From a virus: a stretch of DNA of 64,000 nucleotides. The stretch is taken from the IMG/VR virus record IMGVR_UViG_3300036826_000261, positions 1-64,000 of that record, one strand, 5' to 3'. Below, one piece after another: positions 1 through 64,000 of the stretch (within the stretch, counting starts at the first letter, position 1; each line of letters opens with the position of its first letter). The position numbers were made by a program, and so were the translations under genes. The notes beneath the pieces were generated by a model. That model did not search any database. It saw nothing but the letters and a program-made list of their open reading frames with translations, and was not told the origin of the DNA.

Positions 1-38
1 CGAACAACACGAAACCAAGGGTAGAGGCCCGTTAGTTC

Positions 39-2471
39 ATGTCTGGGGAACAATATGATTCATCCGCCGTCAGATTGCAACTGCATAGCTTGGGCTACGC
101 GCCGATCCCCAACCACGGCAAACTACCCGGAATCAAGGGATGGAATGCAAGTGACTATGTTGCAAGGGAAATTCTGTTTCGGGGCAACCCGATCGCACGG
201 CTTAAAAGCTGGCTAAAAAGATTTCCCGACGCCCGCACCACCGGCATCCGGATCGAAAACGGGCTGGTCGTCATCGATATCGACTGCGACGACGAGGCCA
301 TGGTGCAGGCGCTGTTGGATGCACTGCAGCGGGTGGCGCCCGGCGTCGCACAGTCCGCGCCGATCCGCTGCGCCAGCGGCAGTTGGAAGCTCGCGATCTT
401 TGCCCGGTTGGAGGGCAAGCCGTTCGTCCGGATCGGCACCCGCAAGTACCAGCGCCCCGGTGATCCACCGAAAAAATACCATCACGTCGAAGCGTTCGGC
501 GGCAAGCCGCTGAAGTCCGGCAAATGCTCGCGGCAATTCGCGATCGACGGTCCGCGCAGCTACACCGACGATGGCGATGTCGAAAGCTGGTACCAGTGGA
601 TGGAAGACGGCCCGCCGCTGTACGAGGTAGCGCTGGCCGATCTGCCGACGATCACCGAAGACCAGATTTGGGAATTGTTCACCGCGTTCGAGGTGCAGGC
701 CGAAGCCTTGGGCTGGACTCGCGTCGAGACCAAGGATGAAGGCCACGGCGAGGGCGACGACATTTTCGATATCGATCCGGAGATCATGCGGTTCGATGTC
801 TTCAACGGCCCGCAACAAATTACTTACAACGATCTGGAAACGTTAGCTCTCACCGAAACCGATTTGCGGGTGTCGCCTGAGTTCATGCCGGACGAACAGA
901 CCGAACGGCCGGATCGCTGCAGCGTGTTTTGGTCGAATCGTTTCGACTGTGCGGTGATCAAGGATTGGAAAACCAACGCACGGCATTACCCGATCGACAA
1001 GGCGCCGGTCGCACAACAGGATTTCGGCGCCAAGCTGCAAGCTTTGGCCGACAAGCTCGGGGTCAAGATGACACCCGGGTGGAGCAAACGGGTCGTCGAT
1101 GAAGTCGAGACGCTCGAAGCCGGCGTGATCACGCAGGACGGTGTCGCTCGGGTGTTCGTGCAGCGCTACGCCAGCACGCTGCGGTTCTGCCATCACACCG
1201 ATGCGTGGTTCGTGTGGACCGGCACTTACTGGAGACGAGACGAAACCAAGCTGGCGTTTCATTTCTGCCGGTTGCTCGGTCGTGAAGTGACGCAGCTCTC
1301 GACCAAGTCGGAAACCAAGGAAGTGCGCAAGATCGCTTTTGCTGGCGGCGTCGAGAAATTCGCCCGCACTGACGTAGAGATCGCCGTGACGTCGGCGGAC
1401 TGGGATCAAGACCCTTATCTGCTCGGCACGCCCGGCGGCACGGTCGATTTGCGCACTGGTAAACTGCGCGATGCCGATCCGGCCGATGGCATCACCAAGA
1501 TCACCGCAGTAACACCGGCTGAGACCGCCGACTGCCCGCGATGGATAAAATTCCTCAACGAGACCTTCAGCGGCGCACAGGACACCATTCGATTCGTGCA
1601 GCAATGGTGCGGCTACTGTTTGACCGGAGATGTCCTCGAGCACGCGCTCGTGTTCGGCTGCGGCAACGGCGGCAATGGCAAGGGCACGCTGCTCGATACC
1701 GTCACCGGCATCATGCAGGACTATGCCGTGACTGCACCGATGGAAACTTTTGTCGCAACCAAGTGGAGCGCGCACCCGACCGAGCTGGCGATGCTGCGCG
1801 GCGCGCGAATGGTCACGGCCTCGGAAACCGAAGAGGGTCGATCGTGGGCTGAAGCCCGCATCAAGCAAATCACCGGCGGCGACAGAATCTCGGCGCGGTT
1901 CATGCACAAGGATTTCTTCACCTACATGCCGTCGTTCAAGCTCACCATTATCGGCAATCACAAGCCGGTGCTGCACTCGATCGATGACGCGATCAAGCGC
2001 CGTTTCAATCTGCTGCCGTTTCTGTTCAAGCCGGCGAAGCCTGATCTGCTGCTCGGTCAGACCTTGCGAGGAGAATGGCCCGGCATCCTGCGTTGGATGA
2101 TCGACGGTTGCCTGGATTGGCAGAAGCATCGATTGATCCGGCCCAAGGCGGTCACAGAGGCGACGACGACCTACTTCAAGGATCAGGATTTGATCGGGCA
2201 GTGGCTGGAGGAATGCTGCGAGATCGCGATCGGCAACCGACGAATATGGACATCATCCAGTCAACTGTTCGCTTCGTGGTCGGAGTTCGCGCGACGGGCT
2301 GGCGAATCCGCCGGCAGCAGCAAAGCGTTCGCCACCGAGCTGGCCCGACGCGGTTTCGAGAAGGGCGAGCAGGGCGATGCCAACGTCAAAGTCCGTTATG
2401 GAATCAGGCTGAAAGGCGCGCTGCGGATCGTGGCGGGCACTGATGTGGATGACGACACGAAAAAAGGTTGA
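39..2471 (+). CDS. Primase-helicase: N-terminal bifunctional PrimPol domain plus D5/P4-family SF3 helicase
   Basis: N-terminal K.P..KGW and VIDID motifs; WDQDPYLLGTPGGTVDLRTG; Walker A GNGGNGKGT; ASETEEG and IKQITGGD.I.ARF motifs. Confidence 0.92.
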   Translation: MSGEQYDSSAVRLQLHSLGYAPIPNHGKLPGIKGWNASDYVAREILFRGNPIARLKSWLKRFPDARTTGIRIENGLVVIDIDCDDEAMVQALLDALQRVAPGVAQSAPIRCASGSWKLAIFARLEGKPFVRIGTRKYQRPGDPPKKYHHVEAFGGKPLKSGKCSRQFAIDGPRSYTDDGDVESWYQWMEDGPPLYEVALADLPTITEDQIWELFTAFEVQAEALGWTRVETKDEGHGEGDDIFDIDPEIMRFDVFNGPQQITYNDLETLALTETDLRVSPEFMPDEQTERPDRCSVFWSNRFDCAVIKDWKTNARHYPIDKAPVAQQDFGAKLQALADKLGVKMTPGWSKRVVDEVETLEAGVITQDGVARVFVQRYASTLRFCHHTDAWFVWTGTYWRRDETKLAFHFCRLLGREVTQLSTKSETKEVRKIAFAGGVEKFARTDVEIAVTSADWDQDPYLLGTPGGTVDLRTGKLRDADPADGITKITAVTPAETADCPRWIKFLNETFSGAQDTIRFVQQWCGYCLTGDVLEHALVFGCGNGGNGKGTLLDTVTGIMQDYAVTAPMETFVATKWSAHPTELAMLRGARMVTASETEEGRSWAEARIKQITGGDRISARFMHKDFFTYMPSFKLTIIGNHKPVLHSIDDAIKRRFNLLPFLFKPAKPDLLLGQTLRGEWPGILRWMIDGCLDWQKHRLIRPKAVTEATTTYFKDQDLIGQWLEECCEIAIGNRRIWTSSSQLFASWSEFARRAGESAGSSKAFATELARRGFEKGEQGDANVKVRYGIRLKGALRIVAGTDVDDDTKKG

Positions 2472-2502
2472 ATGATACTTAAAACGGTTAAATGTTACCA
2501 AC

Positions 2503-2599
2503 CACGAGCCGATACGAGCCGATCTACTATTTCCCGCACGCACGTGCGCGCGCGCACATACGTGAGACGATACGGACGACCAGCTCGTATCGGCTCGTG
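2503..2599. repeat. 17-bp inverted repeat around an alternating purine-pyrimidine tract; putative replication origin
   Basis: CACGAGCCGATACGAGC (2503-2519) and its exact reverse complement (2583-2599); ACGAGCCGAT tandem x2; 30-nt alternating tract at 2535-2564; directly after the primase gene. Confidence 0.6.
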
Positions 2600-2671
2600 A
2601 TGACTCTTGCCGCCGGCTACCAGTGGCGTTATTTGTTTTATATTTTCGCCGGCAAGAACTGAGGGCACGCC

Positions 2672-3031
2672 ATGAAATTCAAGACCGGTGAATCGGTGGT
2701 CTGCATCGACGACAGCTTCACGTGGGCGCGCAAAAAGTACGCGATGTTCAAAATCACGTGGCCGACGCAAGGCTGCTGCTATGTGGTGCGCGGCTATGCG
2801 ATCAAGGGTGACTACCCGGCGATCGTGCTGCGCGGCATCGTCAATCCGAGAATCCCGTACAATGACGGCATCTGGCGTGAGGCTGGATTTTGGGAAGAGC
2901 GGTTCGAGCGCGCGCCGTCGATCGACAACTTGAAGCAGATCGCCGAAACGATCTCGAATATGTTTCCGAAGGCGTTCGAGCGTGACATGCCGGAGTTGGA
3001 AGATTTGGAGGATGCAAATGCAGACGCATAA
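2672..3031 (+). CDS. Hypothetical phage protein
   Basis: GAGGG RBS; FK.GE.VVCIDD N-terminus typical of small phage proteins. Confidence 0.75.
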   Translation: MKFKTGESVVCIDDSFTWARKKYAMFKITWPTQGCCYVVRGYAIKGDYPAIVLRGIVNPRIPYNDGIWREAGFWEERFERAPSIDNLKQIAETISNMFPKAFERDMPELEDLEDANADA

Positions 3032-3608
3032 CGTGGTGATGGAACGCAAGGAAGCATTGACGCTGTTTCGCAAGTACAAGGAGCACAAGCATTACTCGAC
3101 GCCGATCGATCGCGAGGTGCAGCGTGCTTATCAGTTGATCAGTCAGGGCCGGCTGGTGATCAAGGCGCTGCAATCGATCGTCGATGCCGGCCTCGATGCC
3201 GATGGGCATCCCAAGCTGGCGATCGCGCCGGCCGATGCCGAGCGGGTGGTATGCCGGATCGAGAGAAATGGTTCGTGCGTGATGGATTCACGAACCGCGC
3301 AAACTTGGAAACGACATGGTGAACGGTTTATCAGTGAGCGTGCTTATGTCGCGTGGCCGCGCGATACGTTTTCCAATGTGCCGAAAGATGTCTGGAACGC
3401 GCAGGCGCAGGTGCCGATGATCCCGCTGCATTTGAAACCGCAGCGCGCTCTGCCGAATTATCACATCCTGTTCGAAGCGGTGTGGACGAAGGCACCGCCG
3501 CTTGATCCGTTGCTGTTGCGCCGGATCGGCAAGGCCGATCTGTGGGTGGTGTGTGCGGCATGGGACTTGACGGAAGTCGAGCGCGGTGCGTTGGCGACAC
3601 GGGTGTGA
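3018..3608 (+). CDS. Conserved hypothetical phage protein
   Basis: GGAGG RBS; C-terminal ILFEA.W...P.DP.LL.RIG..LW.V.AAWDLT..ER motif; start chosen from the RBS. Confidence 0.8.
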   Translation: MQTHNVVMERKEALTLFRKYKEHKHYSTPIDREVQRAYQLISQGRLVIKALQSIVDAGLDADGHPKLAIAPADAERVVCRIERNGSCVMDSRTAQTWKRHGERFISERAYVAWPRDTFSNVPKDVWNAQAQVPMIPLHLKPQRALPNYHILFEAVWTKAPPLDPLLLRRIGKADLWVVCAAWDLTEVERGALATRV

Positions 3609-3672
3609 ACATGCGAAACAAACACGGCGGCGCGTGCTATCGGTGCGGGCGCTACGTGGCGCAGGGGTGCTT

Positions 3673-3879
3673 ATGACAGTCATCGATCCGAACGATCCGC
3701 TCTACAGCATCGTGGTGATCAACGGCGTTGAATTGAGATCGGACGAAGTGATGGTGCTGCGAACGGTGGTGGACTTGACGGTTGCGTCGTTGAATGCGTT
3801 GCCGTTCGATACGATGCTCGACAAAGGCAGTCACGCGCGCTTGTTGTATATTCAAAAGTTGTTAGCAGACGGAGAATGA
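3673..3879 (+). CDS. Small hypothetical protein
   Basis: ORF coupled to the next gene by an ATGA overlap. Confidence 0.5.
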   Translation: MTVIDPNDPLYSIVVINGVELRSDEVMVLRTVVDLTVASLNALPFDTMLDKGSHARLLYIQKLLADGE

Positions 3880-4454
3880 TTAACGTGACAGTTGCAGAGA
3901 TACTTGGTTGTGGATCGCCAACCAACATGCGTCGCAAAAATGATTTCTACGAAACCGAGAGTCAGCACACGCAGGCGTTGCTCGATGCGATTACAATTGA
4001 CGGCCCGGTGTGGGAGCCGTGTGCCGGCAAGGGCGCGATCTCCAGGGTGCTGCGTGCCAACGGTTTCAAGGTGATCGAAAACGATCTGGTGGCATTTCGA
4101 AAGATCACCAAGGCCAATTTTCTGGATGCTACCAGGGCGAAGGCGTCCACCATCATCACCAATCCGCCCTATAAGCACGCGACACGGTTCATCGAACATG
4201 CGCGCTATCTGAATGTGGAATTTCTGGCGTTGCTGTTGAGCGCGCATTTTCTCAACACCGAACTGCGCTACAAGCTCGTGCAGAGCGTCGGTTATCCGAC
4301 GCACATCTACGGCTTGGTCAAGCGTCCGGATTTCACCGGCGAGGGCTCACCGCCGATGGTGTGCAGTTGGTTCGTATGGGAGCGTTGGGGCGCGCGATCG
4401 TCCAAGTTTCGATTGCTGGACAATCGATCGCGTGAGAGGGTTGCATCACGGTGA
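3876..4454 (+). CDS. Putative amino (N6-adenine-type) DNA methyltransferase
   Basis: DFYET, WEPCAGKGAI (SAM-binding) and ITNPPY catalytic motifs. Confidence 0.8.
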   Translation: MINVTVAEILGCGSPTNMRRKNDFYETESQHTQALLDAITIDGPVWEPCAGKGAISRVLRANGFKVIENDLVAFRKITKANFLDATRAKASTIITNPPYKHATRFIEHARYLNVEFLALLLSAHFLNTELRYKLVQSVGYPTHIYGLVKRPDFTGEGSPPMVCSWFVWERWGARSSKFRLLDNRSRERVASR

Positions 4455-4510
4455 TTATGCGTGTAAGGGCATGACCCACTTGAGGGCTACGTGTATGCTG
4501 GGGCACACGC

Positions 4511-5011
4511 ATGGCAGCCTTCTGGTCGGTCGCACAGACCGAATCGCAACGCGAGAACGTTGCAGCCGCGTTTTTGAAGCAAGCTAATTTCCAAATCTAT
4601 CTTCCGAAAATTCGAACAGGTCACGGCAAGCGCGAGCGCGTGCTGCCGTTGTTTCCTGGCTATGTGTTTGTCGAGATCGTGGATCGCTGGTACGACATCC
4701 GCTGGACGGTCGGCGTGCTGCAACTGCTGTTGGTCGGCGAGCTGCCGGCGCGTGTGCCCGATAGCGTGATGACGTCGATTCGACGGCAAGAGGGTAAGGA
4801 TGGTTTGGTCAAGCTGCCGAAGCCTCGCGGGCTGGTGCGCGGTGATCCGATACGTGTGTTGCGCGGATCGTTCGAGGGTCGGATCGGTGTCTATCAGGGT
4901 TTAAGCAGTTCGCAGCGCTCGAAAATCCTGCTCAGTCTGCTCGGACGTCAGGTGCCGGTGTTGCTGCCGACGCAAGACGTCAAAGCCTTGGCAGCCTCTT
5001 GCGGTGCTTGA
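4511..5011 (+). CDS. NusG/RfaH-family transcription antiterminator
   Basis: PLFPGYVFV (NGN domain) and KOW-like GDPIRVLRGSFEGRIG; lies ahead of the packaging/late genes. Confidence 0.9.
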   Translation: MAAFWSVAQTESQRENVAAAFLKQANFQIYLPKIRTGHGKRERVLPLFPGYVFVEIVDRWYDIRWTVGVLQLLLVGELPARVPDSVMTSIRRQEGKDGLVKLPKPRGLVRGDPIRVLRGSFEGRIGVYQGLSSSQRSKILLSLLGRQVPVLLPTQDVKALAASCGA

Positions 5012-5280
5012 TGTTTTGGCATTATGCTCCGCGCCTCCCAACCGTCAGAAATTGCCGTCAGTTTTCATACGAAGGGCACAAACTGCGTTCAAAGCGCAGC
5101 GTCCGTCGCGCGCAGCGCGCTGTCGAGTTGATTGGGAAAAACGTTTTCCACGGGTAACGGTTGGGAAATTCGTTTCGTCCGTGGAGATGAAGGGGCGATC
5201 AGACATCAGCTAAGACATGTCCTTGTGCCCTCAAGCTGCATGCCTTGGTGCGTCTGATCGCCTCAGCACGTTTGTTCGTC

Positions 5281-5604
5281 ATGACCAGACGCTTCGATCC
5301 CGGAAACGAATGGTACGGACTTGCGCGGTGGAAGAAGCGCAGGCGTGTGCAACTGCGGCAGCATCCACTGTGCAAGCTGTGCGAACAACTACATGGGTTA
5401 ATCGTACCCGCCTCGGTCGTTGATCACGTGGTGCCGCACCGCGGAGATCGCGAACTGTTCGAGAACGGGGAACTGCAATCACTCTGCGTCAAATGCCACG
5501 ACAGCGTCAAGAGGACGATTGAGCAGCGTGGTTACTCTTTGGATATCGGCGTCAACGGTTGGCCTGTCGATCACCGGCATCCCTGCTACAAGGTTCGACA
5601 GTAG
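5281..5604 (+). CDS. HNH endonuclease, terminase-associated (HK97 gp74-like)
   Basis: W...R..QL..HPLC..C, VVDHVVPHRG and LQSLC.KCH motifs; upstream of the terminase genes; start uncertain. Confidence 0.9.
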   Translation: MTRRFDPGNEWYGLARWKKRRRVQLRQHPLCKLCEQLHGLIVPASVVDHVVPHRGDRELFENGELQSLCVKCHDSVKRTIEQRGYSLDIGVNGWPVDHRHPCYKVRQ

Positions 5605-6498
5605 CTTACACCGAGCTGATGGTGTGGTGCGACTGCGACCGATTAGCACGTTATAGTTTTTGCAAGCGTTAAATCCAGTGGGGTAAAAGCATCCTGAAAT
5701 CCTTGGATCGGCCCTTCTTTTCGTGGGTTGCTTTGAGGTTGCTTGTTCGTTTCTGATTCGTGCTGCATGCTGGCAATGGTGGTGCTCAGACTTCGGCTAT
5801 TCAGCAGTTCGGAATATCCGAACAAACAAACAAATAACTTCTGGGTTCCACGGGATCGGGCCGGAAGCGTCCATTTTCCATCGTTCGATCGTAGTTAGAC
5901 CCAGTTCCAGGGCTCGCCAGATGGCCGCCCATGCGTTAGAATGCGCAGGTCTTCACCCGACAAAGGCCCTAGAGGCAAACGCCTCTCAGCGGCCTTCTAA
6001 TCGAAGCGGGTATCAAGGTACGCAAATCACTTAAAAGAGGGGCCAGGGGGGCATTTCGGAAAATCCGAAAGTTCCATATCCTCCGGCGCGGCGGCGCTCG
6101 AATGTTGCCTTATCCTGATACCTATGACTTCCTTGATTTTATTGAAGAATTTCGGCTGTTTGTGTAACTCAGGCAAATCGGGCCGTTTTGGTTATTTGTT
6201 TGCTTCTGTTATTCCGAATTGGCCCGGTGCGGCCCGAACGACGCTTGCAAACCATTGATTTTATTTGGAGAATTTTGGTCTACGACCAGCTCGAAAGCGA
6301 TGCCCAGTGCGTGGCATATAGCTCGGCTGGCGGTATCGCTGGGAGGGTGAACGAACCAGGATTCACCCCTGGATCAACTGAAAACCGGCCGGTTCCAGCC
6401 GGTTCCATTCAAGGTAGCCGGGACCTTCCCTGTGCCGTACCTCGGTGCGCGCCCCGCGCGCAGCGCGTCATCGTCGGGGCGATGCGCGCCGGCACAGC

Positions 6499-6765
6499 CT
6501 AGTCCGGGTTCTTGCGGAACGGCCAGTTGCGCATCGCGTCCGCGATCGTGCGCGCCTCGGCGACCTTTCGATCGAGCCCGCCGGGCTCACAGTCCGGCAC
6601 CAGCAGGCTGGCCTGTATAGCCCACTTGTCCACCAATCCGTCAGCAAGGTTGTCCTGCCCGATCAAGAGAAACACCGGCATGTCCGGGTTCTTGCCGGCG
6701 TGATAGGCGAGCGGGCCTTCGCCGCGCCGCGTGGCGTCGAACAGTTGTTTCGCTGTGATCGTCAT
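6499..6765 (-). CDS. Hypothetical phage protein
   Basis: PVF.L.GQD.LA...V..W and K..EA..IA.AM..W motifs; GGGAGA RBS on the minus strand. Confidence 0.65.
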   Translation of the reverse strand: MTITAKQLFDATRRGEGPLAYHAGKNPDMPVFLLIGQDNLADGLVDKWAIQASLLVPDCEPGGLDRKVAEARTIADAMRNWPFRKNPD

Positions 6766-6778
6766 CGAGGGTTCTCCC

Positions 6779-7303
6779 ATGGCCAAGACCAGTTATCGAT
6801 CGAGCGCGGACCGCGCAACAGACGCCGCAGTCATTCCGGGCGCGCGCGTGCCGCCGCCGAAAGAGCTGGAGCCGGAGGCCGCGAAAATCTGGAACGAGAT
6901 CGTCGGCCGGCTGCCGCCGGACTGGATCACCAACGAGACCAAGCCGCTGTTGAAGGAGTACTGCCGGCATTCGCTGTACGCCGACAGCTTCGCGCGCGAC
7001 ATCGAAATGGTTCGGGCGCATTTGACGGCGTTGAATGCCGCGTTGCCGCCGGAAGACTCGCGGTTGAAGCCGAAGCCGGCGACGTTGAAGGCGATCAGGG
7101 TGACGACGTCCAACCTGCTCGAACTGCACCGCGCGCACGGCTACGAGACCGATCGCATGATCACGCTCGCCACCAAGATGCGCTTCACGCAGCAGAGCAA
7201 GTATTTCCCGGACAAGGCGGCGTCGAAGTCGAAGACCAGCGCGTCGGCGGGTCCGAAGCCCTGGCACGATTGGGGCAACAGCGACAACGATCCGGTCAAC
7301 TGA
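6779..7303 (+). CDS. Terminase small subunit (P27-like)
   Basis: PP..L..EA..IW..IV, LL..YC and LATKMR.T.QS pattern; position between HNH and large terminase. Confidence 0.75.
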   Translation: MAKTSYRSSADRATDAAVIPGARVPPPKELEPEAAKIWNEIVGRLPPDWITNETKPLLKEYCRHSLYADSFARDIEMVRAHLTALNAALPPEDSRLKPKPATLKAIRVTTSNLLELHRAHGYETDRMITLATKMRFTQQSKYFPDKAASKSKTSASAGPKPWHDWGNSDNDPVN

Positions 7304-7580
7304 CGAGGCGATCATGGAAGCGAAAATCTATGAAGCGCGCGATGGATTTGTCGGCTCGGAGATCGGCTCCTACGTCACCCGTGAAGGTATCGATGGCATC
7401 GTGTTGTAGCAGATCGGCAGCCGCGTCGTGCATGTCTATCGCCGTCAGTCCTTGGCGCCGCGTGCGCCGACCATCATCGTCGCCGTCCCGGAAGACCACG
7501 AAGACGTTTTGCGATAGAGCAATAAATCGTGTTCACCAGCATCAGCACGATCGACGGGGGGTTTTACCCGGAGATGGCTC

Positions 7581-7970
7581 ATGCGTTACCTTGTAGCTTC
7601 GATGGTTGTTAGCAGCGTCTGTGCCGGGTTCTATCCTGTCGTGCAGTCGCAGCTCGTGCCGTCGCCTGTCGTTGTCACTGACGTGTCGCGCTATGGCGGC
7701 GACACGGTGCCCGGCAGCATGAACGGCGCCAATCTCACTTACGCTCAAGACGTTTCGATTCCGCCGCCGCCGCATCAGGTCGTGCCGGTAGTCAGGATTC
7801 GCAATCACCATGCGATACGTCATATGTCGTCGCAACAGCTTGCGCAGGCCAGAGCCAAGCTCGAACGTTCGCTCAGGCAAACCAATTTGTTCGGCAGGAA
7901 GTACAACGAAGAATTGGCGCGGATGAAGGGCAAGCGCGCCGCGCTGATCGTTAACGAGACACCGGATTGA
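7581..7970 (+). CDS. Hypothetical protein with signal-peptide-like N-terminus
   Basis: GGAG RBS; hydrophobic N-terminus; coupled to the next ORF. Confidence 0.55.
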   Translation: MRYLVASMVVSSVCAGFYPVVQSQLVPSPVVVTDVSRYGGDTVPGSMNGANLTYAQDVSIPPPPHQVVPVVRIRNHHAIRHMSSQQLAQARAKLERSLRQTNLFGRKYNEELARMKGKRAALIVNETPD

Positions 7971-8506
7971 TGACAGACAGTTCGCCGCGTCCCGACTTTC
8001 CCAAACCGAAATGCCGTGTCGTGTTCGTCGCCGGTCCGCCGGCCGCCGGCAAGTCGAGCTACGTGCGCAAGCACGCCGCTTCTTGCGACATCGTGATCGA
8101 CTTCGATGCGATCGGCTACCAGATGGGCGTCAGCCGCGAGCGCAGTTCGGAACAGATCAATCTGATTCTCGCCGAGCGCAATCGCCGCTTGGCGGCGCTG
8201 GCCGATGAGCCGCCGCAGCGCACCGCGTGGGTGATCGTGACGGCGCCGAGCCGGCAGTTGCGCAAGTGGTGGGGCGATGCGCTCGGCGCCAAACTGATGG
8301 ATCGCGTGCTGGTCTGTGCCGATCGGCAGATTTGTCGTGAGCGTGTTCGTCGCGATCCGACGCGCCGTGGCATGGTCAACAAATATCTGCGGGCGATCGA
8401 TCAATGGTTCGAGCGCGAGAAGAACGACGATCCGGGCTGGCTTGCGCCGGGTTGCGACGCCAATGGCTATCCGCGCGATCAACTCCACCCATGGAATGCG
8501 ACATGA
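7970..8506 (+). CDS. P-loop kinase/AAA_33-like protein
   Basis: VAGPPAAGKSSYV Walker A; IVIDFDAI. Confidence 0.8.
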   Translation: MTDSSPRPDFPKPKCRVVFVAGPPAAGKSSYVRKHAASCDIVIDFDAIGYQMGVSRERSSEQINLILAERNRRLAALADEPPQRTAWVIVTAPSRQLRKWWGDALGAKLMDRVLVCADRQICRERVRRDPTRRGMVNKYLRAIDQWFEREKNDDPGWLAPGCDANGYPRDQLHPWNAT

Positions 8507-8798
8507 CGACGAGATCATGAGCCATGTGTGTCTGTTCGAGGGTATCGGGCTCGGCGTATTGCTCGTGATCGCCGTGTGGGTACTGTCGGCGCATCTTCCG
8601 TGAGAAGAGTTTTTGTCATGACCGGCTGCCGCATGGTGGGGAACACGCAGGGGCAGCCGGCCACTATCCGATGGACTTTCTGCAACGGGGTACGAGGTAG
8701 ATTGTCCTTCGGAATCTGTGCTGGTAACTTGTTTGTTCACGGCCAGTCAATGGCCCTGATGGGGTAGGCACCGCCCTCGCACCAGAGAGGGTACAGCA

Positions 8799-9014
8799 AT
8801 GGCAATTCAACGAGCCTTTGCGCGCGGTGAGCGCGTCAAACTGCAGGAAGCTTTTGCACGTGCGTTGATGGCGAAACGAGATTTGGATTGGCTGAAGCGG
8901 CGCGGCACGGTCACCTATTGCAGTCCGCAGACTGTGTACGTGCGATGGGATGGCCGAAACACGCTTGACAATCTGCCGATCAAGGGCGTCGAGCATGCCG
9001 AGCAGCGCGAGTAA
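8799..9014 (+). CDS. Small SH3-like hypothetical protein
   Basis: GAGGG RBS; F..GERV ... RGTV ... V.V.WDG pattern. Confidence 0.55.
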   Translation: MAIQRAFARGERVKLQEAFARALMAKRDLDWLKRRGTVTYCSPQTVYVRWDGRNTLDNLPIKGVEHAEQRE

Positions 9015-9211
9015 TATCGAGCTGCGTGTTGCGGCGGACGTCTTCGACCAGTGCATCCATGCACTGTTTCCATGTCGCATCGAAATTGGAATACCACCCC
9101 GGATCACCGCGGAAGGTTGCAACGTGCGTGCGCTGCCATATCGGCAGCTTCATCAGCGCGGCCAGCAGGATCAGCGCTGCAAACATAAATACAATTCGAC
9201 GAGTCAAGGAC

Positions 9212-10918
9212 ATGACGCCTCGCAAGCCGAGTACAGAATTTCGTGGTTATAAAAACAACCGTGAGCCGGACCCGTGGTGGAAAGGCGGCGTTGCCAAATC
9301 GCCAAAGGCCGATGCGAAGTCTAGACTGAAGCAGACGCGAGCACGAGCAGCCAAAGCGCGCGAGCGCGCGATGCCCGGCAAGAAGAAGCCGTCCGGCGAT
9401 CAGATCATCGGCTGGATACAGCGAAACTGCTACGTGCCTGAAGGCAAGCTGCTGGGGCAGAACTTTCAGCTCGACGAGTGGCAGAAAGACGAGATCAGGC
9501 GAATTTACGACAACCCGCACGGCACGCGGCGCGCCATCCTGTCGTTTGCGCGCAAGAACGGCAAGACTTCGCTGGCTGCGGTGCTGATGCTGGTCAATCT
9601 GTGCGGCATCTCCGCGATCCCGAACTCTTCGCTGTACTCGGCGGCGCAAAGCCGTGAGCAGGCGGCGCTGATCTTCAATCTGGCTGCCAAGATCGTCCGC
9701 ATGTCGCCGGGTCTGCGCGACGGCGTCACGATCAAGGATTCAACCAAGGAGATGTACTGCCACGAGATCGGCACGCGCTATCGCGCGCTGTCGGCGGAAG
9801 CGTCTACGGCGTTCGGTCTATCCCCGGTTTTCATCGTGCATGACGAGCTGGGGCAGGTTCGCGGGCCGCGCTCGCAACTGTACGAGGCGCTGGAGACCGC
9901 GACCGGCGCGCAGGAGAACCCGCTGTCGATCATCATTTCGACGCAGGCGCCGGCCGACACCGATTTGTTGTCGGTGCTGATCGACGACGCGATCGCCGGC
10001 CACGATCCGCGCGTGATCTGCAAATTGTACACCGCGCCACTGACGGACGATCCGTTTGCCGAGGAGACGATCAAGATCGCCAACCCGGCCTATGGGTCGT
10101 TTCTCAATCCGACCGAAGTCATGGCGATGGCCGACGACGCCAAGCGCATGCCGTCGCGCGAGGCCGAATATCGTAATCTGATTCTGAATCAGCGTGTCGA
10201 AGCAGTCGCGCAGTTCATCGCACCGACGGTGTGGGCGAAGTGCGGCGCGCCGGTCGGCGACATCACCAAGTGTCGCGAAGTCTACGGCGGGCTCGATCTG
10301 TCGGAAGCCAACGATCTCACCGCACTGGTGCTGATCGGCAAGATCGATCAGGTCTGGCACGTCAAGCCATACTTCTGGATGCCGGAAGCCAACATCTTCG
10401 AGCGCGCGAAGACCGATCACGTGCCGTACGATCTATGGCTCAAGCAGGGTTATCTCGAAACGGTGGCCGGCGAAGCGATCACCTACGACGTGATCGCGAC
10501 GCGGGTCTGCGAAATTCTGGCCGAACACCCGGGCTTGCAGAAGATCGCTTTCGATCGCTGGAACTACCCGCAGTTTCGGCCTTGGTTGACGCATCACGGT
10601 TGGACTAATTCAAAGATTGATCAAAAATGGGTCGAGTTTGGCCAAGGTATCCAGAGTATGTCACCGGCTCTGCGCGAGTTGGAAAGCCGGATTCTGCGGC
10701 AGGAGATCGCGCACGGAAATCATCCTGTGCTTAATATGAACGTAGCCAACGCGGTTGTTGAAGGAAACAAAGACGCTGCTTTCACCAAAGATTCTTCGAC
10801 GCGCAAGTTGTCTAAGAAGCGTTCGAATGGCCGCATCGACGGCTTGGTAGCTTTGACAATGGCCATTGGTATCGCGCCGATGGCTGCAAAAGTAGACATC
10901 TCCGCTTTGATAGGGTAA
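9212..10918 (+). CDS. terL: Terminase large subunit
   Basis: ARKNGKT Walker A, IVHDELG Walker B, IIISTQ, GGLDLS, FDRW and RIDG.VA motifs; start chosen at the AAGGA RBS (9371 is an alternative). Confidence 0.95.
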   Translation: MTPRKPSTEFRGYKNNREPDPWWKGGVAKSPKADAKSRLKQTRARAAKARERAMPGKKKPSGDQIIGWIQRNCYVPEGKLLGQNFQLDEWQKDEIRRIYDNPHGTRRAILSFARKNGKTSLAAVLMLVNLCGISAIPNSSLYSAAQSREQAALIFNLAAKIVRMSPGLRDGVTIKDSTKEMYCHEIGTRYRALSAEASTAFGLSPVFIVHDELGQVRGPRSQLYEALETATGAQENPLSIIISTQAPADTDLLSVLIDDAIAGHDPRVICKLYTAPLTDDPFAEETIKIANPAYGSFLNPTEVMAMADDAKRMPSREAEYRNLILNQRVEAVAQFIAPTVWAKCGAPVGDITKCREVYGGLDLSEANDLTALVLIGKIDQVWHVKPYFWMPEANIFERAKTDHVPYDLWLKQGYLETVAGEAITYDVIATRVCEILAEHPGLQKIAFDRWNYPQFRPWLTHHGWTNSKIDQKWVEFGQGIQSMSPALRELESRILRQEIAHGNHPVLNMNVANAVVEGNKDAAFTKDSSTRKLSKKRSNGRIDGLVALTMAIGIAPMAAKVDISALIG

Positions 10919-10924
10919 ACAAAT

Positions 10925-11003
10925 AACGCAACGGCTGGAGCACTTGCAATGCTCCAGCCGTCACTTGACCTAGCAACCTGTCTGGAGGCTGCCATGCCCA
11001 AAG
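10925..11003 (+). promoter_or_regulatory. Structured leader of an endonuclease gene (copy 1)
   Basis: 12-bp hairpin ACGGCTGGAGCA/TGCTCCAGCCGT followed by CACTTGACCTAGCAACCT...GGCTGCCATGCCCAAAG; near-identical copy at 45007-45087. Confidence 0.7.
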
Positions 11004-11530
11004 CTTTGGATATCACAAATCGACGTTTCGGACGACTCATCGCCCGCAAGATAGCGGGTCATGTGCGCGGGAACGGAGGCCAAAGTTATATCGTTTGGTT
11101 ATGCGATTGCGATTGCGGCAATCGAACCAAAGTAACTACAGCCAATCTTAGACAGCCGGGCGGCACAAAGTCCTGTGGTTGTTATTGGCTGGACCTTCAA
11201 GGGTCTCGTAATCTTCGTCACGGTCAAACCCGCAATGGAAAAATTAGCGGTGTGTACAACAGTTGGGCCGGCATGATCTAACGTTGTACTAATCCCAATT
11301 CTCAAGTTTGGAAATACTACGGTGGGCGCGGCATCAAGGTTCACAAGCCTTGGTTTCGTTTCGAAGCTTTCTACGCGTACGTTGGCGATAAGCCAAAAGG
11401 CAAGACGCTAGACCGCTACCCGAATCAAAACGGCGATTACAAACCGGGCAATGTTCGCTGGGCTACGCCAGCAGAGCAGGCCAATAATCGACGTCTTCGA
11501 AAAAGAGGTTACAGGAGAAAATTCAAATGA
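10994..11530 (+). pseudogene. HNH homing endonuclease with an in-frame stop codon
   Basis: WLCDCDCG and SCGC motifs; TAA at 11279-11281 interrupts MI*RC; the same frame continues YGGRGI, LDRYPN.NG.Y.PGNVRWAT..EQANN to TGA at 11530. Confidence 0.85.
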
Positions 11531-12600
11531 ATCGCCACGTGATCGAGCACACGGCGCCACCGGAGCGTGGTTTTCGACGCAATCCGCTGCCTGTCTCACA
11601 AGGCAACTGTTTTGTGCGCATGCTGACCGCCAAGGTGATTGGCCAGTTGCGCAACATGGCACCGATCTCGGTCGCCACCGGAATGTGGCCGAGCGACAGA
11701 ATCACAGCCGAGATTTTGGAACGCGCATCGAGCGCGCCGGCCATGACGGGCGTAGCCGGTTGGGCTGCCGAGCTGACACAGCGGTTGGTCAGTGACGCGA
11801 TCTCGATCATGAGTGGCGTATCGGCCGGCGCCGAAGTGCTGCGGCGCTGCTTGATGCTGGCGTTGGATCGCAACGGCTTTTTGGTGCCGGGTCTGGTGGT
11901 TGACGCTACCGGCGCTTCGTTTGTCGCTGAAGGTGATCCGATCCCGGTGCACAATCTTGCGACGACGCCAGGATCGATTCCGTTTACCAAGCTCGCCAGC
12001 ATCGCGGTTTTGACAAGAGAAATGGTTGAATCGAGCAACGCCGAAGCGCTGATCGGCAACGCGCTGGGACGTGCAGCCGGTTTGGCGCTCGATGCCGTGC
12101 TGTTTTCCAGCGCCGCCGCGACATCAGCAGCGCCGGCTGGCTTGCGCAACGGCATTGGTGCTTTGACGGCAAGCGTCAACACCGATCCGTTCGCAGCGGT
12201 GTTCGAGGACATGGCAACGCTGTTCAACGCGGTCGGTCAAGTCGGCGGTGCCGGCCCGTTTGTTCTGGTTGCGGGTCCCGGCCGCGCGATAACCTTTTCC
12301 ATGCGGGTCGGCGGTGGCGCACAGTTATCGGTTTATCCGGTGGCGTCCAGCTTCGTCGGCAATGACCTGATCGCGATTGCACCACAGGCGATCGCGGCTG
12401 CGCTCGGCACGGAGCCGGTCATCGAGGCAGCAAAGGCCGGTGTTTTGCATATGGACACGGCGCCATCGGCGTCGCCTTCGGCCGGCGCGCGAAAAGAGAT
12501 GTATCAAACCGATTCGATTGCAGTGAAAATGCACTGGCCAGTATCTTGGCTTTTGCGCGATGCGCGCGGCGTGGCGTGGCTGACGCCGGCCTGGAAGTGA
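11527..12600 (+). CDS. HK97-fold major capsid protein paralogue
   Basis: Shares APAMT.VAGWA.EL, FV.EG..IPV, T.EM, LHM and QTDS.A....PV.W blocks with the capsid domain of 18860-21148. Confidence 0.8.
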   Translation: MNRHVIEHTAPPERGFRRNPLPVSQGNCFVRMLTAKVIGQLRNMAPISVATGMWPSDRITAEILERASSAPAMTGVAGWAAELTQRLVSDAISIMSGVSAGAEVLRRCLMLALDRNGFLVPGLVVDATGASFVAEGDPIPVHNLATTPGSIPFTKLASIAVLTREMVESSNAEALIGNALGRAAGLALDAVLFSSAAATSAAPAGLRNGIGALTASVNTDPFAAVFEDMATLFNAVGQVGGAGPFVLVAGPGRAITFSMRVGGGAQLSVYPVASSFVGNDLIAIAPQAIAAALGTEPVIEAAKAGVLHMDTAPSASPSAGARKEMYQTDSIAVKMHWPVSWLLRDARGVAWLTPAWK

Positions 12601-12605
12601 TCACC

Positions 12606-13799
12606 ATGAAGCATTTCGCGCAGTTCGAGCCGCCATCGCTGCCGCCGGTGGTCGTGGTCGAGCACACGCCGAAAGGCTGGCGCGGTCTGACGGCGGACGG
12701 TCAGGTGCTCAACGTGGAATCCGCCAACGGGCATCCGGTCGAGATTCCATTCGGCGGCAATCTCGCGGTGACACGCGCGGGTCAGATCATCGGCTATCGC
12801 GATATTCCGGAGCAACCGACGCCTGGGCTGATCGACAGCTACACGCGCTGCTATGATTTGGCGCTGCGCGCCGTGAGAGCCGGCAGGCTCGACATGGCAC
12901 TGACCCACGTCGAGACCGCGATATCGTTCGTGCCGACGCTAACCGCGCGCTACAACCGCGGCATGATCCTGCTCGAACTCGGACGCTGGCGCGAAGGCTT
13001 CGACGACTACGCGTACGCGATGGAGTACGACACGTCGCCGTACATGCGTCCGGAGTATCGCACGTGCCTCGAATGGGGATTGAAGCGCTGGCGCGGCGAG
13101 GACCTTCGCGGCAAGCGCATTCTGCTGGTGCACGATCACGGGTTCGGCGATTCGATCATGATGCTGCGCTATGTGCGCGTGCTTCAGGCGATGGGCTCCA
13201 ACGTCACGTTGTGGTTGCCGCCGGAGCTGCAACGGCTGGCGGCGCCGCTGGCGAAGGTCACCGGCGAGATCGTGCACGCGGATTATTTCTGTTCGCTGCT
13301 GTTCCTGCTGCACACGCTGCAGCAGACACCGGCGACGATTCCACTGCAGCCGTATCTGTCGGTCGATACGAAATTGCGCGGCAAGTGGCAGGATCGGGTT
13401 GGGCACAAAAAGCCGATCGGCGTGGCGTGGACGCCGGGCCGGACGCACGATGGCGACTACCCGCGCGCCGTTCCGCTCGAATTGTTGCGCAAGGCGTTGC
13501 CTGACGCCGCGCTGGTCAGCGTGCAGCAGCAGGGCGCTGAAGAAGCGCAGGCGTTCGGTGTCGAGCACTACACGTTCGAGGATTTCGCCGACTGTGCGGG
13601 ACTGATGGCATGTTGCGATCGGATCATCACCGTAGACACCGCCGCCGTCCACCTCGCGGGCGCTGTCGGTCATTCGCGGATTTCGCTGTTGCTTGGTCAT
13701 TGGGCAAGCTGGCGCTGGTTGTCGCCGTTGTACGAGAACGTTTGCATTTATAGGCAGGCGCCGCCGGGTGATTGGAGCGGCGTGCTGAAATTGCTTTGA
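12606..13799 (+). CDS. TPR-containing glycosyltransferase (GT9-like)
   Basis: TPR-like helices; W.GE.L.GKRILL...GFGD.IM.LRY and ITVDTAAVHLAGAVG motifs. Confidence 0.85.
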   Translation: MKHFAQFEPPSLPPVVVVEHTPKGWRGLTADGQVLNVESANGHPVEIPFGGNLAVTRAGQIIGYRDIPEQPTPGLIDSYTRCYDLALRAVRAGRLDMALTHVETAISFVPTLTARYNRGMILLELGRWREGFDDYAYAMEYDTSPYMRPEYRTCLEWGLKRWRGEDLRGKRILLVHDHGFGDSIMMLRYVRVLQAMGSNVTLWLPPELQRLAAPLAKVTGEIVHADYFCSLLFLLHTLQQTPATIPLQPYLSVDTKLRGKWQDRVGHKKPIGVAWTPGRTHDGDYPRAVPLELLRKALPDAALVSVQQQGAEEAQAFGVEHYTFEDFADCAGLMACCDRIITVDTAAVHLAGAVGHSRISLLLGHWASWRWLSPLYENVCIYRQAPPGDWSGVLKLL

Positions 13800-13916
13800 G
13801 TGACGGGGTTGGGGAATCCCGGGGAGCCATCATGAACAGCAACCGTCTGATTCGACGACAGCGGCAACGCGAAGATTTTCTCGATCGTTTTCTCGACGAG
13901 ATCGACGATAAAACAG

Positions 13917-14465
13917 TTGATGAGGACGTGCGGTTTGATCTGGTATCAAAACAGGTTCGAGGTGCTGCGCCACGCGGCGGCGATAACACCCACTGAAGGT
14001 CTGGTGCTTGAGTTCGGCGTGGCTTCAGGAAGCACTGTTCGTTGCTTAGCCGAAACACCAGCATTGTGCGAGCGATCCATCTACGGGTTCGATTCGTTCA
14101 AGGGTTTGCCAGAACCATGGGCGTCGTATCCGGTCGGACATTTCGCTTGCGACATTCCAGAGGTGCCAAAAAATGTCGGGCTCGTGGTGGGGATGTTCGA
14201 ACATACGATCAAGCCGTTTTTGCTGGTTCATCCGAACAACGTTGCGCTGCTTCATATTGATTGCGATCTCTACTCCAGCGCTCGGTGTGTACTTGAGCAG
14301 CTCTCACCCCGAATCGTCTCCGGTACTGTTATCGTGCTAGACGAGTATTTCATTCTTGTTGAGCACGAGCAGCGGGCTTTCAACGAGTGGCTGTCGAAGA
14401 CGGGCCGCAGGTTTCGCAAGGAAGCGCGATCTGTCGAACAGTTGTGCGGCGTGATCGAAAGCTAG
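13917..14465 (+). CDS. Class I SAM-dependent methyltransferase (TylF/MycF-like)
   Basis: LEFGVASG, YGFDSFKGLPE.W, LLHIDCDLYSS and VIVLDEY motifs; start uncertain. Confidence 0.85.
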   Translation: MMRTCGLIWYQNRFEVLRHAAAITPTEGLVLEFGVASGSTVRCLAETPALCERSIYGFDSFKGLPEPWASYPVGHFACDIPEVPKNVGLVVGMFEHTIKPFLLVHPNNVALLHIDCDLYSSARCVLEQLSPRIVSGTVIVLDEYFILVEHEQRAFNEWLSKTGRRFRKEARSVEQLCGVIES

Positions 14466-14502
14466 AAAAGCCTTCTCCCGGAGTTGCAATAGCGGGCGGT
14501 CA

Positions 14503-16914
14503 ATGCTAGATAACAGGCATGGACGAGAACAAACAAACAACCGAGACGGCGGAAGAGCGCGAGAAGTTGTTGAATCAGCTCGACGCGACTGGCCGCAGTC
14601 TGGTCGAGCGGATTCTGGCGCAGCATCCGGAGCTGACGGCGGCGGAAGCGATCGCGCACGTCCAGGAGATGGGCGGGCTGTAGTCTCGCGCGGCGGCGGT
14701 GCTGGCCACGATGTGTCCGGCGAGCCGCGCGACGAGCAGGGCCGTTGGACCGATGGCGGCGGCGATGGTAGCGACAGCTATTCCAGCAGCCCGCCGAGTT
14801 CACGTGAAAAAGACAAGCATGTCGCAGCGGTCTACAAGCCGACTGGCGCTGCGGTTACCGCAGCCAAGAAAGCCGGTCGCACGCCGCTGGAATTTCATCA
14901 ACTGACGGCGGACGGTAATCAGCGTTTCCACGATGCGATCATTAAGGCGAAAGAAAACCTGAAGTTCGGCGCGTCGGTGCATGCCTACGATGCCGCTGAC
15001 TATCGCGGCATGAAGACCTACGTGACGCCCGACGACAAGGCCGGCTTCGCGCTCAAGCCGGACGGTGATATCGTATCCGCATTCAGTCAGTCGAAGGCCA
15101 AGCGCGCCGGTGATTCGATTTTGGCGTTGGCGGTGCAGCACGGTGGCCGCAAGCTCGACGCGTTCGACACGGTGCTGCCGGCGATCTACAGCGACAACGG
15201 CTTTCGCGCAGTGGCGCGGATTCCCTGGAACGAAGAGTACAAGCCGGCCGATTGGGACAAGAACACGTTCAAGAAATTCAACGGCGGCAAGCCGGATGTC
15301 GTGTTCATGGTGCACGATCCGGCAAACGCCGCGCCCTACAAGCCGGGCGACGGCAAGCGCGTGTCGAGTTACGAGGAAGGTGTTGCCGAGCAGGACAAGG
15401 CGCTGAAGGAGATCGAGAAGGGGCGCGAGCATCCGGGCAAGGGCTATTCCCAGAACGCCTATGTCGATCATCAGGGCGTGATTCACACCTCGAACGTTTA
15501 TGACGCGCAGCGCGCGCTGTTCGAGGATCGCAAGGTCGAGCTGACGCAGGTCAAGCAGATATCGACCTTGATCAAGCGGCTCGGTGAGACCGCCGCGGAG
15601 ATGGCCGAGCACGGTGAAACTGCGCCGACCTTCAATCTCTGCAACGTCAGCGTCAAGGGCACCAACTTGTTTTGCGCCGACCAGATTGGCATTCCGCGCG
15701 TCGAGATGCCGGTGATCCGCGCCGGCAAGACCAAGGACTTCATCAAGCATCTCAAGAAGCTTGGCTACAAGATCGAAGAGACCAAGGAGGAAGCGCGCAA
15801 TCTTCGTGCCACACAGAACGAGATCAGTGGTACTAAGGTCGCTGCCGCGATGGCGCGGATCAAGCAGGAAGGTTTCTACAAACGTCTCGTGGTGTCGCGT
15901 GATGATTACATTCTCGATGGTCATCATACCTGGGCTGGTCAGCTCGGGCTCGACGCCAAGGATGGCGATCTCGAAGATGACGGCCGCGAAGTCAAGATCG
16001 CGCGGGTCGATATCTCGATCACCAAGTTGCTCGAAGAAGCCGAGAAGTGGACCGGCGGCGCCGGCAAGAAGCCGGCCAGCGAAGCGCCAAAGGGTTATCA
16101 GTTCGTCACGCTGCGCGAGGCGCAGCGGTTACTGGACGTGACGACCTACCAGAAGTTCGTCCTGATTGCGGGGCAGTTTCTTACAGCCAATGGCCATCTC
16201 GCGCGTGGCATCGAGAACATTCGGATCACGGTGCCGATTGCGCGCGAGTTTGACGACGCGCTGCATCCGCATCAGCCGGCCGGGCAGGGTGGTGGTCAGT
16301 TCGCGCCGACCGGCGGCAGTGACAAGCCGGCGGCGCCGAAGAAGCCGGCGGCGTCGCCGGCAGCGGCAGCAGAACCGGCTCAACTACAACCTGAACCTCC
16401 GGGATACGGATTGTCGCCAGCCGAGCACGACAAGCTCGATGATTGGACAATGGGCGAGCCGAAATCGGCGGCCTACAGCAAGATGCGCAAAGACCCGAAG
16501 ATGATCGCGATCATGGCCAAGCTGCCCAAGTACGAGGGCACGGTTTATCGCGGCACATCGTTCTACAAAGGCAAGATCGGTTCGATCAAGGTCGGGAGCA
16601 TCGAAGACATCATCGGCAAGACGTTCGATATCTCCAAGCTGTCATCGTCATCGACTGATGGTGCAAAGGCTGCGGAATTTGCTGTAAATGACGTGCTGAG
16701 CCCGACGACCGGTGAGCTGAAAAAAGGCTATACGGCCGTGGTTTTCAAGATGGATCAGATGAGTGGACATCAGGTGCCGTCGGATATCGATCGCGGCGTC
16801 GAGAAAGAAGTCGTGCTGATGCCGCACACTACTTTTCAGGCGATCAATGTCGCCGATATGACGGAAGCGACCAATGGTGTGAAGTACAAAGAAGTCACGA
16901 TGAGGGAAGTATGA
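14503..16914 (+). CDS. Polyvalent protein with GNAT-like, ParB/Srx-like and C-terminal ADP-ribosyltransferase-like domains
   Basis: EPRDEQGRWT motif; GGRKLDAFDTVLP.IY...GF; LRATQ.EI and D.YILDGHH.W; LPKYEGTVYRG...SSSS...EKEVVL (R-S-E ART pattern); the true start is probably near 14700. Confidence 0.75.
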   Translation: MLDNRHGREQTNNRDGGRAREVVESARRDWPQSGRADSGAASGADGGGSDRARPGDGRAVVSRGGGAGHDVSGEPRDEQGRWTDGGGDGSDSYSSSPPSSREKDKHVAAVYKPTGAAVTAAKKAGRTPLEFHQLTADGNQRFHDAIIKAKENLKFGASVHAYDAADYRGMKTYVTPDDKAGFALKPDGDIVSAFSQSKAKRAGDSILALAVQHGGRKLDAFDTVLPAIYSDNGFRAVARIPWNEEYKPADWDKNTFKKFNGGKPDVVFMVHDPANAAPYKPGDGKRVSSYEEGVAEQDKALKEIEKGREHPGKGYSQNAYVDHQGVIHTSNVYDAQRALFEDRKVELTQVKQISTLIKRLGETAAEMAEHGETAPTFNLCNVSVKGTNLFCADQIGIPRVEMPVIRAGKTKDFIKHLKKLGYKIEETKEEARNLRATQNEISGTKVAAAMARIKQEGFYKRLVVSRDDYILDGHHTWAGQLGLDAKDGDLEDDGREVKIARVDISITKLLEEAEKWTGGAGKKPASEAPKGYQFVTLREAQRLLDVTTYQKFVLIAGQFLTANGHLARGIENIRITVPIAREFDDALHPHQPAGQGGGQFAPTGGSDKPAAPKKPAASPAAAAEPAQLQPEPPGYGLSPAEHDKLDDWTMGEPKSAAYSKMRKDPKMIAIMAKLPKYEGTVYRGTSFYKGKIGSIKVGSIEDIIGKTFDISKLSSSSTDGAKAAEFAVNDVLSPTTGELKKGYTAVVFKMDQMSGHQVPSDIDRGVEKEVVLMPHTTFQAINVADMTEATNGVKYKEVTMREV
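14519..14683 (+). CDS. 54-aa hypothetical protein (absent from the ORF track)
   Basis: Manual translation MDENKQTTETAEEREKLLNQLDATGRSLVERILAQHPELTAAEAIAHVQEMGGL*; overlaps the doubtful 5' end of the 803-aa ORF. Confidence 0.55.
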   Translation: MDENKQTTETAEEREKLLNQLDATGRSLVERILAQHPELTAAEAIAHVQEMGGL

Positions 16915-18500
16915 GCGAAGACAGGCTCGGCGCTCGCATCACGGAAGAGACCGACGACACGGAATGGCTCACGCCGGTCGGGCAGAAGTTTGATCCGAAC
17001 GAACCGCGTGATGAGCAGGGTCGCTGGACCGATGGCGGCGGCAGTGATGACGCCGGGTCGAGCAAGCCGGTCGGCGGTGGCGGCAAGGAAGGCGGTCAAG
17101 GCAAGAAAAAGGTCGAGAAGCTCGCCGATTTCCAGAAGGACGGCGTGCGTATCGATGCCAGTACGGCGGCCGACGACGCCAAGGCGCAAAAATTTCTAGA
17201 GCGCTGGAATGATAAGATCGGCGAGGCGCCGGCCGAGTTCAAGCAGGAATTTCTCGGTGGCCTCAACGGCACGATGAAAGTTGGTTACGACGAACGCGAA
17301 GACCGAATCGATATCGACGGCCAGATCAAGGACGACAACGGCAGCACGATCGCGGATTATACGCGTTATGTTTTTCCTGGCCAGAACCGGGCCTATTCCG
17401 CTTACTTTGAAGTCAAACGCGCAGCGCAGCACGGAAAAGGTGGCCAGAACATCGGCAAGACGCTGCTTAAAGCCAACGTCGAGATGTATCAGAAGCTCGG
17501 TCTCGACAAGGTTACGGTGTCGGCCAATCTCGATGTCGGCGGCTACGCCTGGGCGAAATACGGCTACGTGCCGACGCGCAGTTCATGGGATTCATTGCGC
17601 GGCGCGATCGCCGACAAGCTGAACGACAACGGTGATCGCGCCAGCCATCGCGCGTCAGGTTCGGGTTATACGCCAGAAGAGTGGGATGCGATCGGTAACG
17701 ACGATCAAAGCCGGATCGAGCGGGCATGGATGGAGTCGGTGCGCGACGAGTTCGTTCAATCCGAAGAGCAGAACTACCGCGAGAGCGGGCAGGCGATGGA
17801 AGATGCCAAGCGCCAGCTCGCCGACAATTTCGATCCAACCGACAAATGGGCCGTGGCCGCGCTCAAGACGTGGCGCGAAGGGCTCGACGACGAAGGCAAG
17901 AGCATTCCCTACACCAACGAGGAATTGCTTAACGCGGTGACGATAGACGATTACTCGTCGCGCTATGGCGAGGGTCGTGACGATCCTGACATCGAGATCG
18001 ACGACAAGCAGCTTCCTGATTTGCAGCCTGGACAGGGGACGCTGCCCGGCATCGAGGTAGCGCCTGCGCTTAGCGATGACACACGCGACAAAATCGTTAG
18101 TGTGCTTACTGAGGCGTTCAACGAACAGGCTGAAACCGACGCCGACAACGCTGATTATACGCCGGATGATCACTACATTCGCGAGTCCATGGGCGAGTAC
18201 TGGGATTCGATGAGCGATCGCGACAAGTACGCCTGGGCCGAACGCAACAGCGAGTTGCCGGAATATCCGCTCGATGACGACGAGGATGTCGAGCCGGTCG
18301 AAGTAGCGGATGACACACAGCGCAGTGCGCTGTTGAAATTGACCGATAGCAATAATCCGAAGGCGCTGTGGGCGATCGCCGATTCACCGGCGGGCAAGGA
18401 TTTGCTGCTCAATACCACTTGGTCCGGTGTGCTTGATCTCAAGGACAAGGACACCATGGATCGTTTCAACGCCTACGTCGGCAAAAAGAAGGCCGCTTGA
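16911..18500 (+). CDS. Acidic protein with a GNAT-like domain and a KFDPNEPRDEQGRWT motif
   Basis: IGK.LL.....Y..LG...V...AN..VGGYAWAKYGY; long acidic insertion; ATGA-coupled to the previous gene. Confidence 0.75.
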   Translation: MSEDRLGARITEETDDTEWLTPVGQKFDPNEPRDEQGRWTDGGGSDDAGSSKPVGGGGKEGGQGKKKVEKLADFQKDGVRIDASTAADDAKAQKFLERWNDKIGEAPAEFKQEFLGGLNGTMKVGYDEREDRIDIDGQIKDDNGSTIADYTRYVFPGQNRAYSAYFEVKRAAQHGKGGQNIGKTLLKANVEMYQKLGLDKVTVSANLDVGGYAWAKYGYVPTRSSWDSLRGAIADKLNDNGDRASHRASGSGYTPEEWDAIGNDDQSRIERAWMESVRDEFVQSEEQNYRESGQAMEDAKRQLADNFDPTDKWAVAALKTWREGLDDEGKSIPYTNEELLNAVTIDDYSSRYGEGRDDPDIEIDDKQLPDLQPGQGTLPGIEVAPALSDDTRDKIVSVLTEAFNEQAETDADNADYTPDDHYIRESMGEYWDSMSDRDKYAWAERNSELPEYPLDDDEDVEPVEVADDTQRSALLKLTDSNNPKALWAIADSPAGKDLLLNTTWSGVLDLKDKDTMDRFNAYVGKKKAA

Positions 18501-18503
18501 GCG

Positions 18504-18704
18504 ATGCCGAAGCCTGAAAAAGAATTGTACTACCGCGACAAGGGCAAGCGGCATGATGAGACATTGCACACGCCGATTCTCGCTGAGGGCGACCACGCAG
18601 CCGCGCAGAAGATCAGCGACAAGGTCGCGCGTGAGATCGGTTTAACCGACGCCGAGATCGAGGCATTGCACGCGCCAGTCCCACCGAAGAAGACAGGCAA
18701 GTAA
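18504..18704 (+). CDS. Small hypothetical protein, possibly partner of the upstream effector
   Basis: Starts 3 nt after the upstream stop codon. Confidence 0.6.
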   Translation: MPKPEKELYYRDKGKRHDETLHTPILAEGDHAAAQKISDKVAREIGLTDAEIEALHAPVPPKKTGK

Positions 18705-18859
18705 GACACCAGCATTGTGAGCCCGGGGGGTCGCGATGTGAGTGAACGATGGTGTTCGGCCCGCTAGACAACGTTTCCAAACAAACCTGGATTCTGATCG
18801 TTGTGATCGCCGTTGTGGTGGTCACGGCGATTTTGTTGGTTCAGCTATAGGAGAAGCTC

Positions 18860-21148
18860 ATGCCGATCAAGCCGCACAAGGGCGAGAGCCAAAGCGATTT
18901 CATGGGTCGCTGCATGCATGAGCTTGGCCAGAGCGACACCGAGCGTCCGCAGGATCAGAAGGTCGCGATCTGCATGAGCGCGTGGCGTGATGCGCATGGC
19001 GGTGAGCCGCCGAAGAAGTCGTGCGATCCGAACGACTATGACGACGATGAGCACGAAGAGTTTATGGCCGATTGTATCGATGAAGGCGGCGACGAAGACG
19101 AATGCGCAATGCGCTGGAACGAGGAACGCGGCGCAAAGCCGCCGGTGCAGCGCGTCGAGCATAAGCCACTGTATCACAAGACCCACAGCGGCACCGTGCA
19201 GGAAATGGAGTTCGTCATGTCTGACGAAACCGTTGATCGCATGGGTGATGTGATCTCGGCGAGCGGCTGGGAGCTGGAGAACTTCCACAAGAATCCGGTT
19301 TGTCTGTTCAATCACAGGGCTGATTTCCCGATCGGCCGATGGAAAAATCTGCGCGCTGAGAAAGGCGCGCTGCGCGGCTATTTGCAACTGGCACCGGAGG
19401 GCACTTCACCGCGGATCGACGAAATTCGACGGTTGGTCGAGGCCGGGATTCTGTGTTCGGTCTCGGTCGGTTTTCATCCGCTTGAAAGTGAGCCGCTCGA
19501 CAAGAAAGCCGGTTCGTTCGGCGGCATGCGTTTTCTTAAGCAGGAATTGATCGAAACTTCGCTGGTCAGCGTGCCGGCGAACCCGAATGCCTTGGCGATT
19601 GCCAAATCGCTGGGGGTCAGCTCCGCAACAATCGACGTCGTCTTCGCCAAGCACGGCAACAGAGAGGACGTCAGGACGCGGGACTTCACTGCCAAGCACG
19701 GCAACACGTCTCATGATCGAAGGGGCAGGATTATGCCCGAAGTTCAACTGTCACAACGCATTATCGATCTGCAGCAGCAGATCGCGAACCTGCAAGAAGG
19801 ATTGCAGGCGCATCTCGATAAGATGGACGACACCAATGTCAGCGATGCTGATATGCAGAAGACCAACGATTACAACGCAAGAATCACGCAGATGCGTAAC
19901 AACCTTGCGGGGTTGATCGAGTCCGAAAAGAATCTCGCCGCGTCGGTGGATTCTGTTGTCGATCAGCGGCGGCAACGCGCGCTGGCGACGACATCGATGA
20001 GCAGAGACCCGGAGATCGTCAGTCCGGCAATTCTCAGGCAGTCGAAAAAGGACTGGGAACCGATCGACTACCTCGTGCACGCAGGTGTTTGCCACGCGCT
20101 GGCGAAAATCTGCGGAACGTCGCCGCACTTCGAGATGACGCGCATCTACGGCAACGACGACGCGCACAAGACGGTGCTCGACTGGACCATGCGCGCAGCC
20201 GCAGCACCGGCCATGACGACGGTGGCCGGCTGGGCGCAGGAGCTGGTGCATCAAATCTACGCTGACATGATGGCGCTGCTGTTGCCGCAGTCGGTGTTTC
20301 CGCGGTTCTCTGCCAAGGGCATGACGCTGAGCTTCGGCAACGCCGGCAAGATTCTGCTGCCGACGCGCTCGGCAACGCCGTCGATCGCCGGCTCGTTCGT
20401 CGGTGAAGGCATGGCGATCCCGGTGCGGCAAGGTGCGTTCACCAGCCAGACCTTCACGCCGAAAAAGATGGGCGTGATCACGACTTGGACTCGCGAGATG
20501 GGCGACCACAGCATTCCCGCGATCGAGGGCGTGCTGCGTGAAGCCATCCAGCAGGACACTGCGATCTCGCTGGATTCGGTTCTACTCGACGCCAATGCGG
20601 CGACCACGATCCGTCCGGCTGGTCTCCTGAACGGTGTCGGTGCGACGACGGCGACGGCCGGCGGCGGTGTTGCGGCGGTGGTCGGCGATATCAAGGCTCT
20701 GCTTGGTTCGCTGGTCACGGCGACTAAGGGCAATGTTCGTTCCCCGGTATGGCTGATGAACCCGGTGGACATGCTGTCGGCCTCGTTGGTGTTTGCCGCC
20801 AACACTGGCACGTTCCCGTTCCGCGACGAGATCGGTCGCGGCACGCTGAACAATATCCCGATCATCGACTCGGCCACGGTGACGGCCAAGACGGTGATCC
20901 TGACCGACGCGGCGGATTTTGTCGTCATGCAAGGCGACAACGTGCGCTTCGACATCTCGGATCAGGCGACGTTGCACATGGAAGACACCAATCCGCTCGA
21001 TCTGGTGTCCGGATCGCCCGGTGTCGTGGCGTCGCCGCAGCGCTCGCTGTTCCAGACCGACAGCCTCGCGCTGCGCATGGTCTTCCCGGTGAACTGGGCG
21101 TTCCGCCGCAGCGGCATGGTCAGTTGGACCCAGAATGTGACATGGTAG
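18860..21148 (+). CDS. HK97-type prohead protease-major capsid protein fusion
   Basis: AGGAG RBS; DR.GDVI...GW, NPV.LFNH, SVSVGF and ELIETSLVSVPANP protease motifs; coiled coil, then capsid domain. Confidence 0.93.
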   Translation: MPIKPHKGESQSDFMGRCMHELGQSDTERPQDQKVAICMSAWRDAHGGEPPKKSCDPNDYDDDEHEEFMADCIDEGGDEDECAMRWNEERGAKPPVQRVEHKPLYHKTHSGTVQEMEFVMSDETVDRMGDVISASGWELENFHKNPVCLFNHRADFPIGRWKNLRAEKGALRGYLQLAPEGTSPRIDEIRRLVEAGILCSVSVGFHPLESEPLDKKAGSFGGMRFLKQELIETSLVSVPANPNALAIAKSLGVSSATIDVVFAKHGNREDVRTRDFTAKHGNTSHDRRGRIMPEVQLSQRIIDLQQQIANLQEGLQAHLDKMDDTNVSDADMQKTNDYNARITQMRNNLAGLIESEKNLAASVDSVVDQRRQRALATTSMSRDPEIVSPAILRQSKKDWEPIDYLVHAGVCHALAKICGTSPHFEMTRIYGNDDAHKTVLDWTMRAAAAPAMTTVAGWAQELVHQIYADMMALLLPQSVFPRFSAKGMTLSFGNAGKILLPTRSATPSIAGSFVGEGMAIPVRQGAFTSQTFTPKKMGVITTWTREMGDHSIPAIEGVLREAIQQDTAISLDSVLLDANAATTIRPAGLLNGVGATTATAGGGVAAVVGDIKALLGSLVTATKGNVRSPVWLMNPVDMLSASLVFAANTGTFPFRDEIGRGTLNNIPIIDSATVTAKTVILTDAADFVVMQGDNVRFDISDQATLHMEDTNPLDLVSGSPGVVASPQRSLFQTDSLALRMVFPVNWAFRRSGMVSWTQNVTW

Positions 21149-21213
21149 ACTTTACTTTACTGGTATCATACTGATAGGGTGCCCTCTGTCAACTTAAAAA
21201 CAGAGGGTATCCA

Positions 21214-21894
21214 ATGCGCCAATTGACAATCGAGAAAGGCGACAAATTCGGAAAACTTACGGTGATCCGAGAGGTTGCTAAGATTGGTCATTACCGGGCT
21301 TTCAAGCTCAAATGTGAATGCGGAAACACCACGACGGTTAAGCTCAACGCGTTGCGCAAGAAAAAACGTCCAACACTTTCGTGTGGATGTTTGCATATCG
21401 CATCCTTGGGTAATCGTCGCACACATGGGATGTCAAAGACACTGACTTATACGACATGGCTAGCGATGAAGAATCGTTGCGAAAATCTGAGCCACAAAGC
21501 CTATGTGAACTATGGTGGACGCGGCATTCGTGTTTGCAAGCGGTGGCAAAAGTTCGAGAATTTCCTCGAAGATATGGGGGAGCGACCGAACGATCAGTCT
21601 GAGATCAGTCGCATAAACAACGATGGCAATTATCAACTTGATAATTGCGAATGGACCGATGACGGGACGGCGCAGATTCGCAACCGTCGAAAACAAAAAG
21701 ATACGAGCAGTCGATTTCGTGGTGTTGATTATTGGGTGTCCAATAACAGTGTCACCGAAGGCTGGCGTGCTCGTATCACGATTGACGGCAAGCTACATCA
21801 CATCGGTCTGTTCGACCGGGAAAAGAAAGCAGCGCGTGCCTACGATGAAGTCGCGCGTTTGCATAAGGGATACATTCTCAACTTCCCGAAATGA
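21214..21894 (+). CDS. HNH-AP2 homing endonuclease-like protein
   Basis: CECG, SCGC, YGGRGI.VC..W..FENF..DMG; AP2 domain SRFRGV...WRARI...G.F..E..AA.AYD; lower GC. Confidence 0.88.
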   Translation: MRQLTIEKGDKFGKLTVIREVAKIGHYRAFKLKCECGNTTTVKLNALRKKKRPTLSCGCLHIASLGNRRTHGMSKTLTYTTWLAMKNRCENLSHKAYVNYGGRGIRVCKRWQKFENFLEDMGERPNDQSEISRINNDGNYQLDNCEWTDDGTAQIRNRRKQKDTSSRFRGVDYWVSNNSVTEGWRARITIDGKLHHIGLFDREKKAARAYDEVARLHKGYILNFPK

Positions 21895-22044
21895 AAATTA
21901 TGAACGTCGGCACTTATGCATAGGTGCCGGCGTTGAGATGTCGCGTTCCTCGTGGTGACGGAGTCCTTGACCGACACGGGGCGTCTGGGCGGAAGTGACA
22001 GCAAATGGGCTTCCGCCCCTTTTTCCCGAACAACGGAGATCATC

Positions 22045-22353
22045 ATGGCTGAACAGCATTTGAGTGAAAACGCACGGCGCGAGCTGGAGGCGAACCGCGA
22101 GGCGCGTGCCGAATCCTATCGGCAGTTCGCCGAACGCACCAAGGGCAAACCGACGCCGACGCAGGACGAGAACGATCGCGCCATGCTCGGCGAATCTTTT
22201 ATCGGTGTCGAGCACGAGCATGACGGCTCCGATCCTGATCCGAACGAGGAACAGCGTCGGCAGTTCGAAGCGCAACGCGGCGGCAGCTATCAGACGCGGC
22301 AAACGCAGGCGCGTCCGGCGCATCAGCCGTCAAAGCCGGCATCATCGAGCTAA
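22045..22353 (+). CDS. Hypothetical head-region protein
   Basis: GGAG RBS; KPTPTQ.ENDRA.LG and YQTRQ motifs. Confidence 0.75.
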   Translation: MAEQHLSENARRELEANREARAESYRQFAERTKGKPTPTQDENDRAMLGESFIGVEHEHDGSDPDPNEEQRRQFEAQRGGSYQTRQTQARPAHQPSKPASSS

Positions 22354-22417
22354 CAACAACCAAACGGCCCCGGTCTTTGCCGGGACCGTTGTCTCCAGCG
22401 CAAAGGTCCGGCATGTC

Positions 22418-23881
22418 ATGGGCGCTCGCGAGTTGCTCGCGCGTGGATTGCGCACGCTTACCAAGGCGGTCGAAGGCGCGCCGCGACCAGGGCCGTACAG
22501 TCTACCCGTTACGGGCGGCTGGCTGCCGGACGGCAGTCCGACCAACTGGTGGCAGCTCGGGCAGGACCCGAATCCGTATGGCACGCGATCGGCGATGGTG
22601 GAAGCGTGCATATCGGCCTACTCGCAGACCATCGCGATGTGCCCCGGCGATCACTGGCGCAAGAAACCCAAGGGCGGACGCGAGCGTGTCGCCAATTCGG
22701 CGCTGTCGCGCATCCTGAAGAAGCCTAACGCTTACCAGACGCCGTCCGATTTCATGCTCAATGCGGTGCGGCAGGTCTATCTCGACGGCAATGCGTACGC
22801 GCTGGCGCTGCGCAATGACCGTTTCGAAGTTTCAGAATTGCATTTGATGGACACACGGCTGTGCAAGCCGGTCGTCGCGACTACCGGTGATGTGTTCTAC
22901 CGGTTAGCCGGTAACGCCGTGATCGAGAAAATGATGCTCGACGAATACCCGCTCTTGGTGCCGCAGCGGGACGTTCTGCACATCCGCTTGCACGCCGACC
23001 GGCGATACCCGTTTCCGCTGTGGGGCCAGACGCCGTTGCTGTCGGCCGCAGCGGACATGGCGACAACGGATGCGGTGATGTCGCAACAGATTCAGTTTTA
23101 TCTGAATCAGGCGCGGCCATCGGCGGTGCTGACCACTGATCTCGATCTCGACGCCGATCAGGTAGTGGCGTTGCAGGATCGCTGGGATGAGCGGTCGCGT
23201 GCGATGGCGCAGGGCAAGACGCCGGTGTTGACTCACGGCCTGAAGGTGATGCCATGGGCGTCGGTCGGTCGCGATGCGCAGCTCGCCGAACTGTTGAAAT
23301 TCTCGAAAGAGAATATCGCGCTGGTGTTTCGCGTACCTTTGGCGGTGCTCGGGCTCGGCGGCGCGACCTTCGGATCGACCGAAGCGCTGATGCAGTTCTG
23401 GATTTCGACCGGTCTGGGATTTGCGCTCAACCATGTCGAGCAGGCGTTCGATCGGCTGTTTCAGCTCAAGGGCCAGCCGGATGAGTACACCGAGCTATCA
23501 ACCAAGGCGTTGCTGCGCTCGGCGGCCAAGGATCGCATCGAGGCGTTGAAGGAAGGCGTCATGGGCGGCATCTACTCGCCCAACGAAGCGCGCAACGAAG
23601 AGGATTTGGATAGTGTGCCGTTCGGCGACGAGCCGCGCGTGCAGCAACAAGTGGTGCCGTTGAGCGCGGCTTCAGCCATTCAACCGGGCGCAGGCGGCGC
23701 GACGGGGCCGCATCCGCCGCCCGCGCCGCCGGCCGGCGGCCAGCCGCCTGCGGGAGGCGTGCCGATCGTTTCGTCTCAACCATCTTCGAAAGCCGACAGT
23801 TATGACGATGCAGCCTCAATCGAACGGGAAAGCCGACGAATTTTTGCTGCCGCCGCCAGAGTCTACCGACATCCTACTTGA
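22418..23881 (+). CDS. Phage portal protein (HK97 family)
   Basis: V.ACI..Y.QTIA, L..PN.YQT, GNAYA, VLHIR, IA.VFRVP and SPNEAR..E.L motifs. Confidence 0.93.
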   Translation: MGARELLARGLRTLTKAVEGAPRPGPYSLPVTGGWLPDGSPTNWWQLGQDPNPYGTRSAMVEACISAYSQTIAMCPGDHWRKKPKGGRERVANSALSRILKKPNAYQTPSDFMLNAVRQVYLDGNAYALALRNDRFEVSELHLMDTRLCKPVVATTGDVFYRLAGNAVIEKMMLDEYPLLVPQRDVLHIRLHADRRYPFPLWGQTPLLSAAADMATTDAVMSQQIQFYLNQARPSAVLTTDLDLDADQVVALQDRWDERSRAMAQGKTPVLTHGLKVMPWASVGRDAQLAELLKFSKENIALVFRVPLAVLGLGGATFGSTEALMQFWISTGLGFALNHVEQAFDRLFQLKGQPDEYTELSTKALLRSAAKDRIEALKEGVMGGIYSPNEARNEEDLDSVPFGDEPRVQQQVVPLSAASAIQPGAGGATGPHPPPAPPAGGQPPAGGVPIVSSQPSSKADSYDDAASIERESRRIFAAAARVYRHPT

Positions 23882-25628
23882 TGCGTGGCGCAAGATTCTC
23901 GGCGAAACGCTGGCGGAAGAGCGCGCCAATTGGCAGCGCAGTCGCGAATTGTCGGAAGCGCGATCCGCGCAGATCATCGCCGAGCTGAAGACGCAATCGA
24001 TGCAGCTCGTCACCGAGCTGGCGACGCGCACGTTCGAGTTGGAGCGCAAGCTTGAAGCATTGGTGCATCAGAAGTTGTCCGATGCCGAAGTCATGATAAA
24101 AGATCGCTTGTCCAACTTGCGCGATGGTGCGCCCGGCGAGAAGGGTGAGCGCGGCGAGCGCGGCGAGAAAGGTGATCCGGGTGGCATCGGGTTAACAGGG
24201 CCGCAAGGCTATGCCGGTGAACGCGGCGAAAAGGGTGAACGCGGTGCTGTAGGTGCGCCCGGGCCGCAAGGATCGCAGGGCGAGCGCGGCGAGAAGGGCG
24301 AGCGCGGTGACGTTGGTACTGTCGGGGAGACGGGCGAAAAAGGTGATCGGGGCGAGCGGGGCGAACCAGGAGAAAGAGGCGAACATGGCGAAAAAGGCGA
24401 GCAAGGCGAAAAAGGCGAGCAAGGCGAAAAGGGCGAGCGCGGCGAACAAGGACCGCGCGGTGAAGCGGGTACGCCCGGGCGGCAAGGCGAAAAAGGCGAA
24501 AAAGGCGAAGCGGGCGAGGACGGCAGCGACGGACTGACCATCATCGGACCCGAAGGCCCGTGCGGGCCTTCCGGTCCGCGTGGTGAGCGCGGCGAGACCG
24601 GGCGGGAAGGTCTGCGCGGTCAGCCGGGCGCAATGGGTCCGGTCGGCGGGCAAGGCCCGCGCGGCGAACCGGGCGAGCCCGGTGCACCGGGTGCGGATGG
24701 CCCGGCAGGTCCGGCAGGCTCGGTCGGTCCAAGCGGACCACCGGGCGAGTCCGGCGCACCGGGCGATATCGGCCCGATGGGTCTGCGCGGACCTATGGGC
24801 GAGCGCGGTGAGCGCGGTGAGCGCGGCGCCAAGGGCGATCCCGGCGATATCGTGATCGGTCCGCAAGGGCCTGCAGGCGAACGTGGTGAGCGCGGCGCAC
24901 CGGGCGCGCATGGTCCGACAGGTCCGGTCGGTCCACGCGGTGAACAGGGCAAGCCGGGGCGTGACGGAGTTGACGGAGTACGCGGCGCACCGGGCGCGCA
25001 TGGTCCGACAGGTCCGGCTGGTCCGCGCGGCGAGCCGGGTCTACCTGGGCGTGACGGAGCTGACGGAGCGCGCGGCGCCGATGGCGCACGTGGCGCCGAC
25101 GGCGCGCCGGGGCGTTTGCCGCCGGTCAAGCAGTGGCAAGCCGACGTCGTGTATTATGCCGGCGACGTGGTGAGCCACGAGCGCGGATCGTATCAGGCGC
25201 TGAAAGACACCAGCCGGCAGCCGGGCCGTAATCACGATTGGATTTGCATCGCCAGCGGCGGCGTCGATGCACGGTCGCCGCATGTGCGCGGCACCTATGA
25301 TCCAACGGCCAGCTATCAGGCGCTCGACATCGTTGTCAGCAACGGCGGCAGTTTCATCGCCAGGAAAGACGATCCGGGCGAGCTGCCGGGCGACGGCTGG
25401 CAATTGATGGCGCGGCAAGGCCAGCGCGGCGTTGCCGGCGAGAAGGGCGAACGCGGCGAGCCCGGCGCACCGGGAGCGAAAGGCGAGCCCGGCGAGGTGG
25501 TGTTCAAGGGCTGGACCCATGACTGGAAAAACTTCGTTGCCGTGCCGCTGATGGCCGATGGCAAGCGTGGTCCGACCTTGGAGCTGCGCGGTTACTTCGA
25601 GCAATTCCAGAAAGACACCGATGGCTGA
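23802..25628 (+). CDS. Collagen-like (Gly-X-Y) virion protein
   Basis: Long GEKGERG/GPXG tracts; C-terminal Y..GDVV...GS and GTYDP...Y..LDIV modules. Confidence 0.88.
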   Translation: MTMQPQSNGKADEFLLPPPESTDILLDAWRKILGETLAEERANWQRSRELSEARSAQIIAELKTQSMQLVTELATRTFELERKLEALVHQKLSDAEVMIKDRLSNLRDGAPGEKGERGERGEKGDPGGIGLTGPQGYAGERGEKGERGAVGAPGPQGSQGERGEKGERGDVGTVGETGEKGDRGERGEPGERGEHGEKGEQGEKGEQGEKGERGEQGPRGEAGTPGRQGEKGEKGEAGEDGSDGLTIIGPEGPCGPSGPRGERGETGREGLRGQPGAMGPVGGQGPRGEPGEPGAPGADGPAGPAGSVGPSGPPGESGAPGDIGPMGLRGPMGERGERGERGAKGDPGDIVIGPQGPAGERGERGAPGAHGPTGPVGPRGEQGKPGRDGVDGVRGAPGAHGPTGPAGPRGEPGLPGRDGADGARGADGARGADGAPGRLPPVKQWQADVVYYAGDVVSHERGSYQALKDTSRQPGRNHDWICIASGGVDARSPHVRGTYDPTASYQALDIVVSNGGSFIARKDDPGELPGDGWQLMARQGQRGVAGEKGERGEPGAPGAKGEPGEVVFKGWTHDWKNFVAVPLMADGKRGPTLELRGYFEQFQKDTDG

Positions 25629-26280
25629 ATACACGGTCAAGGTTCTGGTGCCGGCCACCGGCACTGATCTGTTGACGCTTGACGAAGCCAAGATGTGGCT
25701 GGGCATCACTGCGGGCGACACCTCGCAAGATGCGCTGATCGCAAGCTTGATCGACGTGTTTTCCGAAGAGATCGCCGAGCGACTCAACCGGCATCCGACG
25801 GTGACGATCGGCTATGAGGAAGTGCAAGAGACATGGCGCGATACGCAGAACGGCCGGATTCATCTGTCGCATTATCCGGTCAAGCAAGCCGATCTCATCA
25901 GCGTGTCGGACGCCGGTGTGATGCTGACGCCAGATCAGTACGAGCTTGCCGAGAACTCCGGCAAGCTGTCCAATATCAGTGTCGGCGGCGCCGAGCCGGT
26001 GAGTTGGACGCATCCGGTCGTGGTGCACTACAAGGGCGGCTACGCGTTGCCGGACGACTGCCCATTTCCACTGAAACGCGCGGTGGTGCTGTTGATCCGT
26101 GAGGAACGGATTCGCATGGTGCAGATGCAGACCGCCGGCATTCGTCAGATTTCGCACAAGGAAAGCCGGGTGGCGTTCTTCGATCCGAACGCGCTGTTGA
26201 TTCACTCGGCCAGCGCCAAGTCGCCGACGCTGCAGGCGCTCGACAGCATTCTGTATCACTACATGCGGTTCCCGGTCTGA
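25621..26280 (+). CDS. Head-tail connector protein (gp6-like)
   Basis: DLLTLDEAK..LGI and Y.GGY.LP...P..LK.AV motifs. Confidence 0.8.
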   Translation: MAEYTVKVLVPATGTDLLTLDEAKMWLGITAGDTSQDALIASLIDVFSEEIAERLNRHPTVTIGYEEVQETWRDTQNGRIHLSHYPVKQADLISVSDAGVMLTPDQYELAENSGKLSNISVGGAEPVSWTHPVVVHYKGGYALPDDCPFPLKRAVVLLIREERIRMVQMQTAGIRQISHKESRVAFFDPNALLIHSASAKSPTLQALDSILYHYMRFPV

Positions 26281-26648
26281 TGTTCAACATCGAAGCGCGC
26301 ACCGAGAAGATCATCGAACGGTTCGATGCGATGACCGAGAAGCTCGACACGTTCGGGGCTACCGACATGCCGAACGAGCTGACCGCTTGGCAGGTCGAGG
26401 ACATGCACCGGAGATATCCGGAAACCAAGGTAGAAGAGGATCAGGCGAGCACGGAGATTTTCCCGCGTTCGCGCACTTATGCGCAGACGCATCCGCATCG
26501 GGTGGCGAAGCCACGGCGACAGATCGCCGCGATGCCGGTGCTGCGTCGTCAAACGAAATTGCAGCATCCGGTGCTGCGTCAGGCGCTGCTCGACATGCTG
26601 CATACGCGCATGGCCACGCTGCTCAACGGAAAGATCACATGGCGATAA
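26280..26648 (+). CDS. Hypothetical neck-region protein
   Basis: Translationally coupled within the neck gene block. Confidence 0.65.
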   Translation: MFNIEARTEKIIERFDAMTEKLDTFGATDMPNELTAWQVEDMHRRYPETKVEEDQASTEIFPRSRTYAQTHPHRVAKPRRQIAAMPVLRRQTKLQHPVLRQALLDMLHTRMATLLNGKITWR

Positions 26649-27025
26649 ATTTCTCGGTGACGAACTATCTGCCGGCGCAGAACATCTTCGGGCGCAGCAT
26701 CACGGTCTACCCGATCAAGTCACAGCCGGGCGAGCCGGCTTATGTCGCTCGCGGCATTCTGGAAACGCGCGGCACCGCGATCCAGACCGATGCCGGCATG
26801 GTGGTGATGTCGGATCAGGAAACCATTCTGGATATCCGTGAAGCCGAGTTCGGCGTGATGCCGGTGCAAGGCGACTTGATCGAGATTCCGGCCGAGAACA
26901 GCATTCCGGCGGCGGGCACCTTCGAGATCACCGATGCGGCGTGGAATGGTGGCGGTGAAGTGACGTTGACGATCCGGCGCTACGAGCCGCCATCGAACAC
27001 CTTCGTGATTCCCACAGCGAGCTGA
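26639..27025 (+). CDS. Head-tail joining protein (lambda gpFII-like)
   Basis: Beta-rich; P.QGD.I and GGGEVTL motifs; position. Confidence 0.7.
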   Translation: MAINFSVTNYLPAQNIFGRSITVYPIKSQPGEPAYVARGILETRGTAIQTDAGMVVMSDQETILDIREAEFGVMPVQGDLIEIPAENSIPAAGTFEITDAAWNGGGEVTLTIRRYEPPSNTFVIPTAS

Positions 27026-27738
27026 TGCGGCTTCCTCCGGAAAACATCGACACCGGCAACACCGGCACGATCCTGGACACCCAAAGCTATGCCTGGGTGC
27101 TGCTCGATTGGGTGTTCAATCGGCTGTCGAATGATCCGTTTTTTGTCAACTTCACGGTGGCGCGGATTTCGTCGGCGCTGCCGGTCGAGGTGTGGAATCA
27201 GGTGCCGTTTCTCGGGGTGTTTCTCACCGACGAACCACTGACGCCGGACAGCGCGATCAACCAGACAACGGTTCGGTTCGCGCACAGTGTGCAGATTGGT
27301 TTTCAGATCATCCTGCGCAACAACGACAGCGACAAGCTTCTGAAAGACCTTGATGCGGTGTCGTGGTTCATTCTGCGCACGCTGTTGCGCGACAGCGACT
27401 TGACCAACATGTTCGACAACGCGTCCGGGGCGGCGTTCGAGGGCTTTACGAGTGGCCGGGTGTCGAAGCCGCGTTATGGTCTTTCCGGCAGCAAGAACGA
27501 AACGCCGGTCGCGGAACGCGTGGTCAGTCTGACCTTCCGGTTCGTGACGATCTGGGCGCCGTACGGTTTCGACGATCTCGATCAGATTGTAGTGACGACG
27601 GCGTTTCCGATCGGCGGCACTGCGCAGGAGCAGGCGGCGGTCGAGCAGGTCACGCTGGTTTACGATTTCACCGAACAGACAGTCACACGCAAGGCTTTTG
27701 GGCGCGCGACCAGCATCGGCCGGGCGCAAGGCGTCTAA
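27025..27738 (+). CDS. Putative tail completion/terminator protein
   Basis: Position before the sheath gene; size. Confidence 0.6.
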   Translation: MRLPPENIDTGNTGTILDTQSYAWVLLDWVFNRLSNDPFFVNFTVARISSALPVEVWNQVPFLGVFLTDEPLTPDSAINQTTVRFAHSVQIGFQIILRNNDSDKLLKDLDAVSWFILRTLLRDSDLTNMFDNASGAAFEGFTSGRVSKPRYGLSGSKNETPVAERVVSLTFRFVTIWAPYGFDDLDQIVVTTAFPIGGTAQEQAAVEQVTLVYDFTEQTVTRKAFGRATSIGRAQGV

Positions 27739-27750
27739 CAACATCAGGAG

Positions 27751-28119
27751 GTGGTCATGGTGGACGAACAGATGAATGCTGGATTGGCAGAGCGCGAGCA
27801 GCGCAAGGCTGAGCGTGTGAAGCGGGTGCGTGAAACGGCCGGCTTGCCGCCGGTGCGCGTGCTGCCGGCCAATGATCTGATGCGCAAGCATCTGCGGCAT
27901 CCGTCCAACAAAATCGGTTTTCGCGCCGAGGGCAGTGCCGAGTGGCCCAATGACAGCTTCACGCAGATGCGTTTGCGCGACGGCGATATCACGTTGGAGG
28001 AAAAGCCGGCCGGACAGGAAGCTGGCACGCAGCCGCAACCGCAGCCTGAAGCATCGCAAGGGCACGCCGAGACGCACAGCAGTCAAGGATCAGCACAGGG
28101 CGGTGAGCCCACCACCTGA
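27751..28119 (+). CDS. Mu gp38/DUF2635-like protein
   Basis: EWPNDSFT..RLRDGDI motif directly before the sheath gene; AGGAGG RBS. Confidence 0.7.
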   Translation: MVMVDEQMNAGLAEREQRKAERVKRVRETAGLPPVRVLPANDLMRKHLRHPSNKIGFRAEGSAEWPNDSFTQMRLRDGDITLEEKPAGQEAGTQPQPQPEASQGHAETHSSQGSAQGGEPTT

Positions 28120-28146
28120 CAACTCTAACTTCTTTGGAGGGCTAAC

Positions 28147-29715
28147 ATGCCTGTCTCATTTGCCAACATTCCTGCCAACATAAAGGTCCCATTGTATTGG
28201 GTCGAAGTGGACCCTTCGATGGCGGGTCTGCCAAGTATCAATCTACGCGCACTGTTGGTTGGTATCAAGACCACCGCAGGCGCGGCGCCGGCAGATATTC
28301 CGCTGCCGATCGGCAGTCAGGCGCAAGCCGACGCTGCGTTCGGTCAGGGCAGCGAACTGTCCCGGATGTTCACTGCGTTCTACGCCAACAATTTCGCCAA
28401 CGAGGTATGGGGCTTGCCGGTGGCCGAACCGATCGGCGGTGTCGCGGCGAGCGGCACGATCACGTTCACGACGCCACCGACCGCAGCCGGCACTGTCGAT
28501 TTCTATATCGGCGGCGTGCATGTGCCGGTTAACGTGGCGACGACGGACACCGTGACCACGATGGCGGCGGCAACCGCAGCGGCGATCAACGCGATGGATG
28601 AGTTGCCGGTGACTGCGTCGGCGGCGGTTGGCGTGGTGACGTTGACTTGTCTGTGGAAGGGCATTCTCGGCAACGACATCACGGTGCAAATGAACTACTA
28701 CGGCACGCGCGGCGGTGAAATCACACCGCCCGGGCTCGCCGTGACGCTGCCGGCGACCGGTCAGTTGGCCGGCGGCACCGGCACGCCGATCTTTACCAAT
28801 GCAATCCTCAACATGGGTGAAGAACCGTTCGAGTATGTCGCGATGCCGTACACCGATTCGACGTCGTTGGCGGCGTGGAACCAGGAATACGGTTTCACAG
28901 ATACTGGACGCTGGGGTTGGCAGCGGCAATTGTTCGGCCATGTGTTCTCGGCCAAGCGCGACACCTATTCCAATCTGATCACGTTCGGCGGCACGGTGAA
29001 CTCCGGTGTCGAGTCGATCATGGCGGTCGAAGTCAAGGCGCCGTCGCCGGTGTTCGAATGGACGGCGGCTTATGTGGCCAAGGCGCAGCGCGCTTTGATC
29101 AATGATCCGGCGCGACCGTTGCAGGCGCTGACTTTGAACGAGATCAAGGCCGCGACGATCAACAACCGGTTCAAGTTCTCCGAATTGAACTCGCTGGCGT
29201 CAACCGGGTTCGCGATCCAGAAGATCGGCGGTGATGGTCAGCCGATGATTGCGCGAGAGAACACGACTTATCAGCTCAATCTCTACGGCCAGCCGGACGA
29301 TGCTTATGAGCTGGTCACCACGCTGGCGACGCTGGCCAAGCTGCTGCGCAATCAGCGGCAGGCGATCACCAGCAAGTATCCGCGGCACAAGCTGGCCAAT
29401 GACGGCACCAAGTTCGGACCGGGTCAGGCGATCGTGACGCCGGGTATCATCAAGGGCGAGCTGGTCGCGCAGTACAGTCAGGACATGTTCTCCGGGCTGG
29501 TCGAAGACCTGACCAATTTCAAGGCGCATCTGATTGTCGAGCGCGATCCCGACAATCCGAACCGCGTCAACGTGCTGTACCCGCCCGATTTGGTCAATCA
29601 ACTGCGCATCTTCGCCGTGCTGGCGCAATTCCGTCTGCAGTACGATCGTGGCGTAGACACCGCTATCATCGGACCGGCATCGCCGCCGTTCAACGCCGCG
29701 TCGGGCAACCCATAA
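28147..29715 (+). CDS. Contractile tail sheath protein (Mu gpL-like)
   Basis: SF.NIP.N..VPL.WVE.D, FGQGS.L..M, DPARPLQ.L, KYPRHKLA.DG and AIVTP motifs. Confidence 0.95.
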   Translation: MPVSFANIPANIKVPLYWVEVDPSMAGLPSINLRALLVGIKTTAGAAPADIPLPIGSQAQADAAFGQGSELSRMFTAFYANNFANEVWGLPVAEPIGGVAASGTITFTTPPTAAGTVDFYIGGVHVPVNVATTDTVTTMAAATAAAINAMDELPVTASAAVGVVTLTCLWKGILGNDITVQMNYYGTRGGEITPPGLAVTLPATGQLAGGTGTPIFTNAILNMGEEPFEYVAMPYTDSTSLAAWNQEYGFTDTGRWGWQRQLFGHVFSAKRDTYSNLITFGGTVNSGVESIMAVEVKAPSPVFEWTAAYVAKAQRALINDPARPLQALTLNEIKAATINNRFKFSELNSLASTGFAIQKIGGDGQPMIARENTTYQLNLYGQPDDAYELVTTLATLAKLLRNQRQAITSKYPRHKLANDGTKFGPGQAIVTPGIIKGELVAQYSQDMFSGLVEDLTNFKAHLIVERDPDNPNRVNVLYPPDLVNQLRIFAVLAQFRLQYDRGVDTAIIGPASPPFNAASGNP

Positions 29716-29742
29716 GCATTTCTCAAATAGCAGGAGGATAAA

Positions 29743-30108
29743 GTGGCGACACGCTTCGCAGGGACCGCCTTTGTGTCGGTCGATGGTCAGCAATACGCAT
29801 TGCGCGGCAATTTGACCGTGTCTCCGTCACCGGTCGAGCGCACCATGATCGCCGGCCAGGACGGCGTTCACGGTTACCAGGAATTGCCGCGCGTGCCTTA
29901 CGTGGAAGGTGATTTCTCCACGATCCCCGGCTTCAGTCTTGAGACGCTGTTGACGCAGACCGATTCCACGGTGATCGCGCAATGCGCCAACACTTACGAG
30001 TACGTGCTGCACAACGCGGTGATCAAGGGCGGCTTCGAGGCCAACACCCGCGATGGGCAGGTGCGGATTCGCTGGGAAGGTCTAAATTGCGAAGAAATCC
30101 AACTGTAG
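29743..30108 (+). CDS. Tail tube protein (Mu gpM-like)
   Basis: AGTA...VDG and GQDGVHGY.E.P..P motifs; AGGAGG RBS. Confidence 0.9.
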   Translation: MATRFAGTAFVSVDGQQYALRGNLTVSPSPVERTMIAGQDGVHGYQELPRVPYVEGDFSTIPGFSLETLLTQTDSTVIAQCANTYEYVLHNAVIKGGFEANTRDGQVRIRWEGLNCEEIQL

Positions 30109-30110
30109 CG

Positions 30111-30198
30111 CGTCTAATCGCGACTTAGTCCGCACGTGAAGTCGGACAAGAGCTTAACAGCCGTCTTGCGACAGCCAGAGCGTCGTCGCGATTAGGCG
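30111..30198 (+). ncRNA. Candidate structured intergenic RNA
   Basis: 14-bp closing stem 30111-30124/30185-30198 (one G-U pair) enclosing smaller hairpins. Confidence 0.35.
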
Positions 30199-30248
30199 AC
30201 AAGCAGACATTAGCACAAACCCCTGAAACAAGAAACGGAGCTGGGCCG

Positions 30249-30452
30249 ATGACTCAGCGCACTGACGATCGACGGCTGAAGCATTTCGCCTACACGCATC
30301 TGCCGCCGGCCTATCAAGAAATCAGCAAGCCGTGCTGCGAGCTGGCCGAGCACATGGCGAAGCTGTTGCCGGACAATCCCGAACTGACGGCCGGCTTGCG
30401 CAAGCTGCTCGAAGCCAAGGACTGCTTCGTGCGCGCCCGCATCGAAGGCTGA
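30249..30452 (+). CDS. Small helical-hairpin phage protein
   Basis: F.Y.HLP...Q..SKP and E...GLRKLLEAKDC.VRA motifs; GGAG RBS. Confidence 0.8.
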   Translation: MTQRTDDRRLKHFAYTHLPPAYQEISKPCCELAEHMAKLLPDNPELTAGLRKLLEAKDCFVRARIEG

Positions 30453-30488
30453 ACAAACTCACCGGAAGCCAACACAGGAGTTGTTACC

Positions 30489-30917
30489 ATGTCGATAGCT
30501 GACGCTACCGAAAACGCTATTCTCTTGCTGATTTTCAACGCTACCACCTGGGCGAACTACGCCAACAATGCTTCGACGTCGCCGGAGACCAACATCATTT
30601 GCGCGTTGCACACCGCAGACCCCGGTGACGCCGGCGCGCAGAATACGTCCGAGATCGGCTATTCGTCCTATGCGCGGGTCAACGTCGCGCGCACCTCGGG
30701 CGGCTGGACGGTGACCGCCAACAGCGTCAGTCCGGTCGCCGCGATCAACTTCCCGGCCGGCACCGGCGGCTCCGGCACTGCATCGTTCTTCTCGACCGGC
30801 AAGTCCGGCGGCGGCGCTTCGCCGATTTTGTGGAGCGGTACAGTAACACCTAATATCGTGTGCGGCAGCGGTGTCACGCCGAGCCTCTCGACGGCGACGA
30901 CGATCACGCTTGACTAG
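30489..30917 (+). CDS. Small tail/virion structural protein
   Basis: ENAIL.LIFN, ALHTADPG and Y.SYARV.V.R motifs; AGGAG RBS. Confidence 0.8.
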   Translation: MSIADATENAILLLIFNATTWANYANNASTSPETNIICALHTADPGDAGAQNTSEIGYSSYARVNVARTSGGWTVTANSVSPVAAINFPAGTGGSGTASFFSTGKSGGGASPILWSGTVTPNIVCGSGVTPSLSTATTITLD

Positions 30918-30942
30918 GATGCAGCGTGAAAACCGGGAGATC

Positions 30943-31011
30943 ATGAAGGCGATCGTCTTCATGATTGTCGTCGGGCTGATCGTTTATGTTCTGGCGATGT
31001 GGCTGGGTTGA
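30943..31011 (+). CDS. 22-aa hydrophobic peptide
   Basis: Manual translation MKAIVFMIVVGLIVYVLAMWLG*; GGGAG RBS. Confidence 0.4.
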   Translation: MKAIVFMIVVGLIVYVLAMWLG

Positions 31012-31012
31012 C

Positions 31013-31120
31013 GTGATGCCGTCATTTGCGACGGCGATCACCTTGAGCCAAGCCTGCCAATACCCTGCTTGGCCTCGCCGGGGGCACGCCGTGACACGTC
31101 CCGCCAAACCATGCCTAAGA
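31013..31120 (-). ncRNA. Solo GGY-NN guide RNA cassette 1
   Basis: Minus strand: TAGGCAT-GGTTT-GGCGG-GACGT-GTCAC-GGCGT-GCCCC(C)-GGCGA-GGCCA-AGCAG-GGTAT(T)-GGCAGGC..., ending in a hairpin at 31041-31013. Confidence 0.8.
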
Positions 31121-31126
31121 GCTTTG

Positions 31127-31155
31127 CAGCTAGGTGTGCTCAGCAGCCCTGTCAA
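31127..31155 (-). promoter_or_regulatory. Sigma70-type promoter for solo guide cassette 1
   Basis: TTGACA (31155-31150), 17 nt, TAGCTG; 9 nt upstream of the TAGGCATGG leader. Confidence 0.7.
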
Positions 31156-31175
31156 CCTGTGAAAGTAAATGAATC

Positions 31176-31634
31176 ATGGATAGTTGCAAGGCTATGCGAG
31201 AATGCCTCGAAGAGATGGATGTCGATGGCGCCCGTTCACTCTGGCATCTTATTGCGCCCAACATGCCGCAGCCGAGAAGTAATTACGAGGCCGCTTGCAC
31301 ATTGCACATGGCAAGGACAACCGCAACGTGGATGACACCACGTCAGCGTTATTACAGCCATCGTTGGTGCCTCGATCACGGCGTGATGTCATTGCTGCCG
31401 GATCACGAGAAGCCGGCAGCCGAGCGGATGTATCCGCAAGTCGCAAGTTCGGTCGGCATCTCGGTGAAGGGGATATCCGATCTGACGGCGCCGGTGGTGC
31501 CGCATGTGCGCAGCGCGATGGAGCACGCGGTGCTCGAAGCCTACGCCGACGGCCGCAAGGACGACATTCCGCATATCAAGCTGCGGATGAAAGAGGCGCG
31601 CGCCACGACGATGCGCAAGCTGTTGGGGAAATGA
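31176..31634 (+). CDS. Hypothetical protein
   Basis: Protein-like ORF within the tail operon. Confidence 0.7.
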   Translation: MDSCKAMRECLEEMDVDGARSLWHLIAPNMPQPRSNYEAACTLHMARTTATWMTPRQRYYSHRWCLDHGVMSLLPDHEKPAAERMYPQVASSVGISVKGISDLTAPVVPHVRSAMEHAVLEAYADGRKDDIPHIKLRMKEARATTMRKLLGK

Positions 31635-31647
31635 ATGGAGTGTCCCA

Positions 31648-31920
31648 ATGGCTCAAACGCTGGTGCTGATCGATTACGATCTAGAGACCCACGAAATCAG
31701 GAGGATTATTCATCCGGAGGACGATACGCAGATCGTCCAGCATCCGTGTGAGTCCGGCAATCATGAGCGATGGGGCCGCGTCGAAGCGGATCACAAGCGC
31801 TTTCCGATCGTGATCGATGAAGCAGGAAACGCCCGGCCGCTGTACGGTTTGCAGGAATGCATCGACGAAGTTGAGCGCGTCACCGGACGTCGGCCGCGAA
31901 TGATGCCACATAACGAGTAG
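31648..31920 (+). CDS. Hypothetical protein
   Basis: GGAG RBS. Confidence 0.65.
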   Translation: MAQTLVLIDYDLETHEIRRIIHPEDDTQIVQHPCESGNHERWGRVEADHKRFPIVIDEAGNARPLYGLQECIDEVERVTGRRPRMMPHNE

Positions 31921-31925
31921 CCACG

Positions 31926-34900
31926 ATGGCTACTTATGTTTTTGTTGTCAGTGGCACGACGACCGGCGCACCGCCCGGTGATTATCAGGCCACGGGCTCG
32001 ACCTGGGACGTTATCGGCGGTGGTGGTTCGGGCGCAGTTGCCAGTGGTGGCGTGCAGCCGAATGCTGGTGGCGGTGGTGGTTGGTCGCAGATCGTCAACG
32101 TCGCGTGGTCGTCGGCGCAGACCGTGCAAATCGGTCAAGGCGGCGCGGCGAAATCGACCACCAACACGGCCGGCGCGGCGGGCACCGCGACATGGGCACG
32201 CATCGACGGTGGCGGCACCGCGCCTGCGACGACCGCGCAAGGCGTCTTAGCCAATCCCGGCAGTGGCGGCCTCGTCGGCAGCGGGACTGGCACGGCCGGC
32301 GGTTCGGTCACCGGCGCAGTTGGCACCACGACGCGCGCGGGCGGCAATGCCGGCGCTGAAAATGATACATCGTACGCCGGTCCCGGCGCTGGCGGCGCAG
32401 CCGGTCCGGGCGGCGCGGGCGGCACGGGTGGCGCTGATTCGCAGAACGGTCCGTACGGCGGCTCAGCTGGCGGCGGCGCCAATGGCGGCGGCGGTGCAGG
32501 CGGCGCCACCACGGGCGGGCAAGTTGGCACCCAAGGCGGTGCGTCGATCTCGACCGGCAATCAGACCGGCGCATCGGGCGGCACCACCAATACGGCGCCG
32601 ACAGCCGCGAACGCGGGCAGCAATGGATCAGGCGGCGGCGGTGGCTCTGGTAGTACTTCGTCGGGCACGGCAGCCGGGCGCGGTGGCGACGGCGGCGCCG
32701 GCAAGGAATACGATTCGTCGCACGGCTCCGGCGGTGGCGGCGGATCGGGTGGCGGCAACACCGCAGGCGGCACCAACGGTCAAGGCGGCACCGGTGGTCT
32801 GTACGGCGGTGGTGGCGGCGCATCGGGCTCCGGCAGTTCGGGTCTCGGCACTTCCGGCGCAGGCGCGCAGGGTCTGCTCGCGATCACCTACACGCCGAGC
32901 GGCGGGGCGCCGACGTGGGCCTTTGTCGGCGTCACAAGTGTCGTATCAGTTACAGCAGCAACGCACACGCTGAGCGAACCCGCAGGTGTGCAGCAGGGCG
33001 ACTTGCTCGTTGCTGTGATTTCATCGCGTATTGCTTCCACGACATCGATCACCTTGCCATCTGGCTGGTCGCTGGTCGCTGAGGCAAAGAACAATAACAC
33101 GCTCACGACGTCGAGTGCCGCAGCATCCGGCATGATGGCGTACTGCGTGCGGGGCGCCTCGGCGCCAAGCTTTACTTTTACGCACCCGACTGCACCCAGT
33201 GTTGCGCTAGGCTATGTCGTTGCTTATCGCAACAACGATCCGAGCCCTTTGGACGTCCATACGGCTTGGACCACAGCGACGAACACGACAGCTGTTTCCG
33301 GCGCAGGCGTCACTACGGGTTTTGCTTCAGACCTGATCGTGGTTGGCACCTGTGGCGGTCAGGAGGCGACGTGGACAGCGTTGTCTGCGGCAACCGATCC
33401 GTCCGGGGCTAGCGGCACTGGTGGCCAGACCGGAAACCCGGTGACGGGGTCTTGGCTGGAGCGCGCTGAAAACACTACTACGACCGGCGCCGACACGTCG
33501 TTGGGAATCTTCGATGCGGTACGCGGCACGGCCGGCGCGACTGGCAATATATCGGTCACAGCCGGGACGGCTGCGGCGCATGTGCTCGTCATTGGCGCCT
33601 TCAAGCTTGCGCCGCCCGCTGGCAATAACGGCGCGGCGGCGGGCACTGGTACTGCGAGCGCGGTCGGCACCGGGCTCAAGATCGCGCAGGGTGCCGCAGC
33701 GGGCACATCTACCGCGAGCGCGACCGGCAGTGGTGCGGGCAGCGGCCAAGGCGTCGCGAGCGGCACCGGTGCAGCGAGCGCGGTCGGCATCGGGCTCAAG
33801 ATTGCGCAGGGTGCTGCAGCGGGCACATCTACCGCGAGCGCGACCGGCAGCGGCGGCGCTGTTGCTCCGGCTTTCGTGCAGCACGTTACGCCGAACGCGT
33901 TTCAAGGCGGCAGTTCTGCAAGTGCGACCGGCGCGGCGGTGGGCGTCGGCAATTGCGTCGTCGGCGCGGTGTCGTGGCAGCGCGCCGACACGCTCGATCT
34001 CACGTCGGTCACCGACGACAAGGGCAACACTTACACGATCGTGGATCGTGGAGGCGATCCAGGTAACGCACAGACTCACGTCACTTTCATTCTCTGGAAT
34101 ATCACCAACGGCCCTTCGACGATCACGGCGAACTTCAGCCAGTCTGAAGGCATCAACGACATCGTCTGGGATGAATATTCGGGAGTTCTGACTACCGATC
34201 CGCGCGATGGTCACGCGATCAATCTGCAAAGTCCCGCCAGCAACACCACCGATGCGGCGACGTCGGGCAGCATTACGACCACCGTCGCCAACGATCTGAT
34301 CTGGTCGTCGATCGTTGATTGCCAAGGCTCCAGTCAGAACGGCTACGCGGCGGGCACCGGCTACACCAAGCGCGGCACGTTCTGGCTTTCTGGTTACGGC
34401 GCGACCGAAGACAAGACCCTGGCCACGCCGGGCAGTGTCGCCGGCACGTGGACGCTGACCACTTCGTCGGTTGTTGCGGTTGCGGTGATCGCGCTGAAGC
34501 CGGCTTTGCCGGCTGGTGCCGGCAGCGGTGCGGCTGCGGGCACCGGCGCCGCCAACGGCGTCGGACAATCGACGGCGGTGGCTGCCGGGTCGGCCGCCGG
34601 CACTTCGACCGCGAGCGCGACCGGCAGCGGAGCGAGCAACAGCACGGGGTCGAGCGCAGGCACCGGCGCAGCGAGCGGCGTCGGGCGCAGCACATTCCTC
34701 GCCACGGCAGTCGCGACCGGCACGGGCGCGGCCTCGGCGACCGGGACTGCGGCAGCGGCCGGCACAGGCAATGCGTCGGGCGCGGGTGCAGCGTCCGCCA
34801 CCGGGGCCGCCACGGTGGTGGCGACCGGCAGCACCGCCGGCACCAGCAGCGCGCAGGCGCAAGCCGCCGGGCAGGGCGCGACGTCCGGAACCGGCACGGC

Positions 34901-36650
34901 AACGGGCATTGGGCGGGCCACAGCCGCCGCTACAGCGGCGTCCGCCGCGACCGGCACCGCGACAGCCGCCGGCACCGGGATCGTCTCAGCGCCCGGCGCC
35001 GCTGCGGGAACAGGCGCTGCAGCGGCCACCGGGGCGGCGCTGTTCAGCGCCACCGGCAGCGCGGCGGGAACCGGTATTGCGCTGGGGGTGGCGCCGAGCC
35101 TTGGCAGCGCCACCGGCATCGGTGCGGCCAGCGCGGTCGGACAATCGACAGCGGCGGCGGTCGGCAGCGCGACGGCGACCGGCACCGCCACGGCGACCGG
35201 TACCGGCATCATCTTTTCGCCTGGGGCGGCGGCCGGCACCGGCGCGGCCAACGCCACCGGATCGGGCGTCGGCGTCACACAAGGCGCTGCCGCCGGCACC
35301 GGCGCGGCGTCCGGGGTCGGACAGTCTACAGCGGTTGCGACCGGATCGGCGGCGGGCGTCGGGGTCGCGTCAGGGGTCGGGCTCGCCAGTGCGCAGGGCG
35401 CTGCCGCCGGCCTCGGCGCGGCGTCCGGGATCGGGCGATCGACGGCGCTGGCGACCGGCAACGCGGCCGGCACAGGCACCGCGTCTGGAATTCAGCAAGG
35501 CACCTCGATCGCGGTTGCCGCCGGCACCGGGTCGGCACAGGCGCAAGCCGCTGGGCAAGGTGCCGCTGCCGGTCTCGGCGCGGCCAGCGCGACCGGCCAA
35601 GCGACGGCGCGCAGCCCGGGCAATGCCGCCGGTACCGGCGCGGCACAGGCGCGAGCCGCCGGGCAAGGGGCGACGTCCGGCGTTGGAACGGCTTCTGGCA
35701 TCGGCGCCAGCCTCGCCAGTGCGGTCGGCGCAGCGGCCGGCACTGGCACAGCGGCGGCGCAATCGTTGCAGGGTGGGCTCGGCAGCGCCGCCGGCACCGG
35801 TGTGGCGAGCGGCATCGGGCGATCGACGGCGGCAGCCGTCGGCAGTGCGGCTGGTCTCGGGTCGGCGGCGGCGGTCGCCAGCAGCCTGTCGATTGGCGCG
35901 GCCACCGGCACCGGCGTGGCTTCGGCGGTTGGCGTCGGGGCGAGCAATTCGGTCGGCGCATCTGCCGGAGTCGGCAGCGCGGCGGCGCAATCGCTGCAGG
36001 GCACGGTCGGCGTTGCCGCCGGCACCGGGACGGCCACTGGCGCCGGGGCGGCGTTGGTTCGGCAGCCGGGCAGCGCGGCCGGGATCGGCGCAGCCAACGC
36101 GGTCGGCACCGGCATCTTTGTCGCGGTCGGGTTTAGCTCCGGTCTCGGCGGCGACACCGGCGAGGCGACGGCGCTGGCGTCGGCGCAAGGCCATGCCGTC
36201 GGCACCAGCACGGCGACGGCGCCGGGCAGCGGGTTCGAGATCGGCGACGGCAGCGCCGCCGGTCACGGCGTCGCGACCGGTGTCGCCAAATCGGTCAATG
36301 CCGGCGTCGGCGCGGCGGCCGGGCTCGGCACGCTGCAGGCGGTGGCGCGGGTTATCGGTGCAGGCGTCGCGCAGGAAGCGTCCGATGTCGCCAATGGCGT
36401 CGCTTATTGGGTGCCGGAAGGCACCGCGCAGGAAGCGCCCGACACCGCGCACGGCACCAGCGGCAAGCGCTTCAGCGAGGATTTCATTGCCGAGATCGCG
36501 CCGCCGCCGGAGCTGGCGGGCGAGATCGAACCGACACCGGCGTTCACCGGGCGCAAGCGCTCGGCCGATCTGGTGGCGCAACTGTCCGCCGCGTCCGCGT
36601 TCACTGGGCGCACGCGCAACAGCCAAGATTTTATCGGACGCATGCCATGA
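31926..36650 (+). CDS. 1574-aa Gly/Ala/Thr-rich virion-associated protein
   Basis: Gly-rich N-terminus, two beta-rich domains (GDLLVAVI...LPSGW; VTDDKGNTY) and dozens of G.AAGTG.AS.VG repeats. Confidence 0.85.
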   Translation: MATYVFVVSGTTTGAPPGDYQATGSTWDVIGGGGSGAVASGGVQPNAGGGGGWSQIVNVAWSSAQTVQIGQGGAAKSTTNTAGAAGTATWARIDGGGTAPATTAQGVLANPGSGGLVGSGTGTAGGSVTGAVGTTTRAGGNAGAENDTSYAGPGAGGAAGPGGAGGTGGADSQNGPYGGSAGGGANGGGGAGGATTGGQVGTQGGASISTGNQTGASGGTTNTAPTAANAGSNGSGGGGGSGSTSSGTAAGRGGDGGAGKEYDSSHGSGGGGGSGGGNTAGGTNGQGGTGGLYGGGGGASGSGSSGLGTSGAGAQGLLAITYTPSGGAPTWAFVGVTSVVSVTAATHTLSEPAGVQQGDLLVAVISSRIASTTSITLPSGWSLVAEAKNNNTLTTSSAAASGMMAYCVRGASAPSFTFTHPTAPSVALGYVVAYRNNDPSPLDVHTAWTTATNTTAVSGAGVTTGFASDLIVVGTCGGQEATWTALSAATDPSGASGTGGQTGNPVTGSWLERAENTTTTGADTSLGIFDAVRGTAGATGNISVTAGTAAAHVLVIGAFKLAPPAGNNGAAAGTGTASAVGTGLKIAQGAAAGTSTASATGSGAGSGQGVASGTGAASAVGIGLKIAQGAAAGTSTASATGSGGAVAPAFVQHVTPNAFQGGSSASATGAAVGVGNCVVGAVSWQRADTLDLTSVTDDKGNTYTIVDRGGDPGNAQTHVTFILWNITNGPSTITANFSQSEGINDIVWDEYSGVLTTDPRDGHAINLQSPASNTTDAATSGSITTTVANDLIWSSIVDCQGSSQNGYAAGTGYTKRGTFWLSGYGATEDKTLATPGSVAGTWTLTTSSVVAVAVIALKPALPAGAGSGAAAGTGAANGVGQSTAVAAGSAAGTSTASATGSGASNSTGSSAGTGAASGVGRSTFLATAVATGTGAASATGTAAAAGTGNASGAGAASATGAATVVATGSTAGTSSAQAQAAGQGATSGTGTATGIGRATAAATAASAATGTATAAGTGIVSAPGAAAGTGAAAATGAALFSATGSAAGTGIALGVAPSLGSATGIGAASAVGQSTAAAVGSATATGTATATGTGIIFSPGAAAGTGAANATGSGVGVTQGAAAGTGAASGVGQSTAVATGSAAGVGVASGVGLASAQGAAAGLGAASGIGRSTALATGNAAGTGTASGIQQGTSIAVAAGTGSAQAQAAGQGAAAGLGAASATGQATARSPGNAAGTGAAQARAAGQGATSGVGTASGIGASLASAVGAAAGTGTAAAQSLQGGLGSAAGTGVASGIGRSTAAAVGSAAGLGSAAAVASSLSIGAATGTGVASAVGVGASNSVGASAGVGSAAAQSLQGTVGVAAGTGTATGAGAALVRQPGSAAGIGAANAVGTGIFVAVGFSSGLGGDTGEATALASAQGHAVGTSTATAPGSGFEIGDGSAAGHGVATGVAKSVNAGVGAAAGLGTLQAVARVIGAGVAQEASDVANGVAYWVPEGTAQEAPDTAHGTSGKRFSEDFIAEIAPPPELAGEIEPTPAFTGRKRSADLVAQLSAASAFTGRTRNSQDFIGRMP

Positions 36651-37069
36651 ACCTTGTCGATCTGTTTGCAGGAGATGACTGGCAACTGAACTTCACGCTG
36701 CTCAACGCGGACGGCACGCCGTTCGATCTGACCGGCGGTCCGCAACTGCTGTGGACTTTGCTTAATCGGCTGAACCATCGGCTGATCGAATCCAACGAAG
36801 TCACTTACTCGATCACCAACGCGACTGCAGGTCAGTTCTCGGTATTGGTGCCGGCGATGATCACGACACGGCTGGCGGCGGCGATCTGCGAGCACGTGTT
36901 GCGGGTGATCTCCGGCGGTGTCGCCGCGACGCCATTCGCTGGACAGATCAACGTGCATGTCGATCCGTGGGCGGCGGCGCCGGCACCGTCGCAGAGCAAC
37001 GTCGTCAACATGACGGCGAAGCTGCGTCGTGATCAGGATCGCGCGGCCGGCGAAGGGCGGGTCGGATGA
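36647..37069 (+). CDS. BppU-like Ig-fold tail/baseplate protein
   Basis: GDDW...FTL...DGTPFDLTG and AT.GQF.V motifs. Confidence 0.65.
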   Translation: MNLVDLFAGDDWQLNFTLLNADGTPFDLTGGPQLLWTLLNRLNHRLIESNEVTYSITNATAGQFSVLVPAMITTRLAAAICEHVLRVISGGVAATPFAGQINVHVDPWAAAPAPSQSNVVNMTAKLRRDQDRAAGEGRVG

Positions 37070-37440
37070 CCGTCAGCTATATCGCGGCGCTGAAGACCAC
37101 GCGGATGCAGGCGGTGATCAACGCGATCGATGCCGGCACGGCGGGCACGCTGGAGATGGGCACCGCCGGTATGGGCACGGTGCTGGTGACGTTCAGCCTG
37201 AACAAGCCGTCGTTCTCGCTGTCGGGCGACACCATCACGATGATCGGCGCGCCGAAATTCGCTGCCGCCAGCGCCACCGGCACGGCCGCCAATGCGCGGA
37301 TCAGGAGCAGCACCGGCAGCGTCATCGTGTCGGGTTTGACGATCGACACCGCTGGCGCCGACATCAACTTGAACGACACCAACATCGTGGCCGGCCAGAA
37401 CGTCACGCTGTCGAGTTTCTCGATTACGCATGCACCATAG
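37066..37440 (+). CDS. Small virion structural protein
   Basis: ATGTA..ARI and DI.L...NI.AGQ.VT.SS..ITH motifs. Confidence 0.7.
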   Translation: MTVSYIAALKTTRMQAVINAIDAGTAGTLEMGTAGMGTVLVTFSLNKPSFSLSGDTITMIGAPKFAAASATGTAANARIRSSTGSVIVSGLTIDTAGADINLNDTNIVAGQNVTLSSFSITHAP

Positions 37441-37449
37441 GGAGAGCAC

Positions 37450-37875
37450 ATGAATAAGCCCGAACGCGAAGGCTTTGTGAAAGACGAACCGGTCGAGATG
37501 AAGGACGTCACGCCGCAACATGACACTGAACTGGATTTGCCGCAGGACGCGCCGGAATGGCCGCTGACGATCAAGCTGCTGCACAAGCCGATCCAGAAAT
37601 CGCGCACCGAGATGCTGCACGAGATCACGTTTCGCGAGCCGAATACGCTCGACATCGTCCGCTGCGGCGGCAACCCGTGTCGGATCGAAATCGCCGATGT
37701 CGGCGGCAGTCGCGCGGTGTTCAACGCCGTGATCGACGACCGCAAGATGATGACGCTGATGGCCAATCTGTCCGGGCTGCTGGAGCCGCAGATTCAGAAG
37801 ATGGACCCGCGAGACTATAACAGTTGCGCTTATCGGTTGCGCAGCTTTTTTCTCCCGGAGCAAGGTCTCTTCTAG
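37450..37875 (+). CDS. Tail assembly chaperone (Mu gp41/P2 gpE-like)
   Basis: L.KPI, I.FREP...DI, MDPRDY and FF C-terminal motifs; precedes the tape measure gene. Confidence 0.85.
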   Translation: MNKPEREGFVKDEPVEMKDVTPQHDTELDLPQDAPEWPLTIKLLHKPIQKSRTEMLHEITFREPNTLDIVRCGGNPCRIEIADVGGSRAVFNAVIDDRKMMTLMANLSGLLEPQIQKMDPRDYNSCAYRLRSFFLPEQGLF

Positions 37876-38063
37876 AAGGCGGCCTTGCTCCGAATCCGGA
37901 GGAAATGATTATCAACGCTTATCGGTTGGCGGATCGTTACAAACAAGACCCGATGACGTTTTTGCAGCAACCGTTGTCGCAAATAAACATGCACGTTTAC
38001 TACACGCTCAAACTGATCGAGTTGCAGAACGCGGCACGGGCGCGTGAGAATGAAGACGAGTGA
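37846..38063 (+). CDS. Probable -1 frameshift extension of the tail chaperone (E+E'-like)
   Basis: T6 run at 37846-37851; the -1 frame is open to 38063 (YRLA..Y..DP..FL). Confidence 0.6.
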
Positions 38064-38070
38064 AAAGCAT

Positions 38071-38257
38071 GAAGGGTGACCCGTTCCCAGATCACCCTTC
38101 ACTTGTGCCGACCATGACGAGACCGGCCCGGCCAGACGGCGCCAAGGCCAAACCCCGACAAACCACGCCTGCCAAGTCTGGCTTTGCTTGGCCAAATCTT
38201 ACCGCGCCAGACCTTGTCGCGCCGAACCGCGCCTGTCCTCGCCTGCCATGCCTAAGA
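38071..38257 (-). ncRNA. Solo GGY-NN guide RNA cassette 2 (two units)
   Basis: Minus strand: TAGGCATGGCA, 14 pentamers, GGCA, about 8 pentamers; ends in hairpin GAAGGGTGA/TCACCCTTC (38071-38100) followed by ATGCTTTT. Confidence 0.85.
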
Positions 38258-38264
38258 ATTGGTG

Positions 38265-38293
38265 TAGGTAGTTTATTTGTTTGCGACTGTCAA
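38265..38293 (-). promoter_or_regulatory. Sigma70-type promoter for solo guide cassette 2
   Basis: TTGACA (38293-38288), 17 nt, TACCTA; 10 nt upstream of the TAGGCATGG leader; same geometry as cassette 1. Confidence 0.7.
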
Positions 38294-38310
38294 GTTCGGG
38301 AATCGTTGTA

Positions 38311-40806
38311 ATGGCGACTGAACAAGAGCAACTGGAACTTGTCGTCACGCTTGATGATCAAGAAGCGCTGGCGAAGCTTGCCAATCTGAAAAATCAACTG
38401 GCCAACATGGGGTCAGGGTCTTCGGGGTTTGGCAAGGTCGGTGAGAGTGTCGAGCGTGCAACCAAAGGCGTCAAGGATTTAAGCTTCGAGATCGCCAAGG
38501 GCACGTTCTGGGGCAACATGTTTGCCGAGGCAGGCAAGGAAGTTCTCAAGTTCGGCGAAAAAGTTGTCGAGAGCGCGACGGACATCCAAGGGTTATCGAA
38601 ATCGATCGTCGATCTTTCGACGACCGCTTCGCGCATGGGAACAAGTTTAGGTCAACTGCGCTCCAATCTGCGCGTGTTCGATGAAATGGGAGTCGATGCC
38701 GGCAAGGCCACTGCGACATTGCAGGGTTTGGCCGATTCGATGGGCGATCTGCAAACGATTAACGGTCGGCTGCGCGGTCAATTGCGCAGTGGCGGATTTC
38801 TCGAACTACAGGAGATGCTGAAGGTTCTGCAAGACGCTGACGAGGCGAAGACGGTCGAAGAGTTCGGCGAGACCATGCGCAAGGCCGCCGAGAAGGTGCG
38901 GGAGCGTTGGACCGATCTCGCCGGTCCTGAAAAAGGCGCAGAGATGCAGCGGCGGTTTCTGGCGTTGCTCAAGGCGCCGGAGCTGGATCAGCTCGAAGGC
39001 AAACTCGGCAAAATAAACAAACAACAAGATGAGTTTTCCAAAAGACAGGAAACCATTCTGAAGCAATTCTACGCGGCTAGTCGCGGTATGGCGGAAGGTC
39101 TTGAGCGCATCGGGCAAGCGATCGGCACGGTGGTTGCAGCGATGAATTTGCCGTGGATGCAGACATTGGCCGACACGTTCAAAGCTGGTGCGGAATACGC
39201 CGAACGCATTGCGCTGGCGCTGACCAAGTTGAATGTCACACCAACAGAGGCAAAAAGCGCGATCCAAGACACGTTCGGCAAGTTTGGTCTAGGTGTGCCG
39301 GCGCCGAGTTTCAACGAGCGTTTCGGGACATGGCCCGGTGCGACCGCGGCGCCGATGAAATTCATCGGCGGCAGTGTGCAGGGCGGTGAGTGGGACAGCC
39401 GCAATTTCACGGCCAGCGGCAACGATTTTTGGCGCAATCTGCAGGGTCGCGGCGACGTCGATATCGAAGACCGGCGCAATCTCGAAGATAACACCGATCA
39501 GACCAAACAGCTCACTGAGCAGATGCGCCAGCTCAATGATGCATTGACCAATCCGATGGCGACGGGACGTGGCGGCGGCTTGGCTGCGATGGGCGCAGCG
39601 CTCGGTCTCGGCGATCTCGGCGGTGGCGGTGGCGGCGGCGGTGGCGGCGGCGGCGGCGGTCGTGCGCGACCGTGGGCGCTACGCAGTCCGAGTGATGCGC
39701 CTTACGGCAATGATGCTGGACCCGGCACCGGCAAGGGTGCCGGTGAATCCCCTGCGGCCATGGGTGCCCCACCGGGTCCCGGCGGTCCTGGTGGCATTAC
39801 GGCGCCGGCCGGGACGCCGATCATGCGCGGCGGCACTACAACGGTGACGACGGCGAGCGGGCACAAGTTTCAGGTTGCTGCCGCCTACGCGAAAAATTTC
39901 CAGGGCTTCATCAACGATTACGAAGCGGCTGGCGGTGTCATCGGTCCCAATTCCGGCACGCTTGGCAGTCGGCCGAGCAATGCATCTGGACATCCGATCG
40001 GTACGGCGTTCGATCTCAATCAAGTCGCGCGCAACGTTCGCAAGGGTGGCGTATCGCTGCCGCAGGAGCAAGAGGAAGCGCTGGCGAAAAAATGGGGTCT
40101 TGTCTCGGGCAGCCAGTGGCGCAATCCCGATGCCGGACATTTCGGCATTCGCAGCGCCAAGGCAGCGCGCGACGCGTTGATCGCCAATGGCGTGCCGGAG
40201 GGTGAAGCCAACAAGATCGTCGGCGGTGCCGCCAGCGGCGGGGCGGTCGGCGGCAGTGCCGGTGATGCCGCCAAGGTTAGGGGCTCATGGTTCGGCAACG
40301 CACCGGGTTGGCATGACCCATCCGAGCCGGTGGATAGTCCGAAGAGCAATCGGCCCGGCATTGCGTTGCCGTCCAAAGCGACGCTTGGTCAGATGTTCGA
40401 GGTGACGACGCCGGACGGTCGCAAATTTATGTTGCCGCAAACCGATGTCGGACCGGCAGCGCGCACCGGGCGCGGCGTTGATATCACGGCGGCAGCGGCG
40501 GCGAGGATGGGTTATACCGCGAAGAATTTTCCGACCGATGAACGCTTCATGGTGCAGCCGGCGTCCAAAAGCATGGACGCAGCGATTGCCCGTGGCGCGG
40601 AGCTGGATAAGGAGCGCGAAACGACGGTGACCGGCAAAGGCCATTTGAAAGTCGATATCAATGGCCCACCCGGCACGCGAGCGAGCGCGACGGGCGAAGG
40701 GCTGCTGAAAGACACCTCGATTTCGCGTGCGACGCAGATGGCGCCGGCCAGCTCCGGGCCGACCAATCCGGCCGGCGACACGCCGTACGTGTTCGGCGGG
40801 ACTTAA
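38311..40806 (+). CDS. Tape measure protein with C-terminal M15-like peptidase and DPBB/RlpA-like domains
   Basis: Helical N-terminal half; S.H..G.AFDLN...WGL.SG..W...D..HF; TDVGP...TGR.VDIT..AA; position after the chaperone. Confidence 0.8.
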   Translation: MATEQEQLELVVTLDDQEALAKLANLKNQLANMGSGSSGFGKVGESVERATKGVKDLSFEIAKGTFWGNMFAEAGKEVLKFGEKVVESATDIQGLSKSIVDLSTTASRMGTSLGQLRSNLRVFDEMGVDAGKATATLQGLADSMGDLQTINGRLRGQLRSGGFLELQEMLKVLQDADEAKTVEEFGETMRKAAEKVRERWTDLAGPEKGAEMQRRFLALLKAPELDQLEGKLGKINKQQDEFSKRQETILKQFYAASRGMAEGLERIGQAIGTVVAAMNLPWMQTLADTFKAGAEYAERIALALTKLNVTPTEAKSAIQDTFGKFGLGVPAPSFNERFGTWPGATAAPMKFIGGSVQGGEWDSRNFTASGNDFWRNLQGRGDVDIEDRRNLEDNTDQTKQLTEQMRQLNDALTNPMATGRGGGLAAMGAALGLGDLGGGGGGGGGGGGGGRARPWALRSPSDAPYGNDAGPGTGKGAGESPAAMGAPPGPGGPGGITAPAGTPIMRGGTTTVTTASGHKFQVAAAYAKNFQGFINDYEAAGGVIGPNSGTLGSRPSNASGHPIGTAFDLNQVARNVRKGGVSLPQEQEEALAKKWGLVSGSQWRNPDAGHFGIRSAKAARDALIANGVPEGEANKIVGGAASGGAVGGSAGDAAKVRGSWFGNAPGWHDPSEPVDSPKSNRPGIALPSKATLGQMFEVTTPDGRKFMLPQTDVGPAARTGRGVDITAAAAARMGYTAKNFPTDERFMVQPASKSMDAAIARGAELDKERETTVTGKGHLKVDINGPPGTRASATGEGLLKDTSISRATQMAPASSGPTNPAGDTPYVFGGT

Positions 40807-40809
40807 ACC

Positions 40810-41412
40810 ATGCCGACGATCCGCGAATTGCCAAGCGCGTGGCGCGAACGGTTGTTGCCGGCGCATTTCGACGGCCGGATGTTTCATGTCGAGAGCGGTT
40901 CACGTGAATCCGGTCGTCGGGTCGTCGTGCATGAATTTCCGAAAAAAGAGGACCCTTATTCCGAGGACATGGGCAAGCGCGCGATTGCGTTCACGGTGCG
41001 TGGTTATTGCATTGTCTATCCGCACGATGACCCGTCCGCGACATCGCTCTATCGCCAGGATTATCAGATCGCGCGCGATGCGTTGATTGAGCGGTTGGAA
41101 ACCGGCGGCACGGGCGTGCTGCAACTGCCGACGCTGGCGCCGCTCAAGGTAAAGTGTCAGCGCTACCGGATCACGGAGGAAGAAAAAACCGGTGGCTATT
41201 GCGTGTTCGACATGCAGTTCATCGAGGCCGGCGTGCAGCCGTTCATGCCGAACGTCGATACGGCAACGAACCTTCGCATGCAGGCGGATCAGCTCAAGCA
41301 GCAGGTCGCCAGTGTCTGGGCCGCGCAACGCGCCAAGACCGGTCTTGAGGATACCAGACTCAAATTCTTGACCGGACCGCCGCCGCCGAGCACAGGCACG
41401 CAACGACGATGA
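40810..41412 (+). CDS. DNA circularization protein, N-terminal domain (Mu gpN-like)
   Basis: WR..L.PA.F.G..F.V, GRR.VVHEFP and EDMGK motifs. Confidence 0.9.
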   Translation: MPTIRELPSAWRERLLPAHFDGRMFHVESGSRESGRRVVVHEFPKKEDPYSEDMGKRAIAFTVRGYCIVYPHDDPSATSLYRQDYQIARDALIERLETGGTGVLQLPTLAPLKVKCQRYRITEEEKTGGYCVFDMQFIEAGVQPFMPNVDTATNLRMQADQLKQQVASVWAAQRAKTGLEDTRLKFLTGPPPPSTGTQRR

Positions 41413-42077
41413 TCAAAACCGACGCCGTTGAAGCGCAGAAAATTCTAGACCCTGTTCTGGTGTCGCTGTTGAGCTGGGCGGCGACCACGGGGCGCGCCGG
41501 GTCGGCGTTGCGCACCATGGTCGGCGACGTGCGGGCCTACGCAATGCCGCTGTTGCAGAATGACATGATCGAGTTGCCGCTGATGACCTGCTTCAATCTG
41601 GCGGTCGCCACCGGCATCAACATCTATCAGGTCGAGACGGTGCGACGTACCGCAGCCGCACAGCCGGCGGTGTCGGTCGGCGCGATCATGACCAAGGATA
41701 CGCTGATCCAGATCGCGCTGGCGACGGCGGGCGTGGTGATCGCCAATATGACGTTCACCAGCCGGCAGGATGTCGATCAGATCAGAAACGCCGTCAACGT
41801 CGCGTTTGCGGAGATCGAGGAAATCCTCGCCGATCAGATGGACGCGATGTCGTGGCGCGCGGTGATCAAGCTGCACGCGGCGATCATCCATCATCTGGTC
41901 GAGACCGCGCGGCCGTTGCCGCGCATGCTGAACTACCGCTTCGCGGATTCATTGCCGAGCGTGGTGCTGGCGCATCGATTGTACGCCGACGCGTCGCGCG
42001 CCGACGAGCTGGTCAAGGAAAACAAGATCGTGCATCCGGGTTTCTGTCTGCGCCAAGGGCAGGCGTTGTCGTCGTGA
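41409..42077 (+). CDS. Mu gpN C-terminal-like protein
   Basis: LPS.VLA.RLY.DA.RADEL...N.I.HPGF motif. Confidence 0.8.
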   Translation: MIKTDAVEAQKILDPVLVSLLSWAATTGRAGSALRTMVGDVRAYAMPLLQNDMIELPLMTCFNLAVATGINIYQVETVRRTAAAQPAVSVGAIMTKDTLIQIALATAGVVIANMTFTSRQDVDQIRNAVNVAFAEIEEILADQMDAMSWRAVIKLHAAIIHHLVETARPLPRMLNYRFADSLPSVVLAHRLYADASRADELVKENKIVHPGFCLRQGQALSS

Positions 42078-42262
42078 TGTTCTGGGTGGAAATCGCCATC
42101 GCGACGATCATCGGCTTTCTGGTCGGCGTGGTGACGATGGGCACGTTTCTCAAGAGCGTCAGAAACATCGAGATGGAGGATCGGATCGTCAGCATGATTC
42201 GCGATGCGCAAGAGCGAGCGCTGCGGGATCGCGAGGTGCCGCCGGGTCCGCCCAAGAGTTGA
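42077..42262 (+). CDS. Small membrane protein
   Basis: N-terminal hydrophobic helix; TGATG coupling. Confidence 0.55.
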   Translation: MFWVEIAIATIIGFLVGVVTMGTFLKSVRNIEMEDRIVSMIRDAQERALRDREVPPGPPKS

Positions 42263-42269
42263 GTTGACC

Positions 42270-43739
42270 ATGGACCGGCTTTACATCAGTCCGCTGCCGC
42301 AACCGAAAAGCGGTTACGAGGCGCCGGATACTCCGCAGTTTGGTCCGCAGGCCAATCAGAACGGCGTGCTCGACGCCGCGATCGCGCTGGACCACATCGT
42401 GACGCGGCCGGACTTGGTGCGGGTCGATGCGGACGGCAGCATCAGCGAGATCGCGACGCTGATCGTCGGCGGTCTGAAGTTCGAAGACTGGGAATCGGTG
42501 TGGATTCAGTGGAGCTGGGCCGACGCGTTCTCGCAATTCAGGTTCTCCTGCGCCGAGCGCGAGCCGTATCCGCTGCCGGGACAGGTGCTGCAATTCGCGC
42601 CGGGCACCACGGTCGAAATCTATCTCGGCGGCGTGCAGGTGATCACCGGCGTGATCATCACCCGGCAGGTGGCCTACGACGCGGAAAGCCATGTCGTGCA
42701 GTTGCAAGGCGTCAGTTCGTCATGGTTCGCGGCGCGTTCCGGCATCGATCACAAGACATCGGATTTCGATGGCAAGAGCTTCACGCAGATCGCGTCCGAG
42801 ATACTGGGGCCGACCGGCGTCGGGTTCACGACGGTCGGTGAGATCGACGAAACGCCGTTCAAGTCGGGCGCGACGCCGTCGGCCGGCGAGACCATCATCG
42901 CGTTTCTGGAGCGGCTGGCGCGCGATCGCAAGATCATCGTCAGCAACACGCCGGATGGAAAATTCTTGTTCATCGGTGACCACGAGTGGCCGCCGACTGG
43001 CGATCTGATCGAGGGTATCAATATCAAAAAGATGCAATGCGTGATCTCCAGCGACACGGCGTATTCGGATTTTGTCGTCAAGGCGCAGAAGGCGGCAAGC
43101 GATTCCGAGTGGGGCGCCAAGGCCAGCGAGCAGGAAGCGCGGGTCAAGGGCTCGCTCGGTCCGTACAGCATCCTGCTCACCGCGATCGAGCATCCGGTGT
43201 GGACGGCGGCGGAAGTCGCCAAGCGGGCGCAGACCGAAAAGATGTGGAATGACGATCTCGGCCGGATCGACGCCAATGTGCTGGTCTATGGCTGGTTTCG
43301 CCCGTTGCCGCAGGTGATGCAGACCAACACGCCGCCGGACATGACGCTCGGCGGACCGACCACCGGGCATACGCTGTGGATGCCGGGCGACGACGTGATC
43401 GTGCATTCGCCGATGGCGATGCTGTATCAGCAGCCGCTGAAGATTCGCACGGTGACATGGACGCAGGACAACAACGGCGGCACGCAGACATTGCTGCAAT
43501 GTACCTTGCCGGAAGGTCTCAATGGGCATCCGGTGCCCAAGGCGCGGTCTGATCCCAACAAGCCGGCGGAAACACCGGCCGATCAACCGGAAAATCCGCC
43601 GGTCGATCCGCCGACACAAGCGCCGGCCACCGTGTCGCCGCCCGGCGATTGGATGCCGGACTGGCTGAGGCGCCTGCAGATCGGTCCGACGTTCGATGAG
43701 CGGTTCGGCAACTGGCCGAACAATGCACCGGGGGGTTGA
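42270..43739 (+). CDS. Baseplate hub protein (Mu gp44/gpP-like)
   Basis: F..WESV.I, GET...FLERLAR, LIEG.NI and LW.PG..V.V motifs. Confidence 0.85.
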   Translation: MDRLYISPLPQPKSGYEAPDTPQFGPQANQNGVLDAAIALDHIVTRPDLVRVDADGSISEIATLIVGGLKFEDWESVWIQWSWADAFSQFRFSCAEREPYPLPGQVLQFAPGTTVEIYLGGVQVITGVIITRQVAYDAESHVVQLQGVSSSWFAARSGIDHKTSDFDGKSFTQIASEILGPTGVGFTTVGEIDETPFKSGATPSAGETIIAFLERLARDRKIIVSNTPDGKFLFIGDHEWPPTGDLIEGINIKKMQCVISSDTAYSDFVVKAQKAASDSEWGAKASEQEARVKGSLGPYSILLTAIEHPVWTAAEVAKRAQTEKMWNDDLGRIDANVLVYGWFRPLPQVMQTNTPPDMTLGGPTTGHTLWMPGDDVIVHSPMAMLYQQPLKIRTVTWTQDNNGGTQTLLQCTLPEGLNGHPVPKARSDPNKPAETPADQPENPPVDPPTQAPATVSPPGDWMPDWLRRLQIGPTFDERFGNWPNNAPGG

Positions 43740-43763
43740 TCACGCAAGAGGAACGATCAACCG

Positions 43764-44012
43764 ATGAAGACGGCTTTGATTCTGTTAGCACTGGCGCACG
43801 CATCGCCGGTGCACGAGTTCTACAGCGACGCCTGCTGCGCCGGTCAGCACTGCCATCCGGTGCCGTGCGAGGAAGTGATTTCGACCGACAACGGTTGGAT
43901 ATGGCACGGTCGTAATTTCGAGAAGCACATGCTGCGCATCGCGCCGGACGGCGCCTGTCATGTCTGCGTCGCCGCCGCGCCGGTTTGTATCTATCTGCCA
44001 CCAAAGGTCTGA
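43764..44012 (+). CDS. Small secreted Cys-rich protein
   Basis: Signal-like N-terminus; H..Y...CC....C.PV.C and DG.CHVC motifs. Confidence 0.7.
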   Translation: MKTALILLALAHASPVHEFYSDACCAGQHCHPVPCEEVISTDNGWIWHGRNFEKHMLRIAPDGACHVCVAAAPVCIYLPPKV

Positions 44013-44014
44013 TC

Positions 44015-44995
44015 ATGCATCGCTCGACACCCGCGGACACCTTGCGTCGCGCCTATGACAGCGGCGGCTGTCGTACCTGCATCGACAAGGTCGATGACAG
44101 CCGCATGATGCAGGAGATGGCGGGAAATTTCATGAAAGGGGAGTCCCGCAAGGCGCTGGAGGCGGCGCAGAACTACGGCTTTTCGTCGGTGGTGATGCCA
44201 GCGACCAAGGGCAGCGATGGTCAGATTCAGGAATGCGCCGAGGGGTTTATTTCCTTTCTGGGCGGCAACCGGTCGTTTCCGGTCTGCACGGTGATGGATG
44301 ATCGACGGCATCGGCCGATGCAGTTGCCGCCGGGCGCCAGCGCGCAGTACGGACCGAACACCGACTACGGCCGCGCGCTGACCTTGATCAAGCCGACGCC
44401 GCAGGACCAAGGCAGTTCGGGCGGCTCGTCCGGCGGCGGCGGCAGCACACGCGATTCCAGCGGTGGCGGCAGCAGTAGCAGCGGCGAGTACGGCGCGTTC
44501 ATGGTGGTGCCGCATCCGCAGGAATATGCCTCAATGCGGCACATTAACAACAAGAAGCAGCCGCGACCGCAAGGCGCGATGGGCACGCAGCAAGGCGGCG
44601 GCGGCGGCGGCCAGTCGCAACAGGGCGATCAGCAGCAACAGTACAATCACGAGAAGGGCGACAGCATCAACACCGAGATGCGTTGCACCAACAGCCGCAT
44701 CGAGTTTCGCAGCGGCGACACCGTGGTCGGCTACTACGACAAGAGCGCGTCGAAATGGGCGTTCATCGGCGAGGTGCATCTCGGCGTCGAGAGTGCTTCA
44801 CATCGGGTGTACGGCGTCAACGGCGATGTCGGCATGACCACGGCATCATCCGGTAGCGGCGCGGTGCTGGTCAATGCGACGCAGCCGGGACCGCCAACCT
44901 CATTGGACAATCAACCCTACGTGCTGGCGATGGAGCAGCGGTTCGAGGCGCGCATCGCCGAGCTGGAAGCAAGACTTGCCGCACTGGGAGGCTGA
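44015..44995 (+). CDS. Baseplate spike protein (Mu gp45-like)
   Basis: E..QNYGFSS, GGNRS.PV....DDRRHR and L.PG...QY motifs. Confidence 0.85.
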   Translation: MHRSTPADTLRRAYDSGGCRTCIDKVDDSRMMQEMAGNFMKGESRKALEAAQNYGFSSVVMPATKGSDGQIQECAEGFISFLGGNRSFPVCTVMDDRRHRPMQLPPGASAQYGPNTDYGRALTLIKPTPQDQGSSGGSSGGGGSTRDSSGGGSSSSGEYGAFMVVPHPQEYASMRHINNKKQPRPQGAMGTQQGGGGGGQSQQGDQQQQYNHEKGDSINTEMRCTNSRIEFRSGDTVVGYYDKSASKWAFIGEVHLGVESASHRVYGVNGDVGMTTASSGSGAVLVNATQPGPPTSLDNQPYVLAMEQRFEARIAELEARLAALGG

Positions 44996-45006
44996 TATAC
45001 AATAGA

Positions 45007-45087
45007 AACGCAACGGCTGAAGCATTGGAAGTGCTCCAGCCGTCACTTGACCTAGCAACCTTGTAGGGAAGGCTGCCATGCCCAAAG
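45007..45087 (+). promoter_or_regulatory. Structured leader of an endonuclease gene (copy 2)
   Basis: Near-identical to 10925-11003. Confidence 0.7.
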
Positions 45088-45698
45088 TTCTGTCTAGCAC
45101 AAACCAACGCAAGAAGCAGTGTGCGGCTGCATCTCGTCGATATAGAGCCAAGCATAAGCAGAAACACGCTGCGCTGAACCTTGTCAGTTACTACCGATTA
45201 AAATCTGATCCTGAGTGGTTAGCGAAACGTCGCGCTAAGGCGACGATAAACGCACGAAAATGGCGTGCCGCAAACCCTGAAAAATGTCGAGCAGCACAGC
45301 GTCGATATCGCAATAAAGATAACAACCGAGAAAAAATAAACCAACGAACTAAACGATGGTTAGCAGCCAATCCAGACCAACTTTTGAAACGTCGTGCGCA
45401 GTCCTTAGCTTGGGCGAAAGCCAATCTAGGTTTGCATCGTAAATACAAACTAGGCATCACGCCAGAACAGTTTGGTGCAATGCTAGAATCTCAACAGCAT
45501 AGATGTTTGGTTTGTCGGATCGATTTGCGAACACTGCGCGGGAAAAACGTTCATCTTGATCATTGCCATAGCACAAACCGTGTTCGAGGAATTTTGTGCC
45601 ACGGATGCAATACAGCTCTTGGTTTCATGAAAGAGAATGCCGCTAATTTGAGGGCGCTAGCGGACTACATAGAAGGGTTCTCGACATGTCGTGTCTGA
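45078..45698 (+). CDS. Endonuclease VII-domain homing endonuclease
   Basis: GIT...F..M...Q...C..C and HLDHCH....VRGILC..CN..LG motifs; basic N-terminal repeats; low GC. Confidence 0.88.
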   Translation: MPKVLSSTNQRKKQCAAASRRYRAKHKQKHAALNLVSYYRLKSDPEWLAKRRAKATINARKWRAANPEKCRAAQRRYRNKDNNREKINQRTKRWLAANPDQLLKRRAQSLAWAKANLGLHRKYKLGITPEQFGAMLESQQHRCLVCRIDLRTLRGKNVHLDHCHSTNRVRGILCHGCNTALGFMKENAANLRALADYIEGFSTCRV

Positions 45699-45934
45699 AT
45701 CTGGCTTTCCTCGAAAATTTGATCGTCTGGGTGATCATCGTCGCGGCGATCGTCGCGGTCATCAAGCTGCTGTTGCCGCCGCTCAACTCTTTCACGCCGT
45801 TCGGCATTCCACTCGGGCAGATCGTGATGATCATTCTCTACGCGATCATCGCGATCTTGATCGTGTATCTGATCTTCAGCCTGCTGGCGTGTCTGCTCGG
45901 GAGCGGCCCGCCCTTTCATACCCTTCGACCATAG
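45686..45934 (+). CDS. Small two-TM membrane protein, holin-like candidate
   Basis: Two long hydrophobic segments. Confidence 0.6.
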   Translation: MSCLNLAFLENLIVWVIIVAAIVAVIKLLLPPLNSFTPFGIPLGQIVMIILYAIIAILIVYLIFSLLACLLGSGPPFHTLRP

Positions 45935-46046
45935 CGGCCAAGTCGAAGTCACGCCACCGAACCCGGCGACGCCTGACCATCCCAGTCAGGTGGCGCCGCT
46001 GCCGCCTGAACCGCCGCCGCCACCGAGCATTTGCAAAGGCTGCTGA

Positions 46047-48410
46047 ATGCCCGACATCCGTCTGGTGCAGAACAGGCTGTTTCCCGGTCAGGGCGTGGTG
46101 CAGACCGATTGGCTGTTGCGCAGCAACGGCACGCTTGACGACACGCAGGCGTTGGCCACCGCGATCATTGTCGCGCTCGGCACTGATCGGTTGGCCGACT
46201 CAAGCGACACGCTGCCGGACCCCGATGACACCAACCGGCGCGGCTGGTGGGGCGATTATCAGGCGCAGGACATCTGGGACGGCTGGCCGATCGGCTCGCG
46301 GCTGTGGCTGCTGCAGCGGTCCAAGATCACCGGACCGGAAGCCCGCGAGGGCGCCACCACGGTGCTGGTCACGCAGTACATCCGCGAATGTATCCAGCCG
46401 TTCATCGACCGGCGCATCGGGTCGAGCTTCACGGTCGAGGCCACCCGGGTCGGCAAGGAGCAGATCGACGCGCTGATCCGCATCTATCGCGGGCCGATTG
46501 TCGAAATCGAACTGCGCTACGCCATTCTGTGGGATGAAACCACGCCGCAGGCGACGCCGCCCGCGCCCTGGGCGCCGCTGGCGCCGATGACGAATCGCGG
46601 TCGTGGATCGGCGCGCGGCACCGGCAGCGCGGTCGCCGATGGCGACATGATCATCGATGCAGGTGTTGCCAAGGGTGCTGCGGCGTCGGCGGGCAGCACG
46701 GCGAGCGGTGTCGGCACCAAGAAGCTGACGTCGATCGGGATGGCGCCGGCCGGAATTATTGGCGTGGCGGCGGTCGGCAACTGGAAGATCGCCGTGCCCG
46801 GCGCGGCGGCTGGACATGGCAGCGCGGCGGCGGTGCCGACCGTGTTCGGTGGGGTGGGTGCGGCGAGCGGCATCGGCGTTCTTAACGGCTACAGCGCGGT
46901 CGCGACCAGCTACACCGATATCTACAACGTGCAGAATGTCGCCGGTTGGCAGGACTTTGCAGGCTATCGTGGGTCGTATCGGCAGGTCGTGCAACTGATC
47001 GGCGACAGTCAGGGCAAGATTCGGATTCTGGTCGAGCAGTTCTGCGATGCGGCAGCGGGTCATTTCTCCGATACGACGCATGTGTCGTTCGGCAAATGGG
47101 CGGGCACTAATGCGGACACCACGACGACACCGGTCGAATTGAAATTTGGCGGTGTGTCCGGCTTCACCGGGCCGCGCTCCGGTGCGCAGTTTCAAACACT
47201 GTTGTCCGACACGGTGGCGCATCCCGGTTTCACCTTGGCGACGGGCGATTCGATCGTCGTCATCTTCGATACGCCGACCAGCGATGCGACGGCGCATCTC
47301 GGCGGCGAAGCCTGGGGCGAAGGCGCGTCATCGTTCTGGTGGTGGAATAACTCGCCGCTGGAGACTTGGAATATCGCCGCACCGGGTGTCACGGCTGGCG
47401 GCACCAGTTCGCAGGTGGTCGCGCTGTCCAAGGTGCAGACCGCGCCGGCTGGTCCGACCGCGTCGATCGCGGTCGGCGCGGCAAGCGGCAGCGGCACGGC
47501 GCACGGTGTTGGTCCGCCCGCGACCATCACGGGCACTGGCGCGGCTTCGGCCACCGGCGCGGCGAGTGGGGTTTACGCTACGGCGACGTTGATCTGGGCT
47601 GACGAGTTCACGGCACCGCTTAATCTAGCGTCGGATTCCAATCCGAACGGCACGTGGCGGCCGAACGCGATCTGGCAAGATATCAACCAGGGCTACCAGG
47701 ACTTCGCCGGCACCAACTGGGATATCTCGCCGAACGATCCGGCGTGGGCGGCTTATCCGCCTTATAGTCAATCCGGCAGCGTGCTGACGCTGTATTCGTT
47801 CCGGATGCCGTCCGACATGGTCGCGCATACCCGCGCGCAGATGGACGCGCAGGGCAATTCCAATCCGGTGCCGGCGTGGTGCGGTTGTCAGTTGTCTACC
47901 AACTCGGTGGTGCGCAAGTTCAAGCAGCCCTACTATGTCGAATGGAAAGCGCGCTGGCCGATCGATGGCCAAGGCATGTTCCCGGCGCTGTGGATGTTCT
48001 CCAGCGATTTCAGTCTCGATCCGCAGAACAAGGGTTCGGCCGAGATCGACATGCTGGAGATCAACGGGCATGGCGGCTGGTTCAATACCAATCTGCATCA
48101 GCGTAACACCGATCACAGCGGCTATGACTCGGCAGGCTACGGGCCGTTCACCGGCGACACGCAGGGTTGGCACACTTACGGTGTCGATCGGACGTCCACC
48201 TACATTCGGTTCTATCGCGACAACGTGCTGCTCTATGAAGCAACCGGCACCGATGCGTCATGGTTCAACGACGTCAACATGGACATCCTGATCAACTTCG
48301 CGATGGATGCGTACTGGTTTTACAGTTACGGCCTCAATTCCGATACCACCACGCCGTCGCCGATGACGATGGAGGTTGACTATGTCCGCGTCTACTCCAG
48401 CAAGCCCTAA
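46047..48410 (+). CDS. Mu gp46-like baseplate protein fused to a GH16 glycoside hydrolase domain
   Basis: AL.TDR, RRGWWGD and GSRLWLL.RSK motifs; C-terminal LIW.DEF, PALWM, EIDMLE, WHTYG and M.VDYVRVY motifs. Confidence 0.85.
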   Translation: MPDIRLVQNRLFPGQGVVQTDWLLRSNGTLDDTQALATAIIVALGTDRLADSSDTLPDPDDTNRRGWWGDYQAQDIWDGWPIGSRLWLLQRSKITGPEAREGATTVLVTQYIRECIQPFIDRRIGSSFTVEATRVGKEQIDALIRIYRGPIVEIELRYAILWDETTPQATPPAPWAPLAPMTNRGRGSARGTGSAVADGDMIIDAGVAKGAAASAGSTASGVGTKKLTSIGMAPAGIIGVAAVGNWKIAVPGAAAGHGSAAAVPTVFGGVGAASGIGVLNGYSAVATSYTDIYNVQNVAGWQDFAGYRGSYRQVVQLIGDSQGKIRILVEQFCDAAAGHFSDTTHVSFGKWAGTNADTTTTPVELKFGGVSGFTGPRSGAQFQTLLSDTVAHPGFTLATGDSIVVIFDTPTSDATAHLGGEAWGEGASSFWWWNNSPLETWNIAAPGVTAGGTSSQVVALSKVQTAPAGPTASIAVGAASGSGTAHGVGPPATITGTGAASATGAASGVYATATLIWADEFTAPLNLASDSNPNGTWRPNAIWQDINQGYQDFAGTNWDISPNDPAWAAYPPYSQSGSVLTLYSFRMPSDMVAHTRAQMDAQGNSNPVPAWCGCQLSTNSVVRKFKQPYYVEWKARWPIDGQGMFPALWMFSSDFSLDPQNKGSAEIDMLEINGHGGWFNTNLHQRNTDHSGYDSAGYGPFTGDTQGWHTYGVDRTSTYIRFYRDNVLLYEATGTDASWFNDVNMDILINFAMDAYWFYSYGLNSDTTTPSPMTMEVDYVRVYSSKP

Positions 48411-48517
48411 ACCCAAAGAAGACCCGGCGCCGATTCCGAGCGTTCCGAACGCGCCGCGCGGACGCACCGAGTGGCCGCCGCACTACGACAACCCGCCAGA
48501 AAAGAAAATCGCGTAGC

Positions 48518-49621
48518 ATGCCCTGGTCAACTCCGACGCTTTACGACGTGCGCGTGCTGGTGCGCGATTCGATTCAGGCCATGCTGCCGGGTGCCGACGC
48601 GATGGTCCCGAACAGCGTGCTGCGCGTGCTGTCGGACAGCCAGGGCGCGCAATGTCACGCCGTCTTGCAATATGTAGATTGGCTGGCCAGACAGCTTTTG
48701 CCGGACACCGCCGAAACGGAGTGGTTGGATCGACACGGCAAAATCTGGTTGAAGAACGCCGACGGATCGACCGGGCGCAAAGCCGCCACGCTGGCGTCCG
48801 GTACCGCGACGTTCACCGGTGTGTTCAGCACCATCATTCCGATCGGTCAGCAGCTCGTGGCCGGCGAGATCGGTTACGAGACTACGGCGCAGATCGAAAT
48901 CGATGTCGATCCGACGCCGTGCCCGGTGCGGGCGCTCGATCCGGGCACGATCGGCAATCTCGATCCGGGCACCGTGCTCAATCTGACCGATGCGCCGATT
49001 GGCGCCGATGCCGGCGCTACCGTGGTGACGATGTCCGGCGGCACCGATGAAGAGACCGACGAAGAATTGCGGGTGCGTGTTCTGATGCGCATTCAGCAGC
49101 CGCCGATGGGCGGCGACGCCAACGATTATGTCGCCTGGGCGCTGGCGGTGCCGGGAGTGACGCGGGCCTGGGCGATCTCCGAGATGGGCGCCGGCACGGT
49201 GACTGTGCGCTTCATGATGGATGATCTGCGCGCCAGCAACGGCGGCTTTCCGACTGACGATGATATCACGATGGTGACCGGCTACATCGACACCGTGCGT
49301 CCGGTGACGGTGAAGGATCGCTGGGTGCTGGCGCCGATCCCCGAATACATCAACTTCACGATCAAGGGTCTGTTGCCGGACACCGATCCGTACCGTGTCT
49401 CGATCGAGGATGCGGTGCGCACCATGCTGCGCAACAAGGCCGCACCGGCGCAGACCATCAACGGCGTTCCGATCCCGGCGCAGACGATCTACGCGGCATG
49501 GGTGTCGGAAGCCATCATGAGCGTGAGCGGCGTGATCGGCTTCACGCTTTTGATGGACGATCATCCGATGCCTTACAACGGTTCACTCGCGGTGCTCGGA
49601 ACAATTCTCTATGAGCGATAA
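48518..49621 (+). CDS. Baseplate J-like protein (Mu gp47)
   Basis: Q..PDTA..E.L.RH, GG.D.E.D..LR.R and PP.GG...DY..WAL.VPGV.RAW motifs. Confidence 0.93.
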   Translation: MPWSTPTLYDVRVLVRDSIQAMLPGADAMVPNSVLRVLSDSQGAQCHAVLQYVDWLARQLLPDTAETEWLDRHGKIWLKNADGSTGRKAATLASGTATFTGVFSTIIPIGQQLVAGEIGYETTAQIEIDVDPTPCPVRALDPGTIGNLDPGTVLNLTDAPIGADAGATVVTMSGGTDEETDEELRVRVLMRIQQPPMGGDANDYVAWALAVPGVTRAWAISEMGAGTVTVRFMMDDLRASNGGFPTDDDITMVTGYIDTVRPVTVKDRWVLAPIPEYINFTIKGLLPDTDPYRVSIEDAVRTMLRNKAAPAQTINGVPIPAQTIYAAWVSEAIMSVSGVIGFTLLMDDHPMPYNGSLAVLGTILYER

Positions 49622-50501
49622 GCATATCCGCCGCGACGGCGACGACTACGGCACTGAGCTGATGCTGTTGCTGCCGAGCGGGCAGGCATGGCCGAAAGAC
49701 CCTGGCTCGACGCTCGATCTCGTGATCCGCGGTTTGGCATTCTACTACGGCGTAGTCGATGGCCGTGCCGCCGATCTGTTGGAGATCGAAAGCGATCCGA
49801 CGCAAACCACCGGTGCGTCGTTGCTGCCGGATTGGGAGCGCAACTGGGCGCTGCCCGACGCCTGCGAGGTGCATCCGCCGACCGACGATCAGGGACGCCG
49901 CGACGAACTGATGTTCAAGATGACGCTGCTGGGACGACCGGACCGGCAGTTCTTCATCGACTGGGCGGCACGGCGCGGCGAGACCATCACGATTAGGGAG
50001 TACGCGCCGTACATGTGCGGCATTTCTCGGGTCGGCGAAACGCGAGTTATTACTACGGCGCAGAACAGGACGCCGATATCGCAACATAAGTCAGCGGCGT
50101 TGTCGGCGCCGCCAGTGTCACCACCGCCGCCGGTGCTGTCGTTGTCGGCATCGCCGCCGATGGTCGAGGGGTTCGTGATTTCGCCCGGCGCCGCGAGCGG
50201 TCACGGCGTTGCGATGGGGATTCCGTCGGGCGTGCGGATTTCGGCTGGCGCGGCGGTTGGCACGAGCTACGCGACATCGAAGCCGTCCAATGTCGCGGGC
50301 GACGTGATGTACGATCAATATTATCGCTGGCAACTCGGTCCGACCGGGCTGCGCTACTACTGGCTGGTCGATCTCGAACACACGCTGACCGGCATCGAGT
50401 GCCTGTTCCGCCGCTACAAGCCGGGCCACACCCACGTCGTGTTCACCTATCGCTCGCAGCTCGATCGCGCCATCAGCCTCTATCCGTGGCTCGGAGTGTA
50501 G
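49611..50501 (+). CDS. Baseplate wedge protein (Mu gp48/DUF2313-like)
   Basis: LLP.G.AW, LLPDWER...LPD.C and EC...RYKP.HT motifs. Confidence 0.88.
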   Translation: MSDKHIRRDGDDYGTELMLLLPSGQAWPKDPGSTLDLVIRGLAFYYGVVDGRAADLLEIESDPTQTTGASLLPDWERNWALPDACEVHPPTDDQGRRDELMFKMTLLGRPDRQFFIDWAARRGETITIREYAPYMCGISRVGETRVITTAQNRTPISQHKSAALSAPPVSPPPPVLSLSASPPMVEGFVISPGAASGHGVAMGIPSGVRISAGAAVGTSYATSKPSNVAGDVMYDQYYRWQLGPTGLRYYWLVDLEHTLTGIECLFRRYKPGHTHVVFTYRSQLDRAISLYPWLGV

Positions 50502-50504
50502 AGA

Positions 50505-51311
50505 ATGAAGTACAACTCGCCATGGAACGATCCGGACACCAACGATCCTTATGTCAACGGCCAGCCGGCGCAGGGCGTCGAAGGCAGCGTGATTCCGGCC
50601 GAATCGATCGAGTACCCGCAGCGCGAGATCGTCAACACCATCGCGCAGAACGGTTTCTTTCCGACCAACAGCGACACCAATCAGCTCGGTCGCGCGGTGC
50701 AGCTCGATCTGTGCAACTTCGGGGTCGATTACGGCATCGCCAACGAAATGGCCGTGACGCTCGATCCGACGCCGCTCAACTATCATGTCGGTCTGAAGAT
50801 TTTCATTCTGGTCGCGCAGGCGAACTCCGGCGCGACCGTGCTCAATGTTAACGGGCTCGGCGCGGTGCCGGTGCGGCATCCTGATTTGACCGAGCTGTCG
50901 CCGGGTGACGTGATCCCCGGCGGCATCGCGCTGGTCTATCACGACGGCACGCAATTCCAGCTCTTGTTCGGCGCCAAGTCGGCGGCGGGGCCGGCAGGAC
51001 CGCAAGGCGCCACCGGACCGGCAGGAGCGACCGGCGCGACCGGCGCCACCGGCGCGACCGGCGCCAAGGGCGACAAGGGCGCGACCGGGCCGCAAGGCCC
51101 GTCAGGCGCACCGGCTTCGCTGATCGTCGGGCTCGGCGGCATCGGCTCGTATTTGTTCAACATCACCTATCTGGGCGTCTACGACGATTCGAGCCTGACC
51201 TACGCGATCAATCAACTGGGCTACGGCGGCACCTGGGCGCAGCACGGCATCGTGCAGCAAGGCTGGTTCTCCGGCGCGCTGGCCGAGTTCTTAGGCCAGA
51301 GGATCGCGTGA
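50505..51311 (+). CDS. Tail fibre protein 1
   Basis: YVNG...G..GS.IP...IE.PQREIVN; N.GA..LN.NG.G; short collagen tract. Confidence 0.8.
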
Positions 51312-52141
51312 TGCAGTACAATCCGCCGTGGGACGCCTTCGAGGCGGGACTGTTCGACGCGCCTTATGTCAACGGCGACGAGCACAAGGGCATCGCCGGC
51401 AGCATCATTCCGCCGCAGGCGATCGAGCTGCCACAGCGCGAGATCGTCAACTTCATCACGCAGAACGACATCAGCCCGTCCAATGCCGATCTCACGCAGC
51501 TCGGTCGCGCGCTGCAGCTCGATCTGTGCAACTACGCGGTTGACACCGGCGTGCCGAACGCGCTTGCCGTGACGATCGATCCGACGCCGAAAACTTATCA
51601 GGCCGGTCTGAAGCTGTTCATTCTGGTCAACTACGCCAACACCGGCGCCACGACATTGGTGATCAACGGCATCTCGCCGGTGCATCCGGTGCCGGTGCGG
51701 CATCCCGGCGGCGTGGTCGAGCTGGCGCCGAACGATCTGTTACCGAACGCCATTGCGCTGGTCTATTACGACGGCACGGTGTTTCAACTGCTGTTCTCGG
51801 CGCGGCCGACCGCAGGACCAGCCGGCGCGATCGGTGCGCAAGGTCCGCAAGGCGCCACTGGCGCCACCGGCGCCACCGGGGCGAAAGGCGTCAGAGGCGA
51901 CACCGGTGCCGCCGGGCCGCCCGGTCCGGCGGGCAGTTCAGCCGGACTGATCGTCGGCTATGGCGGCGTCGGCAGTCTGGGCTTCTTCAACACTTACTAT
52001 TCGATCTATGACGCCACGTCCTTGAACTACGCGCTCAACGCGCTGCTGGGCGTCGGCGGCACGTGGTCGGATCGCGGCACCGTGACGCAAGGCTGGTACT
52101 CCGGCGCGTTGACCGAGTTCATGGCGCAGAGGATCGCATGA
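51311..52141 (+). CDS. Tail fibre protein 2 (full-length paralogue of fibre 1)
   Basis: Same motifs end to end, including QGW.SGAL.EF..QRIA. Confidence 0.8.
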   Translation: MQYNPPWDAFEAGLFDAPYVNGDEHKGIAGSIIPPQAIELPQREIVNFITQNDISPSNADLTQLGRALQLDLCNYAVDTGVPNALAVTIDPTPKTYQAGLKLFILVNYANTGATTLVINGISPVHPVPVRHPGGVVELAPNDLLPNAIALVYYDGTVFQLLFSARPTAGPAGAIGAQGPQGATGATGATGAKGVRGDTGAAGPPGPAGSSAGLIVGYGGVGSLGFFNTYYSIYDATSLNYALNALLGVGGTWSDRGTVTQGWYSGALTEFMAQRIA

Positions 52142-52479
52142 TCAACACCACGCGCACCATCGTCTCGGCTGTCAATCCGGTCCGCTATCAGGATGATTTC
52201 GCGGTGTGGCTGAAGGTCTGGTTCGAAGAGTTGAGCGAACCAGTGCTGTTCTGCGCGATCCCGTTCGATGTCGAAGTGCACGGCCGCGAGCTGTGGATCA
52301 GGGCGATGGCCGGCGAATACGGCCCGGTCGATGTGCGGCCGAAGCCTGACATGCCGGTCGGCCGGTTCAAGATCACGCGGCTGCCGGGACCGCGACTGAT
52401 CCAGATGATCGAGAGCAAGCAGTTCTGTTGCGAGCCGCTGGCCGATGACGATACCAACGGGCCGATCAAATGGCGATGA
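52138..52479 (+). CDS. Tail fibre assembly/chaperone-like protein
   Basis: DVE.HGRELW..A.AGEYGP motif; directly after the fibre genes. Confidence 0.65.
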   Translation: MINTTRTIVSAVNPVRYQDDFAVWLKVWFEELSEPVLFCAIPFDVEVHGRELWIRAMAGEYGPVDVRPKPDMPVGRFKITRLPGPRLIQMIESKQFCCEPLADDDTNGPIKWR

Positions 52480-52841
52480 CGCTTGATCTAACCACCTATA
52501 CCGATTCCGATCTGGTCGAGAGCTTCATCTATCAGCTCGTGGACGGCACGCCGATCGATCTGACCGGCTACTCGTTGCGCATGCACGTGCGCAAGCACGC
52601 GGAAGACGCTACCGCGCTGTTCGAGTGCTCGACCTTCAACGGACTGATCTGGTGGAATGATATCGTGGGCGGCGCGTTCACCCTGCAGATACCCGTCGCG
52701 ATCCTGGTATCGCTGTCGCCCGGCACCTACACGCAATCGCTGATCGCCACGCAGCCGGTGTCGCTGCTGCGGCGTGATTTGTGGCGCGGCTCGTTGATCC
52801 ACGCCGCCGGTCCGACACGTTGGGATTTGGGCACGCTATGA
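52470..52841 (+). CDS. BppU-like Ig-fold protein
   Basis: [10 protein letters not shown]...M.VR motif. Confidence 0.65.
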
Positions 52842-54124
52842 CCAGAAAAATTATCGGCGAACAACACCCCAACGTGCGGGCGGGCACCAGTCCGCCGCAT
52901 CCTGCGCAAACCGATTCGACCGTGCCGGTCACCGACGTGGTGCAGATCGGTCCGCCGGGGCCGCCCGGCCCGAACGGTCCGCCGGGACCGCCCGGCCCGA
53001 CTGGCGCGGTCGGGCAGACCGGTCCGCAGGGGCCGCAAGGCCCGCAGGGACCGCAAGGCCCGCAGGGCTCGCAAGGCCCGCAGGGACCATCCGGGCCGCC
53101 CGGCGGCCTCGGCGAAGCGCCGAGCGACAGCACGTCCTACGGCCGCAGAAACGCGGCGTGGTCGTCGGTCACCGAAGAGGCGCCGAACGACGGCCAGACC
53201 TACGGTCGCAAGAACAAGGCATGGGTGGTCGGCGGCGGCGGTGGCGCCACGGTCACCGCGTCGGATACGCCGCCGGGCTCGCCGAGCGCCGGCAGCCTGT
53301 GGTTCAACACAACCAACGGCCAGCTCTACATCTATTTCAACGACGGCACATCGTCGCAATGGGTGTTCGCGTCGGGTGGCGTGCAGAATCAACCGCAGGT
53401 GCCGCGCGGCGCGCTCGGCGGGTTGACGCTGTCCACGGCGGGCAGTTCGGCGACGTTCACGGTGCAGCCCGGACGCGCTGCGGATTCCACCGCTGCATTG
53501 CTGATGAACCTCGCATCGGCGATGAACAAGACCACCAGCGCATGGGCGGCGGGCAGCGGCAACGGCGCGCTCGACACCGGCGCGATCAGCGCGGCGGCTT
53601 GGTACCATGTCTTTTTGATCATGAACCCGACGTCGGGCGCGGTCGATATCCTGATCTCGCTGTCGGCGACGGCACCGACCATGCCGTCCGGCTACACGCT
53701 GTTCCGGCGCATCGGCTCGATGCTGACCGCGTCGTCGCTGTGGGTGAAATTTTCGCAGCGCGGCGACGAATTTTTGTGGGATGCGCCGGTCGTCAACGCC
53801 AGCGCAGTCGCGTTCACCGTGACTGCGACATTGCTGGCGCTGGGTGTGCCGCCGGGGATTCAGGTCAACGCGTTCGGGCAGGTGCGCGCCGACTACGCCA
53901 CCAACGCGGCGACTTTCACGCTGTCATCGCCGGACATCACGGCGCCGGTGGTCGGCAGCGCCACGTCATCGTTGGTGGTCTCGGGTACTTCCACCAACTC
54001 GGTCAGTTACTTCAACATCCGCACCAACACCGCGCAGCAAATCCGTTATCAGGCCAACGGCACCGGTCCGACCTTCAGCCTGGGCACGTTCGGCTGGATC
54101 GATCGTCGCGGCAAGGACGATTAG
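52838..54124 (+). CDS. Tail fibre/spike protein with collagen and fibritin-foldon-like motifs
   Basis: GPQ tract; two EAP.D...YGR.N.AW motifs; G.LWF.T..G.LYIY; MPSGYT..RRIGS. Confidence 0.8.
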
Positions 54125-54125
54125 C

Positions 54126-55640
54126 ATGCTGGATTTTCCCAATTCGCCATCGCTCAATCAGTTGTTTCCGACCACCAACCCGCAATGGCAGTGGAACGGC
54201 ACGGCGTGGACGCCCTATGTGCTGTCGCAGGTGTCCGGGCTGCAGGTCAAGGTTCGGGTGTTCACTTCGACGCAGACCTACGCGCCGACGCCCGGCTTGC
54301 AATTCGCAATGGTTGAATGTCTCGGCGGCGGTGGCGGTGGCGGCGGCTGCGGCGGCGCTGCATCGCAATCGGTCGGGTCGGGCGGCGGCGCGTCCGGCTC
54401 GTACTCGCGGTCGCTGTTGAGCGCCGCGCAGATCGGCGCGTCACAGGCCATTACCATCGGCGCGGCGGGCTCTGGCGGCGCGTCCGGGCAGAACAACGGC
54501 GGCACCGGCGGCCAGACATCGTTCGGTGCACTGGTGACGGCGCCGGGCGGCGGCGGTGGTGTCGCCGGCAGCGGCGCGGCCAGCCCGTCGAACGGCATTG
54601 CCGGCGCGGCGGGTGTCGGTGATTTCGCGATCCGAGGCAATGATGGCGGTTCCGGCATGTACGTGCCTTCGGCCACCGCGACCGCCTATGGCGGCTTCGG
54701 CGCGCCGAGCCAGTTCGGCGGCATGGCGTGCGCGCTGCAAGCGGCGTCATCGGCCTCGAACGGCAGTACGGGCAAAGGTTACGGTGCGGGTGGCTCGGGC
54801 GGCGCCTCGATGGGCGTTGCGACCACGGCGTCCGGCGGCGCCGGTGTCGCGGGCGTCTGTATCGTCACCGAGTTCGGCAATTTCGGCTATGTGCCGCCGA
54901 TCTTCGTCATGCGTTCGTATCTCGCCGGCTATACGTTGTCATCGCCAGGGTCTTCGAGCTTGTTCACGGCGCAGCCGGGACAAGCCGCCGATTCGACCAA
55001 TGCCGACTACATCAGCCTGACGGCGGCGATCAACAAATCCACTAGTGCGTGGGCGGCCGGCACCGGCAATGGCGGGCTCGACACCGGCGCGATCGCGATC
55101 AACACGTGGTACCACGTTTTCGCGATCAAGAACCCAACGACAAATGTCGTCGATATTCTGATTTCGCTATCGGCGACGGCGCCGACCATGCCAAGCGGCT
55201 ACACGCTGTTCCGGCGCATCGGTTCGATCAAGACCAATTCGTCATCGCAATGGAAGGGGTTCAGCCAGCGTGGTGATGAATTTATCCTGACTGAAACGCT
55301 GACCCAAGATGTTAACACAACAACTCTCGGCACAACGGCGACGCCGTACACCTTGGCGTCGGTTCCGAGCGGCATTCAGGTCATCGCGATGTTTCGCGGC
55401 TCGATGCAAAACGCAGCAGGAAACGCCATCACGATTTCGTCACCGGATGAATTGTCGGTGGCGGTCAACACCCCCGCCGGCAACTTGACGATCTCGAATG
55501 GCGCTGGGTTGACAGTTGATTTCCAACTGCAGCTTCGAACTAACACAAGTCAGCAGATTCGCGCGGTGTCGCTGAATGCGAACACAACTTTCTATGTCGT
55601 GCCGTACGGTTGGCTCGATCGGCGCGGCCAAGACAACTAA
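54126..55640 (+). CDS. Gly-rich tail fibre-related protein
   Basis: DFP.SP...Q and W.W.GTAW N-terminus; Gly-rich domain; C-terminal domain paralogous to the previous gene. Confidence 0.8.
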   Translation: MLDFPNSPSLNQLFPTTNPQWQWNGTAWTPYVLSQVSGLQVKVRVFTSTQTYAPTPGLQFAMVECLGGGGGGGGCGGAASQSVGSGGGASGSYSRSLLSAAQIGASQAITIGAAGSGGASGQNNGGTGGQTSFGALVTAPGGGGGVAGSGAASPSNGIAGAAGVGDFAIRGNDGGSGMYVPSATATAYGGFGAPSQFGGMACALQAASSASNGSTGKGYGAGGSGGASMGVATTASGGAGVAGVCIVTEFGNFGYVPPIFVMRSYLAGYTLSSPGSSSLFTAQPGQAADSTNADYISLTAAINKSTSAWAAGTGNGGLDTGAIAINTWYHVFAIKNPTTNVVDILISLSATAPTMPSGYTLFRRIGSIKTNSSSQWKGFSQRGDEFILTETLTQDVNTTTLGTTATPYTLASVPSGIQVIAMFRGSMQNAAGNAITISSPDELSVAVNTPAGNLTISNGAGLTVDFQLQLRTNTSQQIRAVSLNANTTFYVVPYGWLDRRGQDN

Positions 55641-55655
55641 CAGAGGTTTCACGAC

Positions 55656-56420
55656 ATGGACCTGTTCGTCATCACACTGGCCGATGGCATTCCGATTGCC
55701 GGCGACGGCGATGTCAAGACCATCAACGCGCTGATGGAAGACGGCGCGCTTGCCACCATCGGGCGGCTGTCGGACGCGGCAGTGACGTCAACCGACGCCA
55801 CGCCGGTCTCGGTGGTCTCGCTGCTGAAGCAGCTCTCGTCCACTATGCAGGACATCCGCGGCGATCTGCCGTCGTCGCTCGGCACCGGCGGCGGGCTCAA
55901 GATCGAGGGCTCGGGCACGCCGCTGCCGGTCACCGGCACATTGACGACCGTCGAGAACCAGGGCGCGGTCGCGGTGACGACGTTCACCTGCGGCACCTCG
56001 CCTTACGGTGCCGGCGAGGTGGTCGGCGTCGGCGGCGGCAACGCCGCGCTGTTCTTCGCCGCGATCGCTACCGGCGCGGCGGCGATCGAAATCCGCTCGG
56101 CGGAACTGATGATCGCCCGGAGCGCGGTGATCTCCGGCGAAACCACCTACCGGCTGCACCTCTACAATGTCACACCGCCGTCGGCACTGGCTGATAGCGT
56201 GGCGTTCGATCTGGCGGCCGGTGACCGTTCGGCCTATCTCGGCTATATCGATTTCGGCACCTTGCAGGTGCTGGGCTCGACGCTGTTTTCCGAAGTGCTC
56301 AATGTCGGCAAGATGATGAAGACCGCCAGTGCCGGCATCTACGGCTATCTGCAGACCATCGGCGCGTTCACGCCGACCGCTGCGCAGTACCGCATCACGC
56401 TGGGGGCGCGACAACAGTGA
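55656..56420 (+). CDS. Hypothetical virion-associated protein
   Basis: GAGG RBS; beta-rich. Confidence 0.65.
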   Translation: MDLFVITLADGIPIAGDGDVKTINALMEDGALATIGRLSDAAVTSTDATPVSVVSLLKQLSSTMQDIRGDLPSSLGTGGGLKIEGSGTPLPVTGTLTTVENQGAVAVTTFTCGTSPYGAGEVVGVGGGNAALFFAAIATGAAAIEIRSAELMIARSAVISGETTYRLHLYNVTPPSALADSVAFDLAAGDRSAYLGYIDFGTLQVLGSTLFSEVLNVGKMMKTASAGIYGYLQTIGAFTPTAAQYRITLGARQQ

Positions 56421-56427
56421 GGACCGC

Positions 56428-56688
56428 ATGGCACTTGTGCAAGTCGATATGAGCAACTGTGTGGTCGTATCGCCCCGCGACAGCATGACACTGGGGGAGT
56501 TGATCGCGATCGCCCGGGAATGCAAGAACTTCAGCCTACGCGATCTCGAACGCGCCACCGGAATTTCGTCCGCGCTGCTCAGCCAGATCGAGACCGGCAA
56601 GATCAAGAATCCGAGCTTCGCCAAGGTGGTGCGGATCACCCGCGCGCTGGGCATCAGCCTGGATCGCGCCGCGAGCACCGTGCGATGA
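56428..56688 (+). CDS. XRE-family HTH regulator
   Basis: SLRDL...TGIS...LSQIETGK..NPS motif. Confidence 0.85.
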   Translation: MALVQVDMSNCVVVSPRDSMTLGELIAIARECKNFSLRDLERATGISSALLSQIETGKIKNPSFAKVVRITRALGISLDRAASTVR

Positions 56689-56772
56689 GCTGCGCCCGCT
56701 GCCGCGCGATTCGCCAGATGGTGCGGGCGGCATTGAACTGGCCGTCGCGGTCGCCCGCGACGGCCAAGCCGG

Positions 56773-57093
56773 TCACTTTGAGAAGTGCGCCTCCAGCGCG
56801 TCGCAGCACAGCCGCAACTGGGCGCCGCGTCCGGTCACCGCCATATACCTGACGTCGAGCAGTTTGCAGATCGCGCCGGCCAGCAACGCGGCGTCCATGC
56901 CGCGTGCCGAGCGGGCGCCGTTTTTCAGTGTGAGCCCTTTCATGTCTTCCGGGTTGGCTCGCACTTTATGCGGCTTGATCGAACCGGTTAACCCGAACAC
57001 CTGGGCGAAGCTCTCGACGCCGGCTTCGCTGATGAAGGCGTGATCGTAGGCGCGCAGGTTCTTGATGGCATTCAACTTGACTGGATCAGGCAT
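56773..57093 (-). CDS. Hypothetical protein
   Basis: GGAG RBS; AT-rich promoter-like region upstream (57150-57180). Confidence 0.65.
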   Translation of the reverse strand: MPDPVKLNAIKNLRAYDHAFISEAGVESFAQVFGLTGSIKPHKVRANPEDMKGLTLKNGARSARGMDAALLAGAICKLLDVRYMAVTGRGAQLRLCCDALEAHFSK

Positions 57094-57331
57094 TTTCAAA
57101 ACTCCGTTGTGTGGTTCATCAACACGCCAAGCATAGCAAATCGATTTTCGCCAGATCGTGTAATTTGTTTGTTTGCAAGTGTGATGTACTACACTGTCGG
57201 CAGAAATCAACCGCGAAACAAACTTGTTGACTCGGAAAACGCTGGAGCAAGCGGGCCTGAATCGACCAGTGTGACGCGCGCAAGCATCGGGAGTTGAGCT
57301 GCAACAATTCGTGAAGCGAGGGGGAAATGCC

Positions 57332-57592
57332 ATGAACACACTTGTGGTTTGGTACGTGCTTCTCACCACCGTTCCGGGATCGCTGCTGACCTACGCGCGG
57401 CCGATCGGCCCGTTCACCTACGAGCAGTGCCATCGCATGGGCGAGGTGGTGCGCGACATGAAGTGGTCGGAGATCGCCTCGATCGAGTGCCGCAAGGCCG
57501 TCCGGTTCGAGGTGTGCGAGCTGCCGGACATGCCGCACACCAACTGCTGCTGCCCGATCTTCGAGCGCGGCAAGGGAGACCGATTGCTATGA
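57332..57592 (+). CDS. Small secreted Cys-rich protein
   Basis: Hydrophobic N-terminus; ATGA coupling to the amidase gene. Confidence 0.55.
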   Translation: MNTLVVWYVLLTTVPGSLLTYARPIGPFTYEQCHRMGEVVRDMKWSEIASIECRKAVRFEVCELPDMPHTNCCCPIFERGKGDRLL

Positions 57593-58551
57593 AAATTGTC
57601 ATATCGTCTGGCCATGGCCTCTATGTCCGTGGCGCCAGCGGGATACTCGACGAAGTCGATGAGGCGCGTCAGGTGGTCGAGGCGGTCGCCACGCATCTCG
57701 ACGCGCTCAACGTGGCCGTGACGGTGTTTCACGACGACGTGTCCCGGTCGCAGGATGAAAATCTGGAGCGCATCACCGATTTCCACAACGCGCAGGGCGC
57801 GCACGATCTCGATATCTCGGTGCACTTCAACTGCTACGAACAGACCAGCGAGCCGCGCGGCGTCGAGGTGCTGTTCGTGTCGGATTCCGATCTCGCCGAC
57901 GACTTGTCGAGCGCGATCGCGGCGTGCAGCGGCCTGATCGATCGCGGGCCGAAGCACCGCGACGATCTGTACTTTCTCAACAACACCGAGTCGCCGGCGA
58001 TCCTGATCGAGGTGTGCTTCGTCGATAGCAAGGCCGACGCCGAGATTTATCAGGCCAAGTTCGACGCGATCTGTCGCACCATCGCCGACATCGTGTCCGG
58101 CAACCCGGCGAAGCAGCCGCTGCCGCCGCCGCAGGTGCTGCTGCACGACACCGGGCCGTGCTCGTGGTTCGGCGGCCCCGACGACACCGGGGTCGATGCC
58201 GACGAAGGTCTGGCGTTTCTCTACGACTACGACGACGCGCCGCATCTGTTTCTCGACGAACAGCCGGCCGGCACCAGCGGGCTGGCGCGGCGGCTCGATC
58301 CGAACCGGCCGTACATCGCCTGTCGTTGGGACTACGATGTGACGCCGAAATCCATGCTGGCCGATCCGCGTCAGATCGCGATGGTGCGCGCGGTCAAGAA
58401 CGGCAAGTGCGCGTTCGCGTGGCCGGCGGACTGGGGTCCGCACCAGGACACGGGACGCGTTGCCGATCTATCACCGCGGCTGCTCGATCTGCTCGACATC
58501 GAGACCGACGACGATGTCGAAGTGATCTATCCAGCGAAGCGCAAAGCGTGA
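57589..58551 (+). CDS. N-acetylmuramoyl-L-alanine amidase (Amidase_3) plus DPBB-like domain
   Basis: ISSGHG, DISVHFN and AILIEVCFVDS motifs; C-terminal DWGP..TGRVADLS. Confidence 0.9.
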   Translation: MKIVISSGHGLYVRGASGILDEVDEARQVVEAVATHLDALNVAVTVFHDDVSRSQDENLERITDFHNAQGAHDLDISVHFNCYEQTSEPRGVEVLFVSDSDLADDLSSAIAACSGLIDRGPKHRDDLYFLNNTESPAILIEVCFVDSKADAEIYQAKFDAICRTIADIVSGNPAKQPLPPPQVLLHDTGPCSWFGGPDDTGVDADEGLAFLYDYDDAPHLFLDEQPAGTSGLARRLDPNRPYIACRWDYDVTPKSMLADPRQIAMVRAVKNGKCAFAWPADWGPHQDTGRVADLSPRLLDLLDIETDDDVEVIYPAKRKA

Positions 58552-58555
58552 TGCC

Positions 58556-58798
58556 ATGTTGAGTCTCGCTGTCGTGCTGATCAGTCTGCACGCGCCGAAC
58601 GGTGACAAGATCGATGTCAATCCGGACAGCATCACCAGCATGCGCGACCGCGCGGCGCAGCACGATGCCGACGAGAGCTTGGTGGCCAAGGGCATCGAAT
58701 GCATGATCAATCTGAGCGACGGTAAATATGTTTCGGTGACCGAGCACTGCGACAAGGTGCGTGAACTGATCAAGGCTGCAACGGGAGCGGACAAATGA
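58556..58798 (+). CDS. FlbD-like small protein
   Basis: L...NG..I.VNPD.I and I.LSDG....V.E....V motifs. Confidence 0.6.
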   Translation: MLSLAVVLISLHAPNGDKIDVNPDSITSMRDRAAQHDADESLVAKGIECMINLSDGKYVSVTEHCDKVRELIKAATGADK

Positions 58799-59595
58799 GC
58801 GAACCGATCAATCCGCTGGTCGTCGATCTGTCGCACTGGGATTTGGCGGACGACTATGACGCGGTGAAAGCTGCCGGCATTGTCGGCGTGATTTTCAAGG
58901 CGACCGAAGGCCAGAGTTACACCGACGCTACCTATGTGCAGCAGCAGCAGGCGGCGAAGAAAGCCGGCCTGAAATGGGGCGCCTATCACTTCGCCGACGG
59001 CAGCGACGTCGATGGTCAGGTGGACAACTTCATGAACTTCGCCTGCCCCGATCCCGATGAGCTGTTCTGTCTCGACTGGGAGGACAATCCCGGCGGCAGC
59101 AAGATGTCGCTCGATCAGGTCAAGGATTGGATCACCCAAGTCGAAAACCGGCTGGAACGGCCGGGCGAGTGCGTGCTGTACGGCGGCAACACCATCAAGG
59201 AAGCGCTCGACGAAGCCGATGAGTTTTTATCGCAGCGCCGGCTGTGGCTGTGCCAGTACGGCAGCGATCCGTCGTGGCCGGACACCTGGGACATCTACTG
59301 GCTGTGGCAGTACACCGATGGCGAGTACGGCCCGGCGCCGCACGCGATCGACGGCATCGGTCCGTGCGACATCAATTCCTACAGCGGTCCAACCGAGCAG
59401 TTGATCGCGGAATGGGCGGCAGGCCACGCGCAGCCGGCACCGCCGCCGCGACCGCCGCAGCCGTCGATCGATCAGGTCAACGTCCTGATCGCGGCGCCGG
59501 CCGGCGTGGTGGTCAAGGTGCGGCAATTGCAGCTCGGTCACGGCCTGTCACGCAAGACCTTCAAGGAGCTGCGCCAGCAGGAAGCCAATCCTTAA
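58795..59595 (+). CDS. GH25 lysozyme (endolysin)
   Basis: VDLSHW, KATEG, GAYHF, LDWE and LWQYT motifs. Confidence 0.92.
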   Translation: MSEPINPLVVDLSHWDLADDYDAVKAAGIVGVIFKATEGQSYTDATYVQQQQAAKKAGLKWGAYHFADGSDVDGQVDNFMNFACPDPDELFCLDWEDNPGGSKMSLDQVKDWITQVENRLERPGECVLYGGNTIKEALDEADEFLSQRRLWLCQYGSDPSWPDTWDIYWLWQYTDGEYGPAPHAIDGIGPCDINSYSGPTEQLIAEWAAGHAQPAPPPRPPQPSIDQVNVLIAAPAGVVVKVRQLQLGHGLSRKTFKELRQQEANP

Positions 59596-59635
59596 AACTA
59601 CATGAGCGCCTCGGGGGTACCGGGAGCTGACTGCC

Positions 59636-59950
59636 ATGTACACGCCAGAGCTGGCGCGACGCACCATCGTGGTGCTCGCGATGCTCGTCGTATTGGCCTC
59701 CGGCAGCGTGCGCGGTGATTCGCCTCTGCATCTGATTCACGTGCACGGCCCGGACGGCGAGCAGGAAATCGACGTCAATGTGCAGGAGATTTCCTCGATC
59801 CGACAGCCGCGCGAGAACACCGAACAGCATTTCGCCAAGGGTATGAACTGCATGATCTACATGACCAACGGCAAGTTCATTCCGACATCGGAAACTTGCA
59901 AAGAGATCGTGAAGTTGATCGCCGCACTCGATGCGACGACCGACAAGTAA
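59636..59950 (+). CDS. FlbD-like small protein with signal peptide (paralogue of 58556-58798)
   Basis: IDVN...I.S.R, AKG..CMI....GK and E.C..I motifs shared with 58556-58798. Confidence 0.65.
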   Translation: MYTPELARRTIVVLAMLVVLASGSVRGDSPLHLIHVHGPDGEQEIDVNVQEISSIRQPRENTEQHFAKGMNCMIYMTNGKFIPTSETCKEIVKLIAALDATTDK

Positions 59951-59953
59951 TTC

Positions 59954-60418
59954 ATGGGGGTGCCAGTGGAGCAACTGGAGATCACGTTCGGTGGTCCGCT
60001 GCGCATTGTCGTGGAGCAACCGCAGCCGACCGACATCACAGCCCGGCTGACAATCATCATCAACGGTTTCAAGATCACAGGAGAACGCCTGATGTACACG
60101 CTGCCCGTCGATCATTTCGCGCAAATGGAAGTCTCTTACGTCGATGCCAAGGGCAACCCGGCCGAGATCGACGGCCCGGTGACGTGGCAGTCGTCGGACG
60201 ACACGGTCGTAACGCTCGATGTCGATCAGTCGGATTCCTCGATCGTCAAGGTGACGCCGGTCGGCAAGATCGGACAGGTGCAGATCACCGCGACCGCAGA
60301 CGCCGATCTCGGCGCCGGTGTCAAAACCCTGGTCACGCCATGCGATATCGAAGTTGTCGCCGGAGAGGCAGTTGCCGGCACCATCCAGCCGCTCGGTGAG
60401 CCTCAGCCGATCGGATAA
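59954..60418 (+). CDS. Ig-like domain protein
   Basis: D..GNPA..DG...W.SSD and ADADLG.GV motifs. Confidence 0.7.
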   Translation: MGVPVEQLEITFGGPLRIVVEQPQPTDITARLTIIINGFKITGERLMYTLPVDHFAQMEVSYVDAKGNPAEIDGPVTWQSSDDTVVTLDVDQSDSSIVKVTPVGKIGQVQITATADADLGAGVKTLVTPCDIEVVAGEAVAGTIQPLGEPQPIG

Positions 60419-60443
60419 CTCTGAACCAGCAAAGGAGACTTGA

Positions 60444-61178
60444 ATGGCGACCATGTCGAAAAAGGCAATCATCACCTGGGAGACCGACGACGGCAGCGGG
60501 CCGCCGGTCGGCATCTGGCCGGAGCCGGGCTATCCGGCGCACCCGATTGCGCCGGGCGGACCGCCGCCGGGCGTGTGGCCGGGACCGGGCTATCCGGCGC
60601 ACCCGATCGTGATTCCGCCGGACAAGCCCGGTGAGCCGCCGACCGTGATCTGGCCGGGGCCGGGCTATCCGGCGCATCCGATCGCGCCGGGCGGACCACC
60701 GCCGGGTTATTGGGGTGGCGTGGCGCCGCCGTTGCCGACACATCCGATCGCACCGGGTGGACCGCCGCCGGGCATCTGGCCGGGGCCGGGCGTGCCGACG
60801 CCGCCGATCCATTATCCGCCGATCATCTGGCCGCAGCCGCCGGAGGGCGGACCGCCGATCGCGATCGATCCGGGACATCCCGAACATCCGATCGTAATTC
60901 CGACACCGCCCGGCACGGTGTGGCCGCCGGATGCATCTATCGAGCATCCGATCGTGCTGCCGCTGCCGCCGGAAATCTGGCCGAAGCCGGGGGTGCCGAC
61001 GCATCCGATCGTGATTCCGCCGGAGCAGCCACCGGAGAAGCCGCAACTGATCACGTGGTATGCCGGCTGGTCGGACAAGACCGGTTGGGTCGTGGTCGGC
61101 GTGCCGAACGTGCCGCATCCGACGCCGTCGAAGGCCGGCGGACCGGGCGGACCGGGCGGGCCGAAGAAAGGGCCATGA
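60444..61178 (+). CDS. Proline-rich repeat protein
   Basis: AGGAG RBS; repeated WPGPGYPAHPI and P.HPIV.P units. Confidence 0.8.
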   Translation: MATMSKKAIITWETDDGSGPPVGIWPEPGYPAHPIAPGGPPPGVWPGPGYPAHPIVIPPDKPGEPPTVIWPGPGYPAHPIAPGGPPPGYWGGVAPPLPTHPIAPGGPPPGIWPGPGVPTPPIHYPPIIWPQPPEGGPPIAIDPGHPEHPIVIPTPPGTVWPPDASIEHPIVLPLPPEIWPKPGVPTHPIVIPPEQPPEKPQLITWYAGWSDKTGWVVVGVPNVPHPTPSKAGGPGGPGGPKKGP

Positions 61179-61220
61179 CGTCGCCGTAAACAACCGTTTC
61201 AACCTTCCTCCCTAGACTTG

Positions 61221-61257
61221 AGCCGGGTGGCCCTCCAAGCGCCCGGCTTTCTTTTTT
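61221..61257 (+). terminator. Rho-independent terminator ending the late/lysis operon
   Basis: AGCCGGG...CCCGGCT stem followed by TTCTTTTTT. Confidence 0.85.
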
Positions 61258-61362
61258 GCCTGCACGATGTTTTTGCCGGCGAAAAATTTTCTTGACTTTT
61301 CGCCAAACCCGTCGCTCGCTTCCCGGATTCGTAAAATCAAAATGCTAAAGGGAGAGAAGCAA

Positions 61363-62241
61363 ATGGCGAAAAAGGCACCCGTCAGTGAAATCATCGAAAT
61401 CCAAGCTATCGAAATGGCGTCGCTGGATTTCCATGTGGTCGGCACCAGCCCGTTCATCATGCATCGCTTCAGTCAGAAGGCGTGGCAGGAATTGCTGCTG
61501 CCGTCGATCCGCGAAAACCGCGCTAGTCTCGAACAGAAGCTCAAGCATGATCCGTATGCAGAATTTCGTGGCGCGTTCTATCGCAACAGCAATCCGCGCG
61601 CCAAGACGGCGTACCATATTCCAAACGGCGCGTTTCACGGCGCGATCGCCAGCGCCGCGCTCGACATGCCGGGTGCCAAGAAGGCGCAGATCGAGCGGTT
61701 GACCAAGATCACCAGCGTCAACATCGAACTGTATGGCATCCCGAAAATCTTTTGCAGCATGGTGCGTAACAGCGACATCTCGCGCACGCCAGATGTGCGC
61801 ACCCGGCCGATCTTCCCGCGCTGGGCGTGCACGGTTTCGGTGCGCTACGCGAAGAACGCGTTGACGGCCAAAGCCGTCGCCAATCTGTTCGGCGCGGCGG
61901 GCGAGATCATCGGCATCGGTGATTGGCGCGGTCAGAAGGGCGGACCGTTCGGCGCGTTCCGCACCAACGTGTCGGTGAACGATAAAGAGTTCAAGAGCAT
62001 CTTGAAGGAAGGCCGCGTCGCGCAATTGAAAGCTTACGACAAACCGTTGTTCTACGATGAAGACACGGAAGAAATTTTAACGTGGTTCGCCACCGAGGTG
62101 CGCCGCCGTGAGTTGGAAGGCAAGATGCGCAGCGATAACGTCAAGGAGTTTCGCGTTATCACCGAGCGCGGCAAGGAGCGCGGCAACGGCGAGTTGGTGA
62201 GCCTTGACGACAAGCGGCGGACCCGTCGAAAGGCCGCGTGA
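61363..62241 (+). CDS. Stand-alone RAMP/Cas7-like RNA-binding effector protein
   Basis: First-strand motif VVGTSPFIMH, helix motif IP..AF.GAI..AA, RPIFPRW and C-terminal Gly-rich loop AGEIIGIGDWRGQKGGPFG.F; GGGAG RBS; adjacent to the GGY-NN array. Confidence 0.8.
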   Translation: MAKKAPVSEIIEIQAIEMASLDFHVVGTSPFIMHRFSQKAWQELLLPSIRENRASLEQKLKHDPYAEFRGAFYRNSNPRAKTAYHIPNGAFHGAIASAALDMPGAKKAQIERLTKITSVNIELYGIPKIFCSMVRNSDISRTPDVRTRPIFPRWACTVSVRYAKNALTAKAVANLFGAAGEIIGIGDWRGQKGGPFGAFRTNVSVNDKEFKSILKEGRVAQLKAYDKPLFYDEDTEEILTWFATEVRRRELEGKMRSDNVKEFRVITERGKERGNGELVSLDDKRRTRRKAA

Positions 62242-62735
62242 TGGCGAAAGCCACCAAACACGACCGCATCAAAGCGGCGTTGGAAGCGATCAGGCGCTCG
62301 CATCGCGGGCGCTTGACGGCGCGGGCCGTGGTCGAGGCGGCCAAAAATCCTAGGCACCCGTTGCACAGTGAATTTGAATGGAACAACCAGAAAGCAGCGG
62401 ATCAGCAACGCTTGGAGCGTGCGCGCGAACTAATCAGATACGTCACGGTCGTGGTCGTTGATGCAACGCGTAAAGTCGAAACACGATTTTATGCGCACGA
62501 TCCGCGAACGCCGCATCGTGAAGGCTATGTCAGCATCTTGGAGATGAACCGCCGCGATGCTGAACAAGATGTGGTCAACGCTATCGCGATCTGTCAATCG
62601 ACGATCGATCGCGCGCTCAGCAAAGCGGAATTTCTCAGCGCGAAGCATCGTGGTGTTTCACGATTGTTGAAAAATGCAGTTGCTACCCTTGCCGCCGCGC
62701 ATGATCTGCTCGAAGGCTCGGCGGCAGCGGCGTGA
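62238..62735 (+). CDS. Partner protein of the RAMP-like gene
   Basis: LT...VV.AA.....PLH..FEW....AA...RL..AR.LIR motif; GTGA overlap with the RAMP gene. Confidence 0.8.
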   Translation: MMAKATKHDRIKAALEAIRRSHRGRLTARAVVEAAKNPRHPLHSEFEWNNQKAADQQRLERARELIRYVTVVVVDATRKVETRFYAHDPRTPHREGYVSILEMNRRDAEQDVVNAIAICQSTIDRALSKAEFLSAKHRGVSRLLKNAVATLAAAHDLLEGSAAAA

Positions 62736-62740
62736 AGTCA

Positions 62741-62961
62741 TAGGCATGGCAGGCTAGGCAAGGTGCGGCCCGGCCGGAGTAGGTTCGGTGCGGCAAGGCA
62801 GGCATGGCCCGGGAGACGCGGTGAAGCGTGTCCGTGATCTGGTAGCGTCGGGTAAGGCGGCGTTGGATGGGGTGAGGCGAGGCAGGCTTGGTCAGGTCTG
62901 ACGAGACTGGGCGCGGTAGGTTTTGGCGCGGTACGGCAAGGCGTGATGCGGTAAGGCAGGC
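62741..62961 (+). ncRNA. GGY-NN guide array, block 1 (three units)
   Basis: TAGGCATGGCAGGC leader; GGCA delimiters at 62748, 62797, 62881 and 62955; 5-nt periodicity. Confidence 0.85.
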
Positions 62962-63219
62962 ATGGCCAGAAACACAGCGGATAAGGTTCTCGAAAACAAG
63001 TTGCGGCTGATCGCCAAACGGCGGGGTTTGTTTCTTTCGAAATCCCGTCGTCGCGATCCGTTTGCGCTCGACTTTGGTTATGAGTTGAGAGACGCGCAAC
63101 AGCACGTCATCGAAACAGCGTGCAGTCTTACTCGAATCGAAAACTTGTTAGCTCTCGGTCGGACGGGGCGGAAACGTTTAACAGTCGAAGGATGGCGTCA
63201 CATCATCCTTGGTAAGTAG
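62962..63219 (+). CDS. Small basic protein embedded in the guide array
   Basis: KV.EN.LR..A.R.GL.L.KSRRRDP.A.D.G motif; non-repetitive sequence between the two array blocks. Confidence 0.7.
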   Translation: MARNTADKVLENKLRLIAKRRGLFLSKSRRRDPFALDFGYELRDAQQHVIETACSLTRIENLLALGRTGRKRLTVEGWRHIILGK

Positions 63220-64000
63220 GCATGGCAGGCGTGGCCGGGCCGGGTTGTCCCCGGTGTGGCAGAGCATGGCAGCGCAGGGTTGACATGGCAGGGCAGGCAG
63301 GGTCCGTCGTGGTCGCGCGGGATTGGGCGGGGCAAGGCACGGCACGATGCTGGTCTGGCGAGGCGTGGCAGGCATGGCTGGATCAGGCGTGACGAAGCTT
63401 GGTGTAGCTAGGCCGGGTGCAGTGTAGGCATGGCGAGGCAGGCGCGGCGGGACAAGGTCCGATATGGCGTGGCGCGGTCTGGTTCGGTCTGGCCGGGTTT
63501 GGCAGGCAAGGTGCGTCGAGGCCAAACATGGTGTGACAAGGTACGGCGCGGCCTGATCTGGGCTCGACTGGGCAGGCGCGGTGGGTTCTGGCTCGACATG
63601 GTTAGGCGAGGCCCGGTGATGCCCGGCATGTTGAAGTGCGTCCTGGCAGGCGTGGCGGGGGTGCGTGCGAGGCGGGACCGGGCAAGGTCGGGCACGTTAT
63701 ATGGTCTGGCTGGGCACGGCTTGGCGGGTCACGGCAAGGCACGGCCGGCAAGGTTTGTCCGGAACCGGTTTGGCTTGGCGAGATGCGATTAGGCGAGGCG
63801 AAGCGAGGCCGGCTAAGCGTGACTTGGTCGGGTAGACGTGGCCGGGCACGGTAGCGGCGTGGATCGGCCGGCGACGCTAGGCTTGTCGTCGATCGGCATG
63901 ACATGGCGCGGCACGGCGAGGCGTGGTTCGGCCGGCGCGATTAGGTGTGGTCGGAATCGGCATGGCTCGGTGTCGCGTGGTCTGGCGTGGCTCGGCTGGG
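63217..64000 (+). ncRNA. GGY-NN guide array, block 2 (at least 11 units, truncated by the window end)
   Basis: Leader TAGGCATGGCAGGC; GGCA/GGCC delimiters at 63224, 63292, 63367, 63437, 63501, 63571, 63645, 63743, 63807, 63866 and 63930; many units are exactly 4+5n nt. Confidence 0.9.

What the first reader, a model, noticed from the sequence alone, without database searches (positions are those of the whole stretch)
62748..62796. First array unit targets the RAMP effector gene itself or a rival's homologue
Seen: unit NN = TA AA GC CC CG TA TC GC AA; reverse complement TT GC GA TA CG GG GC TT TA, compatible with FAEYRGAFY. The RAMP gene at 61555-61581 reads TAT GCA GAA TTT CGT GGC GCG TTC TAT (YAEFRGAFY). 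The match is 7/9 dinucleotides (16/18 nt), with two reciprocal F/Y differences. Inference: either silencing of the equivalent system in competing phages or mismatch-tuned negative autoregulation.
Basis: partly seen in the sequence, partly recalled or inferred. Interest (0 to 1): 0.9.

Follow-up and report, generated by a model that had tools for sequence, protein, structure and literature searches.

The report
VIPR guide aimed at rival vipr
The first guide RNA unit in this soil phage's VIPR array (a CRISPR-like DNA silencer first described in 2026) spells a conserved stretch of the system's own protein gene in the version a related phage carries, so it is most likely aimed at rival VIPR systems; both the system and this kind of target are already in print.

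Summary
The nine NN dinucleotides of unit 62755-62799, reverse-complemented, match codon positions 1-2 of 61555-61581 at 16 of 18, in frame. This is the best hit in the 72.7-kb genome; the next best is 13. Chance is unlikely: 1 of 2000 guide shuffles, 1 of 400 genome shuffles and 1 of 3000 family-wise on this gene reached the observed score.

The locus is a VIPR system, published in 2026 bioRxiv preprints. The 292-aa gene is a Vipr homologue: its profile hits the solved SUSP1 Vipr at E 5e-7, and the GG-binding residues are invariant. It is followed by a vap gene and a 2.4-kb staggered GGY-NN array.

A natural phage contig (L099, Vipr 61% identical) carries the perfect 18/18 target, FAEYRGAFY, at the same codons.

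A sister guide (solo1) matches its own neighbouring gene at 19/22. It matches 28 sites in 26 other phage contigs at 22/22. The phage's own copy differs only by Leu and Ser codon-family switches.

The best reading is a guide against rival vipr alleles, with the phage's own allele two letters off. Autoregulation is not excluded.

Vipr-targeting guides are in print, and this scan has noted VIPR in at least 369 genomes. This is a new member of a known kind.

The parts
61363..62241 (+). vipr gene (292 aa), a RAMP/Cas7-like protein that binds the guide RNA
   Evidence: phrog_4652, no Pfam hit. A profile of 34 homologues hits PDB 36pp_D 'SUSP1 Vipr protein' at E 5.2e-7 across the G-loop. R148, D187, W188 and R189 are invariant in the alignment and align with SUSP1 R138, D177, W178 and R179, which bind the GG of each repeat. 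The AF2 model has pLDDT 78.1. The top Foldseek hits are Csm3/Cas7 chains, best 6xn3_F at E 4.4e-5.
61555..61581 (+). Near-target of guide unit 1 inside vipr: codons 65-73, YAEFRGAFY, matching 16/18
   Evidence: E67 is invariant and R69, G70 and Y73 are at least 90% conserved in alignment A1. The two mismatched codons are 65, which is hypervariable, and 68, which is F or Y.
62241..62735 (+). vap-like accessory gene (164 aa), overlapping the vipr stop codon
   Evidence: phrog_15946, no Pfam hit. A homologue lies next to vipr in 53 of 91 loci searched. The AF2 model has pLDDT 93.9. Foldseek gives only weak matches to winged-helix/PadR regulators, best E 0.028.
62741..62754 (+). TAGGCATGGCAGGC leader motif before unit 1
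   Evidence: TAGGCATGG occurs 4 times in the main array and once at the G-rich 5' end of each solo cassette.
62755..62799 (+). Guide unit 1: nine NN-GGY pentamers between two AGGC tetramers (the finding)
   Evidence: Parse. 16/18 to the phage's own vipr and 18/18 to the vipr of L099.
62740..64000 (+). Main staggered guide array; it runs on to about 65190 of the genome, beyond the window
   Evidence: Period-5 GG signal and G skew. 414 pentamers cut by 53 four-base steps; 37 units of 6-16 pentamers. Arrays lie beside vipr in 74 of 91 related records.
62962..63219 (+). 85-aa ORF embedded in the array, function unknown
   Evidence: ORF list. No Pfam or PHROG hit.
31030..31125 (-). Solo guide cassette 1 (11 units); it matches its own neighbouring gene at 30825-30857 at 19/22
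   Evidence: 28 perfect 22/22 sites in 26 IMG/VR contigs, all in frame as (I/M)LWSGTVTPNI.
38095..38260 (-). Solo guide cassette 2 (two units); unit A matches 38359-38400 of the tape-measure gene at 21/28 in the other orientation
   Evidence: P 0.0055; 0 of 400. A terminator-like hairpin lies at its 3' end, 38102-38069, minus strand. No perfect site in IMG/VR.

Best explanation
The locus is a VIPR system: vipr (61363-62241), a vap-like gene (62241-62735) and a staggered array of GGY-NN pentamer guides.

The published mechanism comes from the preprints, not from work here. One Vipr protomer binds each repeat and buries the GGY. The NN pairs are then presented to double-stranded DNA, pairing two bases and skipping one, so the skipped base falls on the codon wobble. 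The bound complex blocks transcription.

Unit 1 is a nine-repeat guide complementary to the coding strand of a conserved stretch of vipr, codons 64-73 (KHDP-xAE[F/Y]RGAxY). It fits the allele FAEYRGAFY, carried by related phages, perfectly. It differs from the phage's own allele YAEFRGAFY at two single bases, in the two least conserved codons.

My inference is that the guide shuts down the vipr-vap-array operon of a co-infecting or resident rival, and that the phage's own copy is spared by those two mismatches. The guide sits 1.2 kb from the resistant allele, so the two travel together.

What is shown here: the family membership, the match statistics and the existence of the perfect natural target. 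What is inferred: expression and processing of unit 1, binding, and whether 16/18 escapes silencing.
For: - VIPR membership: profile hit to the solved SUSP1 Vipr at E 5.2e-7; GG-binding residues invariant; Cas7/Csm3-like fold; arrays beside vipr in 74 of 91 related records; a vap homologue in 53 of 91 loci.
- The match is not chance: with P between 0.0003 and 0.0025.
- The skipped base is the wobble position, on the sense frame.
- Perfect natural target: L099 matches 18/18 in frame at codon 64, with the next best in that locus at 13.
- The three closest homologues with DNA score 16, 16 and 18. 72 of 79 non-self homologues score 14 or less.
- The guide equals one of only 2 sampled natural alleles that lie two substitutions from the phage's own, out of 1377 possible double substitutions.
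- Parallel case in the same genome: solo1 matches its own gene at 19/22 but 28 sites in 26 other phage contigs at 22/22. The phage's own copy differs only by Leu CTN>TTG and Ser TCN>AGC, the synonymous changes that a wobble-skipping guide can see.
- In a distant relative, G002, two of three units have their best genome-wide hits in frame in the gene just upstream of vipr.
- In four soil runs the target and unit 1 showed no listed difference, while one strain (X4) has 21 substitutions elsewhere in vipr.
Against: - Only one true vipr target with a perfect match was found in IMG/VR. The other two exact hits are out of frame with stop codons.
- L099 shares only the vipr and vap genes with this phage at the nucleotide level. 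Nothing shows that the two share a host.
- L099's own 13 units hold no significant guide against this phage.
- Vipr-directed guides are not general in this clade. 2 of 345 units reached P<=0.01 against 91 vipr genes, where about 3.5 were expected.
- The self-match of 0.89 exceeds the >=0.8 threshold that the preprints use to call targets. They reported no self hit above it in their sets. By printed criteria this is therefore a self-target.
- I found no quantitative mismatch tolerance in the main texts.
- One of the nine anchors is GAG, not GGY.
- No RNA data exist, so guide boundaries and expression are unverified.
- Corrected for about 40 units, the genome-wide P is only 0.02-0.1.
Confidence: 0.65

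Rival explanations
1. Negative autoregulation. Unit 1 binds the phage's own vipr at 16/18 with reduced affinity and damps transcription of the vipr-vap-array operon once enough complex has formed.
For: The self-match of 0.89 is above the 0.8 threshold used in print to call targets. The site lies 192 nt into the operon's first gene, where a roadblock would lower all downstream products. The pair showed no listed difference in four soil runs. The guide's match to its own gene equals or exceeds its match to 77 of 79 sampled non-self homologues.
Against: A perfect natural non-self allele exists, and the guide's two departures from the phage's own gene coincide with it. The sister guide solo1 shows the own copy differing by codon-family switches while 28 foreign sites are perfect. 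That pattern fits avoidance, not tuning. No near-self vipr guide turned up among the other related units scanned.
Confidence: 0.15
2. Chance resemblance. Unit 1 is a real guide with some other, unsampled target, and its likeness to vipr is a coincidence among about 40 units.
For: After correcting for about 40 units, the genome-wide P is 0.02-0.1. Two of the three exact IMG/VR hits of the 18-base pattern are plainly chance. The other 36 main-array units have no significant target in the genome.
Against: Family-wise P on this gene is 1 of 3000. The hit is in frame on the sense strand with the skip at wobble. It sits on the conserved motif. The perfect allele occurs at the orthologous codons of a homologue.
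Confidence: 0.08
3. Relic or tolerated self-match. The guide once matched an ancestral allele of the phage's own gene or a past rival, and it now persists without effect. Examples: unit 1 is not processed into a working guide, or nine repeats with a GAG anchor do not assemble.
For: Unit 1 is at the lower limit of the printed 9-16 repeats and has one non-GGY anchor. There is no expression evidence. Unlike the characterised type II vrRNAs, no conserved 3' tail follows the unit.
Against: Unit 1 showed no listed difference across four soil runs, while other units of the array vary. Eight of nine anchors are intact. Staggered arrays without tails are described in print (figure legend only).
Confidence: 0.1

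Closest known systems
VIPR systems (Vipr + vap + vrRNA); the type II systems of Escherichia phage SUSP1 and a Pseudomonas fulva prophage; bioRxiv 10.64898/2026.04.26.720920 (Results, Discussion and methods sections 26-27 read) and 10.64898/2026.04.26.720927 (abstract and first part of Results read)
   Same: A lone RAMP protein with the same GG-binding residues, an accessory gene and guides of 9-16 GGY-NN repeats. The NN read the target by the 1-nt skip rule with the skip at wobble. Targets lie on either strand. The system is phage-borne.
   Different: This Vipr has 292 aa against 202 for SUSP1, and sequence similarity to it is detectable only around the G-loop. The array is about 2.4 kb with 37 units that abut through four-base AGGC/CGGC steps rather than separate roughly 100-nt vrRNAs with a pseudoknot tail. 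Two guides match their own genome above 80%, which the preprint did not see in its sets.
vipr-targeting vrRNAs: solo vrRNAs of VIPR-null SUSP1-family phages, and P. fulva-clade vrRNAs that target other VIPR systems; bioRxiv 10.64898/2026.10.15.759431 (sections 8, 9, 17, 25 read) and 10.64898/2026.04.26.720920
   Same: A guide aligned on wobble positions against a conserved part of the vipr coding sequence. Self-match is lower than the best non-self match.
   Different: Here the guide is the first unit of the array of a phage that has its own vipr, in an unrelated soil clade. The self-match is high (0.89) and the guide sits 1.2 kb from the near-target. The printed test of native guides against their own vipr is in supplementary tables that I could not open.
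Staggered vrRNA arrays (fig. S18 of 10.64898/2026.04.26.720920; legend only seen)
   Same: Units follow one another with a one-base overlap. That is what a four-base AGGC step after ...GGC amounts to.
   Different: I could not see the figure or which VIPR type it belongs to. Processing at these steps is not shown here.
Class 1 CRISPR Cas7 backbone (Csm3/Cmr4, Cas7-11)
   Same: RRM core, G-loop and thumb fold. A filament forms along a guide, with periodic base flipping.
   Different: There are no CRISPR repeats, no Cas1/Cas2 and no second RAMP. Guide-to-target periodicity is 5:3 instead of 6:6.

Membership tests
VIPR system | Vipr: a stand-alone RAMP homologue (RRM core, G-loop, thumb) | tested here: met
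   The profile of 34 homologues hits PDB 36pp_D 'SUSP1 Vipr protein' at E 5.2e-7. The AF2 model's top Foldseek hits are Csm3/Cas7 chains at E 4.4e-5, probability 1.00.
VIPR system | Residues that hold the GG of each repeat (SUSP1 R138, D177, W178, R179) | tested here: met
   They align with R148, D187, W188 and R189, which are invariant in 34 of 34 aligned homologues.
VIPR system | vrRNA of 9-16 tandem GGY-NN pentamers with variable NN | tested here: met
   Unit 1 has 9 pentamers, 8 with GGY anchors. The array has 37 units of 6-16 pentamers. Related loci yielded 345 units from 65 records.
VIPR system | Conserved structured 3' tail after the repeat tract (type II) | tested here: not met
   Main-array units abut through 4-nt steps with no tail. 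This fits the printed 'staggered' variant, for which only the legend was seen. Solo cassette 2 ends in a terminator-like hairpin. For solo cassette 1 I read an inverted repeat at 31006-31040 in the sequence; the terminator scan found nothing there.
VIPR system | Targets read by the 1-nt skip rule, with the skip on codon wobble | tested here: met
   Unit 1, solo1 and solo2A each have their best genome-wide hit in codon phase. Solo1 has 28 perfect in-frame sites in 26 phage contigs with 23 distinct wobble variants.
VIPR system | Accessory vap gene beside vipr, predicted to bind DNA | tested here: inconclusive
   The neighbour gene is conserved in 53 of 91 loci. The fold model is confident, pLDDT 93.9. 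It matches winged-helix/PadR regulators only weakly, best E 0.028 and TM about 0.32-0.35. The PDB sequence search gave nothing meaningful.
VIPR system | vrRNA expressed and bound by Vipr; the complex binds dsDNA and represses transcription | not testable with these tools
   No run on record as RNA holds the locus. An experiment is needed.
vipr-targeting vrRNA | The guide matches a vipr coding sequence above the shuffled-guide null and is wobble-aligned | tested here: met
   16/18 to the phage's own vipr, 17/18 to L022 and 18/18 to L099. Family-wise P is 1 of 3000. The match is in frame.
vipr-targeting vrRNA | Self-match lower than the best non-self match (autoimmunity avoided) | tested here: met
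   Self-match is 0.89 against 1.00 for L099 and 0.94 for L022. Whether 0.89 really escapes silencing is untested.

The most novel reading that the evidence does not exclude
In this phage, guides and their own resistant alleles form linked poison-antidote pairs.

Each decodable guide lies within about 0.1-1.2 kb of the phage's own copy of the gene it attacks in rivals:
- unit 1 beside vipr
- solo1 beside the tail-fibre-like gene
- solo2A beside the tape-measure gene

The phage's own copy is spared by the only kinds of change a wobble-skipping guide can see. These are Leu and Ser codon-family switches, or swaps at tolerant residues (F/Y).

The pair would then act in mixed infections as a selfish module. 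It would silence the sibling allele and favour its own allele in recombinants. Applied to vipr itself, this would disarm the rival's whole VIPR system.

The natural 16/18 versus 18/18 pair would also give a ready-made calibration of VIPR's self/non-self threshold, which the main texts I read do not quantify.

Other agents of this scan have noted the same beside-its-own-copy layout in at least 6 other genomes. I found no statement of it in the main texts of the three preprints. One search for 'its own' in the October preprint, and the sections I read, are the only basis for that.
Probability: 0.35. Interest if true: 0.6.

Novelty: new member of a known kind. Interest (0 to 1): 0.4.

Why it matters
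It adds an uncultured soil-phage clade, with 292-aa Viprs and kilobase-long staggered arrays, to a system so far characterised in enterobacterial and Pseudomonas phages.

It is a natural case of a VIPR-positive phage whose own array points at the vipr gene. The perfect target is found in another phage, and the phage's own copy is two bases off.

Together with the recoded Leu and Ser codons beside solo1, this gives a concrete, testable pair of alleles for measuring how many mismatches VIPR tolerates. It also offers a hint on how phages avoid autoimmunity. Both questions matter for understanding phage-phage conflict and for using VIPR as a programmable DNA binder.

It does not change the picture of what VIPR is.

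Tried and rejected
**First ideas, dropped once the code was verified and the preprints were found**
- A TRAP-like RNA sponge.
- Rho utilisation sites.
- G-quadruplex or R-loop DNA.
- A partition centromere or iterons.
- Chi-like decoys.
- Quintuplet translation.
- A planted synthetic puzzle. Natural relatives in IMG/VR carry the same architecture.

**An uninformative scan.** An all-register scan of the array against the genome showed no excess over the reversed genome (121 against 141 hits at 16 or more). Low-complexity registers dominate it, so only the NN register is informative. A slip-tolerant local alignment over all registers was also too noisy.

**Targets of the other main-array units**
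- No significant hit in the phage's own genome: z from -1.7 to 2.2 for 36 units.
- None in a 1.0-Mb set of fetched loci: 20 units were tested and only unit 1 stood out, at P 0.024.
- Exact IMG/VR scans found nothing for two 12-unit guides, which decode as LGVVADVHTHPG and DTSVAMIETNYS.
- The exact scan for solo2A also found nothing.
- Exact scans cannot see 80-95% matches.

**Other negative or blank results**
- Reciprocal targeting: none of L099's 13 units is significant against this phage. The lowest P was 0.05.
- G001, a 67%-complete contig: none of 5 units had a significant self hit.
- The strict promoter scan found none for the two solo cassettes. The TTGACA-N17 boxes that I read by eye are not tool-supported.
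- Host: the only cultured-phage relatives of the Vipr are distant, at 27-31% identity (Gordonia phages and one cyanophage). The host was not determined.
- Expression: no RNA holder is listed.
- The DNA contigs of four soil runs were laid on the locus. They can show neither RNA ends nor expression levels.
- Vap: no Pfam hit, no meaningful PDB sequence hit and only weak fold matches.

**Limits on what could be seen**
Data S3 and fig. S15 of the first preprint and Supplementary Tables 11-18 of the October preprint hold the native guides scored against their own vipr. They may already contain cases like this one.
- My chance expectation for the 18-base pattern in IMG/VR (order one hit) is my own rough estimate from the stated 2.9 million contigs. 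It is not a tool result.

Full report
**What is there.** The window is the first 64,000 bases of a single 72,692-bp phage contig. It carries endolysins and tail-fibre genes. From about 62740 to about 65190 the + strand is G-skewed and has a strict five-base rhythm of GG. A dynamic-programming parse gives 414 NN-GGY pentamers. These are broken by 53 four-base steps, mostly AGGC or CGGC, into 37 units of 6-16 pentamers. Two short cassettes of the same build lie on the minus strand at 31030-31125 and 38095-38260. Each begins TCTTAGGCATGG on its G-rich strand. Just upstream of the main array are a 292-aa gene (61363-62241, phrog_4652) and a 164-aa gene (62241-62735, phrog_15946). Neither has a Pfam hit.

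**The observation.** The nine NN of 62755-62799, reverse-complemented, give TT GC GA TA CG GG GC TT TA. Codons 65-73 of the 292-aa gene (61555-61581, YAEFRGAFY) give TA GC GA TT CG GG GC TT TA at positions 1-2. That is 16 of 18, in frame. No other site in the genome, on either strand, reaches 14.
- Shuffling the order of the NN reached 16 in 1 of 2000 trials.
- Shuffling the genome in triplet blocks reached it in 1 of 400.
- Among 71 strictly in-register windows of the array, only this site reached 16, and none did on the reversed genome.
- About 40 units could have been tried, so the genome-wide figure corrects to roughly 0.02-0.1.
- The narrower question is whether any unit reaches this identity anywhere in this gene. 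That gives 1 of 3000.

**The code is real, here and elsewhere.** Two more guides have their best genome-wide hit next door and in codon phase.
- Solo1 matches 30825-30857 at 19 of 22 (0 of 2000 and 0 of 400 shuffles reached this).
- Solo2A matches 38359-38400 at 21 of 28, in the opposite orientation (P 0.0055; 0 of 400).
- The other 36 main-array units have no significant target in the phage's own genome.

Natural relatives show the same layout. Both IMG/VR contigs with a homologue of the 292-aa protein carry a pentamer array beside it. In G002 the anchors are GAC instead of GGC. Two of its three units have their best genome-wide hits (24/36 and 17/22) in frame in the 258-aa gene directly upstream. 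In 91 related records, 74 have a called array, nearly always on the strand of the gene.

**It is a published system.** A literature search found three 2026 bioRxiv preprints on VIPR, Viral Interference Programmable Repeat.
- I read the Results, the Discussion and methods sections 26-27 of 10.64898/2026.04.26.720920.
- I read the abstract and the first part of Results of 10.64898/2026.04.26.720927.
- I read sections 8, 9, 17 and 25, plus passages, of 10.64898/2026.10.15.759431.

According to these preprints, a lone RAMP protein (Vipr) polymerises on a vrRNA of 9-16 GGY-NN repeats. It buries each GGY and presents the NN. These pair with double-stranded DNA two bases at a time with one base skipped, usually the codon wobble, on either strand and without a PAM. 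The bound complex represses transcription. Natural targets are competing phages and satellites. [quoted passage not shown]

**Membership.**
- A profile of 34 homologues of the 292-aa protein hits the solved 'SUSP1 Vipr protein' (PDB 36pp_D) at E 5.2e-7 over the G-loop.
- The residues that hold the two guanines in SUSP1 are R138, D177, W178 and R179. They align with R148, D187, W188 and R189, which are invariant in the alignment.
- The AF2 model (pLDDT 78.1) is most like Csm3/Cas7 chains (E 4.4e-5).
- The second gene accompanies vipr in 53 of 91 loci. Its confident model (pLDDT 93.9) resembles winged-helix regulators only weakly.
- Unlike the characterised type II vrRNAs, the main-array units have no 3' tail. 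They abut with a four-base step, which fits the 'staggered arrays' named in print. I saw only that figure legend.

**Whose vipr does unit 1 fit?** Among 120 listed protein homologues (of 436 with E<=0.001), two carry the pattern [FL]A[DE]YRGA[FL]Y. Fifteen fit 8 of 9 residues, and the phage's own protein fits 7.

The contig of one of the two, P0013 (Vipr 61% identical), was fetched from IMG/VR as L099. It reads TTC GCT GAA TAT CGT GGG GCT TTT TAT at codon 64. That is 18 of 18 in frame, with the next best in that locus at 13.

At the orthologous site of 79 non-self homologues with DNA, the guide scores as follows:

| Score (of 18) | Homologues |
|---|---|
| 18 | 1 |
| 17 | 1 |
| 16 | 2 |
| 15 | 3 |
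| 14 or less | 72 |

The three closest homologues score 16, 16 and 18. The guide's two departures from the phage's own gene fall in the two least conserved codons. They reproduce one of only two sampled natural alleles at that distance, out of 1377 possible double changes.

An exact scan of IMG/VR found three contigs. One is L099's contig. The other two are hits that are out of frame, with stop codons.

**A parallel that explains the mismatches.** Solo1's pattern has 28 perfect sites in 26 IMG/VR contigs. All are in frame as (I/M)LWSGTVTPNI in homologues of the neighbouring tail-fibre-like gene, with 23 distinct wobble variants. The phage's own copy encodes the same peptide but uses Leu TTG and Ser AGC instead of CTN and TCN. 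These are synonymous changes that alter codon positions 1-2. Relaxing those two codons retrieves 64 sites in 62 loci:

| Leu + Ser codon families | Sites |
|---|---|
| CT + TC | 28 |
| CT + AG | 22 |
| TT + TC | 12 |
| TT + AG (the phage's own type) | 2 |

So in this genome a guide can sit beside a copy of its target that has been changed just enough not to match. For unit 1 the changes are F/Y swaps rather than synonymous ones.

**What speaks against, or limits, the reading.**
- Vipr-directed guides are not a general habit of this clade. 2 of 345 units from 65 records reached P<=0.01 against 91 vipr genes, where about 3.5 were expected.
- Near-self hits are only mildly enriched: 7 of 207 units at P<=0.01, where 2 were expected.
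- L099 shares only vipr and vap with this phage at the nucleotide level. It carries no significant guide against it.
- The self-match of 0.89 is above the 0.8 threshold that the preprints use to call targets. They saw no self hit above it in their sets.
- I found no quantitative mismatch tolerance in the main texts. Autoregulation therefore cannot be excluded.
- One anchor of unit 1 is GAG.
- No RNA run holds the locus.
- Contigs of four soil runs show no listed difference in the target or in unit 1, while one strain (X4) has 21 substitutions elsewhere in vipr and other array units vary.

**Verdict.** The system, and this class of target, are already in print. This scan has also noted VIPR in at least 369 other genomes and the guide-beside-its-own-altered-copy layout in at least 6. 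What is particular here is threefold. A vipr-positive soil phage has a first array unit that reads vipr. A natural perfect target has been identified. The self-match is above the printed threshold. I rate it a new member of a known kind, of moderate interest.

Noticed in passing
L009:13056-13958 and L002:7425-7700 (G002 34486-34745): In this distant relative the array anchors are GAC/GAT instead of GGC. The Vipr G-loop reads GVGDGRQ where this family has GIGDWRG. The tryptophan that stacks on the second G in SUSP1 is replaced exactly where the second anchor base changes from G to A, which may be protein-RNA covariation.
   Followed up: partly
window 30825-30857 and 31030-31125; L104-L165: The solo1 guide has 28 perfect sites in 26 phage contigs. 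The phage's own gene keeps the same peptide but switches the Leu and Ser codon families. Across 64 sites the family combinations are 28, 22, 12 and 2. This looks like an arms race played out in six-fold degenerate codons.
   Followed up: yes
window 31120-31175 (-), 38255-38310 (-), 63178-63206 (+): TTGACA-N17-TAGCTG or TACCTA boxes, read by eye, lie a few bases upstream of the TAGGCATGG leader of both solo cassettes. A scanned promoter-like site (TTAACA-17-CATCAT) lies just before the internal TAGGCATGG at 63217. The leader may mark transcription starts.
   Followed up: partly
window 62962-63219: An 85-aa ORF with no family hit sits inside the guide array, starting at the ATG of an AGGCATGGCC motif.
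   Followed up: no
window 63239-63790: Contigs from other soil runs differ from the window inside the array. There are many substitutions and indels, a 250-base skip at low depth and an 85-base step back. The region 61555-62850 is unchanged in runs X3 and X5. Guide content varies between strains.
   Followed up: partly
L099:12340-12400 and 12548: The last unit of L099's array matches a site 150 bases downstream in its own locus at 20/24 (P 0.01). This is another guide beside a near-copy of its target.
   Followed up: no
L048:383-452 and 4831: A 14-unit guide matches its own locus at 21/28 over FFTGAEAAAVLGMT, which looks like the helix-turn-helix of an excisionase or regulator.
   Followed up: no
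window 24001-25250: This stretch has a period-10 GG signal (0.22-0.26), a G skew up to 0.35 and GC up to 0.76. It was not examined.
   Followed up: no
window 53844-55640: This tail-fibre-like protein has a glycine-rich domain and a weak hit (E 0.0017, below the Pfam cut-off) to the second domain of Mtd, the diversity-generating-retroelement target of Bordetella phage. I did not look for a reverse transcriptase or template repeat.
   Followed up: no
G001 30632-30760 (L006): Tandem GTAACGAAA and GAGGAGAGTAGAG repeats lie here, unlike the guide arrays. They may be iterons of a replication origin.
   Followed up: no
window 60444-61178: A 244-aa proline-rich ORF (PPIxxP repeats) with no family hit lies directly before the terminator-like region that precedes vipr.
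   Followed up: no

Follow-up and report, generated by a model that had tools for sequence, protein, structure and literature searches.

VIPR (Viral Interference Programmable Repeat) is a mostly phage-encoded system described in two preprints of 2026 (10.64898/2026.04.26.720920, 10.64898/2026.04.26.720927). A small ancestral RAMP protein, Vipr, polymerises on a guide RNA, the vrRNA, with one protomer per repeat, and each vrRNA consists of 9 to 16 YNNGG repeats in which the GGY is sequestered and the NN pairs with double-stranded DNA (10.64898/2026.04.26.720920). Pairing follows a 1-nt skip rule, in which every third target base is passed over, mostly the wobble position of a codon, and targets lie on either strand, with no PAM, in competing phages, prophages and satellites (10.64898/2026.04.26.720920). 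The outcome demonstrated in the same preprint is transcriptional repression, with dsDNA binding and silencing from either strand, and perturbation of the GGY motif abolished silencing (10.64898/2026.04.26.720920). Natural vrRNAs, frequently degenerate internally, are described there as converging on their targets, and the natural targets characterized belong to two kinds, genes of satellites and regulators of the lysis-lysogeny decision; the main text of that preprint contains no instance of the word "integrase" (10.64898/2026.04.26.720920). Seven VIPR types are distinguished, some of them with "staggered" arrays in which vrRNAs overlap by 1 nt, as worded in the legend of fig. S18 (10.64898/2026.04.26.720920). 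The companion preprint reports an R-loop triplex on DNA and the roles of the residues with which the Vipr of Escherichia phage SUSP1 holds the GGY (G1, G2 and Y3) (10.64898/2026.04.26.720927). Across these 2026 preprints, activity is demonstrated for the SUSP1 and P. fulva type II systems only.

The DNA analyzed here, referred to as the window, is a stretch of 64,000 nucleotides corresponding to bases 1 to 64000 of a single 72,692-base (72.7-kb) virus genome rated 98% complete. PHROG matches identify the phage as a soil myovirus with a contractile tail, the matched genes on the + strand comprising primase-helicase, terminase, portal, major head protein, tail sheath, baseplate, collagen-like tail fibers and endolysins. 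This + strand gene block reaches 62735, and a minus-strand block spans 72653 down to about 65576. A long array of five-nucleotide units occupies the gap where the rightward and leftward gene blocks meet, in a G-rich stretch without convincing coding signal. We consider it very likely that one interval of this array, 63224 to 63291, is a vrRNA guide of a phage-encoded VIPR system, antisense to box I of P4-type integrase genes and probably silencing integrases. The features of the locus are as follows.

61363 to 62241, + strand: vipr, encoding a Cas7-like RAMP protein, assigned from fold, hhalign and phrog_4652 (the ORF opens at 61267; the likely start is 61363).
62241 to 62735, + strand: vap-like accessory gene, 165 aa, conserved beside vipr and arrays (phrog_15946).
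62738 to 62962, + strand: predicted vrRNA array, block A, NNGGY pentamers, from period-5 power and unit parse.
62962 to 63219, + strand: 85-aa orphan ORF between the array blocks, from the ORF list.
63218 to 64000, + strand, continuing past the window to contig position 65175: predicted vrRNA array, block B, from period-5 power and unit parse.

Elsewhere in this genome, a NusG-like protein is encoded at window positions 4511-5011 (Pfam NusG, E value of 4e-15; PHROG "transcription antiterminator"), and the tail-fiber genes with collagen-like GGX repeats, at 50505-54124 and 24192-25500, have a 9-nt periodicity. On the minus strand, contig positions 69163-72653 (L001 9163-12653) carry dNMP phosphatase-like, DUF7768 / nucleoside 2-deoxyribosyltransferase-like and TSCPD-domain genes, and these annotations hint at nucleotide or DNA-base metabolism. 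No tRNA gene was found by a tRNA scan, an Rfam scan gave two weak rows only (E values of at least 3), and promoter and terminator scans produced no signal above shuffled sequences. Searching the phage DNA collection with positions 60000-64000 returned 0 matches.

The protein encoded by vipr had no Pfam match, and PADLOC (2023) gave weak Cmr6 rows only, for one relative. Its affiliation came from structure and profile comparison. The AF2 model of the window protein (pLDDT of 84, pTM of 0.77) had 47 Foldseek matches in the PDB with E values below 1e-3, the best being 7.7e-6, and every listed match is to a RAMP of CRISPR systems (Csm3, Cmr, Cas7-11 and type VII Cas7), in keeping with the RAMP fold of Vipr (RRM core, glycine-rich loop and thumb). 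In an hhalign comparison, for which the query was an alignment headed by the window protein (A1) and the SUSP1 gene was reached via a relative from locus L010, the window protein and SUSP1 Vipr (YP_009199429.1) aligned over 175 columns with 99.7% probability and an E value of 3.7e-27. Window residues H34, R146/R148 and D187-W188-R189 align with H17, thumb R138 and D177-W178-R179 of SUSP1 Vipr, and the family as a whole conserves an N-terminal strand that ends in His and, C-terminally, a glycine-rich loop, G-x-G-D-[WFY]-R. Judged from this alignment, the window RAMP is a Vipr homologue with the same GGY-binding residues.

The best structural matches thus come from the Cas7 backbone of CRISPR effectors (Csm3/Cmr4 of type III, Cas7-11 and type VII), with which Vipr shares one protomer per RNA repeat and a base-flipping thumb (10.64898/2026.04.26.720927). 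The likeness does not extend to the guides: CRISPR backbones have a 6-nt period with 5 contiguous pairing bases, whereas the units of the window have a 5-nt period with 2 pairing bases. Furthermore, CRISPR systems take up spacers through Cas1-Cas2 and have repeats and several Cas proteins, and the window has no cas genes and no CRISPR repeats.

The vap-like protein downstream of vipr is less easily placed. Its model (pLDDT of 87) shows a winged-helix-like N-terminal domain followed by a long helical hairpin; Foldseek gave no match with an E value below 1e-3, VIA-align returned generic helical hairpins only, and Pfam gave nothing. A related-locus search with the protein found no relative, and a profile HMM of the family detected it at 21 of the 134 array loci listed from other viruses (see below). 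No similarity was found to the protein encoded downstream of SUSP1 vipr.

The array begins 3 nt after the vap-like gene and extends for about 2.2 kb of noncoding DNA with the consensus NNGGY. The period-5 power of G in 100-nt windows is 2 to 4 within it, compared to a window-wide median of 0.14, and 14 of the 15 in-phase GGNNN runs of at least 5 units in the 72.7-kb genome fall within the array, all 14 on the + strand. Of the 441 units resolved by a dynamic-programming parse, 383 are pentamers, and the rest are tetramers (40), hexamers (17) and a single heptamer. In the pentamers, the first two positions are near-random, with all 16 NN pairs occurring; G occupies the third position in 90% and the fourth in 81%, and the fifth is a pyrimidine (C or T) in 95%. 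Tandem YNNGG repeats as in VIPR, with GGY conserved and NN hypervariable, lie beside vipr in the same orientation. The 85-aa ORF that separates the two blocks has no Pfam, PHROG or PADLOC match and no homologue at the other 134 array loci; it is basic, its ATG falls inside a pentamer unit, and it could be either an orphan gene or a chance ORF.

How would such a long array be divided into guides? A one-base slip, GGCAGGC, recurs every 64 to 75 nt (13 to 14 units) across 63224-63645, a spacing that fits the staggered form of vrRNA array, and the array may hold about 30 to 40 guides in this form. In the staggered arrays of other VIPR types, known to us from the figure legend only, vrRNAs overlap by 1 nt, each beginning where its predecessor ends (10.64898/2026.04.26.720920). 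In the window, the slips lie 64 to 75 nt apart and the match described below begins right after one of them; processing at these sites is putative. The locus can also be compared with that of SUSP1, a type II system. Both loci have a homologous small RAMP with the same GGY-binding residues, GGY/NN pentamer guides beside the gene, one skipped base at the codon wobble position and targets, predicted in the case of the window, in competing mobile elements. SUSP1, however, has four vrRNAs, about 100 nt in length and all bearing a conserved 3′ tail and a pseudoknot, whereas the window has about 441 units in 2.2 kb, one-base slips and no tail; neither a conserved 3′ tail nor a SUSP1-type pseudoknot was recognizable in the window's array. 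The two loci also differ in that their accessory proteins are unrelated and that the target predicted for the window is a catalytic motif of integrases.

Arrays of this kind are found in many other viruses. Searching IMG/VR for eight in-phase GGY units yielded at least 134 loci, many of which hold arrays of 200 to 1,500 nt. On the period-5 measure the window's array scores 2075, compared to no more than 1500 among the 134 listed loci, which were taken with flanks of at most 2 kb each, and it is the longest among the 135 array loci compared here. An all-against-all comparison of flanking ORFs revealed two protein families that adjoin the arrays, on the G-rich strand; profile HMMs placed the Vipr-like family at 77 of the 134 listed loci and at 60 of the 81 with at least 2 kb of sequence. 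Some of these loci differ in layout. The arrays of L004, L010 and L076 are modular, about 13 pentamers plus a conserved structured element of 40 to 55 nt occurring 3 to 5 times ahead of an ORF, and that of L026 runs for about 800 nt without any phase slip. The module is also present in isolated phages. Pseudomonas phage LESphi2 (L136) has three pentamer runs of about 13 units with structured spacers at 3075-3395, upstream of a Vipr-like gene that adjoins the cI repressor gene. In Gordonia phage Ecliptus (L137), an array of about 44 units lies at 4115-4335, between genes 19 and 20, among tail genes. The module genes of both phages are annotated "hypothetical."

An array of this shape might serve without guiding anything, either as a decoy for the Vipr of rival phages or as a structural DNA or RNA element, such as a G-quadruplex or a Rho/terminator buffer between convergent operons. 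Its position where gene blocks converge, its G-rich sense strand and its lack of tails would suit such a role. We regard it as highly improbable, since the array lies directly behind vipr and vap-like genes of the phage itself, in the same orientation, a Vipr-like gene likewise stands beside 60 of the 81 listed loci mentioned above, and the NN content matches a gene family exactly and in a frame-aware manner (see below), which neither a decoy nor a structural element needs. Other candidate explanations, namely, a TRAP-like attenuator or ring-protein binding run, a Rho utilization buffer between convergent operons, G-quadruplex or R-loop DNA, and Chi-like decoys or origin iterons, were dropped after the RAMP gene and the VIPR preprints.

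The interval 63224-63291 is exactly one unit of the putatively staggered array, bounded by GGCAGGC slips at 63224 and 63292, and together with the letters at its 3′ end it can be divided into three parts.

63224 to 63230, + strand: one-base phase slip GGCAGGC, the likely 5′ boundary of the putative anti-integrase vrRNA; its NN unit agrees with the targets in 0 of 2 letters.
63231 to 63280, + strand: ten units that form the predicted core of the guide against integrases, antisense to L-L-[I/M]-L-T-G-Q-R-R-T codons, with 20 of 20 letters matched in 13 of 13 places.
63281 to 63293, + strand: 3′ part of the guide in the window allele, a degenerate unit plus a one-base deletion; the eleventh unit matches 2 of 2 letters only in target L148, which therefore reaches 22 of 22 letters.

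Over 63231-63285, the NN letters of the + strand are GT CG CG TG CC GT AG AT AG AG TG, and reverse-complemented they become CA CT CT AT CT AC GG CA CG CG AC, with AT and CT lying beyond a one-base phase slip. Read as the reverse complement with a 1-nt skip, the core decodes to L-L-[I/M]-L-T-G-[H/Q]-R-R-T. The Arg of TGxR in this motif, box I, is the first catalytic arginine of tyrosine recombinases. The GG is imperfect in 4 of the 11 guide units (TGTCC, AGAGC, AGCGC and TGACA). A sequence-only reading of the same interval had listed the reverse-complemented NN pairs, and rereading the letters shows the list to be literally right, one irregular unit being also readable as TG/CA. The decoding rule proposed in that reading, with NN giving codon positions 1 and 2 and the wobble base skipped, is the published 1-nt skip rule of VIPR (10.64898/2026.04.26.720920). 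As for the peptide it had derived, the core LL[I/M]LTG[H/Q]RRT has exact natural matches, and the N-terminal "L-I-x", as read from the window allele, is matched in 0 of the 12 target genes.

To define natural targets, the ten units at 63231-63280 were converted into a gapped pattern of 20 specified letters with a 1-nt skip and searched against IMG/VR viral contigs and against species-representative genomes totaling 596 billion bases. Exact matches numbered 13, in 2 IMG/VR contigs of the same sequence and at 11 places in the genome collection. Ten of the 11 genome record titles name alphaproteobacterial groups (Aquibium, Beijerinckiaceae, Aestuariivita, Xanthobacteraceae twice, Rhodospirillales, Acetobacteraceae, Thioclava and uncultured Alphaproteobacteria twice), and the remaining one is labeled only Pseudomonadota. 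The ORFs that contain the 13 matches are 353 to 464 aa long; in each case the match is in frame, the skipped base is the third of its codon, and the context is LL[IM]LTGQRRTE[VI]. Each of the 12 distinct ORFs matches PF00589 (Phage_integrase) with 35 to 80 bits against a cutoff of 27.1, and each also carries the arm DNA-binding domain PF13356, which identifies them as P4-type tyrosine integrases. Third codon positions vary among the targets, meaning that the matched integrases are independent DNA sequences. In the viral contigs, where the real pattern gave 2 matches, patterns with a 2-nt skip, with a 0-nt skip and in reversed order gave 0 each. With up to 2 mismatches allowed, the real pattern was found in 8 of 401 genomes of the class, compared to 2 for a backwards control, and 6 of these 8 matches translate to L-T-G-x-R-R, as read from the matched strings.

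These results bear out the anti-integrase interpretation put forward in the sequence-only reading: the gapped-pattern search placed 13 of 13 matches in frame at integrase box I, and all three control patterns gave none in viral contigs. The same reading had counted this guide as the third one directed against integrases, for which we find no support, as no other guide of the array reached 17/20 on the 12 integrase loci. Nor did the other guides reach 18/20 in the surroundings of about 7 to 20 kb of the 13 matches, where their 17/20 matches stayed at decoy level, and two further well-formed guides had 0 exact matches in viral contigs. A general preference of the system for catalytic motifs, also proposed in that reading, would reach beyond the one guide for which targets are described here.

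A short string of dinucleotides could resemble a common motif by accident, with the real target, if any, elsewhere. Box I is among the commonest conserved motifs in prokaryotic DNA, and this commonness raises the prior of a chance decode. About 30 to 40 guides read in two orientations against many abundant motifs also leave room for coincidence, and no second guide matches the same elements. By our own arithmetic (596 billion bases, two strands, 4^20), about one random match per 20-letter pattern is expected in the genome collection, but that single match would fall anywhere, and the observed matches fall 13 of 13 at one motif and in one frame. Controls with the pairs backwards, reordered or read with another skip yielded 0 to 2 matches. 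We therefore hold a chance resemblance to be very improbable, and an allele from another soil population, which took no part in the search, speaks further against it.

Six soil-metagenome DNA runs contain the stretch; among the sequencing runs, none of the RNA runs did. Contigs from four of the soil runs were aligned to 62600-64000. The core, 63231-63278, has zero differences in all four. Neighboring guides do differ between populations: over 63022-63787, run X5 shows 45 substitutions together with 18 gaps, and nearly all of those listed lie at 63345-63735. A low-depth contig of run X3 lacks 250 nt between 63239 and 63490, which may reflect a contraction of the array. The allele of run X4 has one insertion and five substitutions at 63275-63291, through which the phase break disappears and 13 in-phase units result, decoding to [IM]-V-[NK]-[FL]-L-[IM]-L-T-G-[HQ]-R-R-T. 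Among the 12 integrases, four agree with this allele at 25 of 26 letters, those with IVK or MVK before LL[IM]LTGQRRT. Its three added units account for 6 of 6 letters in these four, a coincidence of about 1 in 4,000 per target, and the targets had been chosen on the ten core units only. The X4 allele provides independent support, at the level of sequence, for an integrase target.

The same comparison raises the question of whether the allele in the window is still functional. Lineages of this phage may formerly have targeted integrases, the window's guide being a decaying or inactive copy disabled by the deletion and the imperfect GGY motifs. A clean GG is missing from four of its 11 units, the phase is lost beyond the eleventh, and the X4 allele is cleaner, with 13 in-phase units and a larger match; in the published system, perturbation of GGY led to loss of silencing (10.64898/2026.04.26.720920). 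Decay would not readily explain, however, why the 10-unit core is identical in all four soil runs while the neighboring guides vary heavily, and the core's three imperfect units occur in the X4 allele as well. In addition, natural vrRNAs are often internally degenerate, and ten units remain within the published range of 9 to 16 (10.64898/2026.04.26.720920). A decayed copy is accordingly unlikely in our judgment, and a working guide, which in the window allele matches 10 to 11 of about 13 units, is the reading that we prefer.

If the guide is active, the phage itself does not appear among its targets. The sequence-only reading had stated that no integrase lies in the window, and had pointed to the phage's own integrase outside it as a sequence to compare with the guide. 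No integrase is present in the window or in the whole genome: neither tyrosine nor serine recombinases (PF00589, PF00239) were found in the 98% complete sequence. The anti-integrase guide has 0 matches in its own genome with up to 3 mismatches. When all guides were compared to the genome, the best score was 17/20, equal to the decoy level. Having no integrase of its own, the phage probably silences those of resident elements.

From the preprints or by reasoning, we infer transcription, processing, filament formation, DNA binding, silencing and purpose as follows. Rightward transcription of the array, followed by cleavage at the one-base slips, would yield RNAs of roughly 13 units, in which each GGY would be bound by one Vipr protomer with the NN pair exposed. 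The NN pairs would then base-pair with one strand of dsDNA, skipping every third base, so that the guide 63231-63285 would come to lie over box I (LL[I/M]LTGQRRT) of P4-type integrase genes, antisense to the coding strand. The bound filament would block transcription, and integrase expression of resident prophages, satellites or islands would be shut off in the presumably alphaproteobacterial soil host, hindering the excision or integration of rivals.

The filament might instead act on RNA, the Vipr-vrRNA complex binding or blocking the integrase transcript rather than the gene. At all 13 matches the vrRNA corresponds to the reverse complement of the coding strand, so an mRNA target is formally possible, and the nearest fold relatives, Csm3 and Cmr4 of type III, act on RNA. 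Against this, the published system has natural targets on both strands, binds dsDNA and silences from either strand (10.64898/2026.04.26.720920), and its filament forms an R-loop triplex on DNA (10.64898/2026.04.26.720927). Action on the transcript appears improbable to us, and binding to the integrase gene remains our preferred mode.

The skipped wobble base would allow a single guide of 10 to 13 units to recognize box I of at least 12 integrase genes that diverge at the DNA level. This leads to a broader proposal, which we advance tentatively and with slightly less than even confidence: VIPR guides may act as broad-spectrum silencers at the level of protein motifs, giving an integrase-less phage "pan-integrase" control, and the array may be a fast-evolving library in which the anti-integrase core is kept. 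The matched integrases come from several groups of Alphaproteobacteria, and such control, if real, would extend over prophages, satellites and islands. In such a library, in-place editing would alter guides from one soil population to another, with the core against integrases retained.

VIPR itself has been known since April 2026. To it, this locus adds a tail-less array of very large size from an uncultured myovirus of soil, a candidate Vap family unlike that of SUSP1, a concrete and checkable predicted natural target (the catalytic box I of P4-type integrases, with all 13 matches in frame), and population data in which the anti-integrase core is fixed and neighboring guides are variable. If confirmed, skipping of the wobble base would let one guide span a whole gene family, and silencing of integrases would be a weapon between mobile elements. 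Decoding the NN pairs of such arrays may yield testable target predictions for other loci. A parallel exists in phage ICP1, which carries a CRISPR-Cas system aimed at the PLE satellite of Vibrio cholerae. There, too, a virulent phage directs an RNA-guided system against a parasitic integrative element of its host. The machinery of ICP1 is different and destroys DNA, whereas the window's system presumably represses, and the ICP1 spacers match one element rather than a shared protein motif.

The surroundings of the targets give some indication of what these elements are. A tRNA gene adjoins the integrase in 4 of the 13 target contexts, and this adjacency, together with primase-like neighbors, fits integrative elements. 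In one IMG/VR provirus (L171), two P4-type integrases lie back to back at 11987-15508. The integrase with the exact match is followed by primase-like genes, and the second, which scores 17/20, stands beside prophage head and tail genes, an arrangement that suggests a satellite-like element integrated next to a prophage.

Follow-up and report, generated by a model that had tools for sequence, protein, structure and literature searches.

A phage-borne VIPR system with a large staggered guide array, one guide of which likely targets the Walker A motif of DUF3631/RepAM genes

The window analysed is a stretch of 64,000 nt, positions 1 to 64,000 of a 72,692-nt IMG/VR virus record that is rated 98% complete. 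Towards its 3' end lies a G-rich, non-coding array of about 2.4 kb composed of GGY+NN pentamers, and the segment 63292-63366, which is the subject of this report, sits inside that array (Table 1). The tract around this segment contains about 46% G and 23-25% C, with GG every 5 nt. The genes flanking the array are all on the + strand, and the array ends just 5' of the next + strand gene, at 65215. Across the whole genome, the period-5 signal on G bases (GGY type) is restricted to 62.7-65.1 kb. Three weaker period-5 windows, strongest on C, pass the filter at 24.9 and 38.0-38.1 kb.

Table 1. Features of the locus and of the segment under study (positions in the window; the array continues beyond it in the genome)
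Feature	Position	Strand	Basis
Putative vipr gene, 324-aa Cas7-like RAMP protein	61267..62241	+	profile, AF2 model, Foldseek
Probable vap (vipr-accessory) gene, 165 aa	62238..62735	+	synteny in related loci
Putative vrRNA array, first block, GGYNN units, 46% G	62736..62961	+	repeat periodicity
85-aa ORF splitting the array	62962..63219	+	ORF list
Putative vrRNA array, main staggered block	63220..64000, on to ~65183 in the genome	+	periodicity, junctions
Core of the putative guide, 11 in-register units	63296..63350	+	22/22 match in 6 metagenome contigs
1-nt slip (T at 63351), then units 12-15 (CT GA GT AG)	63351..63371	+	register reading

The ORF that splits the array has no Pfam or PHROG match and no homologue in the related loci L002-L022, and may not be part of the system at all. 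A 270-aa minus-strand ORF and several short + strand ORFs that overlie the array were set aside as by-products of the repeat rather than coding sequences. The carrier is a soil myovirus. A DNA search for named phages close to the whole phage gave no match. A tblastn search with the 324-aa protein reached only distant Gordonia, Mycobacterium and other phages, and a terminase search returned PAJU2 and Klebsiella phages at about 54%.

The 324-aa protein can be assigned, on its profile and its predicted fold, as a distantly related Vipr. VIPR (Viral Interference Programmable Repeat) systems of type II are described from Escherichia phage SUSP1 and from a Pseudomonas fulva prophage. Each Vipr protomer binds one GGYNN unit and sequesters GGY, leaving NN exposed to pair with DNA, and the pairing skips one target base in three, usually the codon wobble; the natural targets are competing satellites and prophages (10.64898/2026.04.26.720920, 10.64898/2026.04.26.720927, 10.64898/2026.10.15.759431). 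In these 2026 preprints the code is established experimentally for two type II systems, from enterobacterial and Pseudomonas phages.

Profile A1, which comprises 18 homologues of the 324-aa protein, matches PDB entry 36pp_D, "SUSP1 Vipr protein", with E=2e-5 over about 47 residues. The AF2 model of the protein has a mean pLDDT of 76.7, and its best Foldseek matches are the RAMP proteins Cmr4, Csm3, type VII and Cas7-11, with E values from 1.4e-5 to 1e-3. Its G-loop reads G216-I-G218-D219-W220-R221. In the A1 alignment G216, G218, R221, K224 and G225 are invariant, and D219 is nearly so. In SUSP1 Vipr, D177-W178-R179 contact G1, G2 and Y3 of the unit (10.64898/2026.04.26.720927), and D219-W220-R221 is, by likeness of motif, the apparent counterpart of these residues. 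The profile match and the G-loop correspondence together point to a VIPR system at this locus, and what an earlier note on this DNA had called guide decoding corresponds to the published code. The protein falls in phrog_4652, a PHROG without assigned function.

With the 324-aa protein as query, 21 related IMG/VR loci were retrieved. A homologue of the 165-aa protein, 155-180 aa in length, lies directly 3' of the vipr homologue in 20 of these 21 loci (alignment A2), and the 165-aa neighbour is therefore probably a vap gene; the published vap genes are numbered vap1-6. It matches phrog_15946, also a PHROG without assigned function, and has no Pfam match. Its AF2 model has a pLDDT of 88.2; Foldseek found nothing significant for this model, and most of its weak leading matches (E 0.27-1) are to winged-helix DNA-binding domains. 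The GGY/NN unit pattern and its periodicity are likewise present in related loci, where the frequency of GG at +5 in the downstream tract is at least 1.6 times the shuffle value in 16 of 21. It is below 1.6 times in L013, L015 and L016, which are one sequence, and in L019, while L014 ends with its contig. A hairpin followed by a T-run, resembling an intrinsic terminator, was seen by eye after the array in L011 and L021.

The locus shares with the SUSP1 and P. fulva systems a RAMP protein with a D-W-R G-loop and flanking non-coding GGY/NN pentamers, and the small gene adjacent to vipr is the probable counterpart of their accessory gene. In contrast, the protein is distant from that of SUSP1 and longer (324 aa against about 200 aa). 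Class 1 CRISPR-Cas Cas7 filaments (Csm3, Cmr4, Cas7-11) share the RRM, G-loop and thumb fold, and in them, too, each protomer covers a set number of guide nucleotides and bases are flipped at regular intervals. They differ in period, which is 6 nt with 1 base flipped, whereas VIPR has a period of 5 nt with 3 bases hidden and carries its guide information non-contiguously. Inspection of the neighbouring ORFs brought no further cas genes to notice, nor any CRISPR repeats or spacers.

The array unit consists of GG, then C (71%) or T (17%), then two near-random letters, as counted over 187 adjacent GG-N3-GG units of the main block. Within this block (1964 nt), 48% of all GG have a GG partner at +5, 45% at +10 and 6% at +3; in mononucleotide shuffles the value is 22%. 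GG pairs spaced at 5 nt, and near-random letters separating them, are also what a ring- or filament-forming RNA binder might use. On that view the tract would be a structural or protein-titrating element instead of a guide array, for example a sigma-54 promoter mimic, a site wrapped in the manner of TRAP, or an RNA that forms a G-quadruplex. This is very improbable, since the adjacent protein matches a solved Vipr, the unit is exactly the published GGY+NN, and a perfect in-frame target, described below, appears only under the published skip rule. The candidates of this kind that had been considered (TRAP-like RNA wrap, sigma-54 -24/-12 mimic, G-quadruplex RNA and a minus-strand rut site) were dropped after the A1 match to SUSP1 Vipr.

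The pentamer register shifts by -1 every 60-75 nt or so, at junctions of the form GGCA/GGC or GGCC/GGC. GGCAGGC occurs 23 times and GGCCGGC 10 times; within 63224-63645 the junctions are spaced by 63-74 nt, and the first block has GGCAGGC junctions at 62748, 62797, 62881 and 62955. At each of them the last G of GGC[A/C]G doubles as the first G of the next GGY unit, which gives successive guides an overlap of 1 nt. The whole array comprises 33 in-phase runs of at least 6 units, and exceeds several-fold the tract length in the related loci (280-910 nt). A repeat search of the array revealed no invariant 3' tail, and the GGC[A/C]GGC junction is the only recurrent non-pentamer feature that was noticed. 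Rfam at E<=10 gave nothing relevant for the array, its one sRNA match being at chance level, and a hammerhead or other known RNA family was discarded as a component on this result.

These features fit, at the level of sequence, a staggered vrRNA architecture. Staggered vrRNA arrays of other VIPR types have members that overlap by 1 nt, according to the legend of fig. S18 (10.64898/2026.04.26.720920). The likeness, compared by the text of the legend, lies in this overlap, which here recurs every 60-75 nt. The main text of the same preprint reports sRNA-seq confirmation of the ribozyme-interspersed and single-vrRNA architectures only (10.64898/2026.04.26.720920). The invariant 3' tail or pseudoknot of type II (SUSP1-like) vrRNAs is absent from the present array. 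SUSP1 has 4 separate vrRNAs of about 100 nt, whereas this locus has a continuous staggered array with about 33 in-phase runs over 2.4 kb. The ORF inside the array and the soil myovirus as carrier also distinguish it from the SUSP1 and P. fulva systems.

The limits of the segment under study, 63292 and 63366, fall at successive GGCAGGC junctions (63292-63298 and 63367-73). Read in register from 63296, its first units are GGCAG, GGTCC, GTCGT, GGTCG, CGCGG, GATTG, GGCGG, GGCAA, GGCAC, GGCAC and GATGC. An extra T at 63351 follows unit 11, and then come GGTCT, GGCGA and GGCGT. The staggered reading adds a fifteenth unit, GGCAG (AG, 63367-71), which shares 1 nt with the guide that follows. Positions 4-5 of the units spell AG CC GT CG GG TG GG AA AC AC GC / CT GA GT, and all 14 dinucleotides listed in the earlier note are correct once the 1-nt slip after unit 11 is taken into account. 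The GGY scaffold is absent from 4 of the first 11 units, which have GTC, CGC, GAT and GAT instead. In SUSP1, perturbation of GGY abolished silencing, and the same group notes frequent internal degeneracy of vrRNAs (VIPR preprints, 10.64898/2026.04.26.720920, 10.64898/2026.04.26.720927).

On the coding strand the guide, at 63296-63350 or as far as 63356 with unit 12, corresponds to AGn CCn GTn CGn GGn TGn GGn AAn ACn ACn GCn (CTn), and a full 14-15-unit site would be SPVRGCGKTTALDV.... The earlier decoding to S-P-V-R-G-C-G-K-T-T-A-L-D-V holds for SPVRGCGKTTA(L), whereas the D-V of units 13-14 matches no target found. The 11 in-register units have an exact 22/22 match in 6 metagenome contigs, which represent 3 distinct sequences. 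All 6 matches are in frame as [L/I]SPVRGCGKTTAL, that is SPVRGCGKTTA, with NN at codon positions 1-2 and the wobble base skipped. Unit 12 (CT) fits the next codon, Leu (CTN), in 5 of the 6 despite the slip, and in these the match rises to 24/24 informative bases. Units 13-15 fit none of the 6 matched contigs. Between the contigs L065 and L067 all 24 read positions are identical, and 7 of the 12 skipped ones vary.

Four of the 6 exact matches are one near-identical sequence in a short ORF beside an autotransporter gene. This ORF is frameshifted in L066 and is probably a decayed remnant. Because the matches comprise 3 sequences of one gene family, the six are counted as one family-level event. 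By a rough estimate that was not computed, a random 11-12-unit guide would have 0.01-0.2 chance matches in the metagenomes.

Other collections gave no matches. The exact 14-unit pattern, for which the earlier note had proposed a search, has 0 matches in IMG/VR and in one genome each of 185,579 species; it is the 11-unit core that finds P-loop genes, in the 6 metagenome contigs. The 11 in-register units have 0 matches in IMG/VR. The 12-unit pattern has 0 matches at <=3 mismatches in 5 bacterial genomes with Vipr prophages. In 401 genomes of one alphaproteobacterial order, the pattern and a reversed control both have 0 matches at <=2 mismatches. In the 64-kb window itself, the 14-unit pattern has no match at <=3 mismatches.

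The specificity of the match was assessed with controls scored on 218 kb of target loci. Skips of 0, 1, 2 and 3 nt give 17, 22, 15 and 16 of 22, and the score is perfect only with the 1-nt skip. Pentamer offsets other than 4-5 give 16-19 of 22, and the reversed unit order gives 16. In 1000 shuffles of the order of the 12 units the maximum is 20/24, reached once. Among the 33 runs of the array, the guide at 63296-63350 is the only one that beats its shuffle null on the target loci and on 731 kb of other DNA; the other 32 in-phase runs have no match above the shuffle null in these small sets (0.22-0.73 Mb of target DNA). Guides decoded from 63 other Vipr loci, 210 in all, were scored on these targets as well, and not one came out more than 1 above its shuffle null.

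The 731 kb comparison set includes the phage's own genome, and so the guide has no self-target there; with the array masked, none appears among its best scores in that genome. In the own genome the best score of each of the 33 runs equals its shuffle null or lies one match from it, and none is perfect. A few short runs reach 80-92% of NN in the own genome, and their shuffles do too; for VIPR systems a self-target is counted from an NN match of >=80%. The phage's own primase has the Walker A sequence GCGNGGNGKGTLL (aa 539-551, ORF 39-2471), which is unlike the motif of the guide, as the earlier note had said.

It is improbable that, in a real array, this guide agrees with the DUF3631 Walker A by chance and either has another true target or is a decayed guide without a target. 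Such a coincidence would accord with the degenerate scaffold of 4 of the 11 units and the 1-nt slip, with the unmatched units 13-15 and the lack of a match for the full pattern in IMG/VR or the species genomes, with the reduction of the 6 matches to a single event in one gene family, and with the fact that no other guide of the array converges on the same elements. Against it, 24/24 informative bases agree in 5 of the 6 matches, all of them in frame, with the skip at the wobble and in the most conserved motif; the shuffle null stays at <=20/24 in 1000 trials, and none of the 210 other natural guides is comparable.

The ORFs with the matches encode homologous P-loop proteins with the Walker B motif LLLDEGDN and a C-terminal DNWR motif. 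Pfam DUF3631 (PF12307) is found in 2 of the 3 matched ORFs tested (E 1.1e-25 and 6.6e-7), scoring 91.4 bits in the ORF of L070 and 30.1 bits in that of L069, with a cut-off of 24. The ORF of L067 ends at the contig edge before the DUF3631 domain. In the homologues of L071, L077 and L078, PF12307 scores 85-112 bits. The Walker motifs of the target proteins are SPVRGCGKTT and LL[LI]DE[GA]DN, and the P-loop precedes DUF3631.

Among 8000 sequences scored, 817 are homologues at E<=1e-10, and PF12307 is present in nearly all of the best 120. Residues S40, P41, V42, R43, C45, G46 and K47 are invariant in alignment A3 (26 members). Among the best 120 homologues, SPVRGCGKTTLL occurs in 44 and SPVRGCGKTTAL in 22; at the protein level at most 13 of the 15 guide units fit any of these 120. 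Of the 27 target loci compared, 15 have a Walker A site that agrees with the 12-unit guide at >=20/24.

The neighbours of the homologues were examined in 21 IMG/VR loci, on contigs that are fragments of 1.2-17 kb. A serine or tyrosine integrase adjoins the DUF3631 gene in L071, L072, L077 and L078. Other neighbours are Prim-Pol, VapE-like, AAA_24 and Arc-like genes. L071 also carries a terminase large subunit and a ParB-methylase, while the contig fragments L072, L077 and L078 have integrase and replication genes only.

In actinomycete integrative elements of the pMEA300 type, DUF3631 corresponds to the replication initiator RepAM (PMC3218068). Domain content and gene neighbourhood identify the target family of the guide as DUF3631/RepAM-type replication proteins carried by integrase-bearing mobile elements. 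The likeness to RepAM consists of the Pfam domain, the integrase next to target homologues and, in L077, a Prim-Pol gene nearby. In contrast to RepAM, the proteins found here are of a proteobacterial type from soil, about 450 aa long with a DUF2786-like N-terminus, and can be considered candidate initiators. The earlier attribution to a DUF3631-type primase/helicase is thus borne out for DUF3631, which Pfam finds in the matched ORFs; the primase/helicase part belongs to a neighbouring gene. Its placement in integrative elements and satellites agrees with the integrases beside the homologues, but a satellite, as opposed to a prophage or another integrative element, is not supported.

The segment is likely to be one vrRNA guide of a phage-borne VIPR system, matching the Walker A motif of DUF3631/RepAM genes and silencing them. 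The steps of this process, RNA processing, filament formation, DNA binding and silencing, we infer from the VIPR preprints. The + strand operon of vipr, vap and array would be transcribed into a G-rich GGY+NN RNA, and the staggered array would be cut or bound into vrRNAs of about 12-15 units. A Vipr filament with one protomer per pentamer would hide GGY and present the NN pairs, so that every third target base is skipped. In RepAM/DUF3631 genes the guide would then pair with the template strand where Walker A is encoded and form a gapped R-loop triplex, as in SUSP1. With the gene silenced, replication of a resident or co-infecting competing element would be blocked, to the benefit of the phage. 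The guide should cover many diverged members of the family and be hard to escape, because it reads the most conserved motif and, within it, the non-wobble bases alone.

In other respects the proposed guide and target agree with known VIPR systems, sharing with them the 1-nt skip at the codon wobble, the phage carrier, the mobile-element target and the lack of a self-target. Known VIPR targets are a recombinase and a lysis-lysogeny regulator, whereas here the target is the Walker A of a replication initiator. The main texts of two VIPR preprints name no DUF3631, Walker, primase or ATPase target, and their supplementary tables may already contain the clade, its architecture or this class of target. 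Another difference is that 18 of 20 SUSP1 guides converge on one satellite, while the other 32 runs of the present array have no match above the shuffle null in the target loci.

There is some possibility, clearly smaller than that of silencing directed at a competitor, that no parasite is fought and that the guide manipulates a resident prophage or integrative element, for example by blocking its induction and replication, or acts on decoy-like sites in chromosomal remnants. The P. fulva VIPR clade targets resident prophages (VIPR preprints), and satellites redirect VIPR to decoy sites of the host (10.64898/2026.10.15.759431). Four of the 6 exact matches lie in the truncated copy beside the chromosomal autotransporter gene, and the elements in which the homologues occur bear integrases and, in one case, a terminase; both observations would suit a resident target. 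This alternative, however, differs from the silencing of a competing element in the ecology of the target only.

The system is newly found within a kind that was first described in 2026, and what sets it apart is the great size of its staggered array, an ORF lying inside this array and a guide to the Walker A motif, the most conserved one, of a replication-initiator family. A natural pair of guide and target in a distant Vipr clade of soil phages, whose array is staggered and lacks the tail, provides independent in silico support for the generality of the wobble-aligned code with its 1-nt skip. It also defines a concrete class of VIPR targets, namely replication initiators encoded by integrase-bearing elements, which are hit where they are least free to mutate. 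With a single guide and a 35-bp SPVRGCGKTTAL site, the pair makes a compact test case for staggered arrays, degenerate units and scaffold bulges.

A more far-reaching version of the proposed silencing is tentative, and its joint truth is rather doubtful. A single vrRNA on the invariant non-wobble bases of Walker A might silence the whole RepAM/DUF3631 family, whose members share 35-50% protein identity. The register might be kept across the 6-nt unit, with a one-base bulge and non-GGY units tolerated, and the array of about 33 guides might surpass every natural VIPR repertoire seen so far and serve as a standing "immune library".

Contigs from 4 further soil-metagenome runs span the locus and show variation in the array. 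Inside the guide, 63345 C>T (unit 10, AC to AT) and 63353 G>A occur in contigs of 2 of the 4 runs. On the thin basis of single contigs, the array appears to turn over faster than vipr: one run has many substitutions and indels in 63450-63560 and none in the portion of vipr that is covered.

A DUF3631 gene that carries an exact match to this guide (63292-63366) lies on metagenome contigs L066 and L069. Its ORF lacks the N- and C-terminal parts of the family, and adjoins an autotransporter-like gene of ~1480 aa. In L066, the ORF is also split by a frameshift. This exact-match target copy looks like the remnant of an element in a chromosome.

The array varies among contigs from other soil-metagenome runs. 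Substitutions in NN and scaffold positions occur within this guide at 63345 and 63353, and changes two guides downstream are clustered at 63450-63560 and accompanied by indels. A single 250-nt skip in the array (joint 63239->63490) has weak support. The covered part of vipr shows no change in the same run as the array differences. This hints at rapid guide turnover in the array.

The 85-aa ORF has no match in Pfam or PHROG, and no homologue in any of the 21 related vipr loci. Possible identities for it are an accessory peculiar to this clade and a gene that was inserted. The 270-aa ORF is rejected as a real protein, being a by-product of the C-rich complement of the array, and gene callers could misannotate it as a protein.

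Coordinates of ORFs, target copies and period-5 tracts (L001, segment of the phage's own genome; L002, L004 and L022, related loci)
Feature	Location	Strand	Remarks
762-aa ORF	18860-21148	+	PHROG matches: head maturation protease and major head protein
244-aa protein	60444-61178	+	proline-rich repeats PGYPAHPI / PGGPPPG
85-aa ORF	62962-63219	+	splits vrRNA array; own start AAGG-N6-ATG
270-aa ORF	genome 64138-64950 (L001 4138-4950)	-	Pro/Ala-rich; strand opposite array
Exact-match DUF3631 ORF	L066 6114-6859	-	short ORF
Exact-match DUF3631 ORF	L069 617-1255	+	short ORF
Period-5 G-rich tract	L002 9451-10115		related locus
Period-5 G-rich tract	L004 9706-10020		related locus
Period-5 G-rich tract	L022 326-745		related locus

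In some related loci, vipr is also preceded by a period-5 G-rich tract, and in L004 a tract sits between vipr and the vap homologue. The upstream tracts resemble the arrangement in Escherichia phage SUSP1, which has one vrRNA upstream of vipr.

Vipr comprises 324 aa (61267-62241), compared with 256-309 aa in its relatives. Residues 286-324 form a low-confidence, Lys/Arg-rich C-terminal extension, and the N-terminus has ~30 residues more than the relatives. Translation may in fact begin at a codon further inside the ORF than 61267.

The gene for the 244-aa protein lies 3' of the lysis genes and immediately 5' of the VIPR operon. The 762-aa ORF is a protease-capsid fusion.
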